This document shows positions 1 to 64,000 of a stretch of DNA of 64,000 nt, one piece after another. How positions within the stretch are numbered: the first letter of the stretch is position 1; each line of letters opens with the position of its first letter. The stretch comes from an uncultured archaeon (GTDB lineage: Archaea > Thermoplasmatota > Penumbrarchaeia > JASLWR01). Both the position numbers and the translations under genes were made by a program. The DNA lies in assembly GCA_964342815.1 (NCBI GenBank), contig CAYFHS010000007.1:1-64000 (forward strand), in the 5' to 3' direction. A model generated the notes under the pieces. The model saw nothing but the letters and a program-made list of their open reading frames with translations. It ran no database searches and was not told where the DNA came from.

Positions 1-199
1 TACCCTGCTGGCCTTCCTGGCCGTTGGATACACCATCACCGTCGGAATCCGCATCGGGATTGCCTGGTTCCTGGTTATCGGGAACACCGTTCCCGTCACT
101 GTCACCGCTACCGCCTCCGGTTAAGCCGGCATTTGCCATGCCGCATAGGGCGACGAGCACCAAAAAGGCGCCAACCAATATTGCTATTCCTTTTTTCAT
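1..199 (-). CDS. Secreted protein with Asp/Gly-rich DxDxDG-type (thrombospondin-3-like) Ca-binding repeats; runs off the window start
   Basis: Manual translation, not in the ORF track: ATG at 199 after AGGTGA; MKKGIAILVGAFLVLVALCGMANAG signal peptide, then DSDGNGVPD and DSDGDGVSN. Confidence 0.75.
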   Translation of the reverse strand, partial: MKKGIAILVGAFLVLVALCGMANAGLTGGGSGDSDGNGVPDNQEPGNPDADSDGDGVSNGQEGQQG

Positions 200-252
200 G
201 TTTTTCACCTGCTATATTTCATTATATTTTTCGAAGTCTTATTTCTTTACAG

Positions 253-325
253 GATAATTCGAATTATCTATATATAAAGCTTATAGAACAATGTTCGAAC
301 TATACTAGGACAATCTTCGAACTAT
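253..325. promoter_or_regulatory. Candidate transcription-factor operator array
   Basis: Perfect 16-bp palindrome GATAATTCGAATTATC (253-268) and two 15-bp direct repeats CAAT(G/C)TTCGAACTAT (289-303, 311-325) 22 bp apart, upstream of the gene starting at 199. Confidence 0.35.
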
Positions 326-421
326 CTCGATTACTTTATAAAGGGATTGATTCCCGGGTCGGATAATATCCCAAGGCAAATGCACGTCATTTATTCCTGA
401 TTGACTAGATATCCCAAAATA

Positions 422-2758
422 TCATCGGGAACTCTTGCGCCGCCCTTCTCCCTCAAATCGTTTTTCCTTGCCTGTCTTTTCACTTGAGGGCAGTTCACTC
501 ACGCTCAATTCCGGGGCCAGTTTGTATTCGAATGACTCCATGCCCGGCGCTCCCGATCTCTGTATGTTTTTCTTAGTATTTCCCCTGACAACGTTATCTG
601 CTCTTCTAACACCCAGGAAAAGAATGGTCAACAGGAACATCCCCATGATCACACCTATGACTATTATCGTACCCACGGAAGTTCTCTCCCCGGTTGTCGA
701 TATTTCCATATTTATAAGCTCGAACGTATGGTTGTAATTATTGTCATTATCTAGAATCAGGAACACAGTTGAATTCACATACCCTTTAGCATAGGCGGTG
801 ATATTGTAAAATCCACTTGATAGATCGCGTCGCACCACCGGACCGTCAGCCGGGATATCCAGAAAGAATCCATCTCGGGTTATATTTATTCGTGGCGCTG
901 CCGAAAACTCCAGAGGCACCCCGCCTTCACCTGTGACGTTCAAATGAATAATGGGCAGAAATACCTGTGCCGCGGTCCTGAAACTGAATGAATAACCATC
1001 AATAAAAACTGACTGGCCATCTGAATCCCTGAGCAGGGGGGTTATCACCACAGTGTAAGAGGAATCATATGCGAGGTTCGCCTTCCTCTTCAGGATGATG
1101 ATGTTTTCACCGGTCATTAGTAGTTCGCGGCTTATGAGATTACCGTTGGAATCCAGCACAAATACGGTGGAAGCGTTCAACGTATCTCGAGAAATGGGAA
1201 CCTTGAACTCAATTGTAATGGGCTCTGACACGATAACCTCTCGAGCACCGTCCACGGGAACCGTGGTCTGTACTGGTTCGTAGTCGGTCTTGAAACGGTA
1301 GGAGAAATCTCTCCATATCACTTCTCCATTGTCAAGGGCTCTTATTTCCTTTTTCAAAATCAAATCATGCCATGAAAATTCCTTCATATCCTCCAGTGTA
1401 GTGATCCGAACCGAACGCATGTCCTCGCCTGGTGCAATCATGCGGTTGACTGCAATATTGGAATTCCCGTCAGAACGGTAAAGACGAACCGTGCTTATAT
1501 TTACGGTATTGGGATCCAATTCCACGGGAAACTCTACCACCAGTGTTTTATTTACCGGTATCTTGTATACTGAACTCTCGAGGAATTTTACATTAAAAGG
1601 GGGCGCATCCTCTCTAATTGTGAAGTTTACTACGATGGTTTTTTCCTCGCCGACATAGGCTCCCGGATAATATTCTTTAGAGTAATGCTCTTTCATGGCT
1701 ATTAGAGTACAGGTGGTCCTGGCAAAAACCGATAGTAGGTAATTACCGTCCTCAGAGGTCATGGATTGTACTACTTCATTGCTCACGGCGGCATCCGGAA
1801 CCGCCGAACCGTCCGGTAGTGAAACCCAGCCTGTGATATATCCTAGAATCGGCTCCAGATAAATGGTAATAACTTGATTGTTTGAAACATTCGCTGTCGT
1901 TTTGTTCCCGTGGTACTTAGAATGACTGACATTGATTATGTTGGGCCCGTTATATATTGTTCGGTTGCTGTACCTCCGAGCGGTCTCCATGGTAACTACT
2001 GGTATAGTTCCTTTCTTATCGGTCATATCCGTTGATAAAAGAGAACCCTCCATGCTTTCAATACTGACCGTTGCTACTTCAACCGGACCCAGATACCAGG
2101 ACGTGACCGTTATATGAAGATATTCCTGAAAATACAATATCGAACTGCCTTCTATCTCTATCTCTTCATGGTCAATAGTTGAATTCAGCAGGGTCAAATG
2201 ACTATTGTTCTGCAAGAGCATTTCCTCTCCTATGCTGATGTTCGATGAATCCATGGAACCGGTGGCATTCGACATAATAAAGGAGGCGAAACCTTCCAAT
2301 TTGCTCCAGTACAGACTTAGCCTTCCAAGGCAGGTTATGTTGTATCCCTTTACCGTCCCATTGGCGTTGAGTGTGGTATTTTCCATCACTAAAGAGGAGC
2401 TTCGGTCGATTTCGATACTAATCCCATATGGGTCGGGAGCCTCAATCAGCACTTCACAATCCCTTAAAGTTAGATCCGAGTTGTTAGTGAGAATGATATC
2501 TCCCTTGATTATCAGTTTTTCACCCGTATAAATTTCATCCTCACCATCGAAATTAAGTCCCGGAAGCTCGATGACTTCTCCACGCTCTGCTGTAATGAAT
2601 CTTCCCGTTGATGATCGAACCTCACTATGATTGAGAGACGAGAAATCCCTGCCCACCAATGGGAGTTCAGGAGAAAAAATGATTGAAATAAGGGTAAAAA
2701 TAAACGTGAACAGAATTAATTGACGGCACTTTATTCCATTGCAGAGATGTATCGACAT
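422..2758 (-). CDS. Cell-surface protein: N-terminal hydrophobic segment, beta-helix-like region, carboxypeptidase-regulatory-like and two Ig-like (Big_5/SbsA-like) domains, C-terminal TM anchor
   Basis: 778-aa ORF; repeated 'PIT(I/V)EF..P(I/L)...T(L/V)N..TV' and 'YSF.F.T' Ig motifs; TM segment IIVIGVIMGMFLLTILFLGV followed by a charged tail. Confidence 0.65.
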   Translation of the reverse strand: MSIHLCNGIKCRQLILFTFIFTLISIIFSPELPLVGRDFSSLNHSEVRSSTGRFITAERGEVIELPGLNFDGEDEIYTGEKLIIKGDIILTNNSDLTLRDCEVLIEAPDPYGISIEIDRSSSLVMENTTLNANGTVKGYNITCLGRLSLYWSKLEGFASFIMSNATGSMDSSNISIGEEMLLQNNSHLTLLNSTIDHEEIEIEGSSILYFQEYLHITVTSWYLGPVEVATVSIESMEGSLLSTDMTDKKGTIPVVTMETARRYSNRTIYNGPNIINVSHSKYHGNKTTANVSNNQVITIYLEPILGYITGWVSLPDGSAVPDAAVSNEVVQSMTSEDGNYLLSVFARTTCTLIAMKEHYSKEYYPGAYVGEEKTIVVNFTIREDAPPFNVKFLESSVYKIPVNKTLVVEFPVELDPNTVNISTVRLYRSDGNSNIAVNRMIAPGEDMRSVRITTLEDMKEFSWHDLILKKEIRALDNGEVIWRDFSYRFKTDYEPVQTTVPVDGAREVIVSEPITIEFKVPISRDTLNASTVFVLDSNGNLISRELLMTGENIIILKRKANLAYDSSYTVVITPLLRDSDGQSVFIDGYSFSFRTAAQVFLPIIHLNVTGEGGVPLEFSAAPRINITRDGFFLDIPADGPVVRRDLSSGFYNITAYAKGYVNSTVFLILDNDNNYNHTFELINMEISTTGERTSVGTIIVIGVIMGMFLLTILFLGVRRADNVVRGNTKKNIQRSGAPGMESFEYKLAPELSVSELPSSEKTGKEKRFEGEGRRKSSR

Positions 2759-2831
2759 CGAATCAATATATAGGTGACGGATAGTTATATAATTTACTAA
2801 TAAGTGAATGATAATAATTCCTCAGGCCAAA

Positions 2832-3302
2832 TTATTCATCATTTAGCCCATCTAAATCCAAATAGATACCTTTCAAACCGGTTTTATCTTCCGTTCTTCT
2901 TTCAAGGCTTAAGTCGCTTTTCAGCAGCACTATCTCATTGGTTATTTCCACCATACCATCTATTAGATGACCCCCTAATGCTCTCTTTTTTTCATCCCCA
3001 AGCACCGCGTGAAAATGAAAAAGATATTCGCCCTTCTGTTGAATGACATTACCGGCCAATGATAGCAGTTCAAGAGCTTTGTGGAATTTCTGAAGCAGGT
3101 AATTGCCTTTCTCCCTGAAATAACCCAACTTGACATGTTTCAGCTGACCTATTCCCGAGATCACCACTGCGGTCTTGACATTATGCTGCTCACACACTAC
3201 CTGTAACTGTTCGTATATATTCTCGTCCGGAAACAATCTAACGAATATCAGGCCGTCCTTTTCCCTGCTCTGCATGTTTTTCAACTCGTTTCTCACTTCC
3301 AA
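2832..3302 (-). CDS. PPC/DUF296 domain protein
   Basis: Motifs 'SGIGQL', 'ELLSLAGNV', 'FHFHAVLGD', 'GGHL'. Confidence 0.9.
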   Translation of the reverse strand: MEVRNELKNMQSREKDGLIFVRLFPDENIYEQLQVVCEQHNVKTAVVISGIGQLKHVKLGYFREKGNYLLQKFHKALELLSLAGNVIQQKGEYLFHFHAVLGDEKKRALGGHLIDGMVEITNEIVLLKSDLSLERRTEDKTGLKGIYLDLDGLNDE

Positions 3303-3349
3303 TCATACTGTATCCAGTATTCCACCATCGAATCGTGGATATTAACAGC

Positions 3350-4555
3350 TTAAAGCAATATAAATCCGGCTGTAAAACCGATCACCAGCGCTACGACCAT
3401 TGGAATGGCAAGGCGTTTCAATATTGATCTGTAGGAAACCTTGAAATATTCCATGGTGACAATGAGACAGGGGTGTACCGGTGAGATCACGTAACCCAGG
3501 AAAACGGCAAAGTACATTATGGAGAATGCTATCAATGACATGGAACCGAATTTTGTAATGTAAATCGGATAAAGTATGAATACGGGAGCAACCACCCTTC
3601 CCATGGCGGCCCCTAGGAAGAATCCGATTCCCACCAGCAGTAAAGTAGCTGAAACCTCCAGTTTCTTTATGTTGTTGGGTCCCTCAGAAGCCTGGAACAT
3701 ACCGAGAAAAAAGAACATTCCAAGGATGATCAAGGCAAAGTTCCATGGCTTCATTTTCTTTATTACAGGTAGTATGGCCTTCTTCCCTATTCGTCCGAAA
3801 TACAGTGAGATTACCAGACTGAACGAGACGCCAATGACCAGAGCCAGCTCGGATCTCATCTCACCAAATAACCCCCTATATTTGAAGATATACATCAGGC
3901 AAATGTGGATTGTTGGGGCTGCAAGCACAATATATAGAGGTGTGAATAGTCGTTTCAAGCTGAATCTTTCTTTGTATTCAACGGTCCCCTGAACCTGTTT
4001 GATCAGCGAAAAGTGACCGAGGATGAGCAGGATGAAGAATCCCGGAAGGGTATAGAGTACGGCAACATAAAGGTTGAAGCTTGCAACTTTTGTTATTGCC
4101 AGAAGAGTCCCCAGAGGGTAGATCAGAATGAATAGATGCCGGTACCAGACGTTGATGGCCGATTTCAGATCATTAGCGACCCCCCGGCCCCCCCTTTCCA
4201 CCAGTGGAGCCGAGAGAAGCGCCCCGCCGGGCATTGGCAGAAGACCTATCAGAGCAGGGGATACCGATAAAAAGGCCTTTTGATTCATCCTGAGGTTGTT
4301 AACAAGATCGTCCATCAAGCCCGAATGTTCCATCACGCCTCCGATTATGGGGATGATCCCGATGGCAAGTGAGAGAAGAAGTATCGAAGGATCGGTGAAT
4401 GTGTCCCGAAAAACATCCGGCATACCCGGAAGTCCGGGGCTGAATATCCCGAGATACAAAGCTCCCACGAACATGGCCAGCCACAGGCTCTTTCTCGCTA
4501 TGACGAGGATAAGAAATAGTGCGGAAAATAACCCAATCCAGACCAGGGCAGTCAT
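3350..4555 (-). CDS. DUF401-family (TRAP large-subunit-like) membrane protein; probable ATG at 4555 (ORF open from 4621)
   Basis: About 11-12 TM segments; 'IGLLPMPGGALLSAP', 'NVWYRH', 'SPVHPCL'. Confidence 0.8.
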   Translation of the reverse strand: MTALVWIGLFSALFLILVIARKSLWLAMFVGALYLGIFSPGLPGMPDVFRDTFTDPSILLLSLAIGIIPIIGGVMEHSGLMDDLVNNLRMNQKAFLSVSPALIGLLPMPGGALLSAPLVERGGRGVANDLKSAINVWYRHLFILIYPLGTLLAITKVASFNLYVAVLYTLPGFFILLILGHFSLIKQVQGTVEYKERFSLKRLFTPLYIVLAAPTIHICLMYIFKYRGLFGEMRSELALVIGVSFSLVISLYFGRIGKKAILPVIKKMKPWNFALIILGMFFFLGMFQASEGPNNIKKLEVSATLLLVGIGFFLGAAMGRVVAPVFILYPIYITKFGSMSLIAFSIMYFAVFLGYVISPVHPCLIVTMEYFKVSYRSILKRLAIPMVVALVIGFTAGFILL

Positions 4556-4625
4556 GGAATCTTGGAATGGACTCCAATCATAATAAGATTTACGTTTTAA
4601 GTAACTAATGCCGTTCCCCAACCGA

Positions 4626-5357
4626 TCATAAGTACCGATTCAGCCATTCCGCAGACATATTTACCAGTTTAAGGAGATGTTCCTCACAGCTGTAACTGTG
4701 ATCGGCGCCCTGTATTATCTCCAACCTTTTTTCGGATTGAACATGATCGTACAATTTTTTTGCATGGAGGGGTGGGACCAGGGGATCTCCGCTTCCCTGT
4801 ACGAACAGCACGGGGCAGTGGATCCGGCTCAATGCTTTATCCATTTTCATGTCCCATCTCCTTGAATCCTCCAGAAAATTCATCCCAAATCTAATCCCGT
4901 CGATCTCGCAAGTTCCTGTTTCTAGATATTCATCTTCCAGCAGTTCAGCCATTGAATGCGGAGAAGAAACACTCACAATTACCTTCACACGAGGATCTGT
5001 CCCGGCACGTAATAAAGAAAGGTAAGCCCCAAGACTGCTCCCGAACAGGCCAATTTTTCGTATGTCAAACTGTTGTTCCATATGATCGAGAACCGAAGAC
5101 AGGTCATCCATCCTCTTTGAAGGGACCGAATCCTGCAGCAGACCGTCGCTGCTGCCGCAGCCCCGAAAGTCGAATCTCAACGAATAATAACCGGCTTTCT
5201 CAAGAAGAGTGGAAAGTAGAACCGCCTTTGGACTCATTCTGCTGGCCAGCAGTCCATGGCACATGACGATGCATTTATCACTCTTCTCATATAGCGGTAC
5301 ATGAACTGTTCCTATTATTTTCTCTTTATCTACGTAGATGATTAGGTCCCTTTGCAT
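4626..5357 (-). CDS. Alpha/beta-fold hydrolase
   Basis: 'HGL', 'FDFRGCGSSDG', nucleophile elbow GSSLG, 'GSGDPLVP', 'GADH'. Confidence 0.9.
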   Translation of the reverse strand: MQRDLIIYVDKEKIIGTVHVPLYEKSDKCIVMCHGLLASRMSPKAVLLSTLLEKAGYYSLRFDFRGCGSSDGLLQDSVPSKRMDDLSSVLDHMEQQFDIRKIGLFGSSLGAYLSLLRAGTDPRVKVIVSVSSPHSMAELLEDEYLETGTCEIDGIRFGMNFLEDSRRWDMKMDKALSRIHCPVLFVQGSGDPLVPPLHAKKLYDHVQSEKRLEIIQGADHSYSCEEHLLKLVNMSAEWLNRYL

Positions 5358-5397
5358 CGTTCATCACCACGTTTAAACCCAAAAAACAGCAGAAAAT

Positions 5398-5734
5398 CCC
5401 CGGCTACCGGGGGATGAATGCTCCTGTAACCACACTTGGCGAAGGAGTAGCAAAGCCCAAAGGGGTTTGCGGAGTGTAACGGGCTCCTCCTGTCGTTTCC
5501 GAGGTTGAAATCCACAGATGCATCCGTAGAAAATCCGCAGGTTTTCGAGGATGGAGGCGTATCACCGATGCGTCCGCAGGGGGGTCATCCCTGAGGGCGC
5601 AGCAACGTCGTAGATGTTGCGTAGCGAAGCGTGCGCCGGAACGATAGTGGGCACCTGTAAGCACACTTGCTGAAGGTGCAGGGGAAACTTGTTTCCCCGT
5701 AATGAAATGTGCATCCGTGGGTGATTCATTCATC
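5398..5734. other. Hairpin-dense non-coding element (candidate ncRNA or ssDNA-structured/REP-like element); family and strand not assigned
   Basis: About 9 stem-loops; duplicated motif at 5420-5448 and 5651-5679 with compensatory base changes; ends complementary (GATGAATG 5413-5420 / CATTCATC 5727-5734). Confidence 0.55.
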
Positions 5735-6109
5735 ACCGCGGCTGGAAACCGTCCGTGCGAATATTCCTCCCCGGGGGGCCCAGTCGATCTCCACCGTAAG
5801 CCGGACCGGATCGCAGGCCTGAAATAATCTTTCTGCCATCTCCTCGCAGATGTACTCCTGCCAATTTTTCAGATTACGCCATGATGCAAGATAATCACGC
5901 AAGGACTTGCTTTCCAATAACTTTTCCCGGGGACTATACCGGATATGCACTACTCCCGCATCATGCCTTCCCGAGACCGGACACAGGGACTGGAATTCGG
6001 GATACTCAAGTTCCACATCGGGAGTATGACTCCGTGTGGGGATGGTGATGAGTTCAATCTTTTCGGGTATCTCGGTCCCCGCTTCGGCTGCTTCAGTATA
6101 ATCGGTAAT
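5726..6109 (-). CDS. queF: 7-cyano-7-deazaguanine (preQ0) reductase QueF, type I; probable ATT start at 6109 (ORF track uses GTG 6016)
   Basis: 'PEFQSLCPVSGRHD' with catalytic Cys, QueF-motif-like 'ESKSLRDY', 'PRGGI'. The frame stays open upstream of 6016 (TDYTEAAEAGTEIPEKIE) and GGAGG lies 7 nt before ATT. Confidence 0.85.
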   Translation of the reverse strand: MTDYTEAAEAGTEIPEKIELITIPTRSHTPDVELEYPEFQSLCPVSGRHDAGVVHIRYSPREKLLESKSLRDYLASWRNLKNWQEYICEEMAERLFQACDPVRLTVEIDWAPRGGIFARTVSSRGDE

Positions 6110-6120
6110 TGCAATTCCTC

Positions 6121-7053
6121 CTATATTCTGCAGGTGTTCCAGTATGGATTTATCAGGTCCTCGAATGCTGCCACCGCCGCTACTGCTCCCTCACCGCATG
6201 CTACGATAATCTGCTTGACACCACCGCTGATGTCGCCTACCGCATAAACGTAACGTTCGTTTGTTCTCTGGAATCGGTCTGTATTAACATACCCCTTCTC
6301 GTCCATTTCCAATCCCAGCTCTCCGGCCAAGTGGTTATTCGGGATTTCACCCACGGAAATAAATATGCCATCGAATCTTTCAAGTCTTTCTTCTCCTGTT
6401 GTCGGATTTCTGATCCTTGCTAACTTTTCCGTCCCGTCTTCAGATATCTCCTCGAGAACTGATGACAATATCATCTTGATGCTTCGTTCCTGCATGGCGT
6501 CCTTTAAGGCGCATTCCGCTCTCAATTCATCCTTGCGGTGTATCAATTTTACCCTGCATCCCATATCATGGAGATGGATTGCGTCCATAACAGCCGAGTT
6601 CCCTCCACCCACCACAAGAACACTTTTTCCCCTGAAGAAAAAACCGTCACAAGTTGCGCAATATGAGACTCCCTTTCCCTGGAATTCTTCTTCCCCTTGA
6701 ATGTTGAGTTTGGAATGCCGGGAACCGGTAGCAAGGATCACTGCCCTGGTTTCGTAATCTGTCTTGTCCGTTGTGATGGCGAAGCCTGAGTCCGTGGTTT
6801 TTATTTCCAAAACTTCCTCGAACTCGTTGATTTCGGAGTATTTTTGTGCATGGTCTTTGAACTTTTCAGCAAGGTCCATCCCCTTTAGACCTACGAAGCC
6901 CAAGTAATTCTCGATCCAAGGGGCCTCGCTCACCAAGCCGCCACACATTCCCTTTTCTATTACTATAGTTTTCAAACCGTTCCTGACACAATAGATCGAG
7001 GCGGATAAACCCCCGGGTCCACCTCCGATTATAATCACATCCTTTTTTTCCAT
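6121..7053 (-). CDS. trxB: Thioredoxin-disulfide reductase
   Basis: GGGPGG FAD motif, 'GVSYCATCDG' redox CxxC, 'VGGGNSA', 'YAVGD'. Confidence 0.95.
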   Translation of the reverse strand: MEKKDVIIIGGGPGGLSASIYCVRNGLKTIVIEKGMCGGLVSEAPWIENYLGFVGLKGMDLAEKFKDHAQKYSEINEFEEVLEIKTTDSGFAITTDKTDYETRAVILATGSRHSKLNIQGEEEFQGKGVSYCATCDGFFFRGKSVLVVGGGNSAVMDAIHLHDMGCRVKLIHRKDELRAECALKDAMQERSIKMILSSVLEEISEDGTEKLARIRNPTTGEERLERFDGIFISVGEIPNNHLAGELGLEMDEKGYVNTDRFQRTNERYVYAVGDISGGVKQIIVACGEGAVAAVAAFEDLINPYWNTCRI

Positions 7054-7304
7054 ATTTCTTTCCTCACGGACCGTGGAACTTACGGTAGATCAAATGGGAT
7101 ATCTCCCTTCAAAGACAAATATCTTTTTCTTTTTCTGTACCTCGAAAAAAAAAAATCGGTCACGTTGGTGGGCAGAGCGGATGAAAGCTTTTCATAAAAG
7201 AAGCAAAAATTTTATAATGTGATGGAATATTATAACGGGCATCTCCCATTGGCCTCGAATGGAATAATAGCTGGAGGATTGGACAACATCAAGTTCTCCA
7301 GAGG

Positions 7305-9044
7305 TTGGCAGATAGTTCAAATTTAGAAATGAATTCCGGTGACATAATGGTATATGATCCCGTGAAGGAGCTTCTCAATGAAGGGGAGGAGCTTATTGAC
7401 GAAGGTCGCTTCAAGGAAGCGATCGAAACCTTCGATGAAGTTCTGGAGATGGACCCAGATCATGAAGAAGGATGGTTCAACAGAGGATTGTGCCTTTTCA
7501 ATTTGAAGTTCTTCGAAGATGCCATAGAGTGTTTCAAAGAAGTTATTGAAATAAATCCTAAAAATGAATCGGGCTGGAACAATTACGGTCTGGTATTATT
7601 GGAGCTTGATAAATACCAGGAAGCCCTGGAATCTTTCGACAAGGTGACCGATCTGAATCCGGATAATATCGACGCCTGGTTCAACAAAGGCTCCCTGCTG
7701 GCAAAGGTCAAGCGCTATGAGGACGCTATTGCATGTTACGATAAGGTTCTCGAGATCAGACCCGAAGATGAGGAAGCCTACAGAAATCGGAAACAGGCTG
7801 AATTCAAGGTTAAAAGGAACAAAAAGATAGAAGAGGAAAGAAAGGCGATTGCGAGAATGTACCGGGGCCCTTCGGTGACCCGCGAACGTGACAACATTGA
7901 AGATGCAGAGGAATGGCTGGATGTGGGATTGGACTATTTTGACCGAGGCGAATATGAAAAGGCCATCAATTATTTCAATAAAGCATTGAAGATCGACAAG
8001 AATAACGAAGAAGCTTGGTTGATGTACGGAACCGCTTGCAAGGAACTGGAGGACTATCAGAACGCAATGAACTATTTCGATAAGGTAACTGACATCAATC
8101 CGAACAATACGAAAGCTTGGTGCAAGAAAGGAGAGCTGCTTATATTCTTTAAGAAATATCAAGATGCAATGGTCTGCTACGAAGAGGTACTGGAGATCGA
8201 GCCGCGGAACCATGAAGCAATAGAATGCATAAAGGATATCAAGGCCAAATTGAATCGAAAGGAGCAGTTGAAATATTCAAAAGTGGTCCCAATCGATGAG
8301 ATGGGGAAATCCGCAGAGGCCGATTACGGGGTTGAAATATTCAAGATGGAGGACTACACTGACGATGGTAGATTCGTCAGTGATGGAGAATGGGTGGACC
8401 GTGGTGCAAAATTCCTCATGGATGACGATCACAGGCGGGCGGTACAATGCTTCAATAGGGCCCTTGAGATCAATCCCGATAATGTTGAAGCCCTGTTTTC
8501 AATGGGCAATTCTCTCGTTAAGATGAAACAGGCAGTGGACGCGATAGACTATTACAATGAGGCGTTGAAATTCAGGGATGACCGAGACGACATTTGGTTC
8601 AATAAAGGTATTGCCCTCTTTCAGAGCAGACAGCCTGAGGAGGGGATTGCATGCTTCAAGAAAGCCCTGGATATCAATCCCTATAAAAAAGAAGCATGGT
8701 ACAACATGGGGGCCGCCTACAATTCTCTCAACATGGTCATGGAAGCCATAGAGGCTTACAGCAAGGTCATAAAACTGGATAAAAAATATGCCGATGCCTG
8801 GTACAATCTTGCAAATGCATACGTGAAGATAGGAAAGGTCCGAAAAGCTCTTAAAGCTTATGACAGCGCTATAAAAAACGACCCACATAACCCCGAATTC
8901 TACTACAATCAGGGTATCACTTATTACGAGCTCAGCCGGTACAAGGAAGCTATCACGTGTTTTAGAAATGCCCTCGATATAAAACCGAATTACAGACCTG
9001 CCGAGGAGGCGCTGGCTATTGCCGAGGTGGAGAAGCGGCGGTAA
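7305..9044 (+). CDS. Tetratricopeptide-repeat protein (three TPR clusters)
   Basis: Many 34-aa 'W.NKG..L....RY.EA..CY.KAL.I.P' repeats. Confidence 0.95.
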   Translation: MADSSNLEMNSGDIMVYDPVKELLNEGEELIDEGRFKEAIETFDEVLEMDPDHEEGWFNRGLCLFNLKFFEDAIECFKEVIEINPKNESGWNNYGLVLLELDKYQEALESFDKVTDLNPDNIDAWFNKGSLLAKVKRYEDAIACYDKVLEIRPEDEEAYRNRKQAEFKVKRNKKIEEERKAIARMYRGPSVTRERDNIEDAEEWLDVGLDYFDRGEYEKAINYFNKALKIDKNNEEAWLMYGTACKELEDYQNAMNYFDKVTDINPNNTKAWCKKGELLIFFKKYQDAMVCYEEVLEIEPRNHEAIECIKDIKAKLNRKEQLKYSKVVPIDEMGKSAEADYGVEIFKMEDYTDDGRFVSDGEWVDRGAKFLMDDDHRRAVQCFNRALEINPDNVEALFSMGNSLVKMKQAVDAIDYYNEALKFRDDRDDIWFNKGIALFQSRQPEEGIACFKKALDINPYKKEAWYNMGAAYNSLNMVMEAIEAYSKVIKLDKKYADAWYNLANAYVKIGKVRKALKAYDSAIKNDPHNPEFYYNQGITYYELSRYKEAITCFRNALDIKPNYRPAEEALAIAEVEKRR

Positions 9045-9684
9045 TTTCTTTCTGAATATGTCTCTTTGGATTTTGCTTTGAGCTGGTGTTTCTCCCACCC
9101 TTGCAAACCACGTACATTTCCGAACTTTTATTCCTGGAAGCGGGGGGAGAATAGGGTTTTACAAAGGAGAAATGTTTCTTTGCTTCTGATAAAAATAAAT
9201 TGAAATCTTCTCCTTCGAATATCTTCGTGACCATCCTTCCGCCGTTCCGAAGGACCTTCTTTGCGAATTCGAGAGTGCATATGGCTAGTTCATATGACCT
9301 TGCCTGGTCAAGTGAATAGATCCCCGATATGTTGGGTGACATGTCAGATATAACGACATCGACATGGGATATTTCACCAATTACCTTTTCCACCACCATA
9401 GGGGATAACATATCCCCCCTGATGAACACGGCTCCCTCAATGGGAGAGATGTAATCCAGATCTATACCCACAACCTTCCCGTTTTCCCCAACCAGTTCCA
9501 GGGATACCTGGCTCCATCCGCCCGGAGCCGCACCAAGATCCACCACAGTATTTCCTGTCGAAATTATTGAAAATCTCTTATTGATCTGTTTCAATTTATA
9601 TGCCGAGCGGGAGCGGTAGCCCCGTTTTTTCGCACTTTTGTAATAATGCTCCCTTTTATGTTCCTGATACCATCTCTTTGACAT
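9016..9684 (-). CDS. rlmE: 23S rRNA (U2552 2'-O)-methyltransferase RlmE/FtsJ
   Basis: 'GYRSRSAYKL', 'VVDLGAAPGGWSQ', 'DVVISDMSPN', 'KP..SR..SSEMY'. Confidence 0.95.
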   Translation of the reverse strand: MSKRWYQEHKREHYYKSAKKRGYRSRSAYKLKQINKRFSIISTGNTVVDLGAAPGGWSQVSLELVGENGKVVGIDLDYISPIEGAVFIRGDMLSPMVVEKVIGEISHVDVVISDMSPNISGIYSLDQARSYELAICTLEFAKKVLRNGGRMVTKIFEGEDFNLFLSEAKKHFSFVKPYSPPASRNKSSEMYVVCKGGRNTSSKQNPKRHIQKEITAASPPRQ

Positions 9685-9748
9685 GAAGGGTGTTCTCCGT
9701 ATTATGTTGGCATAATCGTCAAATTATGAATTGCAAGATCGATTTCAA

Positions 9749-10957
9749 CTAAAGATAACGCATTTTGATGCAATCGCCAATGGGACATACCGTTCTGCAG
9801 AGGCGGCAGCCCACACATTTTTCCTCGTCCACAAGGGCCACCCTCGAGTCCGTGTCGAAATCGATGGCTTGATGGCCCCCGTCGCGGCATGCCACGTGAC
9901 ACAATCCGCATCCCACGCATTTATCCTCGTCCACATGCGCCTTGACCAGAGGATTTCGTTTCAATTCGTCATGGGAAGCAATATGGAGAAGGGATCTTCC
10001 GATCAGCTGCATGGGGGAGTCCAGATCATGGCTCTCGAGGTAATTGGAAAGACCCACCACCAGGTCATCGATTATCCCGTAACCGTAGTGCATAACAGCC
10101 GTGCAGAGCTGGACGTTGCCGGCGCCCACCAGCATTAGCTCTACAGCATCCTTCCAGTTCGTTACACCCCCGGTTCCGGTAATGGGGATATCCACGTTCT
10201 TCTTGATCTCCGCTATGGTTCGCAGGGTAATGGGTTTAATGAGCGAACCAGATAGGCCGCTGTATGTGGATTTCCCTCTTACATTTGGATAGGGGACGAA
10301 TGTATCGAGATCGATCCCCATCAGTGAAGGGATAGTATTGGAGGCACATACTGCGTCGGCGCCGCCTTCCTTTATCTTCTGCACGATCTCGGAAATAAAG
10401 GCCACCTGAGGTGTGATCTTTATTACCACGGGTACCCGTTTAGCTGCGGATTTAACCCAGCCGGCTACCTTTTTTGAAGCATCCCCGTCTTGACCGAGCA
10501 TTGCTCCTGCTCTCTCACCCATGGACCCCTGGGGGCATGAGAACGAGCATTCGATCATATCCACCCCGGCATTCTCCAGCCTCACCACCAGTTCCTGCCA
10601 TTCCTCCTTCCGGGAGCCCATTATGGAAGCCATCACAACCTTTTCGGGAAATTCTTCCTTAAGCAACCGCACGCGTTCTTCAACCACTTCGATCCCGTAA
10701 TGCGATATCAAATCGATATTTCCCAGCCCGCTGATCCTGCGGTCCTTCATATTAACTGAAGACATCATGGGATAGACGAGATCGACATCCAGACCCTCCA
10801 CGTGGGTGGTTTTGAGAACTGCGCCGGCCCACCCCATGCTGAACGCTCTTCTCACCATGTCCAGCTCGTCTGTGGGAGGAGCGGCCGCCAGTACGAAGGG
10901 GTTCTGGAAGCGCACCCCACACAGCTCAACTGAGAGATCTCCGTACTGGTACATCAT
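9749..10957 (-). CDS. preA: NAD-dependent dihydropyrimidine dehydrogenase subunit PreA (DHODH-like domain plus 2x[4Fe-4S])
   Basis: 'NPFVLAAAPPT', 'SCPQG', 'PVVIKITP', 'GLSG..IKPI', C-terminal CVGCGLC and CVGCRLC..VCP. Confidence 0.9.
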   Translation of the reverse strand: MMYQYGDLSVELCGVRFQNPFVLAAAPPTDELDMVRRAFSMGWAGAVLKTTHVEGLDVDLVYPMMSSVNMKDRRISGLGNIDLISHYGIEVVEERVRLLKEEFPEKVVMASIMGSRKEEWQELVVRLENAGVDMIECSFSCPQGSMGERAGAMLGQDGDASKKVAGWVKSAAKRVPVVIKITPQVAFISEIVQKIKEGGADAVCASNTIPSLMGIDLDTFVPYPNVRGKSTYSGLSGSLIKPITLRTIAEIKKNVDIPITGTGGVTNWKDAVELMLVGAGNVQLCTAVMHYGYGIIDDLVVGLSNYLESHDLDSPMQLIGRSLLHIASHDELKRNPLVKAHVDEDKCVGCGLCHVACRDGGHQAIDFDTDSRVALVDEEKCVGCRLCRTVCPIGDCIKMRYL

Positions 10958-12294
10958 GCATCACCTCGCAGGTATGACGAGATTTTTAGCGCTGCCTTCT
11001 TACCCTCGGCCACAGCCCGGACGACCATGTTGTCCATGTTTATTGAATCACCTCCGGCAAATACCCCTCCCCGGCTTGTCATCATGTTCTCGTCTACCTC
11101 GATCCGGCCGTTTCGACCCACATTTATCTGGTTCATGCTGCAGAAATCAGTATCCAGTTTTGAGCCGATGGCCCACACCAGATAATCCAGTTCCAGGTTG
11201 TAATAGGCACCCTCAACCGGAAGGGGTCTTCTTCTTCCGGATTGGTCAACTGCTCCGAGCTCCATTACCTGGCAGTTGGCAGTGCGTATTCCACCGGTCC
11301 GGTGAACGAATTCAGTTACCGTGGTGAGAAGCTTGATATCGATACCTTCGTTTATGGCTGCGTTGATCTCCTCCTGCTCCGCAGGCATTTCTTGAAAGGT
11401 TCTCCTGTAAAGGATGACTGACTCTCCCCCCAAACGTTTGGCTGTACGGGCCACGTCGAATGCTACGTCCCCCCCACCGATTATACCTATCTTCTTACCC
11501 GTCATATCGGGAAGTATTTTTCTTTCGGCCCGGCTGAGAAATAGGTTGGAACTAAAAATATATTCGGCAGAACCTTCTATTTTATACTGCATATCTTCCG
11601 GGAGGCCAATACCCAGAAATATCGCGTTATAATCCTGTTTGAGATCGTCCAGGAATACGATATCTTTGCCGAATGCAAGCTGAATACCGGTAGAAATTGC
11701 ATAGTCAGCCTCGCTTTTTACAATGTCTCTTGGCATTCTGAAGGGCGGAATTCCCCACGAAGGAATTCCTCCGGTATTATCACTCCGCTCAAATATCGTA
11801 ACACCGAATCCCATTTTTCTCAGCTCATAAGCACAGCTCAGCCCTGCAGGTCCGCCTCCCACTACAGCTATCCGTTCACTCCGTTCTTCAGGGATCGTTA
11901 TTGTTTTTTTCCAGTTTTCTTCTTCCCAGTCAGTTGCGAAACGCTGGAGCATGTGGATATTTACGGTACAATCCATCTTTTTTCTGGTGCAATTCATCTC
12001 GCATAACCTGTCCACAGGGCAAACCCTTGCGCATATTCCTCCCAGCAGGTTTGCCTCCTTGATCTTCTGTGCTGCACCGGCAAAATCACCTTCCTTGATC
12101 CGTCGGATGAAAACGGGGATATCAATACGGGCCGGACATCCATCACGGCAGGGGGGTTCATAACACTGAAGACACTTGGAAGCTTCCAGTAATGCGGAAT
12201 CGAGACCCAATCCCGGTGTTACTTCTTTAAAATGTTCATGGTGGGTTCCATCATCTCGTAATTCGATACTCTGTTCATCCAATAATGACATCAT
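10954..12294 (-). CDS. preT: Dihydropyrimidine dehydrogenase subunit PreT (GltD-like flavoprotein)
   Basis: 'EASKCLQCYEPPC..GCP', 'CARVCP..LCE', 'VGGGPAGLSCA', 'IGGGDVAFD'; overlaps the preA start. Confidence 0.85.
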   Translation of the reverse strand: MMSLLDEQSIELRDDGTHHEHFKEVTPGLGLDSALLEASKCLQCYEPPCRDGCPARIDIPVFIRRIKEGDFAGAAQKIKEANLLGGICARVCPVDRLCEMNCTRKKMDCTVNIHMLQRFATDWEEENWKKTITIPEERSERIAVVGGGPAGLSCAYELRKMGFGVTIFERSDNTGGIPSWGIPPFRMPRDIVKSEADYAISTGIQLAFGKDIVFLDDLKQDYNAIFLGIGLPEDMQYKIEGSAEYIFSSNLFLSRAERKILPDMTGKKIGIIGGGDVAFDVARTAKRLGGESVILYRRTFQEMPAEQEEINAAINEGIDIKLLTTVTEFVHRTGGIRTANCQVMELGAVDQSGRRRPLPVEGAYYNLELDYLVWAIGSKLDTDFCSMNQINVGRNGRIEVDENMMTSRGGVFAGGDSINMDNMVVRAVAEGKKAALKISSYLRGDA

Positions 12295-12470
12295 TACACC
12301 AAGCCCGATACAGAATCCAACCACATTTATATTTTTTCCACCTATTTAATTTAATGGAATAAGCCCGATCTAATTCATTGGCAAACTGTTCTCACCAATC
12401 CCGTTACTGGCAAACTTGATAATTAAGAAAGTTATTTCTATATGTCCCGCCTTTATCACGTCGTGGGAAA

Positions 12471-13523
12471 ATGACTTTGGATATCCGATCACAGATAGAA
12501 CTTGTATTGAACAATACCGTTGAGGTTGTTACCAAGGGAAAACTGGAAAAACTTTTATCTGATAAAGAAAAAAAGACCGCTTACGTGGGTTTCGAACCCT
12601 CCGGAAAAGTTCACATAGGGTGGCTTATTTTTGCCCGGAAAATCATCGATCTGAACCGCTGTGGATTTTCCGTAATAATCTATCTTGCGGACTGGCATGC
12701 ATACATAAACGACAAGTTGGGTGGAGACATCGAAAGGATCCGAAAATGTGGAAAATACATGGAAGATTGCTTCATTGCCCTTGGAGTGGATCCTGAATTG
12801 AATAATTTCGTTTATGCCAGTGAACTTCTTGATGAGCTTTCCTACTGGGAAAAGGTATTCAAGGTCGCAAAGAGATCGTCAATGGCCAGGCTCAAGAGAG
12901 CAATGACCATAATGGGCCGTACCGGTGATGAGACGGAGGTTGACTCGTCCAAGTTCTTCTATCCTGTAATGCAGGTTACCGATATCTTTCAGCTGGATGT
13001 GGACCTGGCATTGGGAGGTTTGGATCAGAGGAGGGCCCACATGCTCGCACTGGACGTGGCTGAAAAATTGCGTTGGAAGAAACCGGTGGCCCTTCACACC
13101 CCCATAATTGCCGGGCTCGATTCAAAGGGAAGAATGGATATTGCCGAAGAAAAAATGTCCAAATCCAATCCCGACAGCTGTATATTCATACATGATGATA
13201 TGGAAACCATAAAGAGAAAGATAAAGAAAGCCTACTGCCCTCAGGGTGAAGTGGAGGGGAATCCCATCATCGATCTGGTATCATTTATCATTTTTCCGAG
13301 ATTGGGCGAACTGATAATACTCCGACCGGAAAAATGGGGTGGGAACATGCATTTCTCGTCCCTTGGAGACCTTGTGGAGAGCTATGAGAGCGGACAGGTA
13401 CATCCAATGGATCTGAAAACTGCCGTGGCCGATGCTCTTTCCGAGATTCTAAAACCCGTCCAGGAAAAACTGACGAAAATATACGGTTCTCTGGAAGATA
13501 TGGATAAAATGGATTTTAAATAA
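12471..13523 (+). CDS. tyrS: Tyrosine--tRNA ligase (archaeal type)
   Basis: 'YVGFEPSGKVHIG', 'YPVMQVTD', 'GGLDQRRAH', KMSKS. Confidence 0.97.
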   Translation: MTLDIRSQIELVLNNTVEVVTKGKLEKLLSDKEKKTAYVGFEPSGKVHIGWLIFARKIIDLNRCGFSVIIYLADWHAYINDKLGGDIERIRKCGKYMEDCFIALGVDPELNNFVYASELLDELSYWEKVFKVAKRSSMARLKRAMTIMGRTGDETEVDSSKFFYPVMQVTDIFQLDVDLALGGLDQRRAHMLALDVAEKLRWKKPVALHTPIIAGLDSKGRMDIAEEKMSKSNPDSCIFIHDDMETIKRKIKKAYCPQGEVEGNPIIDLVSFIIFPRLGELIILRPEKWGGNMHFSSLGDLVESYESGQVHPMDLKTAVADALSEILKPVQEKLTKIYGSLEDMDKMDFK

Positions 13524-13574
13524 TTTAGTCAGACCCAAAAACGGAATAATACTATGATGGATTAATTGGACCGA

Positions 13575-14801
13575 CTATATCTCCATCATTTCATTTGTAT
13601 CCGCAAGAATAAAATTGAATTCGTCTTTGAGGTCTTCGAAAAGAGCTTCCCGTTCCTCACTGTGAAACAATATAACATTTTCCGGATCACAGTCACGGAT
13701 GAATTCCACCAGTTCGCTGTGACCGCTGTGGGCTGAAAAATCAAAGAATCCTATTTCCGCATTTATTTTCTGTTCCGCGCCTGCCAGGTTCAAGGTTCCC
13801 TTGTCAAGCAGACGCCTTCCGTTGGTACCTTCCACCTGGTACCCCGTCAGCAGGATGGCGTTTTTGGGGTCGTCCTTAATATGGTTGACGTACTGAAGTA
13901 CGGGTCCCCCATCCATCATTCCGCTGGTTGTTATGATGACATCTCCTTTCAATGCTCTTTTCCGGTCATTGGGATTGTAGGTAAGAGAGACCTGCTGAAG
14001 GGCTTGCCGAAGACCTACTGGGGATTGTAGATAGGCCGGATGCCTCAAAAATATCTGAATTATGGATTTTCCCATGCCATCGACCCAGATGTCGAATCCC
14101 TGGTCCTTGAGGATCATCATCAACTCCTGCGTCCTTCCCACTGCAAAGGCGGGAAGCACAACTTTGCCACCCCTGTTCACGATCTCGTTTATCTTCTCGA
14201 TGAATTCCTTTTCCTGTTCCTTTCTGGGTTTATGTTCCCTTCCGGCGTAAGTGGCTTCAACTATTAGGTTATCGCACTTGACCGGTTTTGCACCCTTCAA
14301 CAAACGGCTGTCGCGTGTGTTCAGATCTCCTGTGAAAAGTGTTCTTTTTTCACCCTGGACAAAAGTCATCATGGAGCCGGGAATATGGCCTGCCGATTGA
14401 AAATTTATGCTAAGATCATTCATTCCCTTAATGTCCTCGAAAGAAATAAGCTCGAAGTTATTCCTCGCGCTTCTCAGGTCGTCCCAGGAGAACATCTGGG
14501 GATATCCCTCAAGATTGCATATCTTGTGAGAATCCTTCCAAAGTATCTCGGAAATATCCAAGGTGGGCGGTGTGGATAGAACGGGGGTTCCTATGCGGGA
14601 GCTCAACTGCGGAATGAGGCCCGAGTGATCGATATGGGCATGCGATAGAAAGACGACATCAGTGGGAGGGGCCTTTAATGGAAGGCGCGGTGGAGAAGAA
14701 GGAGTGAAACCGTAATCGAATAAAAACCGTTTTCCATCATCTTCCATATACATGCTCAGAGAACCGACTTCTGTTGCGCCACCGAGAAACCTGAACCTCA
14801 T
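13575..14801 (-). CDS. MBL-fold beta-CASP ribonuclease
   Basis: 'SHAHIDHSG', 'AGHIPGS', 'FTGD', 'P.FAVGRTQE', 'FSAH'. Confidence 0.92.
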   Translation of the reverse strand: MRFRFLGGATEVGSLSMYMEDDGKRFLFDYGFTPSSPPRLPLKAPPTDVVFLSHAHIDHSGLIPQLSSRIGTPVLSTPPTLDISEILWKDSHKICNLEGYPQMFSWDDLRSARNNFELISFEDIKGMNDLSINFQSAGHIPGSMMTFVQGEKRTLFTGDLNTRDSRLLKGAKPVKCDNLIVEATYAGREHKPRKEQEKEFIEKINEIVNRGGKVVLPAFAVGRTQELMMILKDQGFDIWVDGMGKSIIQIFLRHPAYLQSPVGLRQALQQVSLTYNPNDRKRALKGDVIITTSGMMDGGPVLQYVNHIKDDPKNAILLTGYQVEGTNGRRLLDKGTLNLAGAEQKINAEIGFFDFSAHSGHSELVEFIRDCDPENVILFHSEEREALFEDLKDEFNFILADTNEMMEI

Positions 14802-15036
14802 TAATCTACCCCGGGAGGTGTAATATTGTCATAGTATATAGTTATAATTACAACACATGAAATTAGTAAAAATTTTTTTATTTAGAATAAAATCCAGAGA
14901 TTTTTGTCGCGCTTTTCAAACTGCAAACTCGTATGATGGTCAAGTCAGGTGGTGGCAAATCCGGCCAGATATGTCGGATAATGAAGTTCATTTTAATGGA
15001 AAAGTATTACTATATTATCAACATTATTAAGGCATT

Positions 15037-16152
15037 ATGGATTCCACGGGTGAAGGAAAATGGTACACCAGATATAAGGATTCTGTTCAAGCGGTGGGTG
15101 CATTATTGATCCTGCTGATCCTGGTGTATCTCTCGGGAACAATGGAATATATCGTTCTTTTCGCCCTAATACTGTTCTTCTCCATTGCACTAATAATAAA
15201 ATCAGCGGATGTTTTTCTCGAAGGCGCCACCAGCCTAGCAAAGATACTGGGACTTTCCGAATTCCTTATCGGCCTCACGCTGGTGTCCATTGGTACCTCT
15301 ATCCCGGAGATCGCTTCAACGGGCATGGCTTCCTTCGAGCATCATGCAGACCTGGCTATTGGCAATATATATGGTTCGGTGCTGGTACAGATCACTTTCA
15401 TCATGGGTATCGTTGTATTGTTCTGTCCAGTAAAGATTGAAAAGGCAGTAATAATGAGGGACGGTCTCTGCATGCTGGGAGCAGTGGCTATGCTCACCAT
15501 TTTCGTATGGCCGGACAAAAAGCTAATTCTGTGGGAAGCAGTGGTTTTGATCTCACTGTATATAATTTATATTACATTCCTCGTGTACTATTACGTCGTA
15601 CGGAAAAAACAGCCCCCGGATGGCCCGGATGAGATTTCCCCGGACGAAGGATCGAAGGGGAAAAAGGTACTGAAATCATTGTTTTTTCTGGGTTTTGGCC
15701 TTGCCCTGGTGGTATACGGTGCTGCTAAAATGGTTGACAGCTCAGCGCAAATTGCTCTATATTTCAATGTGGATGAAAGCGTAATCGGGACGGCGATAAC
15801 AGCCTTTGGGACCTCGGTACCGGAACTGGTTGTGGCTGCAGTGGCTATAAAGAAAGCAAAGGGTCTGGCCCTGGGGACGCTCATCGGTTCCAACATAACA
15901 GATCCGCTTCTATCCATAGGCATAGCCGGTGTGATAAACCCCATAGAGATCAGCGAAGTCATCACAGTCTTCCATTATCTCATTCCCATGACCATCATCG
16001 CATGCGTGATGGTTCTCTGGTTCATGCGCACGAATTTCAAACTTACCCGGTTCGAGGGCAGCACACTTGTGATTCTGTATTTGATTACCATCGTGGGCCT
16101 CTTTTTAGGATGGGATATCATCGATTTCGTGAAGGGTACTCTGGGAATATAG
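15037..16152 (+). CDS. Ca2+/Na+ antiporter (YrbG / Na_Ca_ex family)
   Basis: Two alpha-repeats 'GTSIPE' and 'GTSVPE', 'GN(I)YGS' and 'GSNI'; multiple TM segments. Confidence 0.93.
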   Translation: MDSTGEGKWYTRYKDSVQAVGALLILLILVYLSGTMEYIVLFALILFFSIALIIKSADVFLEGATSLAKILGLSEFLIGLTLVSIGTSIPEIASTGMASFEHHADLAIGNIYGSVLVQITFIMGIVVLFCPVKIEKAVIMRDGLCMLGAVAMLTIFVWPDKKLILWEAVVLISLYIIYITFLVYYYVVRKKQPPDGPDEISPDEGSKGKKVLKSLFFLGFGLALVVYGAAKMVDSSAQIALYFNVDESVIGTAITAFGTSVPELVVAAVAIKKAKGLALGTLIGSNITDPLLSIGIAGVINPIEISEVITVFHYLIPMTIIACVMVLWFMRTNFKLTRFEGSTLVILYLITIVGLFLGWDIIDFVKGTLGI

Positions 16153-16343
16153 AAAGATTTGTTATAAAATGAAAAAAAAACTAAACAAATTTATTAAACG
16201 ATGATGAAATACACCCACCCATTATTAATCATTATTTCCAGCTGGACCGAGTAACTTTTTAACTGGTTAAGGCAAATGCCGGGATGATTCGATTGTGATG
16301 TTATAGTGCATCTATGAGGGACTAATTCTAACAGGGTGACACC

Positions 16344-16889
16344 ATGATCTCCGGGACGAAAATTGGACTTACCGGCCTACCAGGAATTGGGAAAACCAAG
16401 GTATTGATAAAAGTCTGCAAAATGCTCGAAAAGGAGATAAAAACTGTTGGTGGGATGATAACCACACAGATCGTGGAAGATGATGTTGTTGTTGGTTGGA
16501 AATGCATGGATTGGGCATCGGGGGAGGAAGGTGTCTTTGCTCATAGGGATTTTGAAAGCGACACTGTCGTTGAAGAGATGGGTCTGAATCTCGAAGTAAT
16601 CGAAGAGATAGGTGTTGGGGCATTGCAGTGGGCATATGAGAATGCAGATATTATCGTAATTGACGAGGTGGGGAAGAAAGAGGTGGAGTCTCCGATGTTT
16701 GTCCAGGCGGTCCAAGCCTGTATGGAGGCGGAAAAACCTCTTATGGTGACCCTTCACAAGAAAAGCAGGAATCCGCTCCTGCAGGAGATAAGGAGAAGGG
16801 ACGACATCCGAATTCTGGAAGTAACCTACGTCAACCGCAACCTGCTGCCGTACAAAATGATCAAAATACTACGGGGTGAACTGATATAG
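16344..16889 (+). CDS. Nucleoside triphosphatase (THEP1/DUF265 family)
   Basis: Walker A 'GLPGIGKT', 'VIDEVGKKE'. Confidence 0.9.
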   Translation: MISGTKIGLTGLPGIGKTKVLIKVCKMLEKEIKTVGGMITTQIVEDDVVVGWKCMDWASGEEGVFAHRDFESDTVVEEMGLNLEVIEEIGVGALQWAYENADIIVIDEVGKKEVESPMFVQAVQACMEAEKPLMVTLHKKSRNPLLQEIRRRDDIRILEVTYVNRNLLPYKMIKILRGELI

Positions 16890-18088
16890 ATCATACGGGT
16901 CTCGTAAGGCTGCGGGAGGGGAAAGTCGATTTCTGGTCATATGAGAATGATAACGAATCCGGCCCTTCAACAAGAAGCATGGATGTTTTCTACAACCGTG
17001 CCATGGAGATCGATCGGAGCATGACCGTGTTTTTATTACGTTTGTTCCAGAAAACAGGGTTTCTGCCGAAAGAAAAGTTTAATGCACTGGACGGCATGGG
17101 TGCCACCGGTATCAGAGGTCTTCGGATCGCAATGGAAGTACCGGGCTCATCAGTCACTATAAATGACGTCAATCCTCATGCAGCTGACCTCATAGCTGAA
17201 AATATTGAATTGAACGGATCAACCAACATCACAAAAACCCGACAGGACGTTAGAAATGTATTAAGTCAAAATAGATTTGATTATGTTGATATAGATCCAT
17301 TCGGGTCTCCTGCCCCCTACATGGAATACGCCCTGCATTCTCTCGGGCGAAAAGGTATTCTTGCAATTACAGCAACGGACACGGCGACCCTATTTGGCTC
17401 GTACCCGCAGACATGTAAGAGGCGCTATGACAGCATATCTCTGAGGTGTTTTCTCAGCCATGAGATCGGAATAAGAATTCTACTTGGTTATGTCATTCGT
17501 AAAGCTGCTTCGAATGATCTCTGTGCGCAGCCGCTGTTATCATATTCCCATGATCATTATTATCGGGCCTACTTCCTAGTTGAAAAAGGCGCCTTAAAAG
17601 CAGACGTACTCCTCGATGATATAAGATATCTTCTTTATAACCGAAAAGATAACCATTGGTGTTTCGTTGGCCGGGATTGGATACGCTATTATTCGAAGCT
17701 GGAAAATAGTTCAGATGTGGAGTTCGAGATGGCGGGGCCGTTATTTTTCGGAGGGCTTATTCACCCGGTAGTTGGGAAAGGATTACTGGATTGCGACATC
17801 CCAAACTCGCTCTCGGAACGAAAAACCGGAATCGGGAATAAGGCGCTGCGGATCTTGCTGACACTTTCGGGAGAAGCGGAGACTCTACCGCTTTTTTTCT
17901 GTACTCACGAGATGGGCCGCAAGTCTGGTAAAGCGCCGCCACCCATTGAAAAATTACTTCGAACACTTGACGAGCAGGGTATAATCGCTTGTCGAACACA
18001 TTTCTCTCCCACCGCCGTAAAGTTGCATCAAAAACATATAGGGGAAACCAGGGATATTTGCAGGTTCATGGAGACCCTGTTCACTTGA
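16886..18088 (+). CDS. trm1: tRNA (guanine26-N2)-dimethyltransferase Trm1; probable ATA start at 16886 (ORF track starts at ATG 16979)
   Basis: 'VFYN..M..DR', 'DGMGATGIRGLR', 'DIDPFGSP', 'TATDT', 'RTHF'. The upstream in-frame stretch 'REGKVDF...GPS' resembles the Trm1 N-terminus. Confidence 0.92.
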   Translation: MDHTGLVRLREGKVDFWSYENDNESGPSTRSMDVFYNRAMEIDRSMTVFLLRLFQKTGFLPKEKFNALDGMGATGIRGLRIAMEVPGSSVTINDVNPHAADLIAENIELNGSTNITKTRQDVRNVLSQNRFDYVDIDPFGSPAPYMEYALHSLGRKGILAITATDTATLFGSYPQTCKRRYDSISLRCFLSHEIGIRILLGYVIRKAASNDLCAQPLLSYSHDHYYRAYFLVEKGALKADVLLDDIRYLLYNRKDNHWCFVGRDWIRYYSKLENSSDVEFEMAGPLFFGGLIHPVVGKGLLDCDIPNSLSERKTGIGNKALRILLTLSGEAETLPLFFCTHEMGRKSGKAPPPIEKLLRTLDEQGIIACRTHFSPTAVKLHQKHIGETRDICRFMETLFT

Positions 18089-18100
18089 TTACTTAGGTAA

Positions 18101-19204
18101 TTATTTCAGAACCAGTTCCCAGTCATCTATGTCCGTGGTTGCTCCGCACTGGCATTCGATATCCCCGGATATTTCCTGTCCGCATTTCTTGCATCCGTTG
18201 GAAGACAAAGTAACCAGGTTGCGGCATTTGGGGCAGTTTACTATATAATCCTCCGAACCGGGACACCATCCGAACCGCTTTGAGCGGGAACATTTCGGGC
18301 ATTTTCGCCGCTCGACGAGCAAAATTTTCTTACAATCGGGACATTTGATCTTCGTTTTTTGCTCCTTTTCGGCAGATAGAATATTACTGGTAATAGGGAC
18401 TTTTTTTCCAGCCAATGAAAAACGATCCATGAACCGCAGCAATGGACTGTTCCTTCCCTCCGTAAGAGCATCCTTCTGATATACGTAATGAAGTCGGTTC
18501 TCCGGAATCCAGAAAAAGTAGAGCAGAACAACCAGTAAGAGTATCTCGGAGACTATGTACCCCACAAAGGATTTTGTTGAACCCTCAAGCTGATAATCAC
18601 TCCAGTACCAGATAGATATGTTCGATAGGAACAAAATGAATACCAATGAAAGGCTCCATAGCCCAAGGGGAACATAGTGTTCGTCATCACCGATATCCCG
18701 GGGAGTTTTCCGGTTATTTCTTAACTCGACCATCTCGTCGCGCCAATTCGTCACCGTAAAGAGGGTTCTAGCCACCGATAAAAGGCAGATGCCTTCACTG
18801 ATCAATCCCAGCAGTACCCATTTCCACTCCCAGTTTGCATCCGCTCTGACAAAACAGACCACTCCCAGGAATCCAAATAGATATATGAGAGCAACCGGGA
18901 GAAGCAGATGCCAGACGTTTGGGAAGGATTTATAGATGCAGAAGAAGAAAAAAAGACCGAACACGAGCCACAATCCCGTAAAGATGAAAGGATAGAACGT
19001 ACCCTCCACGGCACCCATGATAAGCGATAGTATGAAGAAAACCACCGCACCCACCAGCCATTGGTTCTTCAACTCAGCCAAAAAGGTACCTGTTCTTCTT
19101 TTCAAGACCATCAATATCGTCCGTCGAAAATCCCTGTTAATAAATAAAATTTTTGGTGTATTGTGGAGTTGGACGGGGAATGGACCTCCAAGTCTATCAA
19201 ACAC
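18101..19204 (-). CDS. Multi-pass membrane protein with C-terminal multi-CxxC zinc ribbons; likely start about 19111
   Basis: About 6 TM segments, then CPDC, CPKC, WCP, CPKC, CKKC, CQC. Confidence 0.7.
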   Translation of the reverse strand: MFDRLGGPFPVQLHNTPKILFINRDFRRTILMVLKRRTGTFLAELKNQWLVGAVVFFILSLIMGAVEGTFYPFIFTGLWLVFGLFFFFCIYKSFPNVWHLLLPVALIYLFGFLGVVCFVRADANWEWKWVLLGLISEGICLLSVARTLFTVTNWRDEMVELRNNRKTPRDIGDDEHYVPLGLWSLSLVFILFLSNISIWYWSDYQLEGSTKSFVGYIVSEILLLVVLLYFFWIPENRLHYVYQKDALTEGRNSPLLRFMDRFSLAGKKVPITSNILSAEKEQKTKIKCPDCKKILLVERRKCPKCSRSKRFGWCPGSEDYIVNCPKCRNLVTLSSNGCKKCGQEISGDIECQCGATTDIDDWELVLK

Positions 19205-19218
19205 CTAAATGGTTGAAA

Positions 19219-20712
19219 TTATTCATTCACTTTTTTTTTTAGTACCATAAACAGTAGCACAAGAACCACCAACGCGGACAGGACCGATATTATCAAAATC
19301 TTCAACAATTTTCCGTTATTCCACTCATTCCCACCATCATTCTTCTCCGTTACAGTTATCTCCTTCGATTCCACCGTCTCCGACCCCAGGTGCACGACCT
19401 TCAACCACACCCTGTAATTGCCCTTCTTGGATGGCATTTTTAATGATATGTCGTATTTCCCCTCATCATCAGTTTCGACCTCATTTCTGTCGATCACCGG
19501 TGCGCCGGAGCTGTCCTCGACCCAGAATTCGACTTTTACTCCTCTAAGCCGCTGCGAATCGAGGTTGACATAGCCGCTGGCCCTCAGCTTATCGCCGCCT
19601 ACCACCTTATCGGACGAGAACTGTTTGTAAATGAAAATATCACCAGGCAGCATTTCATCCTCATCCAACCAGTATTCCCGATAAAATTCCACCATATCCC
19701 TGGTGAAGACCGCGTTACGGATTATCACGTCGGCATTGTGATGAAAGTTCAACCCGGAGTACGCCCAATTTGTAGAACCCAGTATGGTGCTGTCATCCAC
19801 CACTATCAGCTTTGTGTGGGTTATCTGCCATTCATCATCGAAATATGCATCCACGCCGTTCGATACGAACTTGTTGATGGTGTACTGGTTCATCTCGTTG
19901 ATGTAATCCTCCCAGTTGCTGTATTCCAGACAGACCCTGACGTCCACGCCCCTCTTGGAAGCGTTCACCATGGCATCGAACAGCTTATCGGACAGCGAAT
20001 CGTCATAACCAGAGAGTTTGAAAGCGTAATGGAGGACGTATATTCTATCCGTGGCGGCATCGATGGCGGATTTCAATCCCGGAAAATAGTCTCTGTCAAT
20101 GAGAGGCGTGACCCCGTTGTAGTTTACACTCTCGAACTCGAAATCCTCGGACGCATCGTTCCAGGCAGCCAAAAAATATCTTTCATAATAGGCCGCCACT
20201 CTTGGATCGTCGATCCTGGCATTTGCTTCATTGTTGTTTTCAATGGAATTATCGCTCCAGTTAGTGGAACCGATTATCACGGTGCGGTTATCTATAATCA
20301 ATAACTTCGAGTGCAGCATTTTCGCGTCGCGGTCCAGCTTCACTGTCAAACCCAGTTCCGTCATATATTTCTCCGCGTAATCCTCCTCCGGATCATTATC
20401 ATCGTCGTTGTCGTTATCGATAATGATCATGACCTCAACGCCACGCTCTTGAGCTGTGACAAGCTTTTCAATAAGCTTTTCCACTGTGTTGCCGATAACC
20501 ACCAGATACATTGCAATATGTATGGATGTGCCTGCCTCGTCAATGGCCGTTGCCACCTCGTCATTGTAATCCCAGTTGCAGACAATCCGGTAATCGAGTC
20601 TGGGCTCGGAGATTGCAGAGCCTTCCACGGAAAGGAATGGGGTGATATTTCCAAATAAAGAAAATATGAGAATTATAGAAATTATCGTGCGTGAAATACT
20701 CATTTGCCACAC
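19219..20712 (-). CDS. Secreted, membrane-anchored phospholipase D-family phosphodiesterase with two HKD domains
   Basis: Signal peptide; 'HSKLLIID...GSTNWS' and 'HTKLIVVD...GSTNWA'; Ig-like domain and C-terminal TM segment. Confidence 0.88.
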   Translation of the reverse strand: MWQMSISRTIISIILIFSLFGNITPFLSVEGSAISEPRLDYRIVCNWDYNDEVATAIDEAGTSIHIAMYLVVIGNTVEKLIEKLVTAQERGVEVMIIIDNDNDDDNDPEEDYAEKYMTELGLTVKLDRDAKMLHSKLLIIDNRTVIIGSTNWSDNSIENNNEANARIDDPRVAAYYERYFLAAWNDASEDFEFESVNYNGVTPLIDRDYFPGLKSAIDAATDRIYVLHYAFKLSGYDDSLSDKLFDAMVNASKRGVDVRVCLEYSNWEDYINEMNQYTINKFVSNGVDAYFDDEWQITHTKLIVVDDSTILGSTNWAYSGLNFHHNADVIIRNAVFTRDMVEFYREYWLDEDEMLPGDIFIYKQFSSDKVVGGDKLRASGYVNLDSQRLRGVKVEFWVEDSSGAPVIDRNEVETDDEGKYDISLKMPSKKGNYRVWLKVVHLGSETVESKEITVTEKNDGGNEWNNGKLLKILIISVLSALVVLVLLFMVLKKKVNE

Positions 20713-20907
20713 CGCTTATATTGAAGCTGACCGAAAGACGATCCAAATCCGAAACAGAACGTAAATGTATAGCGAATTGTAAATGCAGGGACTATGTGAT
20801 AGGAGTCGATGAACGTCCTAGAATGCCGCGGATAAAGCCGCCTTCTTCGCTCGCCGCCCGAGAAAGCGTGCTCTTTTATCCAATTCAGTGTTTTCGGTCT
20901 TATCTAC

Positions 20908-21720
20908 CTATTTTTCTCCTTCCCCTTCGGCAACGTCTGCGATCTCCGTATCATGGTCGTGGTCATGATCGTGGTCGTCATGGTCATGGTCGTGGTCATG
21001 ATCGTTTCCGTCCTCAGATTCGGCTGTGGATTTGTGCTCCTTGTATTCCTCTATCAACTGAAAATTCTTAATATCAAGATATTCACGGAAGGCCGCGATT
21101 ATCATGAATTTTACACCTTGCCACATCTGATCGTACTTGCACATCTCGGGAAGGATTATCTTCATGACGTTATCCACGGTGTCCATGTTCAGCGGCGCCT
21201 TGGTTGGATAGTACATATCGAAGATAGCCTTGATCTTGTCCTCATCGACATCGGCGGTTTTTTCAATCTTGATGTTATAAATCAGTGATTTTCCTGCCAA
21301 TGGATGATTGTAATCCACCCTTACCCTTCCGGCCCCCACTGTGCGTATGTAACCCTGCCGGTCTCCGATCTTGATCGGCATTCCCGGCATGGGATAAGCC
21401 TCCCCCTCCTTGAACTGGGGTTGTTTCAAGACAGTTCTCATGGGGACGAGTTCGATTAGTTTTGGATCTCTCTTGCCGTGAGCTTCATCTTCCCCCACTT
21501 CCACCTCTTTTTCTTCCCCCACGTCCATCTCAAGAAGAGTAGCATCGAATCCCGCACTCTCGAAACCATTGCCCACGATAATGGCGCGTGTACCGTAGTG
21601 GCTCTTCTCGTCATACAGGTCGTTCTCCTTGGCCACATCTTCCCTTGTGGTCTTGTAATAATCTCCGGATTCCTTTATCTTTACATCGTAATCCAAATAC
21701 ACGATATCGCCCTTTTTCAT
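20908..21720 (-). CDS. Long-type FKBP peptidyl-prolyl isomerase with His/Asp-rich tail
   Basis: 'MKKGDIVYLDY', 'EAHGKRDPKLI', 'RVRVDYNHPLAGK'; tail DHDHDHDDHDHDHDHD. Confidence 0.93.
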   Translation of the reverse strand: MKKGDIVYLDYDVKIKESGDYYKTTREDVAKENDLYDEKSHYGTRAIIVGNGFESAGFDATLLEMDVGEEKEVEVGEDEAHGKRDPKLIELVPMRTVLKQPQFKEGEAYPMPGMPIKIGDRQGYIRTVGAGRVRVDYNHPLAGKSLIYNIKIEKTADVDEDKIKAIFDMYYPTKAPLNMDTVDNVMKIILPEMCKYDQMWQGVKFMIIAAFREYLDIKNFQLIEEYKEHKSTAESEDGNDHDHDHDHDDHDHDHDHDTEIADVAEGEGEK

Positions 21721-21900
21721 TATGGGACCTCCTATGTCTACCTAAATCGGGTTTTGGCGCAGTGCCGCGATATATTAATCTTGATTGATAAACCTATTGG
21801 TAACAGTTTTCCTCCAAAACCCGGATTGTTGAACAGATGAAAAAATAATAAAATAAATATGTAAATAATTTAGGCACCATCAGGGTATGATGTGATGTGA

Positions 21901-23382
21901 ATGGCATACAAGGGCCCCATGATCCGGAAATCAGAATTCACTTTCCAATTACCGAGAAGCTACAGCCCTGATATGAGAACGGATGGACTGGTCTATTCCA
22001 GCTCAAAACTACTGGAACACGTTCTCAGAGAAGAGGCGCTTCAGCAGGTTGCCAACGTTGCGAGCCTTCCCGGGATCGTGGGGGATTCCATGGCGATGCC
22101 GGACATACACTGGGGTTACGGATTTCCAATAGGTGGAGTTGCCGCGACCGATATGGAGGAGGGGGTGATATCGCCCGGAGGAGTGGGATATGACATCAAC
22201 TGCGGCGTCAGGATGCTTGCCACTGATCTGACCTTCGAAGATGTTAAGGATAGAATAAAGGCTCTCACTGATGATATTTATCAAAACGTTCCCTCTGGTC
22301 TCGGATCAAAGGGCAAGGTTCGAGTGAGCCGGGAAATGCTGGATGATGTGCTGGATCAGGGTGCGTTATGGACTGTAGAAAATGGTTACGGCAGCAGAGA
22401 GGACCTTGAACGGTTGGAAGAGAAGGGCAGTTTCGGCGGTGCAGACCCTTCTGTTGTGAGTGAAAGAGCGAAGAGACGGGGTATGCCGCAGCTTGGGTCC
22501 CTGGGTGCTGGGAACCATTTTCTCGAGATACAGAAGGTGTCGGAACTGATCGATCCGGGAGCTGCAAGGGCATTTCATCTGAACGAACCCGATCAGATAG
22601 TGGTGATGATACACACGGGCTCCAGGGGATGCGGTTATCAAATTTGCCAGGACCAGATCGATTCCCTTTCTCGGAACTTCAGAAAAGAAGGTCGATATTA
22701 TGTATCGGACAAGTACGACATAAGGCTGCCTGACCGCCAGCTGGTATGCGCCCCTCTGTCATCCAAAGATGGGACCAATTACTTCAAGGCAATGAAATGC
22801 GCGGCCAATTACGCATGGGCAAACAGGCAGATGATAACGCATTGGATAAGGGAATCCTTTCACAACATTCTCGGTAGGGACTTCGGGGAGATCCCCATGG
22901 ACATAATTTATGACGTTGCCCATAACATCGCAAAACAGGAGACTTACGAGATAGGAGGGGAGAGGCGGGAGCTTGTGGTCCACAGGAAGGGAGCCACCCG
23001 ATCCTTGGGACCGGGGAACATGGCAGTCACGGAAAGATACAGGGAGATCGGTCAACCTGTTCTAATTCCGGGGGATATGGGGACTGCCAGCTATTTATTA
23101 CGGGGAACACGCGAAGCCGAAAAAAGCACTTTCGGTTCAACCTGTCACGGGGCGGGGAGGTTATCGTCGAGAAGCGCCGCCAGGAAAAGGTTCAGGGGTC
23201 GTGCGGTCATAGAGGAACTAGCCCGGAAGGGCATATATGTGAGAGCGCATTCAGAGAAGGTCGCCGCGGAAGAAGCACCACAGGTGTACAAGGATATCGA
23301 GGAAGTGGTGAACGTGACCCACGGGACCGGGATATCGTTGAAGGTGGCAAAAATGATCCCTTTGGCAGTTGTAAAAGGATAG
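21901..23382 (+). CDS. rtcB: RNA-splicing ligase RtcB (no intein)
   Basis: 'MPDIHWGYGFPIGG', 'GYDINCG', 'GSLGAGNHF', 'HTGSRG', 'HNIAK', 'HRKGATR', 'CHGAGR'. Confidence 0.97.
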   Translation: MAYKGPMIRKSEFTFQLPRSYSPDMRTDGLVYSSSKLLEHVLREEALQQVANVASLPGIVGDSMAMPDIHWGYGFPIGGVAATDMEEGVISPGGVGYDINCGVRMLATDLTFEDVKDRIKALTDDIYQNVPSGLGSKGKVRVSREMLDDVLDQGALWTVENGYGSREDLERLEEKGSFGGADPSVVSERAKRRGMPQLGSLGAGNHFLEIQKVSELIDPGAARAFHLNEPDQIVVMIHTGSRGCGYQICQDQIDSLSRNFRKEGRYYVSDKYDIRLPDRQLVCAPLSSKDGTNYFKAMKCAANYAWANRQMITHWIRESFHNILGRDFGEIPMDIIYDVAHNIAKQETYEIGGERRELVVHRKGATRSLGPGNMAVTERYREIGQPVLIPGDMGTASYLLRGTREAEKSTFGSTCHGAGRLSSRSAARKRFRGRAVIEELARKGIYVRAHSEKVAAEEAPQVYKDIEEVVNVTHGTGISLKVAKMIPLAVVKG

Positions 23383-23432
23383 GCAAATCCGAATTTCTAA
23401 CTTTTAGGAGGGATCTGGAAATAACTTATCTC

Positions 23433-25448
23433 TCACTCACCTTCGTATCTCTGGCAGTCGTTGCACCACCAAGCTTCATACTCGTCGATGTACTGCAGGA
23501 TCATATTGCATTGGGTACAGTAATACTGTTCTTTCTGAAACTGCACCGCAGGTTCATTTACAAATCCATTTGATTGATCTGCCTCGGCCGGATTCGAATA
23601 TCCACCCCCAAATTGGGAATAAGCTCCATTTTGTTCATCATCATACTGGATCCCGTATTGTTGGTAGGAAGAAGGCTGCTGGACCCACGGGCTCGGTTGA
23701 TTGTACTGCTGTGTCTGGTAGGCCTGTTGGGACTGTTCAACCTGCTGTTGCTGGTTGTACTCGTATTGTTGCTGCGGCGGATATGCGGGTTGTTGATGGT
23801 CCCATGCAGGTTCGGCCGTAACCTCAGCTCCCCCAAGTGCTGTGTATTCGAGGAATGATTTCGCTTTTTCTATTGCACCCTTCAGGTTACCCCCCTTTTT
23901 CAGTGAGAATATCGCGTCATATTTTGTCTCAAGGTTATCGAAACCCGATTTTCCGTCCATTTCCTCGAATTTTTCCCTGCAAATGGCCAGAAGATCATTG
24001 AAAGTTGCAACATCCTCGATAAGGGGAGCCATGTCATCGTCCAGGCTGTTCAGTGTGGCCCAGGCGTTTCGGTAATCCATATCATCTATAAGTTCTTGAA
24101 TGTCATCCATTCGTTCATCGAATTTGTCTTTCGTGATCCCCTCATCCCTTAGAATGGAAAGGTTGCGGTTCAACTTTTTTAGGAGCACAAAAACCTCTTT
24201 TCTTAATCGCTCGGCTCCTTCCTTCTCACATTTTTCCATCTGGCTCATAATTGGTTGAAGAAGATTGATCACAAGATCATAATCCCCCTTGTTATGCAGC
24301 TCATTTGCATCTCGAATTGCCTTTTTGAAATTACGTGTATTGATTTCGAGGCTTTTAAGGACATTAAGCATCTTATCGGCTTCATCCAGGCTTTCCTGGG
24401 AATCGATTCGATTCAACGATATTCCCTGATTTTCGGCAATTTTGGACATTTTCTTGACGTCGGGTTCGAGATAATGTACACATTCGTCAGCAAAGGCGTA
24501 ATCACCCTCCCGCAGCGCTGTTTTACCCTGCTCGAAGATATCCAGAACCAGTTCATCCCATATTCCGTTGTCTTTCAGCTGATGCAGTTTTCTTCCGGTC
24601 TTATCATAGGTTTCCTGAACCCTGTTCAGGTATTGGTTATTGACATCGATGGATTTTTTGAGATATTTCCTGAGTATGGTGTAGGTAATGAGATCCCCGC
24701 TTTTGAAGGCCTTTTCCATGTCAGCGAACATTTTTTCCTCTCGTTTCACCACCTGCCCGTCTTCCTTAGCCTTGAACAAACTCCCCTTAAGCTCTGAAAT
24801 CTCTTTTTCCACTTCACGGGATTGGATCTCGTTCTGTATATTGAAAAGGTTTTCCGTTGAAATTCTTATAGCCTTTGAGAAATCCCCTCCATCGAAACTG
24901 CTTATTACCCTTACGAACTTTCTCTTGAACTTGTTGGCATCCATCCCTATCTCTGTTGCTTTTGTGATTGCCTGTTGTAACATTAATAGCTGGTCCATTG
25001 CCATCTTCTGAAGTGCTCTTAATCGTTCGATCTCCTCCACTGCAACCTTGATCATTTCAAGGGCTGTTGCTGATTCTTCAGATTCAAGCAAACCATCAGC
25101 CTGCCGCAATATCATGTAGTATCTCTTAACATCCAGACCCAGAGATTTTGCTTTTTCTCCAACTAGTTTCCCACTTTCAAGCTTGTCGAATATATCCCGG
25201 TGGCGGATCCGAGAAATAAGCATGTTCTCACAGTTTTCCCTGATGATCTCGGCTTCCAGCAACTTTTCATCTTCGATAAGTGATTTCGCCTCAAGCATCT
25301 TCATTTTTATCGATCCTACCTCCGCCCCTTCCTCCTCCACCGAGACGATGCGGTTGCGCAGATCCTGAAATTGAGCAACGATTCCATTACGCCTTTCTTT
25401 TTCTTCGTTCTCGATCTCGACTCGAACTGCTTCAACGTCAAATCTCAT
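23433..25448 (-). CDS. Coiled-coil/helical-repeat protein with Q/Y-rich low-complexity segment and C-terminal zinc ribbon
   Basis: Long E/K-rich helical repeats; Q-rich linker; 'CTQC...WWCNDC'. Confidence 0.7.
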   Translation of the reverse strand: MRFDVEAVRVEIENEEKERRNGIVAQFQDLRNRIVSVEEEGAEVGSIKMKMLEAKSLIEDEKLLEAEIIRENCENMLISRIRHRDIFDKLESGKLVGEKAKSLGLDVKRYYMILRQADGLLESEESATALEMIKVAVEEIERLRALQKMAMDQLLMLQQAITKATEIGMDANKFKRKFVRVISSFDGGDFSKAIRISTENLFNIQNEIQSREVEKEISELKGSLFKAKEDGQVVKREEKMFADMEKAFKSGDLITYTILRKYLKKSIDVNNQYLNRVQETYDKTGRKLHQLKDNGIWDELVLDIFEQGKTALREGDYAFADECVHYLEPDVKKMSKIAENQGISLNRIDSQESLDEADKMLNVLKSLEINTRNFKKAIRDANELHNKGDYDLVINLLQPIMSQMEKCEKEGAERLRKEVFVLLKKLNRNLSILRDEGITKDKFDERMDDIQELIDDMDYRNAWATLNSLDDDMAPLIEDVATFNDLLAICREKFEEMDGKSGFDNLETKYDAIFSLKKGGNLKGAIEKAKSFLEYTALGGAEVTAEPAWDHQQPAYPPQQQYEYNQQQQVEQSQQAYQTQQYNQPSPWVQQPSSYQQYGIQYDDEQNGAYSQFGGGYSNPAEADQSNGFVNEPAVQFQKEQYYCTQCNMILQYIDEYEAWWCNDCQRYEGE

Positions 25449-25617
25449 ATCTTACCAACCTTGAATGGTCATGCAAATCACAATATTTTCTTTCTCATGG
25501 GATATATGACGTAGAATCTAAAACAGACGGTTCTATTAATATATTATTCTCTTTATAATAAAAAACCACATTTAGTCTTTTTACCGGGAATAGGTCTTGA
25601 AAACAGGAGGTGATGCA

Positions 25618-26679
25618 ATAAAGGGATTGATATTGGCTGGAGGAAGCGGTACAAGACTTAGACCTATTACGCGGACTGGTCCGAAACAACTCATACCCAT
25701 AGCGAACCGACCTATAATTCGGTATTGTGTCGATGATATCATGAGATGTGGGATAAGTGAGATCGGGATTATTCTAGGAAATAACTACCCTGAAAAGATC
25801 GTGGACCAACTGGGCAATGGCAAAGATATCGGGGTGAATTTTACCTATATACGGCAGGGAGATCCAATGGGAATCGCCCATGCTATTGGCTCAGCCAGAG
25901 ATTTTTTGGCTGACGAAAACTTCGTAGTCTATCTTGGTGACAACTTGTTGAAATCAGGAATCTCAAATATTGCGGGAGAATTCGTAAGGGATAAATTAGA
26001 CGCCATGATATTACTATCAAAGGTGAGAGAGCCCTCCAGATTTGGAGTAGCTGTGCCGGATGATAACGGTAATATCGTGGATCTAGTGGAGAAACCTGAA
26101 AAACCGCCTTCACCCTTTGCCCTAGTGGGTGTTTATTTTCTTACGAAGAAAATATTTCCCATAATCGACTCTCTTAGTCCTTCTGCCAGAGGTGAGCTGG
26201 AGATAACAGACGCTCTAAGGATACTTTTGAGATCCGGCCAGGGTGTCGGGATACGTACGGTCTCGGGATGGTGGAAAGATACCGGTAGGGTTGAGGATAT
26301 CCTTGAAGCAAACCGGCTTATTCTCGAGGACATATATGAAAAAAAGAGCGACCCAAAAGATCATATTGGCAGCGGTACACTGCTCGAAGGAAATGCGAAA
26401 ATCGTAGGTCCTGTGATAATAGGTAAGGGATGTACGATTCTTTCGGGAACGGTTATCGGTCCTTTTGTTGCAGTGGGCGATAATTGTCATATTCGTGGAG
26501 GTCAGATTCGGGACTCTGTCATCGACAAGAACGTGGAAATCGAGTGCAACCGGGTCATGGAGAAAAGCCTGTTGGGGAAAGGGGTGACCATTAAAGTATC
26601 GGGAAGACGAGGGAAGAATCATGGAGAGGTAGGAAATCTCACACTGGTTTTGGGAGAGAATTCCAAGGCAGAGTTTTAA
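25618..26679 (+). CDS. rfbA: Glucose-1-phosphate thymidylyltransferase (long form); probable ATA start at 25618 (ORF track TTG 25597)
   Basis: 'KGLILAGGSGTRLRP.T...PKQL', 'YLGDN', 'EKP', 'SARGELEITDA', 'WWKDTG'; C-terminal hexapeptide repeats. Confidence 0.92.
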   Translation: MKGLILAGGSGTRLRPITRTGPKQLIPIANRPIIRYCVDDIMRCGISEIGIILGNNYPEKIVDQLGNGKDIGVNFTYIRQGDPMGIAHAIGSARDFLADENFVVYLGDNLLKSGISNIAGEFVRDKLDAMILLSKVREPSRFGVAVPDDNGNIVDLVEKPEKPPSPFALVGVYFLTKKIFPIIDSLSPSARGELEITDALRILLRSGQGVGIRTVSGWWKDTGRVEDILEANRLILEDIYEKKSDPKDHIGSGTLLEGNAKIVGPVIIGKGCTILSGTVIGPFVAVGDNCHIRGGQIRDSVIDKNVEIECNRVMEKSLLGKGVTIKVSGRRGKNHGEVGNLTLVLGENSKAEF

Positions 26680-26821
26680 TTTAATCCATGTTCATGCGGT
26701 CGTCAAAATCCGATTTCGAACTAAACTGAACAATGTTTTTTTATATTATTTCATTAATAGATTAGCCGTACCAGCCCCCACGGGCATCAGCTTAGTATTC
26801 CTTAGCTAATAAGCTCTATAA

Positions 26822-27676
26822 ATGACATATCATGCAGGTGATAACGTGTGTGGACTTTTTGACAGATTCAAGAGAAAACGTATTAAAAAGGGCGGAACTG
26901 AGCCCGCAGAGATCGTGGAAGCAATAGACGAATATACATGGGAAGGACTGATCGATGAAATAGGTTACAATGGAAGAATGGCCTATGAAACCGATAAAGG
27001 ATTGATATTCCACATACAACTGACGAACAAAACGGATACACCATGGGGCAATGTCAAGATGGGAATTGCCTTATCCAAGGAAGGAATATTGACCCCTTCG
27101 GAAAGGATTCTCCGCTGTGAAATGATGAACCCGCACATTACGGAGATATTCAAATTCTATCTGGAACCCTCGCTGAAGGAAGGTATCGTTGAGATATTGA
27201 TCTATTTGTCCTATTACGATTTTGACCGGAAGGACACCGTTGAGATTGTGCTGCCGAAAAATAAGGCCAAGCTTAAAATGCCTATAATCACCAAGGAGCG
27301 CTTCAAGATGGAGGTGATCTTCGATACGGACTGGAGGATAGTGGTGAGTTCCATGGAAAGCGTTGAGGTAGAAAGCGATGTCCTGGAAAAGAAGGCATCA
27401 ACGGTTTTTCTCGACCTGGAAGAGAAGATAAGATCACTGGGCATCCACGCTTTCAAACCTGAGATCAATCCGAATATCTACCGGGCTATCGGAAGGTTCT
27501 GGGCCAAGGGCAATAATAACGTTAAATACGGGGTACACCTCGAAGTCATCGGCAAGGATGACAAGACCAAGGCGCTTATTATCTTCTATGCTTCCGACCA
27601 TATGAAACTTCTCCCCTTCGCATCAGGGGTGATCAGTCACATAAGAAAGGACCCGGAATATAAAAGAAATCTATGA
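26822..27676 (+). CDS. Hypothetical protein (beta-sandwich plus alpha/beta domain, adaptin-appendage-like by pattern); possible GTG start at 26846
   Basis: 284-aa ORF with normal coding appearance; no family confidently recognised. Confidence 0.55.
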   Translation: MTYHAGDNVCGLFDRFKRKRIKKGGTEPAEIVEAIDEYTWEGLIDEIGYNGRMAYETDKGLIFHIQLTNKTDTPWGNVKMGIALSKEGILTPSERILRCEMMNPHITEIFKFYLEPSLKEGIVEILIYLSYYDFDRKDTVEIVLPKNKAKLKMPIITKERFKMEVIFDTDWRIVVSSMESVEVESDVLEKKASTVFLDLEEKIRSLGIHAFKPEINPNIYRAIGRFWAKGNNNVKYGVHLEVIGKDDKTKALIIFYASDHMKLLPFASGVISHIRKDPEYKRNL

Positions 27677-27740
27677 ACGCGCATTGTTCCCGCTTTTAGT
27701 CCGTCTGCCGAAAAGGGATCAGGGCCTTTAGGAGAGTCGT

Positions 27741-29573
27741 GTGGAAATGCCGGAAATTATCCGATTATCCGAGCACACTGTGAACCAGATAGCTGCCGGC
27801 GAGGTCATTGAACGTCCAGCCTCGGTTGTGAAAGAACTTCTGGAGAACTCAATAGACGCCGGTTCGACCCGTATCGAGATCGACGTGGTGAACGGTGGGA
27901 AGAAGCTAATAAAGGTTACCGATAACGGCAGGGGAATACGCGAGGATGAGATGGCGGTAGCCTTTTTAAAACATACTACCTCGAAGATTCGGGAGATTGA
28001 TGACGTTTATTGTTTGACCACCATGGGTTTTCGCGGAGAAGCGCTGGCAAGTATAGCATCGGTAGCAAAGGTGGAAGCGTTCTCCAGACATTTGGAAACA
28101 AGCAATGAGATCGGGTGCCACATTTTCATCTCGGGCGGAAAGCTTGTCTACAACGAGAAACAGGCAGCAGCGCCTGGAACCACTATCAAGGTGCTTGACC
28201 TCTTCTTCAACCTTCCTGCCAGAAAGAAATATTTAAAGACCACGGCAACCGAACTTAAGCATATCATAAAGGTGGTAACTTCGCTGGCCATGATCAATCC
28301 CGATATACACTTTATACTTAAGAACAACCGCCGCCCATTGCTGAACTTTCCCTCATGCACAGATGAAAAAGAGAACCTGTTCCATATCCTGGGTGCCGGT
28401 GATACGAGAAAAATGATCGAATTGGATAACTCTTTGGATTCGGTGGCGGTAAGTGGCCATATTGGCATCCCGGAATTTACCCGCTCGACCCGGTCTGGTC
28501 AGTGGTTCTTCGTCAATGGGAGACATGTGGATTCAAAGGTGATCCGAGAAGCGCTCGAGGATGTATTCAAGGGCATTCTCATGAGGAAAAAACACCCGGT
28601 TGCCATAATATCGGTTCGGATAGATCCAAGGGACATGGACGTGAATATCCATCCAACGAAAAGGGAAGTGAAATTTCAAAACCGAGACGCAGTCTATGCG
28701 GCTGTTTTCGAAGCAGTGGGAAAAGCGCTGGAGATAAAGGGCATCATGGTGAAAAAATCCTACTCATCTCCATCCCGGGAGAAGGATGCGGGCAAAAGAG
28801 CGTCCAATGATTTCCCCCTTGTCCCCCGGCGTATTGAAGCAAGCTCCCTTCAAACTACCCTGATGGAGGATGTGTACGATTCAAGGATCCCCGATTCGAT
28901 TCGAGAGGGCAAGGTGGAGTGGGGAAGAAGCGGTTTTGGTACCGAGCCGAAATATTATCGGGATTACTTGGATAATTATGAACGACATGAGCTGCCTCTT
29001 CTGCGAGTTAGAGGACAGATACATAATCTCTATATCATTGCCGAGAGCAAGGACGGTCTGGTAATCATTGACCAGCACGCTCTTCACGAAAGGATCATGC
29101 TGGAGAGGGTAACCGCACAGTACGCCAAAAGGGCCATTGCAACGCAGGAGCTGATAGTCCCCCTGGATATTGGACTTTCGTCGGTACAATCCACAACATT
29201 CGATGAATGGAGGGGCCGCCTTGCCCGCATCGGATTTGGAATCGAACATTTCGGCGGAGACAGCTATAGGGTTCGATATATTCCTGCTTCAATTCAGCTC
29301 AGGGAAGCTAAAAAACTGGTGCTGGACATCATTGACAAACTGGTGGAGGAGGGGAAAAACGTCTCTCTGGAAGAGATGGAGGAAGAGATATTGAAGATGA
29401 CGGCCTGCCGAAGTGCTATCAAGGCAGGGCAGTCTCTGGACCGGGCAGGTATTGATGAGTTGCTCTGTCAGATGTATAGGGCAGAAAATCCATATTTTTG
29501 CGCTCATGGAAGACCAACCATGGTGAAGATCAGCCTGGGAGAACTGGAAAGAATGTTCAAGCGGAAGGTTTGA
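27741..29573 (+). CDS. mutL: DNA mismatch repair endonuclease MutL
   Basis: 'NQIAAGEVIERPASVVKELLENSIDAG', 'GFRGEALAS', 'DVNIHPTKREV', 'DQHALHER', 'CAHGRPT'. Confidence 0.97.
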   Translation: MEMPEIIRLSEHTVNQIAAGEVIERPASVVKELLENSIDAGSTRIEIDVVNGGKKLIKVTDNGRGIREDEMAVAFLKHTTSKIREIDDVYCLTTMGFRGEALASIASVAKVEAFSRHLETSNEIGCHIFISGGKLVYNEKQAAAPGTTIKVLDLFFNLPARKKYLKTTATELKHIIKVVTSLAMINPDIHFILKNNRRPLLNFPSCTDEKENLFHILGAGDTRKMIELDNSLDSVAVSGHIGIPEFTRSTRSGQWFFVNGRHVDSKVIREALEDVFKGILMRKKHPVAIISVRIDPRDMDVNIHPTKREVKFQNRDAVYAAVFEAVGKALEIKGIMVKKSYSSPSREKDAGKRASNDFPLVPRRIEASSLQTTLMEDVYDSRIPDSIREGKVEWGRSGFGTEPKYYRDYLDNYERHELPLLRVRGQIHNLYIIAESKDGLVIIDQHALHERIMLERVTAQYAKRAIATQELIVPLDIGLSSVQSTTFDEWRGRLARIGFGIEHFGGDSYRVRYIPASIQLREAKKLVLDIIDKLVEEGKNVSLEEMEEEILKMTACRSAIKAGQSLDRAGIDELLCQMYRAENPYFCAHGRPTMVKISLGELERMFKRKV

Positions 29574-29703
29574 TCCTGAAACTTTTTGGCCCACCCTTTC
29601 CACCGCAGCCGTGCATCAATAAGTTTTAGGAGGGAAATGTTTTTTATGGTAATATCAGTATACTCCCCGAAAATCTGTGAGTAAATATAAAGCTGGTGGT
29701 GGC

Positions 29704-29940
29704 ATGAAAGCATTTAGGATTATCGGAAACTTCAAAATGGGCTCTAAGCAGGCAACATTCACCAAGGAGACCGTTGCAAACAGCAGGGATGAAGCCGTTG
29801 AGAAGATACTGTCGGTGATCGGTTCAAAACACAGGGTCAAGCGCAAGACGATCCATATTGAATCGGTAAGAGAACTGAAAACGGAAGAGATCGAGAATAC
29901 CTATGTCCGGGAGATGTTGGAGGTAGAGGATGGAAAGTGA
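29704..29940 (+). CDS. rplX: 50S ribosomal protein L18Ae/LX
   Basis: 'MKAFRIIG.F', 'IGSKHRVKR..I.I'; conserved position before pfdA-ftsY. Confidence 0.9.
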   Translation: MKAFRIIGNFKMGSKQATFTKETVANSRDEAVEKILSVIGSKHRVKRKTIHIESVRELKTEEIENTYVREMLEVEDGK

Positions 29941-30385
29941 TCCCCGTGTAGTGATGATGAAACAAAAGCTCCACGAGTACTATTCGGTGATAGAGTCGCT
30001 GAAAAAGATGAAAGAAACGGTCCTCAAGGATCAGGAAGTCATAACCAACGCGCTCATCCAGCTAAAACAAGCAGGACGCACTTTGAGTGCCGTGGAGGGG
30101 AAAAAGGGAGAGAAGGTCGATATGATGGTTCCGGTAGGCGGTTCCGCCTTCGTTATGGGCCGAATGGAAGTTTCCCCCAAAGCTCTCGTAAAGATCGGTC
30201 CTGACCTTTTGGCTGAAAAGGACATTCCCGATGCGATTCAAACCCTCAACAACCGCTCCGAGGAACTGGAAAAAGGCATTAAGGAGAATGAGGGAAGATT
30301 CAAGGCGTTACAGGAGAAGGAGTGGGTCACAGTGGCACAGATCGAAGATCTCAAATCATTATTATCCAAGACAGATCTGGGTTGA
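29930..30385 (+). CDS. pfdA: Prefoldin subunit alpha
   Basis: 'MMVPVGGSAFV', 'LVKIG....EK...AI..L'; synteny with rplX and ftsY. Confidence 0.9.
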   Translation: MESDPRVVMMKQKLHEYYSVIESLKKMKETVLKDQEVITNALIQLKQAGRTLSAVEGKKGEKVDMMVPVGGSAFVMGRMEVSPKALVKIGPDLLAEKDIPDAIQTLNNRSEELEKGIKENEGRFKALQEKEWVTVAQIEDLKSLLSKTDLG

Positions 30386-30410
30386 TACTGATTTTGCGAG
30401 GGCGTAAAAA

Positions 30411-31490
30411 ATGTTCAATTCTTTGAAGAAGAAGCTGAAAGGTTTTCTCACCAAAGCCTCAAAGGACCTTGATGAGGAAGACAAAATCGACGGTCCCACA
30501 GTTCGAAAAAAGCGTAAGGCTGATTCAGCCTCTTCCAAGAGGAAAATGAGGGTCAAGAAGAGGGGGGCAAAGGAAAAAGAGGATCCCAGTAAATGGTCCC
30601 GAATGGAAAAGACAGAGATCCTGAGCGGGATCGAGGGCGGATTCGGTGGAAAGAAGATCAACAGGAAAAAGCTTGACGATGTGATCTGGGAGCTTGAGAT
30701 CGCATTATATGAAAGCGATGTAGCTACTTCTGTGGTGGAGGAGATTAAGAACAAGCTGAAGTCCGAAATTCAAGGTATCAGGATACGACGTGGATTGTCT
30801 CTTGAAAAGGTTATCACGCGCGCCCTTAAAAATGCGATCTCAAACGTGCTCGCCATTGAACCCTATGACTTTGACAAAGTAGTGGCCAAAAGCGAAAGAC
30901 CAATAATACTGATGTTCGTAGGTGTTAACGGTACGGGAAAGACAACGTCAATAGCGAAGATTGTCCACAGGCTGCACCTTAACAATTACAGCTGCGTGGT
31001 GGCAGCATGCGATACGTTTCGAGCTGGAGCCATCCAACAGTTGGAAAAACACGCGAAAAAGCTGAATGTTAAACTTGTAAAGCAAGAGGCAGGGGCGGAT
31101 CCAGCAGCCATCGCTTATGACGCCGTAGAGCATGCCCGGGCGCGTAAGAAGGACGTCGTACTCATCGATACCGCAGGGAGAATGCATTCCAATGCGAACC
31201 TGATGAGCGAGATGGAGAAGCTTAAAAGGGTGGCAAAACCGGATGTGATCATATTCGTGGGCGATGCCCTTGCGGGTAACGATGCTGTCGAGCAGGCAAT
31301 GAAGTTCGAGGAATGCGTAGGTATCGACGCCGCCATACTCTCGAAGATAGATGCCGATGCAAAAGGCGGGGCTGCGCTGTCCATTGCTCATGCGGTTGGA
31401 AAACCGATCATGTTCGTAGGCGTGGGTCAGGAATACAATGACCTGCAGGAATTCAACCCTCACTGGATGCTGAAACGTCTTTTCAATTAA
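30411..31490 (+). CDS. ftsY: Signal recognition particle receptor FtsY
   Basis: 'GVNGTGKTT', 'DTFRAGA', 'DTAGR', 'SKIDADAKGG', 'GVGQEY.DL'. Confidence 0.97.
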   Translation: MFNSLKKKLKGFLTKASKDLDEEDKIDGPTVRKKRKADSASSKRKMRVKKRGAKEKEDPSKWSRMEKTEILSGIEGGFGGKKINRKKLDDVIWELEIALYESDVATSVVEEIKNKLKSEIQGIRIRRGLSLEKVITRALKNAISNVLAIEPYDFDKVVAKSERPIILMFVGVNGTGKTTSIAKIVHRLHLNNYSCVVAACDTFRAGAIQQLEKHAKKLNVKLVKQEAGADPAAIAYDAVEHARARKKDVVLIDTAGRMHSNANLMSEMEKLKRVAKPDVIIFVGDALAGNDAVEQAMKFEECVGIDAAILSKIDADAKGGAALSIAHAVGKPIMFVGVGQEYNDLQEFNPHWMLKRLFN

Positions 31491-31562
31491 TGAAATTCAC
31501 CGGCCCGGCAGTAAGAATACTCTCATTATATTGTCTAAATCGTTAGAGACAAGGAGGGGAAA

Positions 31563-32087
31563 ATGTCAACGAAGTATGAAAGGGAGCTCGTAGGTATATT
31601 GAGGGGAGATAGAAAAGTGGTCCGTAAGGCCTCAAAGACCATGACGTTCATTGAAAAGGGAAAATTCAACAAGATACTGGAGGACCCCTTTCTGGTTCTT
31701 CGGGCCGCAGGCTCGCTGGGTGTGGACTTGGCTGCCCTCAGGGGAGACATATCCTTTCCCATCGAGGTCAAATCGTCCATCAAGAACAAGTTGTATCTGA
31801 ACAGCGATCAATTGAAAAAACAGGCGGAGAAGATGATAAAGGTCTGCCGGAGTACGGGGGTAATTCCCCTGTATGCCTATCGTTACAAGAACGTCCGGGG
31901 CGACTCGTGGAGGATGTTCACGCTTCCCATAGACGGATTGGTGGGCAGGAATCGGACATTGTATGAGACGATTCCCACTGTCAAGGTGTCTTCAGGTGGA
32001 AATTATGTATTGGAATGGGAAAATGGAATGCCGCTGTCCGCTCTAATCGATTACCTGGACTATAGAGGAAAGGGAAAACAAGTTTGA
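31563..32087 (+). CDS. hjc: Archaeal Holliday junction resolvase Hjc-like PD-(D/E)xK nuclease
   Basis: 'YERELV', 'RAAGSLGVDL', 'IEVKSS'. Confidence 0.8.
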   Translation: MSTKYERELVGILRGDRKVVRKASKTMTFIEKGKFNKILEDPFLVLRAAGSLGVDLAALRGDISFPIEVKSSIKNKLYLNSDQLKKQAEKMIKVCRSTGVIPLYAYRYKNVRGDSWRMFTLPIDGLVGRNRTLYETIPTVKVSSGGNYVLEWENGMPLSALIDYLDYRGKGKQV

Positions 32088-32218
32088 GACTCGATGGATC
32101 CGGCAACGCAACCGGCTGGGAAAATATTATTAAAACCGTTACCAAATAATATATATCATCTAATTGATTATATGCTGTTCAATTAATAATATACGAAAAA
32201 GCGGCAGGTAGTGATTAA

Positions 32219-33922
32219 ATGAAATTACGGTTTGATCGAAATGGTTCGTCTAGAATAGCTCTGACCTTTTTTCTTGCGGGTTTGCTTTTTGGAACCGCTC
32301 TCCTTTTATGGACGCCAGCAAATACTGGTGAGGTGACTTATCCTAAGGATTATACCCATCGGCCAATGCTTGAATGGTTCACGGGTCTGGGCTGTCCTCC
32401 CTGTATAAACGGAGCTCACCCGGCAATGGAGGAGGTCATGAAGGAGCGGGATAATATCAGCGGCGAGCCTTTCCATATGGTGGTATTCCATAATAACCTA
32501 TCCGGTTCCCAGAGAGACGATCTGGCCACGGAAAAGAGTACTGCCAGATTCGATTATTACAAGGATGACCTGACCGGGGAAGGCATTCCTAACATGATTT
32601 TCGACGGGGGTTTCAACGAACTAAATCCGCAGGACCCGGATGCGATTTGGGAGGAGATCAATGCTGCGGGGGAACGAAATGTAAAGAAAGCAACGTTATG
32701 GGTGCAATTCGAGCTTAGGGGTGACCGTCTGAAATTCTATGTCAAGGCGAACAATATCGACAATACTCAGATCCAGGGCAGTCTCTACGTTTTCATAGTC
32801 GAAAACGATGTAATAGCCTACAGCTCCGTTGCGGACGATAACATAAGCAGCGAGCTGGTTTTCAGAGATTACGGTATCGAGGGGAGAAGCATAGGCATCG
32901 ATGCAGGGGGATGGTTCAATACAAGTGAGGAATGGGTAATAGACCCCAATGCCACGGTTCCCATTAATCCGGAGAAACTGTCGGTGGTTGCCGCCCTTTA
33001 CGATCGTGCGGACCTCGCTTCCGCCAAGCTGCCGCCAAGTCTCGACCCAAGCAACCACTACAAGAAGCCCACGCCCCGATGCATACAGTCTGCCACACCT
33101 GAATCCACCGAACACGACGGCGGATTCCCGGTGGATCCTTCAAAGATAACCTTCGGCTCAATTTCCCACACGCCCACGGAACCGACCCCGGACGATGAGG
33201 TAACTGTTTCCGTTACAATAATTTCCACTTATGACCTGGTCTCGGCAACCCTGAATTACAATGATGGGAAAACCCATTATCCGCCCTTCGAAATGACGAA
33301 ATCTGGCGATAACTACACAGCCGTTATCGGTCCTTTCAAGGACGGTGACACTGTAAATTACAATATTAGCGCTGAGGATGATATGGGAGTCATTGTAGTT
33401 TCACGCGATAAATCCTTCGAGGTTAAGGAGAAACCGGATGACGATGATGACGACGATGACGATGACGATGATGTTAGTGATGATGATATCGGTGACGACG
33501 ATGACGATGAACCGGATGGAAGTCTTACCATTAGCAACGTAAAGATCGAACCCGAAGTACCGTATCAGGGCGTCGATGTGAGGATATTTGCAACGGTGGA
33601 ATCCAACCACGATATAAGCTCGGTAGAGGTCAGCTACTGGGTGGAGGGCGCCACCCCTTCCACGAAGGACATGAGGAAGTCGGGCGGCGAGTATTACGCC
33701 AATTTAGGAAGATTCGACGACGGTACGATACTGTTCTACCAAATTAGCGCAGAGGATGAAGGTGGAAATGAAGAGACCGGCCAGGAACTATCAATAACAA
33801 TCGGAAGCGATGGGGATGGCACAGACTCAACAAAGGATGATACGCCGGGATTTGGGATCCTAGAAGTCCTTGCATTGCTTCTTGTTATTGTTATTGCCGG
33901 AATATTTTTACGTAGCCGTTGA
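32219..33922 (+). CDS. Secreted thioredoxin-fold (Omp28-like, CPPC) protein with Ig-like domains, Asp run and PGF-CTERM sorting signal
   Basis: Signal peptide; 'EWFTGLGCPPC'; two similar 'I....P..P...V.(V/I)...(I/V).S..(D)..S..L.Y' modules; C-terminal 'TPGFGILEVLALLLVIVIAGIFLRSR'. Confidence 0.8.
   Translation: MKLRFDRNGSSRIALTFFLAGLLFGTALLLWTPANTGEVTYPKDYTHRPMLEWFTGLGCPPCINGAHPAMEEVMKERDNISGEPFHMVVFHNNLSGSQRDDLATEKSTARFDYYKDDLTGEGIPNMIFDGGFNELNPQDPDAIWEEINAAGERNVKKATLWVQFELRGDRLKFYVKANNIDNTQIQGSLYVFIVENDVIAYSSVADDNISSELVFRDYGIEGRSIGIDAGGWFNTSEEWVIDPNATVPINPEKLSVVAALYDRADLASAKLPPSLDPSNHYKKPTPRCIQSATPESTEHDGGFPVDPSKITFGSISHTPTEPTPDDEVTVSVTIISTYDLVSATLNYNDGKTHYPPFEMTKSGDNYTAVIGPFKDGDTVNYNISAEDDMGVIVVSRDKSFEVKEKPDDDDDDDDDDDDVSDDDIGDDDDDEPDGSLTISNVKIEPEVPYQGVDVRIFATVESNHDISSVEVSYWVEGATPSTKDMRKSGGEYYANLGRFDDGTILFYQISAEDEGGNEETGQELSITIGSDGDGTDSTKDDTPGFGILEVLALLLVIVIAGIFLRSR
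33437..33510 (+). repeat. GAY trinucleotide repeat encoding a poly-Asp linker
   Basis: DDDDDDDDDDDVSDDDIGDDDDDE within 32219..33922. Confidence 0.85.
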
Positions 33923-34046
33923 AATATTGATTTTTCCAAAACTGATATTCCCGGCCCCTCTACCTAATATTGAAAATAATGGTCAACCGGACTGCCCAGG
34001 AAAAAACGGGGTAAATTATATACCCCATCACGAGTCTTCCTGAGTT

Positions 34047-34496
34047 ATGGGCGACGCACCACTCCACGTACCTGACAAGGTGATCTGCGAAAAGTGCAAG
34101 TACAGCTATAAAAGTGCAGTCACCGTGTTTGCAGCGAAGGACGTGACCTATGAATCAAAATGTCCCCAGTGCTCCCACCTCAACAAGAAGAAACTGAAAA
34201 AGGAGACCATACTTAATTTGACCAAGGCTGGCAGTGAGAACGCATCAGCGCCTTCCTCGAACACAGCCAAAAGAGCGCCAGACATATTCAAAGGGGCCGA
34301 CCTAAAAGGACTATATATCTCCGTTGTGGCCGTTTGCAGCTATATACTTGGGTGGATAATTCAATGGCTCTCCGAGGATGGGAGTTCATTTCTTCACAAC
34401 GTAGGTAGTTTTCTCGGGAAGCTAGCGGTACCGACCTTTGGACTCGGGGCTGCTCTTCTGTTGTATGCAATTGCCTCGAGAAAGTACCCCGAATGA
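34047..34496 (+). CDS. Small zinc-ribbon protein with two C-terminal TM helices
   Basis: 'CEKC...CPQC'; two hydrophobic segments. Confidence 0.7.
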   Translation: MGDAPLHVPDKVICEKCKYSYKSAVTVFAAKDVTYESKCPQCSHLNKKKLKKETILNLTKAGSENASAPSSNTAKRAPDIFKGADLKGLYISVVAVCSYILGWIIQWLSEDGSSFLHNVGSFLGKLAVPTFGLGAALLLYAIASRKYPE

Positions 34497-34505
34497 TCTT
34501 TGATA

Positions 34506-36272
34506 TCAAGCGTAATAGAATTCTCCCGACGATTTCTGCTCACGGTCGAGCCTGGAATCCAGCTTGTTCACACGGGGACGATGCGTCTCCTTATCCCTTC
34601 TGAACGTCACGTCGAGATTTTTCAAAAATCGGTTCATTCCGTTTCTCAGGTCGAAGGGCCCAAGGGCGATCCCAAGCTGGGAGGGCTTACCGGTAAATAC
34701 CATAAGAGAGTCCGAGATAAGGTCAATAAAATAAACGTCGTGGTCCACAACCAGCGCGGACGATGATGATTTCTCAACCACCCGACGTATAACCTTCGCC
34801 GCTTCCATACGTTGGTTGGAATCCAGATAGGCCGAGGGTTCGTCGAGAAGGTATATGTCGGCACTCTTTCCAAGCGTAGCTGCGAGAGCGACTCTCTGAA
34901 GTTCACCACCTGAAAGATTTCCCACATTTTTGTTGTAGAGCTTGTTCATTGCCAACGGTCCTTCCACATGAGCTTTGTAAAAGCCCGATTCAGCTTCCTC
35001 ACCCAGCTCGATGTAGATATACTCTCTTACGCTGCAGTCGTGTTCGATGCTGATATATTGGGGTTTGTAAGCCAGCTCAAGTTCTTGCGGAACCTCGCCG
35101 GCATCGGGTTCGAGTTTTCCTGCCAGCATCTCCACTAAAGTGGTCTTCCCTGTGGCATTTGGACCCACCATCCCAATAACCTCTCCGTAATGAACGGTCC
35201 CCTTTCCCGTGCTGAGTGAGAACGAGGGGAATTTCTTTTTCAATTCCGGAAACTCAAGCATGGCCCCCGCCGGCCACTCCCTGCGGGGAGGTTTGACCTC
35301 AAACTTGATCTCGTAGTTCCTGAAACGGATATTCTCCTTCTCGAGAAAGCCGCCAAGATACGTATTGATGGCGTTTCTTGCGCTTCGGGGCTGGGCTACC
35401 ACGCCATACGCGCCTTCCGAACCGTACATAAGGTATACCGACTCGCTCAGGAAATCCAAAATCGCCAGGTCGTGCTCGATCACCATTACCTGTTTTTCCC
35501 GGGACAGTTCCTGAATGACCTTGGATACATTCAGCCTCTGATAAATGTCGAGGTATGATGAGGGTTCGTCGAAAAAGTAAATGTCAGCGTCCTTGAGAAC
35601 CGTGGCGGCAATGGCTACACGCTGCAGCTCACCCCCGGATAGTTTTCCCAGTTCCCGTGTTTTTATCCTGTCGAGCTCCAGTCTCTCGATCATTTCATCG
35701 GCCTTCTTTCCACTGTCGACTCCATGTAAAAGCTCGCTTACGGTACCGGATATTACCTGGGGAAGCTTGTCGACATACTGGGGCTTCAGCGCCGGTCTGA
35801 CCGTCCCGTGGGCCAGTTTCGAGAAATAATTGAACATCTCCGTACCCGCATATCTATCCAGTACCTTCTCCCACTGTCCTTCCTCTTCGAAGGAGCCCAG
35901 GTTTGGTACCTGCTGACCCGAGAGTATATTGATGACGGTGGTCTTTCCTATCCCGTTTGGACCCAGGAGACCAATGACCTTTCCCTCCTGCGGGGCTGGT
36001 AATCGGAAAAGTCGGAAACCGTTCTCTGAGAACTGATGGACTATCTCTTTTTCAAGTTCTTCAGCGAGATTGATGATCTTTATTGCGTCGAAGGGGCACT
36101 TGTGAATGCATATTCCACAGCCCACACAGAGTATCTCGCTTATCTCCGGAATTCCTTTTTTCCCAAGTACTATTGTCTCGTCGCCCATTCTTACGCGCGG
36201 ACAGAACTTGTAACACTCGTGGGAACATTTTTTCGGCTGGCACCTGTCACGCAATAGTACAGCAATCCTCAT
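34506..36272 (-). CDS. rli: Ribosome recycling/biogenesis ATPase ABCE1 (RLI)
   Basis: N-terminal Fe-S 'CQPKKC..EC..FCP' and 'CVGCGIC..KCP'; two ABC domains with 'LSGGELQR'. Confidence 0.97.
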   Translation of the reverse strand: MRIAVLLRDRCQPKKCSHECYKFCPRVRMGDETIVLGKKGIPEISEILCVGCGICIHKCPFDAIKIINLAEELEKEIVHQFSENGFRLFRLPAPQEGKVIGLLGPNGIGKTTVINILSGQQVPNLGSFEEEGQWEKVLDRYAGTEMFNYFSKLAHGTVRPALKPQYVDKLPQVISGTVSELLHGVDSGKKADEMIERLELDRIKTRELGKLSGGELQRVAIAATVLKDADIYFFDEPSSYLDIYQRLNVSKVIQELSREKQVMVIEHDLAILDFLSESVYLMYGSEGAYGVVAQPRSARNAINTYLGGFLEKENIRFRNYEIKFEVKPPRREWPAGAMLEFPELKKKFPSFSLSTGKGTVHYGEVIGMVGPNATGKTTLVEMLAGKLEPDAGEVPQELELAYKPQYISIEHDCSVREYIYIELGEEAESGFYKAHVEGPLAMNKLYNKNVGNLSGGELQRVALAATLGKSADIYLLDEPSAYLDSNQRMEAAKVIRRVVEKSSSSALVVDHDVYFIDLISDSLMVFTGKPSQLGIALGPFDLRNGMNRFLKNLDVTFRRDKETHRPRVNKLDSRLDREQKSSGEFYYA

Positions 36273-36341
36273 ATTTCATCACCCTTGAAAGGCATTTTAC
36301 CGATGATAGTATAATATCGGCGGTTGTTATTTAAAAAAAAG

Positions 36342-36419
36342 TGGCGCCCCGAACGGAATTTGAATCCGTGTCCTCGGCTCGACAGGCCGAGATGATGGGC
36401 CGGGCTACACCATCGGGGC
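36342..36419 (-). tRNA. tRNA-Asp (GUC), CCA encoded
   Basis: Cloverleaf: GCCCCGA/TCGGGGC acceptor stem, TCGGC-CTGTCGA-GCCGA anticodon arm, ACGGA-TTCAAAT-TCCGT T arm, then G-CCA. Confidence 0.97.
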
Positions 36420-36607
36420 ATCCATACAATAGGTGGTGTGAGGGTAAGATATTTTATATATTAAAGATTTTGGAGAATTTTTTACCGGCCAATGGTTATC
36501 TGCCTTCATGGGACTACAATACCAAGAAGATGACCACAATGGTTATTTAGTTCGACCGGTATTTACCGATATCCAAATTATCAATCTTACATTTCGTCAA
36601 TAAAATT

Positions 36608-37438
36608 ATGGTGGTTTTCTTGTTTGAGCGCGTTCTAATAACGACCGATAACGTCGATATCATCGACAATGCGTTGATCTACATCGATGCCATGTTCCCC
36701 AAGGCCAAGCTTCATGTTATATCCATTCATGACAAGAGCCAGGTCACAACGGAACATCTGGATAACGTATTCAACAGACTTTCCCAGGAAGGAGCGGAAG
36801 AAACCGCTATCCTCACCGAAAAGAAGCTCAAACATTTGAAAATGAAGGCAAAGGTGACTGTACTGGAGGGAAAACCCTCTAAGGAGATCGCGTCTTACGT
36901 AAAAATGAACGATATAGACATCATCATCGCCGAGACATATGACAAATACGGTCTCCAGACAAAGAAACTGGAGCCCCTTCTCGAAGAACTCGCCCGCCAG
37001 GTGAAAGTACCGCTACTGGCAATGAACACACCTGACAACCTCCGAAAACCATCCAGGGTCCTAGTGGTTACCGACGAGACTCAAAAGATCACTAACGTCA
37101 AGCGTCTCCTAAACTATCTTTATTCATCCTACAAATGCGGCTTCACCTTCATGGTCCCCAGGGCGGATGCCAGAGGAGTAAAAACTAAGTTAACGAAACC
37201 CATACTGGATATGGGCCTTTCCCTGAAGACCAAGAGGGCGCGGGTAGGTACTTTAACCAATCTTACGTCTCTCGCAAATGCCGCAATCGAACATTCACAG
37301 ACCCACGATCTGGTGGTATTCTCTCACCACGAACGAAAGATGGCTGACCTTTTCTCGAATTCTCTAAAACAGATTTTTTTGAGGTCCAAGGTTCCTGTAA
37401 TCGTGATCTATCCTCATCACAAAATAAAAAGTAACTGA
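36608..37438 (+). CDS. Tandem universal stress protein (UspA-like)
   Basis: 'EGKPSKEI..Y....IDIII', 'VKVPLL', second degenerate domain ending 'VPVIVI'. Confidence 0.75.
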   Translation: MVVFLFERVLITTDNVDIIDNALIYIDAMFPKAKLHVISIHDKSQVTTEHLDNVFNRLSQEGAEETAILTEKKLKHLKMKAKVTVLEGKPSKEIASYVKMNDIDIIIAETYDKYGLQTKKLEPLLEELARQVKVPLLAMNTPDNLRKPSRVLVVTDETQKITNVKRLLNYLYSSYKCGFTFMVPRADARGVKTKLTKPILDMGLSLKTKRARVGTLTNLTSLANAAIEHSQTHDLVVFSHHERKMADLFSNSLKQIFLRSKVPVIVIYPHHKIKSN

Positions 37439-37633
37439 GATTTTTTTCCACCAATTTCTTCAACCCGATATCGTACATCCAGTAGAATATCTCATCAATA
37501 AATATTTAGAATTATAACAATTTATAAATTGGGATTCGTGCTTTTCTATGATCGTCAGAATTTGCGCTGAAAACAGAAATGGAAACCAAATCAATAAAGA
37601 AAAATCAATCCATATGAATGTCATAAAAAAAAA

Positions 37634-38587
37634 TCAAACATAGCTGAAAGTGTCGTAACTGTCCGCTAAATTCTCTCGGTCCTGATCAGCCTTATGATAG
37701 GCCTCCACGAACTGGCCGCAGTTGCTGCCGATCTTGTTCTCCTCCTGCTCCCCAATGCTAAGAAGGGCGTCAAAACCCTTTTCCTTGATCCGTTCCAGAA
37801 TCCGTTCACCCTCCCCGGATTCTATGGGTTTACCAATGATTCCCGGGGCCAGGCTGTTTCGGTTTGCCATAAAGGTTGGATTCAAAGGGGTCATCTTGAT
37901 GAAGAACAGGTCCGGAGAGAAATTCTTTCTCAGGACTTTCGGGTCCAGTATGAAGTCCTTTGCGAGTATGAAGTTCAACGTTACCTTCTTGCCGCCTTTA
38001 TTGTGGAATCTATCAGCATAATCTGCGATCTGCAGAAATGTCATCTTTTTTATAGGGATTATCCTATCTCTTATCACGGGGTCGGTTGAATGTATGGAGA
38101 ACTGAAGCTGAAAGCTCGTCATGTAATGTCTCTTTTTTATATCCAATAATCCTTCGAAGAACTTATCCCTGCCAGCCGGTCCAACCGTTGAAAGCGAGGG
38201 AATAAAGCCGGGGGCGTCGTACTTTTTAGGGAACTCGTCCAAAACGGTAAGAACTTCGTCATTGAAAGCAGGCTCTCCCATTCTGGAAAACTGTATCTTG
38301 AACTTCGTCACCGGTATCCTGCTCCCTCCGAAGTGCCTCCCCACCACGTGGTCTATCTGAGCGAACATATCCCCCGCGTTGACCTTTCCCCGGTACGTGC
38401 CCCCTGCATCGCACATGATACATCCAACGGGACAACCAAGAAGAGTGGAAATGATCATCACCATCTTCTGATTCCGGTCGAATGGCGGTTGTAACGATTC
38501 CACGAACTCAATGTAATGACCTTGGTCCGTGCGGGCCAGATACACCGTTGCCAGGTCGTCCCTGCCGTAACGTTCGATAATATTCAT
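37634..38587 (-). CDS. RlmN/Cfr-like radical SAM protein, N-terminally short
   Basis: 'GCPVGCIMC' CxxxCxxC, 'RMGEPAFN', 'LQFSIHS', C-terminal 'NCGQ'. Confidence 0.85.
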   Translation of the reverse strand: MNIIERYGRDDLATVYLARTDQGHYIEFVESLQPPFDRNQKMVMIISTLLGCPVGCIMCDAGGTYRGKVNAGDMFAQIDHVVGRHFGGSRIPVTKFKIQFSRMGEPAFNDEVLTVLDEFPKKYDAPGFIPSLSTVGPAGRDKFFEGLLDIKKRHYMTSFQLQFSIHSTDPVIRDRIIPIKKMTFLQIADYADRFHNKGGKKVTLNFILAKDFILDPKVLRKNFSPDLFFIKMTPLNPTFMANRNSLAPGIIGKPIESGEGERILERIKEKGFDALLSIGEQEENKIGSNCGQFVEAYHKADQDRENLADSYDTFSYV

Positions 38588-38601
38588 TTAAACATCTTTT
38601 C

Positions 38602-39492
38602 CTATTCTTTTTCACCAAGATAGATGTCCATTGCAGTATGCATTCCGTCGCCGATGGATACTGAGGCTTGTCTCGTCAGACCTCGGATTACGTCTCCAGC
38701 GAAATACAGGCCTGAGATTTTTATTTTTCCATCAAAACATTTTCTGATGTCAGTTGAAAAGAAATCAGTTGACGGCACCCGACCTATCGCTACCAGAAGA
38801 AAATCAACCCGGATACTTTTTTTTGTTTTTCCCGGGGTCGTTATCAAATGCAGCAGCAAGCCCTCACCTTCCGGAACGATTTCAACAACTGACGTTGACA
38901 TCAGATATTCGATATTGTCGTTAACGGAAACCCGGTCCTGCAGCAGAGGAAGGCATTTGCTGCAAGTACCTCGGTTCAGGATCACCACGCGGTTTTTCCT
39001 CGCGAGGTTCAGCGCATAATCGAATGCAGAGTCTCCTGCACCTATCACTGCTATCTTTTTTTCTTCAACTTCCTTCAAGTGAACAACCTCATAGAACAAT
39101 AGATCCTCGGCCATTTCGGGGAACGGTCCCAATTTGAGCTTTCTTGGTTGGGTACCAGTCGCAATGATAAGATTCATTGAACAAACGGTTCCCGAAGATG
39201 CAGTGACCACCTCGAACAGTCCATCATTGTAATCCGCATTTATTACCTCATCCTTGAGAACATCCACATGAAGCCGGTCCAGCTGTCTTTTAAATAACTT
39301 TACCAGTTCCGTTCCGGAGACCCCATTGGGAAAACCAGGATAATTCTCTATCAGATGAGCGTTTCTCAGCAGTCCCCCGATCTCGTTCTTCTCCATCATC
39401 ACAAAATCGATACCGCATCTTTTCAACTGTATTGCAGCGGTGATTCCCCCCGGTCCCGCGCCTAATATGCAGGTATTTATAGTCTTTTTCAA
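38602..39492 (-). CDS. TrxB-like NAD(P)/FAD oxidoreductase lacking the redox CxxC
   Basis: 'GAGPGG', 'IENYPGF', 'IGAGDSAFD', 'FAGD'; the CxxC position reads 'FYEVVHL'. Confidence 0.85.
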   Translation of the reverse strand: MKKTINTCILGAGPGGITAAIQLKRCGIDFVMMEKNEIGGLLRNAHLIENYPGFPNGVSGTELVKLFKRQLDRLHVDVLKDEVINADYNDGLFEVVTASSGTVCSMNLIIATGTQPRKLKLGPFPEMAEDLLFYEVVHLKEVEEKKIAVIGAGDSAFDYALNLARKNRVVILNRGTCSKCLPLLQDRVSVNDNIEYLMSTSVVEIVPEGEGLLLHLITTPGKTKKSIRVDFLLVAIGRVPSTDFFSTDIRKCFDGKIKISGLYFAGDVIRGLTRQASVSIGDGMHTAMDIYLGEKE

Positions 39493-40142
39493 CGGAATGC
39501 CTCCATTAATCGACGCATGAGAGTAGGTACGGCAAAACCGTGTGAAAGATTCAAAAAAGCGGCCAGGTGAAACGCTTCGTTGTAGGTTGCCGTACCGTCC
39601 ATGGGGATAAAAACGTTGAAATTTCTATTAAAAGCACTCCTCGCCGTGGTCTCACAGCAGAGATGTGTCATCACTCCGCAGATTACAATTTCCTTAACTC
39701 CGTTTGTATAAAGGATATTTTCTAAATCGGTATGAAGAAATGCATCGTAGGTCGATTTTTCCAATATTATCCCGTGTCCGGTATCCAACGATGTAATTAT
39801 CTCACTTCTCTCATCGTCTCTTGCCGTGGAGTCTCCCCACCATTTCATCATTGTGTCCGGTGAGCCGTTCGATAAGTGTCTTGTAAATATCACAGGGCGC
39901 CCGAGCTTATAGTATAGTTCTATTAATCCGGAGATTCCGGGAATTATGGCAGGTGCCGACGGAACGAAAGCATGTGAACTCGCTTGTATAAAATAGTTCT
40001 GCATATCAATTACGAGAAGTGCGGAATCAACGGGAATAAATGAATAACGTTCGTGCGAAAGGTGGTAAATATCCTTTTTTTTTATCCAACTAACCGCTTT
40101 ATCCTCAATGTTATCGCGTGTAAAATATGCGGTTTTTTTCAT
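39489..40142 (-). CDS. Isochorismatase-family cysteine hydrolase
   Basis: 'LLVIDMQNYF', 'EKSTYDAF', 'GVMTHLCCETTAR' (Asp-Lys-Cys triad). Confidence 0.92.
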   Translation of the reverse strand: MKKTAYFTRDNIEDKAVSWIKKKDIYHLSHERYSFIPVDSALLVIDMQNYFIQASSHAFVPSAPAIIPGISGLIELYYKLGRPVIFTRHLSNGSPDTMMKWWGDSTARDDERSEIITSLDTGHGIILEKSTYDAFLHTDLENILYTNGVKEIVICGVMTHLCCETTARSAFNRNFNVFIPMDGTATYNEAFHLAAFLNLSHGFAVPTLMRRLMEAFR

Positions 40143-40537
40143 AATTTAGTGAAATATCAAGTACGTTATACATTTTACCGTTGAATTTATCAGGGCTATG
40201 CGTTTTTCGGGGGGTAGATTCGATGAATCGGACTAACCGTCTCCTTATGGGATACGGTAAGAATAGCTGGTGAAAATCCTTCCATTAATGCTGAAAATAT
40301 TTATACTTGTATTAATTGTAGGTAAAAGAGATGTTCCACAACATTTATATACTTGTAAAATTCACGTTCCAATTTTTTATTTATACACAATGGTGTTATA
40401 CTAAGCCTCAGAGACCATGCTTATCCGGCAAGGTATAATCGGAAAACAAATGATAAGGACCTAGCAAATCCTCAAGCAATTTCCATTTGTTTGTAAGGAG
40501 GAGATTAAAGGTCGATTAATAATTATGGAGGAATAAA

Positions 40538-40981
40538 ATGAACAGATTGGATATTGCCAAAAAGGTAAGAAGGAAGATACTTGCGCATATTAAGAACAAC
40601 CCTGGAAGACATTTCAGTGAGATATTGAGACGGTTGAAGTTATCGTCGGGTCGACTGACTTACCATATATTGAAGCTAGAAGAAGCTGAAAAGATATTTG
40701 CAAAATACGACGGATACTGGAAACGGTTTTACCCCATATCCGCGGTGGACGACGAAATACCCGAATCCCTCACACCCAAGCAGGCCGAGATACTTCGAAT
40801 AGTTGGTAAACATCCGGGATCGACCTATATGAAAATAGTTGACAGGTGTGGGAAAACCCGCCAGGCGATATATTATCATATGAAGAAACTCGTTGAAACG
40901 GGGAAGATAAGAATTGATGTTGTAAAGGGAAAACATTTTTTCTACGTCGAAAAATCGGGAGAAGGGTCCAATGGAAAATAA
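40538..40981 (+). CDS. Double winged-helix transcriptional regulator
   Basis: 'ILAHIKNNPGRHFSEI...L.YH...LE' plus a second HTH. Confidence 0.82.
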   Translation: MNRLDIAKKVRRKILAHIKNNPGRHFSEILRRLKLSSGRLTYHILKLEEAEKIFAKYDGYWKRFYPISAVDDEIPESLTPKQAEILRIVGKHPGSTYMKIVDRCGKTRQAIYYHMKKLVETGKIRIDVVKGKHFFYVEKSGEGSNGK

Positions 40982-41381
40982 AGGGATTTACAACAAAAAC
41001 CGATGCAACATATTCAATTTCATCATCGAAAATCCCGGAAAACATTTCAGCGATATAAAACGGCAATTGAACCTTACGAAACGTGGATTGGGCTATCACC
41101 TGGAGAAAATGGTAAAAGAGGGTTTGATAGCAGAGAAACCCCTGGGTATCTTCAAGTTCTATTACCCTGCCAGTATGGAACAACCCGCAACAAAACTGAC
41201 CCCTATGCAGCAGAGGATATTCGATATCATTAGTGAAGAACCATGTACCACCGATGAAATCGCGGATGTAATGGATAAATCCAAACGTTCGGTGGAATAT
41301 CATCTTGGAAATCTATCTCGACAGGGGTATATTGTAAAGAAGAAAGCCAAAAATAAGGGCTTTTACTGGCATGCGGAATAG
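40971..41381 (+). CDS. Double winged-helix transcriptional regulator, paralog of the upstream gene
   Basis: 'IFNFIIENPGKHFSDI...L.YHL'; same two-HTH layout. Confidence 0.82.
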   Translation: MENKGIYNKNRCNIFNFIIENPGKHFSDIKRQLNLTKRGLGYHLEKMVKEGLIAEKPLGIFKFYYPASMEQPATKLTPMQQRIFDIISEEPCTTDEIADVMDKSKRSVEYHLGNLSRQGYIVKKKAKNKGFYWHAE

Positions 41382-41521
41382 ATTAAATACCCATTAGTAT
41401 CCTGTGAGGGTAATCGTAATTTTCCGATTTATTCTGTTACTGCGGTTCATCGTGGGGAAGAATTTCATACCCCTCACAGTTTTTTCTGTTAGTTACCCCT
41501 GTTTGGAAGGTATGTGATATA

Positions 41522-43003
41522 TCAGGAAACTGCCTGTTTCAAACGATCGTACATAATGTCGGCGCTTCTCCATCGATCTTCCTTGCGTTTCTCGAGGGCC
41601 TTTAGGATAACGGTGTCCACTCTCGCAGTTACTTCGGGATTATATTTGGAAGGTGGGGGCACTTCCTCGTTTATTATATTTCCCATAATACCTACCGGGT
41701 CGTCGTCGAAGAACGGGTTATAATCCGTAAGCATCTCGTACCCAACGATTCCTATCTGAAATATATCTGTGCTCCAATCCACCATCCCGTACTTTTTCCT
41801 GCTGATCTGCTCGGGAGCGCTGTATGCAAGTGTTCCCTTTGCTCCCACGGTCTTCGAAGCTGAATCGGACGCCATCAGTTTTCCAATTCCCCAATCTGTC
41901 AGCTTGGGAATTCCTTCTCTGGTAAAAAGTATATTTTCCGGTTTAATATCCCGATGGACAGAGGCCATTCGGTGTGCGTAAGATATGGCATCTACCAATT
42001 GGATAAATATGCTCATTGCCTCCTGAGTTGACAACCTCCGGTCATCCATAAGCTCCTTCAGGCTGCCTCCTTCCATCAGCTCCATAACAATACTAGGGAT
42101 GGGATCCAGATTGTAATCATAAAAAAACACGATGTTCTTATGCTCCAGCTTGTTCCACATCTTCGCTTCCGATTCGAACTTATCGTAAATGGATGAATCC
42201 AGCGTTTGATCGATGAATTTAGGCATTTTTATTGCCACCTCGCGGCCGCTGTCATCAGTGGCCTTATATACTGTAGCAAAACCCCCGGAACCTAGCTTAT
42301 GGGTGATGGTGTAACCCGGAATGGTATTGGCAAGGGTGGGTGAAACACCTTTCGTGGGAGTTCTGGCCCTAACCTGGATATTTCGGATCATGGGGCCCGT
42401 TTGTCCGCCGACGGACGGGGGAGCCTGTCGGATATTGGGTCCACTTACGGAAGGCGGCGGGGTGCTTTTTTGGAGATCTTGTCGCGGAGGGCGGGGAACT
42501 GCGGTGCCGGAGGCCTGCATCGCCTGCATGTTCATCAACGCTCTTTGCTGAGCCTGTATCTGCTGCATTTGGGTCTTATATTTCCACTTATTTTCCTCTT
42601 CCTTCCAGTATTGGACCCACAATATCAATGCAATTAGACCGGGTGTGGCCAGAACCACATAGCCCGTCAGCCCTATCACCATGTTAAAAATGGCCGCGAA
42701 ATAGACGAATCCTTTGGATTTTCCCTTCAATGCTTTCACACCACCGATTATACCTACGATACCGGCGGCAAGGTAGATAAAACTAAAAACCAGGCAAAGC
42801 GTACCATATATACCCATGATGGAATCAGAGCTCTCTTCATCGCCATCGGATGGATATCCATATTCATCTTCATAATAATACTCATCATCGGTGGAACTGG
42901 TTCCAAGAAAGGCAATGCTAGAGATTAATATTCCTATAAAGGCAATGATGGCAATTGCGCCAGATACTATCAACAACACTCCAACCGCGGTATTTTTTCC
43001 CAT
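41522..43003 (-). CDS. Membrane-anchored Hanks-type Ser/Thr protein kinase
   Basis: 3-4 N-terminal TM segments; 'LGSGGFATVY', 'VAIK', 'HRDIKPENIL', 'DWG', 'GTLAYSAPEQ'. Confidence 0.93.
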   Translation of the reverse strand: MGKNTAVGVLLIVSGAIAIIAFIGILISSIAFLGTSSTDDEYYYEDEYGYPSDGDEESSDSIMGIYGTLCLVFSFIYLAAGIVGIIGGVKALKGKSKGFVYFAAIFNMVIGLTGYVVLATPGLIALILWVQYWKEEENKWKYKTQMQQIQAQQRALMNMQAMQASGTAVPRPPRQDLQKSTPPPSVSGPNIRQAPPSVGGQTGPMIRNIQVRARTPTKGVSPTLANTIPGYTITHKLGSGGFATVYKATDDSGREVAIKMPKFIDQTLDSSIYDKFESEAKMWNKLEHKNIVFFYDYNLDPIPSIVMELMEGGSLKELMDDRRLSTQEAMSIFIQLVDAISYAHRMASVHRDIKPENILFTREGIPKLTDWGIGKLMASDSASKTVGAKGTLAYSAPEQISRKKYGMVDWSTDIFQIGIVGYEMLTDYNPFFDDDPVGIMGNIINEEVPPPSKYNPEVTARVDTVILKALEKRKEDRWRSADIMYDRLKQAVS

Positions 43004-43278
43004 TTAATTCCCCTTTTTTCCTCATTAATTGTTGTTGATTTAAATATTTTAATATGATTAATTGTATCATTCTTCGATTTGTTTAATTGTCTGTTTTTCA
43101 CCGGGTCATTGTATTTTACTTTTTATATATATATTTATCTCGTGTAAAAACTTTACTTATCTGATATGAACCAAAGGCCATCTACCTAATTTTCAGCTAT
43201 TGCATCCTTGAAAAAGAAATATCGGTGGTAAAGAATTCTGGGATTTATTTAAATAATCATTAGACGTTCGCGAGAGCA

Positions 43279-44490
43279 ATGAAAGATTCGTCGCACAGTC
43301 CGGAAAACACATCATCCGACACCTCAAATAAAAAAGCGATTATATTCATATCATCCATAGCCGGTCTGCTGATTCTTTTCATTGTCCTGGTCTTCCTGTT
43401 TCCCAAAACGTTCTATGATGGTTTTCTATATAAGTATTACATAAAAAGCTTTCTCGAGGATGGAGCCTACAACAAGGTGGACACCACAACCTACGGTTTG
43501 ATGATCGCTGCGGCCATATTCGGAATATATAAAATGCTGGGTAAGCATAATATAAAGGTTGACCGCCGCGCCGTACTGGTGATCCTTCCGTGGATGTTCA
43601 TCGGGGGAAGCTACAGGGCGCTTGAGGACGCTGAATTCTTTCAAAAGCCGGTTATTTATCTGTTCCGCTCACCAATGATATATTTTACCATTACCATTAT
43701 CGTCATTCTTATCCTCATTTACTCACACTTGGTATATCTCTACTCCAGGAAGAAGAACTGGAAGAGCGGATTTATTCTTTCAGTGTCAATGCTGGTTTTC
43801 TTCGACTGTCTGTATCTTATCTACTATTATTCAACCGACAGGGGAATCTCATACCAGTTCACTCCGCTGTATCCTCTGATCATCTCGCTTCCCCTGGTCT
43901 ATCTTCTCTATATGGATTGCAGGCGGCGGGGATATGCCGATATGAAAACGAATATTCTCTCGTCCGGCCTCTATTTTTTAGCCCTTTCGATACTTCCCAT
44001 CGCCGTTTGGCCCGGGGTCGCTCCATGGAAAGCCCATTTCATTTCCGCAAGAACACTCAGCCCTCTGGCATGGGACTCCATCATATATGTATTTCTTATT
44101 GCCGCAGCTGCGACGTTGTTGCTCGCTTCTATATTCTTCCTTCTTAAACGGAAAAAAGAGAAGCTCGGCGTATTTACAAAACCACTCGCCGTGTTGATAA
44201 TATTCGGTCATTTTCTCGACGCCACGGCTACTGCGGTGGGCATCGAATACCACGGCTATATTGAAAAACACGTCGTTCCACATTTTATGATCGAACTGAC
44301 GGGAAATGCCTTCGTCATGTTTCTACTGAAGCTGCCTTTGGTCCTCCTTGTCATATTTGTCCTGGATATCTGGTATGCAAAGGAATTCCGTGATAATAAG
44401 AATCTGCTGAACCTTGTGAAAATGGGAATAATCATACTTGGGCTCGCTCCCGGCGTCAGAGATGCGCTGAGGATGGCCATGGGCGTCTGA
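43279..44490 (+). CDS. DUF63-family membrane protein
   Basis: 'YNKVDTTTYG', 'G...RALEDA', 'HFLDATAT..G...GY.EKH', 'LGLAPG.RD'. Confidence 0.88.
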   Translation: MKDSSHSPENTSSDTSNKKAIIFISSIAGLLILFIVLVFLFPKTFYDGFLYKYYIKSFLEDGAYNKVDTTTYGLMIAAAIFGIYKMLGKHNIKVDRRAVLVILPWMFIGGSYRALEDAEFFQKPVIYLFRSPMIYFTITIIVILILIYSHLVYLYSRKKNWKSGFILSVSMLVFFDCLYLIYYYSTDRGISYQFTPLYPLIISLPLVYLLYMDCRRRGYADMKTNILSSGLYFLALSILPIAVWPGVAPWKAHFISARTLSPLAWDSIIYVFLIAAAATLLLASIFFLLKRKKEKLGVFTKPLAVLIIFGHFLDATATAVGIEYHGYIEKHVVPHFMIELTGNAFVMFLLKLPLVLLVIFVLDIWYAKEFRDNKNLLNLVKMGIIILGLAPGVRDALRMAMGV

Positions 44491-44702
44491 ATTTTTTTCA
44501 GGTTTATTCTCCGTGAATATCTATATGAGCTTCAATTCCCCACTTCGAAATATCCACCGAATGTGCTTTCAGGAAATCTTCAATCGTCCATATCGACCCA
44601 GATAACCAGGGGATTTGTTCAACACAGTAGAGAGGTGAAAAAGTTTATAAATCAGAAATGTGAATTAAGTTCTGATAGGACGGATTGGAAAATTGAGGAA
44701 AA

Positions 44703-45449
44703 GTGGTTATTGTGAAATCGAAGATACTGAGCTTAATTCTGGTTATTATGTTACTCCTGATTTCATATTCCATGGGTTGTACCGATGATGAAAAGAAACC
44801 CAAAGTTTTTCCCGAACTGGAAGCTCCCGTGGCAGTGATCGATGCCAGCGCAACCAGGATAATCGAGAACGAGACTATTGTCTTCAACAGCTCCCGTTCA
44901 TACGATTCGGATGGTGAGATCACCACGTATATATGGGACTTCGGAGACGGTTTTGGGGAAACCACCAATTCAACGAACGTGTCCCACCAATATGAAAAGC
45001 TCAATTCGAATGGAGATCCCTACAATGTAACATTGACCGTAATAGACGATCATAGCCAGGATAATAAAACAAGTATAAATATTACTGTAATTCCCCTGAA
45101 GTATAGAGATAATAGAGAGGTTGGCCTGCTTTCAAGAGATAATCTCTTTATCCCAAGCGAATTTAATTTATCGTTCGAAAAACAACCCTTCGATGCAAAT
45201 TTTACGCTGAATCTCAGCCTGACCGGGGGTTCAGTGCCAATTGACATCAAGGCCGGCCTTTCTGTCACCATTATGGATCCGGAGAACCGACTGATCTATG
45301 GAAACGATTATAACATCACAGTATCAACGGACGATAGTATCTATCTTTCTCAAAAGGATTTCTCAAAAGCCGGTGAATACCACGTTTCCATGGTATGTAC
45401 GAAAGGCGGCGTTTATGTGGACTATGATTTGATCATCAATTATCTTTAA
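44703..45449 (+). CDS. PKD-domain lipoprotein-like secreted protein
   Basis: Lipobox-like 'SMGC'; 'FNSSRSYDSDG.I..Y.WDFGDG', 'Y.V.LTV.DD'. Confidence 0.85.
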   Translation: MVIVKSKILSLILVIMLLLISYSMGCTDDEKKPKVFPELEAPVAVIDASATRIIENETIVFNSSRSYDSDGEITTYIWDFGDGFGETTNSTNVSHQYEKLNSNGDPYNVTLTVIDDHSQDNKTSINITVIPLKYRDNREVGLLSRDNLFIPSEFNLSFEKQPFDANFTLNLSLTGGSVPIDIKAGLSVTIMDPENRLIYGNDYNITVSTDDSIYLSQKDFSKAGEYHVSMVCTKGGVYVDYDLIINYL

Positions 45450-45599
45450 GACCATTATTTCAGCATAAAGTCTTCTTCAATGAACTTTTGGGATATTTGG
45501 AACGAAGAGGATGCGTAATTTACCAATGAGAATATTCATGATTCTGGCTTCTATATCCATCTTTCTCATCACGGGGGCTTCTAGGGAGGAAGAATCGAA

Positions 45600-46610
45600 A
45601 TGATAAGGGATTTTCTTAAGACAATGCGGCTTCATCCGCCGTCCTGGTGGGGCGAGTATGCCGTGTTTTCCATCATAATTCCCTGTGCCCTGCTTTTCAA
45701 TGAAAACAATGTGTCCCTCGACATATCAAAACTGCTCCCGCTCCTCGGGGTTCTTTTTACCGGTTACAGTTCAACCTTCGTGCTTAATCATATTACAGAT
45801 GTGAAAGAGGACAGTTTCAAAAAAAACCGACCGCTGATGACGGATGCCGCGAAAAAGCGGACATGTATCCTGTTTTTATCCTTGATTGCCGCAGAAATTG
45901 TTATTGCGTTTATATTTTTCAATATCACTGCGCTTATCCTTCTTGGTATACTGCAATTGTTTTCCATTCTTTATTCGTGGGGGATCAGGTTCAAAGAGAG
46001 CATAGCAGGTCCGCTGATAGGTTCCACATTTTACTGGGGACCAATACCGCTGGTTGTGGTAGTGCTTGTGGGATCGAGTGGAGTCGGAATGTGGGAACAC
46101 TTCACCCCGGCCCTAATAGTTCACTTTACCGCCATGTTCTTTTTCGGGATCGAGAGAGAACTCTCACATAGTCTTTACGATTTTGATGTCGACCGGAAGG
46201 CCGGACTTTCCACTTTCGCACAGATCACCGGTCGTAGGGTAACAAAGATCGTCATTCGGGTCATGAAAGTCCTCTTTCTAATATTCATGGTGGTAATAGG
46301 CTGGACCATCTCTACTCCGGTTTGGGTGCTGGCTTTACTCTTCGTAATTATAGGTATTGCAGGTATCCTACCCGCAAGTTATTTCTTTTCCGTATTGGTC
46401 GTGGGACTATTAATTTCAGGAAAAACTGGTGTTGCTGAGATATTTCTCCTTTTCTGTATGATACCCATACTTTCAAGGATCATGACGCGGTGTACAGAAA
46501 AAATAAAAGCCGGGTTCTATCTGGGCAAGGCCGCCATACGACGGAAGTCGAACGATATCCATGCACAACATCGTGAATTAATTTTTACCCTCTTCGAAAG
46601 AATAAAATAA
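45600..46610 (+). CDS. UbiA-family prenyltransferase
   Basis: Asp-rich motifs 'NHITDVKED..KNRP' and 'YDFDVDRKAGL.T'; multiple TM segments. Confidence 0.8.
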   Translation: MIRDFLKTMRLHPPSWWGEYAVFSIIIPCALLFNENNVSLDISKLLPLLGVLFTGYSSTFVLNHITDVKEDSFKKNRPLMTDAAKKRTCILFLSLIAAEIVIAFIFFNITALILLGILQLFSILYSWGIRFKESIAGPLIGSTFYWGPIPLVVVVLVGSSGVGMWEHFTPALIVHFTAMFFFGIERELSHSLYDFDVDRKAGLSTFAQITGRRVTKIVIRVMKVLFLIFMVVIGWTISTPVWVLALLFVIIGIAGILPASYFFSVLVVGLLISGKTGVAEIFLLFCMIPILSRIMTRCTEKIKAGFYLGKAAIRRKSNDIHAQHRELIFTLFERIK

Positions 46611-46697
46611 AATGTCCTTTCAAACCGTGATGGAAAAAAAGAAAAAAAATGTTAAAATACATGCAAAACATATCCAATACATATTGGTGATGAGAAA

Positions 46698-47998
46698 ATG
46701 CAAAGATTGAATTATTACGAAATACTCGGCGTTTCCTCCGGTGCAGAGAAGAAGGAAATAAAGAAAGCTTACCGGAGAATGGCTGAGCTTCATCACCCTG
46801 ATAAATTGAATACAAACGATGTCAAGCTCATCGAACTTCAACCGAAGAAATGATATTGATCAACGAGGCTAAAGATATTCTTCTAGATGACCAGACACGC
46901 CGGAAATATGACCTGGAAATGCAAAATACAAGCTTTGTCTCCGGGCGTCAGGAAGAGGAAAATGCCCTTGTAAAGATGATCGTGCAGTCTCAGAACGTCC
47001 TTTCAAGCATTGGAGAATGCGGGGTGGATATCAAGGAAGCGGAGAAGTATTTCTTTCAGGCCAAATATGCCTTCCAAAACCGTTACTACAGGAATGGTCT
47101 CGAACTTCTTCAGTATGCGGTAAGATCGGCAAGAGACGCTCATTACCAGTTTGCAGTGAGAGAGATCCTTGCGCCACGGAACCGAATATTGGCGGTAGCC
47201 GAGGAAGGCTACAACGTTGATTTTGCAAAGAATATTCTGATCCAGGCAAAACCGGCCATTGAGGACGGGAACTACGAACAGGCAACGGAGTTTGCAAAAG
47301 CCGCTGTAAATGCAGCCAAAAAGATAAAAGAAACGGAAAAGGAGATAGTCCGGCAGGGCTACGTACCTCCAACAGAAGAGGAAGTATTTGCGGCCACGGC
47401 TGCTAAACCGAAAAGTATGAATGTAAGCTGGGAGGCTGCTGTTTCAGAAAAGGAATCGACGGATCGATCTTTCACAACCCCAAAGGATTACATCGATAAT
47501 TTGACCGAGAACGAATTCAATGAATTGAAGATACTAATGGCGGAGAAGGAGAACGAGATAAAGATGAAGAAGAGGCTCGAGCGGGATTTCATAAAGATAG
47601 AAATTGCGTCGAGATACAAGGATATAATGAAGAGGTTTCAGGAATACCAGCAGATGGAAGAGGAGACCATCCATGAGATCCTCGAACGGTACGAGGGGGG
47701 GAAGAAGGAGGAAATGGATTTCGATCTGGACCTGGACAACATGGAGTTCATCGACGACAAGGACATTCCCAAGGAGGATAAGGAAGTCATCGGGGCCGAA
47801 TGGGACGAAGCGGAGAAGACCAAGAAAAAGCTTGTCTACAAATCCGTACTAACGGAAGCATGGGCGGACGGCGTGGTAACCGAGGACGAGGAAGCCATGC
47901 TGGAACAGCTCAGAGCTTCATTGGACCTTCCCTTGGACGAACACCAGAAAATGGAAGAGGATATTATCAAAAAATTACTGCTGAACAATTATCTTTAA
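46698..47998 (+). pseudogene. J-domain (DnaJ-like) protein split by a 1-nt frameshift at about 46838 (real lesion or sequencing error)
   Basis: 46698-46853 encodes [12 protein letters not shown]...[16 protein letters not shown]; the second half of the J domain ('INEAKDILLD...RRKYD') continues in another frame from 46850. Confidence 0.75.
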
Positions 47999-48004
47999 TT
48001 CCGT

Positions 48005-49108
48005 TTAAACACGGCTATATGCCCCAATAAAATCTTTTTTGAATTTTTCGAAATTTCCCTCGTCTATTGAAACGCGTATATTCTTCATCAGTCGCATCAT
48101 GAAGTGAAGATTGTGAACGGTTAATAAGCGCATTGCCAGCAGTTCCTTTACGCCGAATAGATGGTGAATATAGGCCCGAGAGTAGCCTTTGCATGTGGTG
48201 CAGCTGCATCCTTCTTCGATCTTGTCCAATCGTCCCTTGAAGCTTGATGCGTTTATATTCATGGGTCCCCTATTCGTCAACGCGGTCCTGTGCCTCGCAT
48301 TCCTGGTTGGATATACGCTGTCGAATATATCGACTCCCATCTCCACCGCCCGAATAATATCCACAGGCGTTCCAACGCCCATCAGGTATTTAGGTCTGTG
48401 GCGATGAAGGATTTCCATTTGGTATCCTACAGCCTTGTACATTGCTACTTTTGACTCCCCCAGGCAAAGACCCCCGATACCGTAACCGTGGCATTCGATT
48501 TTGTTCAATTCATGGGCACTTTTCTCACGGTATTGACGACTGGTCCCGCCCTGGGCGATGCCGAATTTCATCTGGTCCCGCCTTTTGTGTGCCTCGGAAA
48601 ACTCCATGGCCCAACGTGTGGTCCTTTCAACCGCTTTCTCCACCCTAGCCTCGCTGCTGTCCAGAGGGGCGCAGTCATCCAGGGACATAGCCACGTCCGC
48701 ACCAATCTTCTCCTGCATAGTGACTGAAAGGACGGGGGTGATCAACTCCTGACGTCCGTCGAAGGGGCTTTTCAGCACAATTCCTTCATCCGTCACCCTG
48801 GGTTTAAAGCCCTCGCGGACGATCTGAAAACCTCCCGAATCGGTAAAGATACTTCTAGGCCAATTCATGAAACTGTGAATCCCTCCAGCTTTTTCAATCA
48901 GCTCCGTTCCCGGTCTGAGGTGCAGGAGATATGCGTTGGAGATAATGTTTTGTACATCAAGTTCAAGCAGATCATCCGCGGACAGCGTCTTTACCGATGC
49001 CTTGGTGGCAACTGGCATAAAAACCGGTGTTCTAACGCTAAGATGGGCGGTATGAAGGATACCCGTCCGGGCCCCCCGGGATCCCGTTTCATTGGTGACG
49101 CTAAACAT
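48005..49108 (-). CDS. tgt: Bacterial-type tRNA-guanine(34) transglycosylase
   Basis: 'RTPVFMPVAT', 'NAYLLHLRPG', 'TDSGGFQ', 'SLDDC', 'GIAQGG', 'GGLCLGE', 'YLMGVG', 'DIFDSV', Zn site 'CSCTTC...H'; 367 aa, no PUA domain. Confidence 0.92.
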   Translation of the reverse strand: MFSVTNETGSRGARTGILHTAHLSVRTPVFMPVATKASVKTLSADDLLELDVQNIISNAYLLHLRPGTELIEKAGGIHSFMNWPRSIFTDSGGFQIVREGFKPRVTDEGIVLKSPFDGRQELITPVLSVTMQEKIGADVAMSLDDCAPLDSSEARVEKAVERTTRWAMEFSEAHKRRDQMKFGIAQGGTSRQYREKSAHELNKIECHGYGIGGLCLGESKVAMYKAVGYQMEILHRHRPKYLMGVGTPVDIIRAVEMGVDIFDSVYPTRNARHRTALTNRGPMNINASSFKGRLDKIEEGCSCTTCKGYSRAYIHHLFGVKELLAMRLLTVHNLHFMMRLMKNIRVSIDEGNFEKFKKDFIGAYSRV

Positions 49109-49207
49109 CGAATCATCTGAGAATGATTTATCATATTTACTTCTGGTTGTCGTAATTCTTACGAAAACGTTATTATGATAATTTGTATATTGCCAGTTGT
49201 GATATTC

Positions 49208-50335
49208 ATGGATTTCAATGACAGTCTCAATCTCATACGTTTGCTAGTCGGGCTTATAGTCCTTGTAATCGGATCTATCACGGATATTAGAACGCGGAAG
49301 GTCCCGAACCGGCTTTGGCTAATTTCCGGGGCAATAGCCTCTCTGCTCCTGGTTGCCTATGTTGCACACGAGTCTTCCCAGCTCATTCCTGTTCTCCTCA
49401 CTTTGACGGTGATATTCTATTACTATTATTTCTATTCCGACCTGGAATTCAACGGGATGCCCAAGGGAAACGACCGGTTCTTTGCGGTCCTGGGTGTTGC
49501 AACCATAGGTTTCTACGTTTGGTCTGTATTCCATTACGATATCCCAATGAATATTTCTTTTCTTCTTCTAATAACCTTCGTTCTTCTCCTAATCAATGAG
49601 GTTTTGCTCCTTCGTAAAGGTAGAAGCTCAAGAATGTCCTGGCTGATTTTATTATTGATGTGTTTCATTACTCTTGGCTTTCTTTCCCAGTACGATATTG
49701 CCTCAATCGAGAAAGGAGTCCCCATCACTGCAGCCCATGAAATCGACACATCGTTTTTACTGATCACTTCAATAATCCTCATGATAACGGCCATTTACGC
49801 TATGTACTGTTCCGGAATAATCATGGGCGGTGCCGATGCAAAGGGATTGATGCTCATTTCCATGCTTCTTCCCGCATACCCTGTTGTATCGGGTCTACAC
49901 TTAGACACGTACTTTTACGAGGTCCTTGATAAAATTCCACTTCAAGCTTTTATATTTCCGTTCTCGATGACAATACTCATCAACGGTGCCATTCTTCTTC
50001 TACTATATCCTATATTCTTTCTTTTGTGGAACCTCACTAGAAAAGATTTTAAATTCCCATATTGTCTATTCGGGTATAAGCTGGATCTCGATAAATTTGG
50101 ACAAAAGTTCGTGTGGCTACTGGAGGTGGAGAAGGACGGGAAACGGAAGATGGTTCTATCGCCTCCCAGGGAAGAGGCCGAGGAAAAGAAGCTCCTGGAG
50201 AAACTTGCGGAAACCGGGGAAAAGAGGATATGGGTGCAGCCCAAGATACCGTTCCTTGTTGCCGTGACCGTGGGCTACCTGATCGCCATCATTTTCGGTA
50301 ATGCCATACATCTCGTAATCGGCCTTATTAACTGA
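49208..50335 (+). CDS. A24-family prepilin/preflagellin peptidase with extra TM insertion (ORF open from 49175)
   Basis: 'SITDIRTRKVPN' and 'MGGADAKGL' Asp motifs; C-terminal 'WVQPKIPFLV'. Confidence 0.85.
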   Translation: MDFNDSLNLIRLLVGLIVLVIGSITDIRTRKVPNRLWLISGAIASLLLVAYVAHESSQLIPVLLTLTVIFYYYYFYSDLEFNGMPKGNDRFFAVLGVATIGFYVWSVFHYDIPMNISFLLLITFVLLLINEVLLLRKGRSSRMSWLILLLMCFITLGFLSQYDIASIEKGVPITAAHEIDTSFLLITSIILMITAIYAMYCSGIIMGGADAKGLMLISMLLPAYPVVSGLHLDTYFYEVLDKIPLQAFIFPFSMTILINGAILLLLYPIFFLLWNLTRKDFKFPYCLFGYKLDLDKFGQKFVWLLEVEKDGKRKMVLSPPREEAEEKKLLEKLAETGEKRIWVQPKIPFLVAVTVGYLIAIIFGNAIHLVIGLIN

Positions 50336-50377
50336 TATGGGAAGAATAAATCTGGAAACCGGAATCCTTTATGGGAG

Positions 50378-52366
50378 ATGAAAATTTATATGGAAATTGA
50401 AATACTAAACCAGGAAGGATTCGCTTCAGTCAAACAGGTTCGATCAAGATCAAATGGCGATAATGATTCTTTCATGACTCCAGCACCAGTATTCGTTCCA
50501 TTCCTTCATCATGGAGGTGTGATGAATGGGGCTGTTTCGGACAACAAAAAAGCTCATGTTGAGAAGATCCCTTCTTTCTTCCCGATAATCAACATAACGG
50601 GTCTAGGAAATAATCAACACGTAGAAGAAAATTTTAAATTATATCTCTCTGTGAATGACAAAGAGCTGGGAGGACCCAATGGCTCCGGAAAAACCCTGTT
50701 CTGCCGTCCCAAGGGACTTCTTTACCCTTCTGATCTAGTTGATAATGAATCCGGGGAAGATATTGCATTTTTTCAAATGCACTCTCCCGATATTACTAAT
50801 GCCGGACCTGGCGTGGTAGCGCCAACTCATCTAGTGCACCAATATGAGAACCCCCGCCGAATAATTAAACTTATCCATGGCTTGAGAAACCAATTCACAG
50901 AGGAAAATCTTTTCTACGCTCCGGGGGTAGCAGATCCTTACCGGCTGCCTTATCTCGCTTATCTCGGATTCGATCTATTCGATACGGTCAAGGCAGCCCG
51001 GGATTCCACTTCATTGATTTTCTGGGACACGATGGCTTCTCACCCGCTTTCCAGTATAACGTATCAGGTTCTTGATGCCTGTAACTGCAACGGCTGCGAA
51101 AAACTGAAAGAAGTCCTCGGTGACGCAGGTTCATTCAAGGAAATTACAAAGCGCGGTGTTGGAATAAAGATAGCTGAATTGACAAGTTTTCTCTATATCC
51201 ACAACTGTAAGAAACTCACTGACGCAGTCCGGGAAACCGGCGAATTAATAAAAACCGGAAATTTATATGCCTACGCACACTCCCATTCTTTAAAAAATCC
51301 CTCTGCCGCTGCGATTCTGAGGCTTTTTCACCGGGAAATGGCTTCCGAGCTTGTGAAGATATCGCCTCGGGAATCGCGTCATACGCTTATAATCGGTCAA
51401 CGCGAAATGATCCATCTACCGGATATCATCAGTTACGTAAATCGCTTGAAAGAAACCTATATTCCACCAAAACGAGATATTCTCCTGCTACTGCCCTGCT
51501 CATATAAAAAACCCTATTCCCGTTCCAAGACTCACCGAATTATCAAAAAGGCAATTTGGGAACACCCACTGAGATGGAACCTTCATTCCGTGGTAATAAC
51601 CTCGCCTCTGGGTATCGTACCCATGGAACTCGAGAACAGCTATCCCGCAAGGAACTACGATATACCTGTGACTGGTGACTGGGATTCGGATGAGAGACAG
51701 AGAGTGGATGAACTTCTTGGATGCTTGATTGAGCGAGGGTCCTATGAATTCACCATTGGATACCTTGGCAAAGAGAACTTTATTATAAGAGATCTGATCG
51801 AAAAAAACTTCGCCCACAGGTATTTCATAGATGAGGAACCGACTACACCCGTAGCGCTCGATGGCTTGAGTGATCTCCTGAACTCAATAATGGAGCAAGG
51901 CAATCTTGTCCCGAACACCAAGAAGAGAACTGGATCGGGAATCCCATATAAAACGAGAGACGCGTGGGGAGTTTTAACATTCCAGTTCCGTACCGAAATC
52001 GCGGAAAGACTGATGAAGGCCTCCAGTTTGAAGGGTAGATGGCCGATTTATTCATTGGTTGACCGAGAAACGAAAGTGCAGATCGCAAAATACATTCCTG
52101 AGCGGGGTATGTTCTCGCTGGGAAAAGGTGCAGCTCAGAGATTAAATGGAATCGAATGTAACAGGGTCTTTATCGAGGATTTCCATCCCAAAGGGACAAT
52201 ATTCTGTGTGGGGATCACGAGAGCCGATCTCAATATACGCCCCAAAGATGAGGTATTGGTATATTACGGGGAAGAGCTTCGAGCAATAGGGAGAGCGCTT
52301 GTAAATGGCCAAGCTATGAGTCAGAGAACGCGCGGAGCTGGTGTGAAGGTTAGACACAGATTCTAA
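50378..52366 (+). CDS. arcS: Archaeosine synthase ArcS (TgtA2) with C-terminal PUA domain
   Basis: 'LLLPCSYKKPYSRSKTH', 'ITSPLG.VPMELE..YPA..YDIPVTGDWD', PUA 'GAGVKVRH'. Confidence 0.9.
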   Translation: MKIYMEIEILNQEGFASVKQVRSRSNGDNDSFMTPAPVFVPFLHHGGVMNGAVSDNKKAHVEKIPSFFPIINITGLGNNQHVEENFKLYLSVNDKELGGPNGSGKTLFCRPKGLLYPSDLVDNESGEDIAFFQMHSPDITNAGPGVVAPTHLVHQYENPRRIIKLIHGLRNQFTEENLFYAPGVADPYRLPYLAYLGFDLFDTVKAARDSTSLIFWDTMASHPLSSITYQVLDACNCNGCEKLKEVLGDAGSFKEITKRGVGIKIAELTSFLYIHNCKKLTDAVRETGELIKTGNLYAYAHSHSLKNPSAAAILRLFHREMASELVKISPRESRHTLIIGQREMIHLPDIISYVNRLKETYIPPKRDILLLLPCSYKKPYSRSKTHRIIKKAIWEHPLRWNLHSVVITSPLGIVPMELENSYPARNYDIPVTGDWDSDERQRVDELLGCLIERGSYEFTIGYLGKENFIIRDLIEKNFAHRYFIDEEPTTPVALDGLSDLLNSIMEQGNLVPNTKKRTGSGIPYKTRDAWGVLTFQFRTEIAERLMKASSLKGRWPIYSLVDRETKVQIAKYIPERGMFSLGKGAAQRLNGIECNRVFIEDFHPKGTIFCVGITRADLNIRPKDEVLVYYGEELRAIGRALVNGQAMSQRTRGAGVKVRHRF

Positions 52367-52378
52367 GGAAGGGACTAT

Positions 52379-53098
52379 ATGCATTCAGAGGTCATGGATC
52401 TAAAATGGGATTGTGAAGGAATTCTAAGGTCCAGACCCAACAGGTTTCTCGGTATTGCGGACATTATTGAACCCACGGACATGAAAGGTGAGATGGTTCA
52501 CGTTCACGATCCCGGACGATTGAAGGAACTTCTTTATCCCGGCAACAGAATTTTGTTGAAGAGAGCCGCCGGAAAGAAAAGGAAGACTAAATGGGATGTC
52601 ATTGCCGCACGATTCGGAAACGAATGGGTACTAATACATTCAGGATATCATCGGGCCATATCTGAATGGATTCTGAGAAGTGAATTCAATCCTATAGGCC
52701 GAATGGTGGACATCAGGCCAGAGGTAACCGTGGGCCACAGCCGGTTGGATTTTGTGTGTAAGGACGAGGACGATACGGTTATTGGAGTGGAAGTGAAAGG
52801 CTGTACTCTTATGCTGGACGGGACAGCTCTGTTTCCAGACGCACCCACGGAAAGGGGCAGCAGGCATCTCGAGACGCTGATAGAGATGAAAGCATCTGGA
52901 AAAAGGGCTGCCCTGTTCGTTCTCATATTCAGGTACGAGTCCAGATGTTTTTCGCCAAATAAACTGACCGATCCCAGATTTTCCGAGACGTTCAAAAGAG
53001 CAGTTGAAGCGGGGGTCGAGATACATCCTCTGGTGTTTCGGTATGACGGTACGAAAATATTTTATTTGGGCCGAATAAATGTTTGTGAAAAATTTTAA
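52379..53098 (+). CDS. sfsA: SfsA-family DNA/RNA nuclease
   Basis: 'RPNRF', 'HVHDPGRL.EL', 'SRLDF', 'VEVKGCTL', 'FPDAPTERG.RHL'. Confidence 0.93.
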   Translation: MHSEVMDLKWDCEGILRSRPNRFLGIADIIEPTDMKGEMVHVHDPGRLKELLYPGNRILLKRAAGKKRKTKWDVIAARFGNEWVLIHSGYHRAISEWILRSEFNPIGRMVDIRPEVTVGHSRLDFVCKDEDDTVIGVEVKGCTLMLDGTALFPDAPTERGSRHLETLIEMKASGKRAALFVLIFRYESRCFSPNKLTDPRFSETFKRAVEAGVEIHPLVFRYDGTKIFYLGRINVCEKF

Positions 53099-53248
53099 CC
53101 GCTGGGTCTAGCTGACTCCTATTCTTATGGCTTGTAAAATGAAAATCATTATCCCTTTTCTATAAATACGGACAAAGCATTATATACACTACCCATTAGT
53201 AATTTTTTTCAATATTGCCAGTGATCCAACCCCCGCGGCGGGTGCGTT

Positions 53249-56200
53249 ATGGTGGACCTTATGGAAGAGAACGAACGTGTAATGGAGAATAAACCTGAAG
53301 GGGACAACATGTCTAAAGGGGACAATATGTCTGCAAGGGAAAATATGTCTGAAGGGGACAATATGTCTGCAGGGGAAAAAAAGTCAGAGGTGCAGAGCGA
53401 GCCGATGAAGGGCTTCACTCCGCAGGTTGAAATGGAATTGAAGCCTCTCGTAGACAAGGAGAACGATTTCATAGTCCTTGGCAGGACAAAGGGCGAACAT
53501 GACGAATTCGGAATAAAGGGTCTCATGGACATAGGCATCGTGGGTGAGAGCCAGACCACAGGAGTGAACCATCTATCTGACAGGATAATGATGGACAGTC
53601 AATTTCCACATATCATGTTCATCTGCGGCAAGAGAGGGTCGGGGAAATCCTACACTCTAGGGATCGTAGCCGAAGAATTGGCGAAAAGTACCGAGGGTAT
53701 TGGAACCATTCTAATAGATCCCATAGGAATCTTCTGGTCATTGAAGCGGGAGAACGTCTTGGAAAAGGAATTAAAATTGCTGAAATCCTTCGGGCTGAAT
53801 TCCCAGGAATTCGAAAACGTAAAGGTAATTACGCCACTTGGGTACGAGGAAGGAATGGAAGCGATTTTGGACGGATCCTTTTCTATAAGCGTCACCGAGA
53901 TGACCGCAGCTGACTGGTGTACAGTGTTCGATGTGGGCAGATTCAAAGCACAGGGTCTTTTGATCGGCGATGCCATCAACAAGGTCCGGGAAGGCTACAT
54001 TGCCATTTATGGTAACCGAAATATAGAGATGCCGGGAAAATCCGAGCAGTATTCCATAGGTGACATCATACAGTGCATCGAACACGATGAGGACCTGCAG
54101 TCCAAGAAGAAGGGATATGCTACCTCAACGAGACGCTCCATCGCGGCAAGATTCCAGGCAGTGGGGAATTGGGGACTTTTTTCCAGGGAGGGAACACCCA
54201 TACAGACCATCTCTTCACGCAATAATGTTACGGTCATCGATGTATCACATCCAAAATTGGACAATGACAAACGCGCTTTAATTGTTGGGATCATAGCAAG
54301 AAAGATACTTGAAGGCCGAATTCAAGCTTCAAAGAGAGAGGAAGCCAGATCATTGGGAATGCCCGTCTCCATGGAAGGAAGCCTGCCGGTCACGTGGCTC
54401 CTCATCGATGAAGCCCATCTCATTCTGCCCAGGGGGGGAAAAACTGCCGCAACCGATGCTTTGGTTAATTATGCAAAGCTTGGACGAAGACCGGGATGCG
54501 CATTAGTTCTTGCAACCCAGAGACCTGCAGCCACGGATGATAACGTACTATCCCAGGTGGACATGATGATCAGTCACAACCTGGCGCTGGAAGAGGATAT
54601 GGCCTCTCTCAGGAAGAGACTGCCGGCGAAGGTTCCCCCGTCTCTTGTCACGTCCGACTTCATCAGAGCAATACCGGTAGGTACTGGAATACTGGCTGAC
54701 CAGAAGACACAGAACCGTACGATGGTAGTGAAATTCCGTCCCCGGCAGTCCCACCACTCGGGAAAAGCAGCGGTACCCACCGTCTTTGTCAAGGATGAGG
54801 AAAAAACGGGGGAAATCCACACTCCGATTCCAACTGTTCCGAAACATGAGCGTGAGGGCGACGAAGGATCGATATTGAGACCGTCCCTGAACGTGGATCA
54901 ACTGCTTATAAGGATTGATAGTACATCGATAGAAAGAGACAAAAAAAAGGTACCCGTATTTGTCTTTCAGGGCGAGGACCTACTTCACAGGGATAAGGAG
55001 GAGAGGGAGAAGGCCGAGAAAGAAAAGGCTGAGAGTGAAAAGGCTGAGAGAGAGAAAGCTGAGAAAGAGAAGGCTGAGAAAGAGAAGGCTGAGAGAGAGA
55101 AGGCTGAGAGAGAAAAAGCTGAGAGAGAGAAGGCCGAGAAAGAGAAGGCTGAGAGAGAAAAAGCTGAGAGAGAGAAGGCCGAGAAAGAAAAGGCTGAGAG
55201 AGAGAAAGCTGAGAGAGAGAAGGCTGAGAGAGAGAAGGCTGAGAGAGAAAAGGCTGAGAAAGAAAAGGCTGAGAGAGAGAAGGCTGAGAGAGAGAAGGCT
55301 GAGAGAGAGAAGGCCGAGAAAGAAAAGGCTGAGAGAGAAAAGGCTGAGAGAGAAAAGGCTGAGAGAGAAAAGGCTGAGAAAGAGAAGGCTGAGAGAGAAA
55401 AGGCTGAGAGAGAAAAGGCTGAGAAAGAGAAGGCTGAGAGAGAGAAGGCTGAGAGAGAGAGGAAGAAAGTGGAAGAAAAGAAAGAATTATCTGGCCTGAT
55501 AAAGGAAATACTCGATCTCGGTCATCACTATCTTTTCAAGAACGAAGACCGGACCCTGGCTCAGCAGTTCGCAAGTGAGATAATTGATATGTCGAAAACT
55601 GCCTTCATGGTCATCTCGAGATCACCCTCGGCTAAGGCAAAGAACATATTTAAGGATCGGCAGAGCAAATCATACTGGCTATCTAAATCCGAAACGAGAG
55701 AGAGCTTGAGCCCACATAACATGGAAAAGATATCCTTCACAATTAGCCAATTTCAGGAACAGAATCCGGGTGCAATAATATATTTTGATGGTCTGGAGTA
55801 CCTTATCTCCAACAATGATCTACCGAAGGTTATTAGGTTTATAGAAACCGTGCATGAGAACTGCCAGTTGATGAAAGGAGCGGTCATATATCCCTTTACG
55901 CCCGAGGTCATTAGCAAACGTGACATGTCACGGGTTCAGACGGAGATGGATGTGTTATTCGAAAAAGAAGACCTATTACCATTCTCTTTGGGCCAGTCAG
56001 AAACCGAAGAAGGACCGGAAGCGGATAAGGAAGCGGATAAAGAAGATGGAAAGGAAAAGGATTCGGAGGCGGAAAGGGAAGAAGAAGCAGTTTCAACAGA
56101 TGAGATCATAAGTTGGGATGAGGAAGAGGGTGTGGAAAAAGAACCGGTGGAGGACTTGATGAAGACTCCGGATCAGGTCGAGGCAAGTTCAGAAGCAGTG

Positions 56201-57502
56201 TCTGATGAGGATGGTGGAAAAATCTCCGAAGAACCCATGGCCGCTGATGAGATGCCGCAGACAGGCGGCCTAGATATCGATTATTTCGCGCATCTAATCG
56301 AGATCACAAAACGGAAGAAGAAACATGAGAAAGATGTATCTGAAAAAGCGGGTCCTGCGCGGGTTCGCATTCCACGGAAGGAGGAACAAGAACAGAAAAT
56401 CTGCCCGGAAATTGGATTGAATAAAAGTTATCTTGAACGTACACGGACCAGTGAGCACGTTCGCGATGATGATTTTAAAACAGTAAAGGTCAAAAGAGTC
56501 GAACCGGTGAGAGTGATCGATGCCGAATTCACTGAGATAACCGACTTTACCGGTACTCCAACGGAGCTGGAGCCGGAAACAATAATATCTGAAACGACCG
56601 ACGGGGAAATTACACCCCTTGTCCCTTCCAGCAAAACCCATGAGATACAAAAAAGGCTGGATCAGGAAACCCCGGATTTGGATAAACCCACCATGACCGA
56701 GCCAGAATGCGATTACGTCACCCAGGGGAAAGGGCATTTCTACATTGCTCCGATCCTCTCGGAGATGGATGCTGAAAACTGTGCACGTCGATTCCTTGAG
56801 GGTAAAGGTATTCTGAAACAGAAAAAGATAGAAATGATCTCAGAGGTCAATATCACCTTCATCACTCTTATCCGCCTGTACTTCAGCAAGCTCGCGGGAT
56901 TCATAAAAAAGAAGAAAAAGGTATTTACTCTTTTTTTCGATCCGGTATCAGGAGAGCTGGTGAGGAAATATAAAAAGGGACTTGTAAGATCCATCAACAT
57001 GCCGGTCCTGTTCGAATACTCGAAAACCCAGGTTGACCTTCTGCTGGCACTGCGTTCCGGTACATTGACCGATATCGAGCTTGGTATAAAGACAAAATTA
57101 CGTTCCCAGGATCTCAAAAGAGCTCTTAATGCGCTTGAGAAAAAAGGTATGGCGGAAAAACAAGTAACGGGGGATGGTTCATACGCTTATCGTAGAAAGA
57201 TGGAGTTCAAATTGCCGGGGAACCTGACCCGTGCAACCCCTGACATGCCGCATATCAGGGAAGGAAACTTATCCGTCGGGGCGGTACTGCCGAGGTTCAA
57301 GGTTAAAGACGTGGAAAATTTGATACGGATAATTGACGACGGGATGAAACTTGAAGATCATGACAACGTCTACTATCCATATTATATAGTTGATATCGAG
57401 GGAAAAAGAGGCCCCCGAAAGATATTCATAGATGGTATGAACGGTGGGGAGGAAGAGATATTGGGCATGATAAAAGACCTCGAGATAAAGATTCCCAAAT
57501 AG
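53249..57502 (+). CDS. HerA/DUF87-like P-loop ATPase fused to a charged pentapeptide repeat, DUF835, an acidic linker and a C-terminal wHTH-containing region
   Basis: Walker A 'GKRGSGKS', Walker B 'LLIDEAH', 'LATQRP'; DUF835 'YWLS', 'IYFDGLEYLI..N'; wHTH-like 'DIEL...L.RALNALEKKG'. Confidence 0.8.
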   Translation: MVDLMEENERVMENKPEGDNMSKGDNMSARENMSEGDNMSAGEKKSEVQSEPMKGFTPQVEMELKPLVDKENDFIVLGRTKGEHDEFGIKGLMDIGIVGESQTTGVNHLSDRIMMDSQFPHIMFICGKRGSGKSYTLGIVAEELAKSTEGIGTILIDPIGIFWSLKRENVLEKELKLLKSFGLNSQEFENVKVITPLGYEEGMEAILDGSFSISVTEMTAADWCTVFDVGRFKAQGLLIGDAINKVREGYIAIYGNRNIEMPGKSEQYSIGDIIQCIEHDEDLQSKKKGYATSTRRSIAARFQAVGNWGLFSREGTPIQTISSRNNVTVIDVSHPKLDNDKRALIVGIIARKILEGRIQASKREEARSLGMPVSMEGSLPVTWLLIDEAHLILPRGGKTAATDALVNYAKLGRRPGCALVLATQRPAATDDNVLSQVDMMISHNLALEEDMASLRKRLPAKVPPSLVTSDFIRAIPVGTGILADQKTQNRTMVVKFRPRQSHHSGKAAVPTVFVKDEEKTGEIHTPIPTVPKHEREGDEGSILRPSLNVDQLLIRIDSTSIERDKKKVPVFVFQGEDLLHRDKEEREKAEKEKAESEKAEREKAEKEKAEKEKAEREKAEREKAEREKAEKEKAEREKAEREKAEKEKAEREKAEREKAEREKAEREKAEKEKAEREKAEREKAEREKAEKEKAEREKAEREKAEREKAEKEKAEREKAEREKAEKEKAEREKAERERKKVEEKKELSGLIKEILDLGHHYLFKNEDRTLAQQFASEIIDMSKTAFMVISRSPSAKAKNIFKDRQSKSYWLSKSETRESLSPHNMEKISFTISQFQEQNPGAIIYFDGLEYLISNNDLPKVIRFIETVHENCQLMKGAVIYPFTPEVISKRDMSRVQTEMDVLFEKEDLLPFSLGQSETEEGPEADKEADKEDGKEKDSEAEREEEAVSTDEIISWDEEEGVEKEPVEDLMKTPDQVEASSEAVSDEDGGKISEEPMAADEMPQTGGLDIDYFAHLIEITKRKKKHEKDVSEKAGPARVRIPRKEEQEQKICPEIGLNKSYLERTRTSEHVRDDDFKTVKVKRVEPVRVIDAEFTEITDFTGTPTELEPETIISETTDGEITPLVPSSKTHEIQKRLDQETPDLDKPTMTEPECDYVTQGKGHFYIAPILSEMDAENCARRFLEGKGILKQKKIEMISEVNITFITLIRLYFSKLAGFIKKKKKVFTLFFDPVSGELVRKYKKGLVRSINMPVLFEYSKTQVDLLLALRSGTLTDIELGIKTKLRSQDLKRALNALEKKGMAEKQVTGDGSYAYRRKMEFKLPGNLTRATPDMPHIREGNLSVGAVLPRFKVKDVENLIRIIDDGMKLEDHDNVYYPYYIVDIEGKRGPRKIFIDGMNGGEEEILGMIKDLEIKIPK
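53297..53368 (+). repeat. 4 x 18-bp tandem repeat (xGDNMS), each unit containing an in-frame ATG
   Basis: GAAGGGGACAACATGTCT / AAAGGGGACAATATGTCT / GCAAGGGAAAATATGTCT / GAAGGGGACAATATGTCT. Confidence 0.9.
55013..55462 (+). repeat. 30 x 15-bp tandem repeat encoding AE(R/K)EK
   Basis: 450 bp of GC(T/C)GAGA(G/A)AGA(G/A)AA(G/A) units, in frame in 53249..57502. Confidence 0.97.
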
Positions 57503-57604
57503 ATTGCGGAGCTGAAGACTGTTTATTTGTGCATGGAGTGGAATTGTATTGTACCTAAATCATATCAAAGAACATAGCTTTGCTTTGAGATCAGGAAGAT
57601 TCAT

Positions 57605-57985
57605 ATGAAAAGGGATAAAAACGAAGATCTGCTGTTTCCCGTAGATTTTATCGCTCCCGGCGAGGAGTGCATACCGGGCGAAGGAACCTATGAAGAGGAC
57701 GGAAATATTTTCTCCTCCGTTATGGGTGAGCTGAGACTGAACTGAAACGAGATGACGGCCGAGGTGATGCCACGAGATCGGTTTCCCGCAAAGCTCAAGG
57801 ACAGAGATGTAGTAATTGGAAGGGTAAGTAAGATACAGAAGGGATGCGTTGTCGTGGATATTTACTGCACGAAAACAAATAACCGGAACGTCACCGGTGA
57901 AACAAAGGCAAGACTGAATTGTACGAATTGTGATATCATTCTCCGGAGGAAGATCGCCGGGGATTATGGGGAATGGTCAATTTGA
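57605..57985 (+). pseudogene. csl4: Exosome subunit Csl4 remnant (in-frame TGA at 57743-57745 plus internal deletion)
   Basis: 'EECIPGEGTYEEDGNIFSSVMG', 'DVVIGRV', terminal 'C..C....RKIAGDYG'; the second half of the S1 domain and the first Zn-ribbon CxxC are missing. Confidence 0.8.
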
Positions 57986-58004
57986 TCAATACTAGTTCCG
58001 GGAG

Positions 58005-58697
58005 TTGCTCATGACAGGCAGATATATAATTGAAACGGAAGATCTGACCAAGATTTATCGAATAGGGCCGAACCGGGTTCACGCGATCAAAGATCTAACC
58101 CTTCGTATTTCACGAGGAACTTTCCTCGCAATAGAAGGCAGTTCGGGTTCTGGAAAATCGACTCTCCTTAATATGATGGGTTGTATCGACCGGCCAACGT
58201 CTGGAAAAGTTATTTTCGACGGCGAGGACGTTTCAAAGAAAAGCGATTCAATGCTCACCCGCCTTCGTCTGATGAATATTGGCTTCGTTTTCCAGCAGTT
58301 CTATCTGATACCCACACTGAAAGCGGTGGAGAATATTACTCTTCCTATAAAGGAGGCCGGTATGGGTAGATCCAGCAGACGGGAGCGTGCTTTTTATCTC
58401 TTGGAGATGATGGGACTTCGCGATAGAGCCACCCACTATCCTAATCAATTGTCCGGGGGAGAGCAGCAGAGGGTGGCCATTGCCAGAGCGCTGGCAAACG
58501 ACCCCAAAGTGATCCTTGCCGATGAGCCAACCGGTGAATTGGACTCCGGCACCGGTGGTAAGATCGCAGAACTTCTGGCAATGCTCAACAGGGAAAAAGG
58601 GATAACCGTTGTAGTGGTCACTCATGACAGTGCAATGGCTTCAAGGGCGTCGAAGAGAATCTCTCTTAAGGACGGCCGAATGGTGAATACCCGATAA
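58005..58697 (+). CDS. ABC transporter ATP-binding protein (LolD/MacB-like)
   Basis: 'GSSGSGKST', 'GFVFQQFYL', 'LSGGEQQRVAIARAL', 'ADEPTG', 'VTHD'. Confidence 0.93.
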   Translation: MLMTGRYIIETEDLTKIYRIGPNRVHAIKDLTLRISRGTFLAIEGSSGSGKSTLLNMMGCIDRPTSGKVIFDGEDVSKKSDSMLTRLRLMNIGFVFQQFYLIPTLKAVENITLPIKEAGMGRSSRRERAFYLLEMMGLRDRATHYPNQLSGGEQQRVAIARALANDPKVILADEPTGELDSGTGGKIAELLAMLNREKGITVVVVTHDSAMASRASKRISLKDGRMVNTR

Positions 58698-58713
58698 TGA
58701 TACCATAAAGAGG

Positions 58714-59418
58714 GTGATAATGGTGGTGAATAGCAATATTTCGGTGGTGGTGACAGATGTTGATGCTACCATAACCGACAATTTTCGAAGGATTCATCTG
58801 GAATCCATCCGAATGATCCGTGTATTGAAAGAGATGGGGATCCCAACCATACTTGCTTCCGGGAACGCCTATCCCGTTATTTTATATCTTGCGAAATTCA
58901 TTGGAACCGGCAGTCCGGTGGTGGCGGAGAACGGTGGAGTTGTGGCCTGGGAAGAACGACGGATAAAAAAAATTCTCGGCTGCAGGGAAAAACCTCTCAG
59001 CTTCGTGAAAGACCTTAAGAAAGAATATCAAATCACTCATCTTGAAAGTGACGCGTGGAGGGAAAGCGAGGTAGTTATTACCAGGGATATGGACTACGAA
59101 AACCTACGTTCCAGGGCAGCTGTCAGGGGTTTTAAGGTGGAGGATACGAAATTCGCCTATCACATTTCCCAGCCGGATGTTAGGAAAGCAGCGGGGGTGC
59201 AGATCGCTCTGGATCTAATGGGCCTCGTTGCGTCCGATGCCCTTGCCATCGGCGACTCGCAGAATGATATTGAAATGTGCGGGATCTGCGGGCAGGGAGC
59301 CGCCGTAGGCAATGCGACCCATGAAATGAAGGCTGCAGCCGACTACGTGGCCACCAGCAGTTTCGGAGCTGGTTTCGTTGAAATCATCAAGAAATTCTTC
59401 CCGCAGCTAACAGAATGA
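58714..59418 (+). CDS. HAD-superfamily phosphoglycolate phosphatase (archaeal type)
   Basis: 'DVDATIT', 'LASGN', 'AENGG', 'K..G', 'IGDSQND'. Confidence 0.88.
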   Translation: MIMVVNSNISVVVTDVDATITDNFRRIHLESIRMIRVLKEMGIPTILASGNAYPVILYLAKFIGTGSPVVAENGGVVAWEERRIKKILGCREKPLSFVKDLKKEYQITHLESDAWRESEVVITRDMDYENLRSRAAVRGFKVEDTKFAYHISQPDVRKAAGVQIALDLMGLVASDALAIGDSQNDIEMCGICGQGAAVGNATHEMKAAADYVATSSFGAGFVEIIKKFFPQLTE

Positions 59419-59507
59419 GAAATGGGAAATATTTGGATAATCTCCGTTTTTCGACCAAAATTATATTAAAACAGCTCAGTATTTCGCCTTTCCGTGCATT
59501 TATCCGT

Positions 59508-59606
59508 GCCGGGGTGGCTCAGCCTGGCGGAGCGTCGGACTCATAGGGAACTACAAACAGCTCCTGGGCTATCCGAAGGTCGCGGGTTCAAACCCCGCCC
59601 CCGGCA
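59508..59606 (+). tRNA. tRNA-Met (CAU, elongator-like) with a 25-nt intron at 37/38 (59546-59570)
   Basis: GCCGGGG/CCCCGGC acceptor stem, TCGGA/TCCGA anticodon stem, anticodon CAT 59542-59544; bulge-helix-bulge with C32UCA35 pairing to intron UGGG. Confidence 0.93.
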
Positions 59607-59689
59607 CTTGTCCACTTTTGGTAGGTTGATAATCTAATTCTGATAATTTTCTTTTGATAAAAACGCACAGGTAAAAGAAGTGGTACTAT

Positions 59690-60043
59690 ATGGAATATAA
59701 ATTGGTAGTGGCGGTGAGAAGTGATCTTGGTCTCTCGAAGGGAAAAACGGCGGTGCAGGCTGCCCATGCTGCCGTCTCCTGCGCGTTGGCTGCACAAAAA
59801 CAATACCCGAAGGTTATGGAAAGATGGTTTCAGGAAGGTCAGAAAAAGGTGGTGGTCCGTGTTCCGGGTGTAAAAGAGATATTCGAACTGAAGAAAATGG
59901 CCGAGAAGATGGATCTGGTCACCTATGTTGTGACGGATGCCGGACTCACCGAGGTGAAGCCGGGCACAGTAACTTGTATCGGAATTGGTCCCGACAAGGA
60001 AAGCCTTCTGGATCCACTCACTGGTGGATTGAAATTGATCTAG
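59690..60043 (+). CDS. pth2: Peptidyl-tRNA hydrolase Pth2
   Basis: 'R.DL.LSKGK.A.QAAHA', 'GQKKVV', 'DAGLTEV.PG..T..GIGP'. Confidence 0.96.
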   Translation: MEYKLVVAVRSDLGLSKGKTAVQAAHAAVSCALAAQKQYPKVMERWFQEGQKKVVVRVPGVKEIFELKKMAEKMDLVTYVVTDAGLTEVKPGTVTCIGIGPDKESLLDPLTGGLKLI

Positions 60044-60050
60044 TACAATC

Positions 60051-60632
60051 ATGAATAGAATGAAAGAGAACCGGAGAATTCTGGCCATCGACGACGGGCC
60101 TTTCAAGTTCGGGGACCCCACTGCCGATATCGTGGGTGTTCTCTCCCGAGGTCCCTCTTATATAGAGGTTATAATGAAGAGTTATGTTGAAGTGGACGGC
60201 CGTGATTCAACAGAAAAGATAATTTCAATGATCAAAAGCAGTGGATACACAGAGCAGGTGAGTCTCATATTGCTTGACGGAGCTGCTTTTGGGGGATTCA
60301 ACGTTTTTGATATATTCGAGATCAACGAAAAGTTGGACATCCCTGTCATGACCGTTACGCGTAGATCCCCGGATATTGAACGGATTAAAAATGCACTATC
60401 GGCCCACTTCGAGGATTGGAGTGAGCGATTGGCAATAATAACAAAAGGAAATATCCATGAGCTGACGGTAAATGGGGGTAAGGTCTACGTGAAGCCAGCA
60501 GGGTTGGAGATAAGCGAAGGCCGGGCCGTTCTTACGAGATTCACGGTACAGGGGCTCATCCCGGAACCTTTACGCATGGCTCACATGGTTGCTGCAGTCC
60601 TGAAAAAGAATATTAGCTCGGGAAAAGCATAA
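60051..60632 (+). CDS. DUF99 family protein (endonuclease V-like fold)
   Basis: 'ILAIDDGPF', 'VDGRDST', 'LDGAAFGGFN', 'PEPLRMAH'. Confidence 0.88.
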   Translation: MNRMKENRRILAIDDGPFKFGDPTADIVGVLSRGPSYIEVIMKSYVEVDGRDSTEKIISMIKSSGYTEQVSLILLDGAAFGGFNVFDIFEINEKLDIPVMTVTRRSPDIERIKNALSAHFEDWSERLAIITKGNIHELTVNGGKVYVKPAGLEISEGRAVLTRFTVQGLIPEPLRMAHMVAAVLKKNISSGKA

Positions 60633-60647
60633 AATCGTCCAATTCGG

Positions 60648-61409
60648 TCATTCCTCTGTTTTGGTTTTCACCTTTCGTCTCTTAGTGGGTCTCTTGGACA
60701 GGTCTTGTGATTTGTATATGGAATACGGCACCTTGGTGCGTTTTCTTTTCGCCCTGGGACTCTCCAAATCATCTTCACTTTCCTCGATTATAATCGGTTC
60801 CACGATCAGAGATTTGAAGGTCTTATCGAACTCCCGCAACAGCTCACGCTTGAACATCTCAAGTTTCCCCTGCCCCTGTTCCCACTCCAGTTCCAGTTGA
60901 GAGATGGTCCCTACTGCCATGACATCGAAATAAGATTTCAGCATCTTTTCAAAAAAGAAATCCTTGAGTACTTCGAATTCCAGGCTTGAAATGTTCATAT
61001 TCATTGCCAGATACCTGCTCCCTAAATATTTACAGAGTTTCTGCAAATTGATGTTTTCATATGAAAATAAGGTCTGCCCAATTTTAATTCCCGGAAAGAT
61101 GCTCTTGAAACGGTTCTGGTTCTCGGGATTATCCATTATGGAAATGAACTTCTTTATAGGCGTAATGTTCTTCTTCGTGAAATATTCACTCAAGTGTTTA
61201 AGGTTCTTCAATTCCCGGATATCGGTTTTTTCCATAATATTGGTAATATCGAGATTATGCATCAGGACAGCCCCAAGATACAAGCTCGTAGAATCCTCAA
61301 TATCGGCGTAATATATCTTTGAAAGAGGATGAGCCGATTCTTTTGAGATGAATTCCATTGTTCTTTTCAATTTTGAGGAAACCTTCAAAGCAAAGATCTT
61401 TTTTCCCAT
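60648..61409 (-). CDS. Hypothetical protein with acidic then highly basic C-terminal tail
   Basis: 253-aa ORF with AGGTGTGA upstream of ATG; no family recognised. Confidence 0.65.
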   Translation of the reverse strand: MGKKIFALKVSSKLKRTMEFISKESAHPLSKIYYADIEDSTSLYLGAVLMHNLDITNIMEKTDIRELKNLKHLSEYFTKKNITPIKKFISIMDNPENQNRFKSIFPGIKIGQTLFSYENINLQKLCKYLGSRYLAMNMNISSLEFEVLKDFFFEKMLKSYFDVMAVGTISQLELEWEQGQGKLEMFKRELLREFDKTFKSLIVEPIIIEESEDDLESPRAKRKRTKVPYSIYKSQDLSKRPTKRRKVKTKTEE

Positions 61410-61591
61410 TTTTCACACCTGATCGCTCAATTTACAAGTACAATCGTTAAATATATGTTAAACTATTTATTAGTATTCGTTTAATAATATTATATCATAT
61501 TGTTAACGATTGGTTTAATATCACTACCAAAATATTTATATTCCAAAGAAAGCGATTAGGGGTAAAATGAATTTTTCCAGAGGTAGATAAA

Positions 61592-64000
61592 ATGGGAACA
61601 AACGAGATAGCAAAACGAACGATAAACATAATGATAGTCATCAGCATGATTTTGGGGTCCCTTTCAGCATTAGTTTTCCTTGCGGATCGGGTCAGCGCGG
61701 GACCAATAGTGAGTATTGAGGTCACAGGTCAGAAAAGCGGTGGTGCCACGGAGAGTGGAGATCCAGGTGACGATATCCTGTTCAATGTGAGAGTGGAGAA
61801 CAATGGAGACGCTATTGCTACCATCAACCTTACTGTAATTGGCACTCCCGGTGGATGGACCACAACCTTAACGGGAAAGAACTTCACAGTAGCCGCCGGA
61901 AATCATCAAACTGAGATACTCCGGGTGAGTATTCCCGCCAATGCGGTGGAAACCGCTTCGGCTTCATTGACCGTAAAGTGCAGCACAAATAACAAACAGG
62001 ATTCATGTGAGGTATTGGTGGACCAGGTATACGGACTTATCTTTGAAACCGCTGATACAATCGAATCCTCACTCCCTGATAAAACAATAACATTCACCTT
62101 ACCCATAAACAATACTGGAAATGGTATCGATACCACATCGTTCACATCCAGCGGAGCTCCGGGCACATGGGCCGTTTCGTTCGATTCCACAAAGAACCTG
62201 CCTGCTTTCACGGTTGCGAATCTCCAGGTCGCCGTGTACATACCCGAGAGTGCTTCCACCGGGACATACAGCGTCACCATCAGGGGAACTTCCGAAGACA
62301 CTGTTACCTACTCAACGAAAACATTGACCATTACCGTGCTCGCTGAATACGGGCTCACAGTCAGCACACTACCTTCGGGAAACCAGCAAAGCAAGCCAGG
62401 AGGAAGGGTGACTTACACTCTTAATGTCGAGAACGTGGGCAATGCTAGAGACCGATTTGATCTTGCCATAGATACCGGCAACAAGACCGGTGGATGGACC
62501 GCCACTCTAGGAACTGCCCGAACTCCACAGGTTTCTGCAGGCGCGAAATATAATGTATCTTTATATGTGACGGCTCCCATTAGTGCCAAGGACACTGATC
62601 TGGGATATGTCAATGTAACGGCCACGTCCCAGAACAACGCCAGCCAATCCGAAGTGGCTTATACCATAACCAACGTACTCCAGGAAAGATACCTTTCCCT
62701 GTCCGTTGATAATTCATCGGTAGAGGGACCTCAGAAGGGATCGGTCCGCTTCACTTTTACGGTTACCAATTCAGGAAACGGCCAGGACCGTGTTGATATA
62801 ACCGGTGAGCCCCCGCAGGGGTGGTCCTCACCCAATATATCGCCCACTTATTTTGCACTTGCAGCAGGAGCCTCGGGGCAGTTCACGGTGGATCAGGGGA
62901 TACCATCCGATGCACTGCACCAGGGTTATACCTTGATAGTCAAGGCCAAATCCAGGGATGACAATACGAACAGCACATCCAGCGTAACTGTGGACGTGAC
63001 GCAGAAATACGGGATTCAGGTCACGGTACCCGGCTCGAACTCCAAGGATTTCAATCCAGGAGCCACAAAGGTATATAACTTCACAGTGAAGAACAAAGGA
63101 AATGGTGAGGACACTTTCTCAATTTCCCAAAGCGGGATACCTCAAGGGTGGTCATGGGCATTATCCGACAGCAGTGTTTCCCTTGGAGCAGACAAGGACC
63201 AGAACGTGGGATTGACCGTCACCGTACCCAACAACTACGAGAACTTCGGGCCTTTGGAGGTTGAACTGATCGCGGTATCCGATGGGAACGCCACCGCAAG
63301 GGACAACTCTACAAAGATAATCATCAACGTACAGAAGTCTTACAGCGTTGTTCTCACCTGCAATAATCCGAACCAGAACGGATTCCCGGAAGACACCATA
63401 TATTACGAGATCACCATAACCAATGACGGTAACGCGGAGGATCTTATAGACATATCCATTGACCAAGGAGCTTACAGCGATTGGTCTTCCATAAACGACA
63501 CTCTCTACACCATTGCTCCAAACGCACGCTCAACGGTAAACCTGACCGTTAATATTCCCGCCGCCCAGGCCGCAGGATACTATAACATTAATATAACGGC
63601 AACATCCAAACGGGCAGAGGACCAGGGTGCGACTAAAAAAGATACAATGGCAACCCGCACCAGGGTCAAACCACTTTACAGCGTATATCTATTTGCTGAC
63701 GGGGGCAACGTTTCCGAGGTCGATGCAGGTCAAAGCAATACTTACCGCCTTGGCGTGCAGAACCGGGGGCTTGATACGGATACCTTTGATATTTCCATTA
63801 CTGGCGACAACCCTTTCACGAACTGGGTTAATATGGAATACAATAATTATACAATCGAGAACCTTGGAAAGGATAAAATCGAAAAGATTTCCTTTGACAT
63901 AACGATCCCGGCAAACGTATTTGAAAACTATCCCAAAATCAACTCGGGTACCATCACCATCACTGCAGCATCAAGAGGCAATCCCGCCAGTACTTTTACT
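61592..64000 (+). CDS. Large secreted surface protein with at least 7 tandem ~110-aa Ig-like (NEW3/CARDB-like) repeats; runs off the window end
   Basis: Manual translation, not in the ORF track: ATG 61592 after GAGGT; signal peptide; recurring 'V.N.GN..D.F', 'GW', 'V.IP..A..G.Y'. My reading found no in-frame stop through 64000. Confidence 0.88.
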   Translation, partial: MGTNEIAKRTINIMIVISMILGSLSALVFLADRVSAGPIVSIEVTGQKSGGATESGDPGDDILFNVRVENNGDAIATINLTVIGTPGGWTTTLTGKNFTVAAGNHQTEILRVSIPANAVETASASLTVKCSTNNKQDSCEVLVDQVYGLIFETADTIESSLPDKTITFTLPINNTGNGIDTTSFTSSGAPGTWAVSFDSTKNLPAFTVANLQVAVYIPESASTGTYSVTIRGTSEDTVTYSTKTLTITVLAEYGLTVSTLPSGNQQSKPGGRVTYTLNVENVGNARDRFDLAIDTGNKTGGWTATLGTARTPQVSAGAKYNVSLYVTAPISAKDTDLGYVNVTATSQNNASQSEVAYTITNVLQERYLSLSVDNSSVEGPQKGSVRFTFTVTNSGNGQDRVDITGEPPQGWSSPNISPTYFALAAGASGQFTVDQGIPSDALHQGYTLIVKAKSRDDNTNSTSSVTVDVTQKYGIQVTVPGSNSKDFNPGATKVYNFTVKNKGNGEDTFSISQSGIPQGWSWALSDSSVSLGADKDQNVGLTVTVPNNYENFGPLEVELIAVSDGNATARDNSTKIIINVQKSYSVVLTCNNPNQNGFPEDTIYYEITITNDGNAEDLIDISIDQGAYSDWSSINDTLYTIAPNARSTVNLTVNIPAAQAAGYYNINITATSKRAEDQGATKKDTMATRTRVKPLYSVYLFADGGNVSEVDAGQSNTYRLGVQNRGLDTDTFDISITGDNPFTNWVNMEYNNYTIENLGKDKIEKISFDITIPANVFENYPKINSGTITITAASRGNPASTFT

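Follow-up and report, generated by a model that had tools for sequence, protein, structure and literature searches.

Between the genes for a QueF-family protein and an alpha/beta hydrolase, the window (the whole 64,000-nt stretch of DNA that was analysed) carries a strongly structured insert, and the question that this locus raises is whether the insert is an RNA, a regulator of its neighbors, or DNA that arrived from elsewhere. The original prediction left the choice between a tandem-aptamer noncoding RNA or riboswitch tied to queF and a REP/HUH-type element that folds as single-stranded DNA. Our analysis indicates that the stretch from 5372 to 5730 is very probably selfish, mobile, noncoding repeat DNA, and neither an RNA gene nor a regulator of queF. 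Both neighboring genes lie outside the element on the minus strand and form a split operon, in which queF (5726-6016, 96 aa; Pfam PF14489 QueF, E 1.8e-18) is the upstream gene and the alpha/beta-hydrolase gene (4626-5357, 243 aa; Pfam Hydrolase_4 and Abhydrolase_1, E ~1e-19) the downstream gene. The QueF-family gene is short and archaeal, and its neighbors in sister species, the alpha/beta hydrolase and a DUF401 transporter, are tightly coupled to it. At 59508-59606 (+) the window also encodes a tRNA with a 27-nt anticodon-loop insert of the archaeal intron type (Rfam, 56 bits; missed by ARAGORN in bacterial mode), which identifies the genome as archaeal.

The structural features that had been described for this region are all present. 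Two copies of one motif, GCTCCT-GTA-ACCA-CACT-TGGC-GA-AGGAGT at 5420-5448 and GCACCT-GTA-AGCA-CACT-TGCT-GA-AGGTGC at 5651-5679, differ by compensatory changes in the outer stem (T-A to A-T) and the inner stem (C-G to G-C), and further by the change of an A.C mismatch to A-T and of G.T to G-C; a repeat search returned both 29-nt copies as one 31-nt direct repeat with 81% identity. Each copy is followed by one A and then by a second hairpin (5450-5470 and 5681-5698). Additional hairpins are found at 5398-5412 (CCCCGG/CCGGGG), 5529-5546, 5558-5572, 5602-5620, and 5624-5630 (GCGAAGC), and the ends can form an 8-bp pairing (5413-5420 with 5727-5734). Measured against dinucleotide shuffles, the plus strand of the element folds at -154.2 kcal/mol versus -124.7 ± 5.9 kcal/mol (z = -4.97, 0 of 100 shuffles as good) and the minus strand with a z-score of -3.18.

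No Rfam model matched the element at its gathering score, and the only matches in the window at this score are two tRNAs. Between 5250 and 5850, a search at E ≤ 10 returned only a chance match to SNORD82 (14 bits). Readings as SRP RNA, RNase P, or a C/D-box or H/ACA RNA were dropped on comparison with the sequence, likewise with no Rfam match. A K-turn was rejected because the GUA/GA loop has no tandem G.A, and a bulge-helix-bulge intron because the junction deduced below would fall within a helix rather than in a bulge of 3 nt.

The orthologous sites of related genomes are empty. In the syntenic DNA of G001 (same genus, contig C144), the hydrolase start runs directly into the queF stop (…CTCCATCATTCATCACCGCG…) with an ATGA overlap, and in G003 (same family, contig C115) the queF and hydrolase genes overlap and the insert is absent too. 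Since the site is empty in both, the stretch was gained in the lineage of G000, the genome that carries the window. A cis-regulatory tandem aptamer for the queF/hydrolase/transporter operon, sensing for example preQ0 or preQ1, could appeal to the position next to queF and to the two similar stem-loops with their conserved loops. However, the element is missing from exactly those genomes in which the two genes overlap, the strand that folds (see below) is antisense to both genes, neither the preQ1 models nor any other riboswitch model matches, and the same units stand about 130 times beside unrelated genes with no preferred orientation. The chance that the element is a riboswitch is, in our estimation, next to nil.

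Searches for further copies, with both BLAST and nhmmer, found the motif about 130 times in G000 and recovered it in G001 and G003 as well. What recurs is a unit of ~69 nt including its arms, built from a 6-nt arm a, GTA, hairpin b, GA, a 6-nt arm a', AG, hairpin H1, G(G/T)A, hairpin H2, GG, and a 6-nt arm a''. H2 is a 2-bp mini-hairpin with a GNA or ANA triloop. Read from its junction, the unit is CCY-GTA-(hairpin b)-GA-(arm a')-AG-(hairpin H1)-G(G/T)A-(2-bp GNA mini-hairpin H2)-GG-NNN, and the units of the element discussed here are 60-68 nt long. Iterated nhmmer converged on 137 unit matches (132 usable; about 130 units) at 99 loci of G000, many of them at contig ends. Across these ~130 copies, GTA, GA, and AG are nearly invariant, as are G8, T/C9, A10, and G11 immediately before hairpin b. 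Units lie outside crude ORFs in 82% of cases, while the same ORF measure covers 89% of the genome, and in gaps between co-directional genes 27 units point the same way as the genes and 25 the opposite way, i.e., there is no orientation bias.

The distribution of the unit is narrow. The pattern CCGTAG-N8-22-CGAGG-N3-CAG was found 47 times in G000, 42 times in G001, and 71 times in G003, but not once in G002 (same family as well) and zero or one time in each of the 33 other genomes of the class; a control pattern one base off register gave 0 to 1 matches. When 185,579 species genomes were scanned, pile-ups among the matches listed occurred only in the archaeal MAGs CAYRFL01 and Thermoplasmatota ETNP2_MAG_1, and the remaining listed matches were singletons, mostly in GC-rich bacteria. 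ORFs located between neighboring unit loci encode a HicAB pair, a NAC-domain protein, an exosome-type RNase PH/S1/KH protein, and two proteins without a Pfam family; no transposase-like Pfam family was found among the ORFs flanked by units. The HicB-like/HicA pair (ORFs 655-888 and 860-1111 of G000:C4:130900-132600) sits between the inverted units C4:131269 (+) and C4:132167 (-) and may be a small cassette bracketed by units.

With the unit defined, the insert can be parsed into a host repeat, H, and four nested units, A to D. The unit HMM matched the element three times (5419-5487, 5570-5637, and 5651-5716), and a fourth unit was recovered once unit B had been removed. The "covarying copies" of the original prediction are thus the a-GTA-b-GA-a' first hairpins of units A and C, and further hairpins of the GTA/GA type belong to unit D (5520-5555) and, with GCA replacing GTA, to unit B (5570-5600). 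From left to right on the plus strand, H part 1 (5372-5422) comprises the AAACAGCAGAA block, the hairpin CCCCGG-CTA-CCGGGG (5398-5412), and GATGAATGCT; its start, TTTA.., agrees with TTTATCCGCAGGAAACAGCAG in other copies of H, and it aligns to the unit-free H copies C19:38598-38700 and C21:1925-2012 after unit removal. Unit A (5423-5485, 63 nt; nhmmer match 5419-5487) is inserted at GCT^CCT of H, holds the first motif copy and the hairpin at 5450-5470, and has empty-site paralogs at C19 and C21 with the sequence ATGAATGCTCCTCCGGTCG. It is followed by H part 2 (5486-5522; CCTCCTGTCGTTTCCGAGGTTGAAATCCACAGATGCA), the 5' arm of the terminal hairpin of H, as aligned with the H copies at C21 and C22.

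Unit D enters this terminal hairpin at GCA^TCC. Its 5' part (5523-5572) reads TCC-GTA-GAAAATC-CGCA-GGTTTTC-GA-GGATGG followed by its H1 except for the end of the 3' arm, and is interrupted by unit B (5573-5635, 63 nt; nhmmer match 5570-5637), which is inserted at GCG^(T/C)CC within the 3' arm of this H1 and holds the hairpin at 5602-5620 and GCGAAGC at 5624-5630. Removal of B restores H1 of unit D as GGCGTATC-ACC-GATGCGCC. The 3' part of D (5636-5653) reads CC-GGA-ACGATAGT-GG-GCA. The rejoined unit (5523-5572 plus 5636-5653, 68 nt) matches positions 1-68 of the unit HMM with 33.6 bits (E 1.9e-12), and fits the model end to end as well as A and B do. Unit C (5654-5713, 60 nt; nhmmer match 5651-5716, E 2.5e-10) lies beside D at the same GCA^YCC junction and holds the second motif copy and the hairpin at 5681-5698. 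A direct repeat, TGCATCCGT, at 5519-5527 and 5710-5718 brackets D, B, and C together. H part 3 (5714-5730; TCCGTGGGTGATTCAT) supplies the 3' arm of the terminal hairpin and the conserved 3' end of H, and the same end, ..TGTGGGTGATTCAT, is found in the copies at C6, C3, C1:238k, C22, and C14. In total, H amounts to ~105 nt (5372-5422, 5486-5522, and 5714-5730), and the element minus its four units aligns as a contiguous homolog of the unit-free H copies at C19, C21, and C22.

Long paralogs of the element are present in G000 at C6:113778-114052 (84% identity) and C30:47209-47417 (94%), in addition to many partial BLAST matches, some of which are also found in G001 and G003. The C6 paralog has the same nest minus a 46-nt deletion between two GTTTYCGAGG repeats, and the C30 paralog has D, B, and C plus the 3' end of H; judging by these alignments, the composite is copied as a whole elsewhere in the genome. 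These copies also bear on the 110-aa minus-strand frame that spans 5404-5736, which could be taken for a real gene inasmuch as it is open. It belongs to no Pfam family, the 46-nt deletion and a 2-nt indel break it in C6, its closest paralog, and the region is absent in sister species, which leaves hardly any likelihood that it encodes a protein. Other hairpin repeat families host units as well (e.g., C12:42180-42330, C29:17200-17350, and C2:73335-73391). One such host is a hairpin with the outer arms GCGGAATCG...CGATTCCGC, a CCC-GAA-GGG tip, and a following TGAATA, and a second is GGACCTGC-loop-GCAGGTCC. The genome carries a whole set of such interlocking hairpin modules.

The composite as a whole (5372-5730, ~355-359 nt) is flanked by direct repeats, of which the left copy, TCGTTCATCACCACG (5357-5371), is identical at 13 of 15 positions to the right copy, TCATTCATCACCGCG (5726-5740). 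The right copy contains the queF stop codon and shares its first bases with the ATTCAT end of H; in G001 the repeat sequence is present once, as TCATTCATCACCGCG. Compared with G001 and G003, H landed in the 4-nt queF/hydrolase overlap in the G000 lineage only, and with a 12-15-bp target duplication that preserved both the stop codon of queF and the start region of the hydrolase gene: the queF ORF terminates ...G D E stop inside the right flanking repeat, and on the minus strand the left flanking repeat provides GGTGATGAA upstream of the hydrolase ATG. The insertion thus shows how a translationally coupled gene pair can be split by such an element without destroying either gene. On the minus strand, which is the strand of the operon mRNA, 5385-5412 reads as a hairpin, CCCCCGG-TAG-CCGGGG, followed by the T-rich ATTTTCTGCTGTTTTTTG, and so resembles a terminator. 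This tract now separates queF from the hydrolase gene, so that the insertion may have ended the coupling of their expression. The paralogous composites at C6:113680-114059 and C1:86.0-86.4 kb are also missing from G001, and there only 5-6 nt of junction homology with the ATTCAT/TTTA ends of H are seen. The disparity between the 13/15 repeat here and the 5-6 nt at two other H copies suggests that H may move by a different route than the units.

How units enter DNA was addressed by joining the flanks of each unit and searching G000 for the resulting sequence, which gave 38 filled/empty paralog pairs, 17 of them clean. In the clean pairs the insert is 58-67 nt long, mostly 61-63 nt, and the junction microhomology is 1-8 nt, mostly 3-4 nt. 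A start exactly 3 nt 5' of GTA fits 16 of the 17 pairs and is a unique maximum, since neighboring positions fit fewer; the 17th pair is a mis-anchored copy of a fitting case. It should be noted that the pairs are paralogs and not ancestors, that they read equally as insertion or precise deletion, and that several copy one event, so that 16 of 17 stands for perhaps 11 independent events. Pairing with a' changes at the same position: the bases assigned to the unit (CCY and the terminal NNN) pair in 98% and 93% of cases and the flanking bases in 81% and 86%. The left-flank NNN pairs with a' at 81% versus 66% after permutation (0 of 2000), and only the left flank exceeds this control. At C17:76949 and C12:42235, the left arm consists of a target half and a unit half and the right arm of a unit half and a target half. 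These hybrid arms contradict an either/or core swap of the tyrosine-recombinase type with a 6-bp overlap.

From these junctions, each unit would enter as a discrete piece, always at the same phosphodiester, NNN^CCY, 3 nt 5' of GTA(G), and without target duplication; the apparent duplications of 1-8 nt would arise because target and unit end are similar. After insertion, two partners would be open to a', namely the left hybrid arm, made of target NNN and unit CCY, and the right one, made of unit NNN and target CCY; this choice would account for the pair of covarying helices that exclude each other. Targets appear to resemble the unit's own end-to-end junction, NNN^CCY, so that copies would preferentially enter other copies and nests would build up. 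In the proposed step, single-stranded DNA folds, the tagged imperfect hairpin is recognized, and an internal guide forms base pairs 5' of each of the two cleavage sites. We give about an even chance to insertion at NNN^CCY with guide-like matching of the target, a step deduced from sequence comparison.

A process without a dedicated enzyme, i.e., template switching or microhomology-mediated repair at hairpins, would make the junction homology the cause of the insertion. This would be in keeping with microhomology that varies from 1 to 8 nt, with the 46-nt deletion between GTTTYCGAGG repeats at C6, and with the failure to find a transposase in the 89%-complete G000 assembly. Against it, 16 of 17 pairs are explained by a single fixed junction, and it is exactly there that the a' pairing drops, the inserts cluster tightly at 61-63 nt, and the near-invariance of GTA, GA, and AG points to recognition by a protein. 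We regard such an enzyme-free origin as very improbable.

Covariation among deduplicated units bears on which strand folds. Every helix covaries, including the mutually exclusive a/a' and a'/a''; the covariation in the original prediction is real in that sense, but it was found among paralogous mobile copies and not among orthologous RNAs. In a/a', b, H1, and H2, G.T accounts for 4-6% of cells versus ~1% for A.C, and this roughly fourfold excess identifies the unit-sense strand as the folding strand, which at this locus is antisense to queF and to the hydrolase gene. Units also interrupt the stems of other units (B in H1 of D, and D in the terminal hairpin of H). The bulged-G motif of RNA is built around GUA/GA between Watson-Crick pairs, G.T is the best-tolerated mismatch in folded DNA too, and mini-hairpins of the C(GNA)G type, including d(GCGAAGC), are exceptionally stable as DNA and not as RNA.

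A multi-copy family of small structured RNAs, transcribed from promoters of their own or within host transcripts and acting as protein sponges, processing signals, or stabilizers, with protein bound at GUA/GA and with spread through the genome as a secondary matter, would be consistent with several of these observations. The loop E-like core is established for RNA, the fold is strand-specific with G.U four to five times as frequent as A.C, the plus strand of the element folds well (z = -4.97), and a TTTAAA box lies ~25 nt upstream of 5398. However, the units face both ways with respect to genes (27:25), their position is not conserved between species, insertion inside each other's stems would destroy a functional RNA, the H2 hairpins, GCGAAGC included, are of the type that is stable in DNA and not in RNA, no Rfam family matches, and folded DNA tolerates G.T as well. 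On balance we find such an RNA family unlikely. Taken together, the extragenic sites, the lack of orientation bias, the antisense strand, the interrupted stems, and the C(GNA)G-type H2 favor a fold that acts in single-stranded DNA.

Candidates for a mobilizing enzyme were sought in the G000 assembly, which is 89% complete. In it no Y1 transposase (PF01797, including a tblastn search with Y1 proteins of the sister genomes), no TnpB (PF07282), and no reverse transcriptase (PF00078) was found. Y1 genes are present in G001 (two full copies) and G003 (one). They belong to ordinary IS200-like elements with end hairpins of their own that are unrelated to the units, and no unit lies within 1.5 kb of them. 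Y1 occurs in 2 of 3 repeat-bearing genomes and in 4 of 34 repeat-free genomes of the class, too weak an association for Y1 to be retained as the partner of the units. Of the alternatives left open by the original prediction, the REP part of the second therefore stands, as the units are dispersed, intergenic, lineage-restricted, folded from one strand, GTAG-tagged, nested, and polymorphic for presence, whereas the HUH part finds no Y1 gene in the assembly.

One IS200-like element, which encodes a Y1 transposase of 163 aa, was found in two genera but not at the same site (G001:C158 and G003:C1). After its left-end hairpin, CCAGTGCC-TTTA-GGCACTGG, stands ATGAAT. The same hexamer follows the 5' hairpin of H, a match that may be accidental or may point to an origin of H from an IS200-like end. 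G000 encodes four tyrosine recombinases, and no tie between any of the four genes and the units was found. About 320 bp upstream of one of them (140389-141564), in an integron-like locus, a hairpin at G000:C7:140040-140075, CCCTATTTTAAACAGGG followed by GATGA, resembles the CCCCG-TTTTAAA-CGGGG-GATGAATG of H.

To our knowledge, REP-like elements have been well studied only in bacteria, where RAYT is the presumed mobilizing enzyme. In the archaeal lineage described here, each of the three related genomes searched carries 40-70 or more copies of the motif. The unit is more elaborate, its junction is sharply defined, and its complementarity to the target is guide-like; no recognizable RAYT is encoded in the 89%-complete G000. 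It is possible, although less likely than not, that the units represent a new archaeal class of minimal self-targeting mobile element that acts as single-stranded DNA, in which one tagged hairpin and the 6-nt guide a' would set both the unit's own end and its target, and which would be moved by an enzyme other than RAYT or IS200 Y1, such as a new HUH-like nuclease or recombinase or a recruited host enzyme. If the proposed rule is true, altering the 6-nt a' arm could change the target and provide a compact, programmable logic for DNA insertion. For annotation, several ornate-RNA candidates in this genome belong to the same repeat family and should be masked rather than pursued as riboswitches.

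Comparison with known systems places the units nearest to elements that move as single strands. Retroelements are set apart by the missing PF00078 reverse transcriptase in the 89%-complete G000 assembly. MITEs and small palindromic repeats such as Correia, ERIC, and RPE (PMC10969869, PMC3184786) resemble the units in being small, noncoding, structured, dispersed, and polymorphic for presence and absence, and the direct repeat around the whole composite recalls DDE-type elements. However, the units have neither terminal inverted repeats (TIRs) nor a fixed target duplication, H has no TIR, and the 13/15 repeat was seen at this composite only. Integron attC sites, including those of archaeal integrons, likewise fold from one strand into a stem, an unpaired spacer, a stem, and a loop, with the crossover in the 5' arm near the spacer and hybrid arms at the junctions, but the units have no GTTRRRY/RYYYAAC core and no cassette, and are dispersed rather than arrayed by an integrase. 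An integron-like array with a tyrosine recombinase is located on the same contig as the element; a link to it was rejected, as its attC-like sites (C7:143.3-144.7 kb) differ in sequence and layout and have no GTA/GA hairpin.

Elements of the IS200/IS605 group (IS608, ISDra2, and PATEs) insert without target duplication at a sequence-defined site, as the units appear to do. In IS608 and ISDra2, the stretch 5' of each of the two cleavage sites pairs with a guide next to the hairpin, and the same has been proposed for REP/RAYT (PMC3479197, PMC3733652). In the units, a' pairs with the target NNN and the terminal NNN of the unit. They differ in that one hairpin and one guide would serve both ends, with 3+3 nt in a regular helix in place of 4-nt base triples, in that no autonomous copies with the same ends and TnpA or TnpB were found, and in that the left- and right-end hairpins of the IS200-like elements in the sister genomes are unrelated to them.

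Lastly, REP, BIME, and REPIN sequences are associated with the RAYT (TnpA-REP) Y1 HUH enzymes and include a superfamily tagged with GTAG (PMC3733652, PMC3479197, PMC2817692), a tag with a role in both REP/RAYT and IS608 (PMC3479197, PMC3733652). The units differ from REPs in host (archaeal versus bacterial) and in size and build (61-63 nt with three hairpins and a third arm versus a single hairpin of 20-40 nt). Cleavage of REPs falls at C^T, with CT directed by A3/G4 of GTAG, whereas that of the units, as deduced from paralogs, would fall at N^C, 3 nt 5' of GTA. REPs are mainly inverted dimers and the units single, head-to-tail, or nested, and no cognate RAYT gene was found in the 89%-complete G000 assembly. 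The features that define the GTAG superfamily, namely a high-copy, intergenic, imperfect palindrome with GTAG at its 5' foot, are all seen in the units. Like REPs, the units are short, GC-rich, restricted to their species, and clustered in mosaics, their copies often lie inside other palindromes, and they are proposed to act as single-stranded DNA. On these grounds, we read the units as REP/IS200-like single-strand mobile DNA with a guide-like choice of target and a putative enzyme.

What the first reader, a model, noticed from the sequence alone, without database searches (positions are those of the whole stretch)
37634..40142. Uncharacterised three-gene module: cysteine hydrolase + CxxC-less TrxB-like reductase + atypical RlmN-like radical SAM enzyme
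Seen: tightly linked genes (4-nt overlap; 14-nt gap) with their own upstream intergenic region. The radical SAM protein keeps CxxxCxxC, MGEP and the C-terminal CGQ Cys. It lacks the N-terminal domain of RlmN, and Ile replaces the Cys in the 'TLCVSSQVGC' position (VMIISTLLGC). The flavoprotein has lost its CxxC, although a normal trxB exists at 6121. Established: RlmN/Cfr use the CGQ Cys as methyl carrier and the upstream Cys to resolve the covalent adduct; CxxC-less TrxB folds often act as ferredoxin/flavodoxin reductases. Inference: a pathway using methyl-Cys radical chemistry with a different outcome or a non-RNA substrate, with a dedicated electron donor and an amide hydrolase. It could be a new cofactor, nucleoside or natural-product modification system.
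Basis: partly seen in the sequence, partly recalled or inferred. Interest (0 to 1): 0.7.

Follow-up and report, generated by a model that had tools for sequence, protein, structure and literature searches.

The report
Radical-SAM trio linked to folate synthesis
Three coupled genes (an amidase, a flavoprotein and a cut-down relative of the RNA methylase RlmN) form an unstudied enzyme set shared by hundreds of anaerobic bacteria and archaea, and its distribution suggests it may supply the p-aminobenzoate part of folate in organisms that lack the usual genes for it.

Summary
On the minus strand, 37634-40142, lie an isochorismatase-fold cysteine hydrolase, a thioredoxin-reductase-like flavoprotein without the redox CxxC, and a 317-aa RlmN/Cfr-like radical SAM protein. 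The last keeps CxxxCxxC and the C-terminal GSNCGQ cysteine. It lacks RlmN's N-terminal domain and has Ile at the resolving-Cys position. This scan has noted the same trio at least 12 times on other DNA.

The trio is conserved across many phyla. The flavoprotein is adjacent in about 70 of 73 loci and the hydrolase in about 57 of 69. Flavoprotein-rSAM and rSAM-hydrolase fusions both exist. Elusimicrobia keep all three genes in a different order. Bacteria with the trio also have a canonical RlmN, so it does not replace RlmN.

New here is a link to folate:
- 49 of 50 trio genomes have dihydropteroate synthase, and none has a PabB above the curated cut-off.
- In Thermotogota and in a second phylum, the trio and PabB were never found in the same genome.
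- Dehalococcoidia carry a coupled folP-hydrolase-flavoprotein-rSAM operon.

My best reading, at about 0.35, is a PabB-independent supply of p-aminobenzoate. The substrate and the chemistry are unknown.

The parts
39489..40142 (-). Isochorismatase-fold cysteine amidohydrolase (217 aa, P0003)
   Evidence: PF00857 at E 5.8e-39. D46, K129 and C162 are invariant in 22 orthologues. It scores far below the cut-offs of all named NCBIfam hydrolases.
38602..39492 (-). TrxR-fold FAD/NAD(P)H flavoprotein without the redox CxxC (296 aa, P0002; TTG start overlapping the hydrolase stop)
   Evidence: PF07992 at E 3.3e-28 and TIGR01292 at 161 bits against a cut-off of 343. No conserved Cys in 75 orthologues. 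Junction sequence.
37634..38587 (-). Short RlmN/Cfr-like radical SAM enzyme (317 aa, P0001): C52/C56/C59 cluster motif, invariant C290, I45 at the resolving-Cys position
   Evidence: AlphaFold model pLDDT 86. Best folds are 6fz6, RlmN and Cfr at TM 0.66-0.68.
40143..40537 (.). Upstream intergenic region shared with a divergent double wHTH regulator gene; AT-rich with TATA-like boxes
   Evidence: Sequence. The promoter was not mapped.
37625..37633 (-). T9 run directly after the rSAM stop codon (archaeal terminator-like)
   Evidence: Sequence. Inference only.

Best explanation
Shown: the three genes encode one self-contained enzyme system.

Inferred from the families: the flavoprotein takes reducing equivalents from NAD(P)H through FAD and passes them to the radical SAM enzyme, either to its [4Fe-4S] cluster or to a covalent intermediate. 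The radical SAM enzyme uses RlmN-type chemistry, with C290 as the only auxiliary cysteine, on a small N-heteroaromatic or aromatic metabolite. The cysteine amidohydrolase removes an amide from the substrate or the product.

Inferred from distribution: the physiological role is in folate synthesis, most likely as a PabB/PabC-independent source of the p-aminobenzoate that dihydropteroate synthase needs.

Speculative chemistry, about 5-8% likely: a methylene from SAM is added next to the ring nitrogen of a nicotinamide or pyridinium ring. The ring then opens and recloses, giving 4-aminobenzamide, which the amidase hydrolyses to p-aminobenzoate.
For: Unit:
- The flavoprotein is directly upstream in about 70 of 73 loci and the hydrolase in about 57 of 69, with no other conserved neighbour and no conserved small ORF.
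- Flavoprotein(N)-rSAM(C) fusions arose in two clades, and rSAM(N)-hydrolase(C) fusions also exist.
- Elusimicrobia keep the trio with the hydrolase downstream.
- All 5 genomes tested without an adjacent hydrolase encode a strong orthologue elsewhere.

Not RlmN: 4 of 4 bacteria with the trio also have an RlmN above the cut-off. In the tree, the trio clade is separated from RlmN by a long branch.

Folate link:
- DHPS is above its cut-off in 49 of 50 trio genomes of many phyla, and FolK is present in 39 of 50.
- PabB is above its cut-off in 0 of 50, and only 1 of 50 has two TrpE/PabB paralogues. In 10 of 10 genomes checked, the single hit sits beside trpD, so it is TrpE.
- Thermotogota: all 41 rSAM+ genomes are DHPS+, all 14 DHPS- genomes are rSAM-, and PabB occurs only in 5 rSAM-/DHPS+ genomes. 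One of these has a pabABC-folPBK operon.
- Second phylum: 0 of 6 trio+ genomes have two paralogues, against 37 of 55 trio- genomes. Fisher p values run from 0.0024 to 1e-9.
- Dehalococcoidia have a folP-hydrolase-flavoprotein-rSAM operon in 5 loci, and another Chloroflexota genome has folK-x-folP 3.6 kb away.
- Two complete trio genomes have FolE, FolB, FolK and FolP but no PabB.
- The window's own genome has DHPS and no TrpE/PabB hit.
Against: - No biochemistry exists for this module.
- Related genomes are not independent, so the p values overstate the signal.
- Many trio-less DHPS+ genomes also lack PabB: 11 of 16 Thermotogota and the trio-less archaeal relatives. Absence of PabB is therefore common in these groups anyway.
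- The PabB cut-off is strict; only 4 of 14 control genomes pass it.
- Physical linkage to folate genes was found only in Chloroflexota.
- No known route to p-aminobenzoate needs a radical SAM enzyme.
- PabC and pABA transporters were not profiled.
- Most genomes sampled are MAGs.
Confidence: 0.35

Rival explanations
1. The trio modifies or breaks down some other small metabolite unrelated to folate, such as a nucleobase, a pyridine nucleotide or another cofactor. On this reading, the pattern of DHPS present and PabB absent reflects only the lifestyle of the anaerobes that carry the trio.
For: - The genomic context varies, with no conserved transporter or regulator.
- A sister clade is fused to a QueT-type transporter component and to an MTA/SAH nucleosidase.
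- Another sister lineage lies next to pncB-pncA.
- Many trio-less relatives also lack PabB.
Against: - DHPS is present in 49 of 50 trio genomes, and all 14 DHPS-negative Thermotogota lack the trio.
- Dehalococcoidia have a coupled folP-trio operon.
- PabB is avoided even in genomes that make chorismate and tryptophan.
Confidence: 0.35
2. The radical SAM protein is an RNA (tRNA or rRNA) C-methylase like RlmN/Cfr. The flavoprotein acts as its private reductase, and the hydrolase has an accessory role.
For: RlmN/Cfr are the closest sequences and folds. The CGQ cysteine is invariant. JGI annotates relatives as a 23S rRNA methyltransferase.
Against: - It lacks the N-terminal RNA-binding domain and the resolving Cys.
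- It scores 36.8 bits against a cut-off of 290.
- It coexists with a true RlmN.
- It is coupled to, and in places fused with, a small-molecule-type amidohydrolase.
- The family's median pI is 6.3.
Confidence: 0.08
3. The conserved cysteine is not a methyl carrier. The enzyme is a radical lyase or reductase that uses C290 as a hydrogen-atom relay, and the flavoprotein re-reduces it.
For: - The resolving Cys is absent in the whole clade and in its sister clades.
- An Asp invariably follows the cluster motif, unlike in RlmN.
- The flavoprotein partner is obligate.
Against: The core motifs and fold are those of class A methyl synthases, and the Cys sits in the same CGQ loop.
Confidence: 0.2

Closest known systems
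RlmN / Cfr (class A radical SAM methyl synthases; TIGR00048, TIGR04432; PDB 3rfa, 5hr7, 6fz6, 9p0p)
   Same: Radical SAM core fold, the CxxxCxxC, GEP and NP(T) motifs, and the C-terminal Cys in a CGQ loop.
   Different: - No N-terminal domain.
- Ile/Leu/Met/Val instead of the resolving Cys.
- Asp after the cluster motif.
- Scores about 250 bits below the family cut-off.
- Forms a separate clade.
- Has an obligate flavoprotein partner and a hydrolase partner.
- Coexists with a true RlmN.
Thioredoxin reductase and TrxR-type ferredoxin-NADP+ reductases (PDB 4zn0, 3ab1, 3lzw)
   Same: Two-dinucleotide-domain fold with FAD and NAD(P)H motifs.
   Different: - No redox CxxC and no conserved Cys at all.
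- Shorter than the FNR type.
- Fused to a radical SAM enzyme in some lineages.
- That its GAGDxAxDYAL motif is FNR-like is my recollection and was not tested.
Isochorismatase-family amidohydrolases (nicotinamidase PncA, N-carbamoylsarcosine amidase, RutB, biuret hydrolase)
   Same: Same fold and the Asp-Lys-Cys triad.
   Different: - A distinct subfamily, far below every equivalog cut-off.
- Has a conserved N-terminal extension and a WW motif.
- Sometimes fused to the C-terminus of the rSAM protein.
PabA/PabB/PabC (chorismate-dependent p-aminobenzoate synthesis) and Chlamydia CT610/CADD (alternative pABA synthase)
   Same: Proposed to give the same physiological output, judged from the complementary distribution with PabB and the linkage to folP.
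   Different: No homology to either. CADD needs O2, whereas this trio is oxygen-independent radical SAM chemistry found in anaerobes. The function is not demonstrated.

Membership tests
RlmN/Cfr class A radical SAM methyl synthases | CxxxCxxC radical SAM cluster motif and RlmN-like core fold | tested here: met
   C52, C56 and C59 are invariant. Foldseek top hits are 6fz6, 3rfa and 9p0p at TM 0.55-0.68.
RlmN/Cfr class A radical SAM methyl synthases | C-terminal methyl-carrier Cys (E. coli C355) in a CGQ loop | tested here: met
   C290 in GSNCGQ aligns with Cfr AACGQ and is invariant in 127 of 127 relatives. Methylation itself was not tested.
RlmN/Cfr class A radical SAM methyl synthases | Resolving Cys seven residues before the cluster motif (E. 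coli C118) | tested here: not met
   The position holds I45. Across 127 relatives it is I/L/M/V in 125, and Cys only in the distant RlmN-like P0129.
RlmN/Cfr class A radical SAM methyl synthases | N-terminal RNA-recognition domain | tested here: not met
   The match starts at model position 79 of 355, and the protein starts at the beta-hairpin.
RlmN/Cfr class A radical SAM methyl synthases | Score above the curated family cut-off | tested here: not met
   TIGR00048 gives 36.8 bits against 290, and TIGR04432 gives 19.4 against 550.
RlmN/Cfr class A radical SAM methyl synthases | m2A/m8A formation on rRNA or tRNA | not testable with these tools
   Needs biochemistry.
Thioredoxin reductase (TIGR01292) | Redox-active CxxC in the NADPH domain, and score above the cut-off | tested here: not met
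   No CxxC at the canonical site and no conserved Cys. The score is 161 bits against 343.
Isochorismatase-like cysteine hydrolases (PF00857) | Domain above the gathering score, and the Asp-Lys-Cys triad | tested here: met
   134 bits against 27. D46, K129 and C162 are invariant.
Queuine lyase QueL (C. difficile Q186P0) | Sequence relationship to the characterised enzyme; context with queK/qrtT and a preQ1 riboswitch | tested here: inconclusive
   The QueL sequence could not be fetched. Only a QueT-rSAM-MtnN fusion in a sister clade hints at a link. Twelve sister loci showed no preQ1 riboswitch and no queK neighbours.
Folate (pABA-branch) biosynthesis genes | Co-occurrence with DHPS, avoidance of PabB, and clustering with fol genes | tested here: met
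   Clustering was seen only in Chloroflexota, and the function was not tested.

The most novel reading that the evidence does not exclude
The trio is the missing oxygen-independent, PabB/PabC-independent p-aminobenzoate synthase of anaerobic bacteria and archaea. In its boldest form, it builds the aniline ring by inserting a SAM-derived carbon next to the nitrogen of a nicotinamide ring and then recyclising it, so that the ring nitrogen becomes the amino group. The nicotinamidase-like amidase then finishes the product.
Probability: 0.25. Interest if true: 0.9.

Novelty: new variant of a known kind. Interest (0 to 1): 0.74.

Why it matters
Many anaerobes and archaea have dihydropteroate synthase but no recognisable p-aminobenzoate genes. 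A comparative-genomics survey already listed pABA-branch genes among the predicted missing folate genes (PMC1971073). If this trio fills that gap, several things follow:
- It would close a hole in a core vitamin pathway.
- It would correct a widespread mis-annotation of these proteins as '23S rRNA methyltransferase'.
- It would add a third function to the RlmN/Cfr type of radical SAM chemistry.
- It would improve predictions of vitamin exchange in sediments, marine water columns and guts.

Even if the folate link fails, an obligate flavoprotein-radical SAM pair that is repeatedly fused is a useful model for how these enzymes obtain electrons.

Tried and rejected
- Complex prediction of flavoprotein plus rSAM with FAD and a 4Fe-4S cluster gave no verdict (score 0.00). 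It counts neither for nor against binding.
- PADLOC gave no defence-system match.
- The ESM Atlas returned only the family's own unnamed clusters.
- No conserved small ORF lies beside the module, so it is not a peptide-maturation system.
- The queuosine/7-deazaguanine lead did not hold. The QueL sequence was not obtainable. Sister loci have no preQ1 riboswitch. The small rSAM genes next to the P0254-like genes are not QueE. The window's own genome has QueC and arcTGT, so it needs no salvage.
- Neighbours of unlinked hydrolase copies share nothing.
- The FolK-like tblastx hits in L086, L155 and L157 came from flanking DNA of short query loci and were dropped.
- The Chloroflexota phylum sample was uninformative, with 1 of 61 genomes carrying the rSAM.
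- The TrpE-like gene 5 kb from the trio in one Thermotogota clade is simply the trp operon.
- One marine metatranscriptome holds two contigs over 37664-37958. DNA carry-over is not excluded, so this is only a weak hint of expression.
- Literature searches found no paper on this module.
Full report
**1. What is there**

The window is archaeal. It carries ABCE1/RLI, HVO_0163-type regulators and DUF63. Its nearest relative in the genome collection is a Thermoplasmatota MAG. The genome is 4.35 Mb and 89% complete.

Three minus-strand ORFs sit at 39489-40142, 38602-39492 and 37634-38587.
- The hydrolase stop overlaps the flavoprotein TTG start (TTGA).
- Fourteen bases separate the flavoprotein stop from the rSAM ATG.
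- A 395-nt AT-rich spacer lies upstream, and a T9 run follows the last stop.

Family assignments:
- Hydrolase: PF00857, E 6e-39.
- Flavoprotein: PF07992. The TrxR model gives 161 bits against a cut-off of 343.
- rSAM protein: no Pfam match at E below 0.01, and only weak RlmN/Cfr matches (36.8 bits against 290).

**2. The radical SAM protein**

A profile of 18 relatives finds Cfr (9p0p, E 5e-11) and RlmN among solved structures. That alignment puts I45 on the resolving Cys and C290 (GSNCGQ) on the methyl-carrier Cys.

In 127 relatives, C52, C56, C59 and C290 are invariant. Position 45 is I/L/M/V, and D60 follows the cluster motif.

An AlphaFold model (pLDDT 86) is closest to 6fz6, RlmN and Cfr, at TM 0.55-0.68.

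One detail needs adding: the flavoprotein has a non-conserved C177-x-x-C180 away from the TrxR site.

**3. The trio is a unit**

In 87 distinct loci from many bacterial and archaeal phyla:
- The flavoprotein gene is directly upstream in about 70 of 73 loci with enough sequence.
- The hydrolase is upstream of the flavoprotein in about 57 of 69.
- No other gene family is shared by more than 7 loci.
- No small ORF is conserved.

Further evidence for coupling:
- Flavoprotein(N)-rSAM(C) fusions of 595-648 aa exist, as do rSAM(N)-hydrolase(C) fusions of 503-544 aa.
- In a maximum-likelihood tree the flavoprotein fusions fall in two different clades. The hydrolase fusions sit with Elusimicrobia genes, whose hydrolase lies downstream of the rSAM gene.
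- All five genomes tested without an adjacent hydrolase have a strong orthologue elsewhere, at 200-242 bits.
- The rSAM gene is present in 29 of 41 relatives of this genome and in 41 of 71 Thermotogota.

**4. It is not RlmN**

Four of four bacteria with the trio also have an RlmN above the cut-off. The window's genome and a Methanogenium genome have none. In the tree, the clade that holds the trio family is separated from RlmN by a branch of 2.7 changes per site.

Two sister groups appear nested within that clade:
- One is P0264-like, from gut bacteria and partly in phage-like contexts.
- The other is P0254-like.

Both lack the partner genes. Both also lack the resolving Cys and keep the C-terminal CG[QN].

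Two sister proteins are fusions of a QueT-type ECF S-component, the rSAM domain and an MTA/SAH nucleosidase. This points to an imported small molecule as the substrate in that sister group. I could not show that queuine lyase QueL belongs to this clade.

**5. Folate link**

I tested that claim.

Physical linkage:
- In five Dehalococcoidia loci a bona fide dihydropteroate synthase (TIGR01496, 274 bits against a cut-off of 163) directly precedes the hydrolase. One of these loci also carries folK.
- In another Chloroflexota genome, folK-x-folP lies 3.6 kb downstream.
- Linkage was not seen outside Chloroflexota.

Distribution is the stronger signal:
- Of 50 trio genomes from many phyla, 49 have DHPS above its cut-off and 39 have FolK.
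- None of the 50 has PabB above its cut-off, and only one has two TrpE/PabB-family hits.
- In 10 of 10 genomes checked, the single hit lies beside trpD, so it is TrpE. In one Thermotogota clade it heads a complete trp operon.

Thermotogota sample of 71 genomes:
- All 41 rSAM-positive genomes are DHPS-positive.
- All 14 DHPS-negative genomes are rSAM-negative.
- PabB above the cut-off occurs only in five rSAM-negative genomes. One of these has a pabA-pabB-pabC-x-folP-folB-folK operon.

Second phylum, 61 genomes:
- None of six trio genomes has two high-scoring paralogues.
- 37 of 55 trio-less genomes do.

Fisher tests give p = 6e-7, 0.001, 0.0024 and 1.4e-9. Related genomes are not independent, so these values overstate the case.

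Two complete trio genomes have FolE, FolB, FolK and FolP but no PabB. The window's own genome has DHPS and no TrpE/PabB hit.

**6. Reading**

The data fit a non-orthologous replacement of the PabB route to p-aminobenzoate. Several points weaken this:
- Many trio-less genomes in the same groups also lack PabB.
- The PabB cut-off is strict.
- PabC and pABA uptake were not profiled.
- No chemistry is known that would make p-aminobenzoate with these enzymes.

I rate the pABA role at about 0.35, and an unrelated small-molecule role about the same.

How the parts would work is inference from their families. NAD(P)H reduces FAD. FAD reduces the cluster, or it resolves a Cys290-CH2-substrate adduct in place of the missing Cys. 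The amidase acts on an aromatic or heteroaromatic carboxamide, as its relatives PncA and pyrazinamidase do.

One scheme links all the parts. An RlmN-type methylene is added ortho to the ring nitrogen of a nicotinamide or pyridinium ring. Recyclisation then makes the ring nitrogen an exocyclic amine para to the carboxamide. Finally the amide is hydrolysed. The chemical precedent (recyclisation of 2-methylpyridinium salts to anilines) is from my own knowledge, not from a tool. The only supporting hints are:
- the nicotinamidase-superfamily amidase;
- the NAD(P)-binding partner;
- a sister lineage lying next to pncB-pncA.

**7. Status**

No paper on this module was found in the searchable library. 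The scan has reported the trio at least 12 times on other DNA. Earlier follow-ups reached 'conserved, sometimes fused, function unknown'. The new results here are:
- the trio's tie to DHPS and its avoidance of PabB;
- the hydrolase orthologues found elsewhere in genomes where the hydrolase is not adjacent;
- the rearranged Elusimicrobia form;
- the placement of the sister clades.

Noticed in passing
   Followed up: yes
window 40538-40981 (+) and 40971-41381 (+): Two overlapping genes for double winged-helix regulators (HVO_0163 N-terminal HTH type), divergent from the trio. They may regulate it.
   Followed up: no
window 48044-49075 (-) and 50816-51661 (+): Two archaeosine-TGT-like paralogues, in ORFs of 412 and 676 aa (the longer may be ArcS-like), lie 8-11 kb from the trio. 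The true arcTGT is on another contig.
   Followed up: no
window 34506-36272 (-), 41522-43003 (-): ABCE1/RLI ATPase, and a membrane-anchored (DUF4064) Ser/Thr protein kinase.
   Followed up: no
proteins P0252, P0265 (Bacilli MAGs): Triple fusions of a QueT-type ECF S-component, a sister-clade RlmN-like rSAM domain and an MTA/SAH nucleosidase. They suggest that the sister enzyme acts on an imported small molecule, possibly a queuosine precursor.
   Followed up: partly
L113, L118, L120 (gut Alphaproteobacteria); L117: The sister-clade rSAM gene follows pncB (NAPRTase) and a PncA-size isochorismatase gene. In L117 it lies in a tRNA array with a RAGATH-14 RNA, which looks phage-like.
   Followed up: partly
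L209 (G151:C1:2010500-2019500): A trio-less Thermotogota genome has a classical pabA-pabB-pabC-x-folP-folB-folK operon.
   Followed up: partly
Thermotogota rSAM matches (e.g. G128, G131, G139, G145, G144, G162): Several matches are reported with one stop inside (TGA or TAA). This may simply be the gene end being read through by the model.
   Followed up: no
L047, L048, L051, L067 (Krumholzibacteriota): An MttB-family methyltransferase gene lies directly upstream of the trio in this one lineage.
   Followed up: partly
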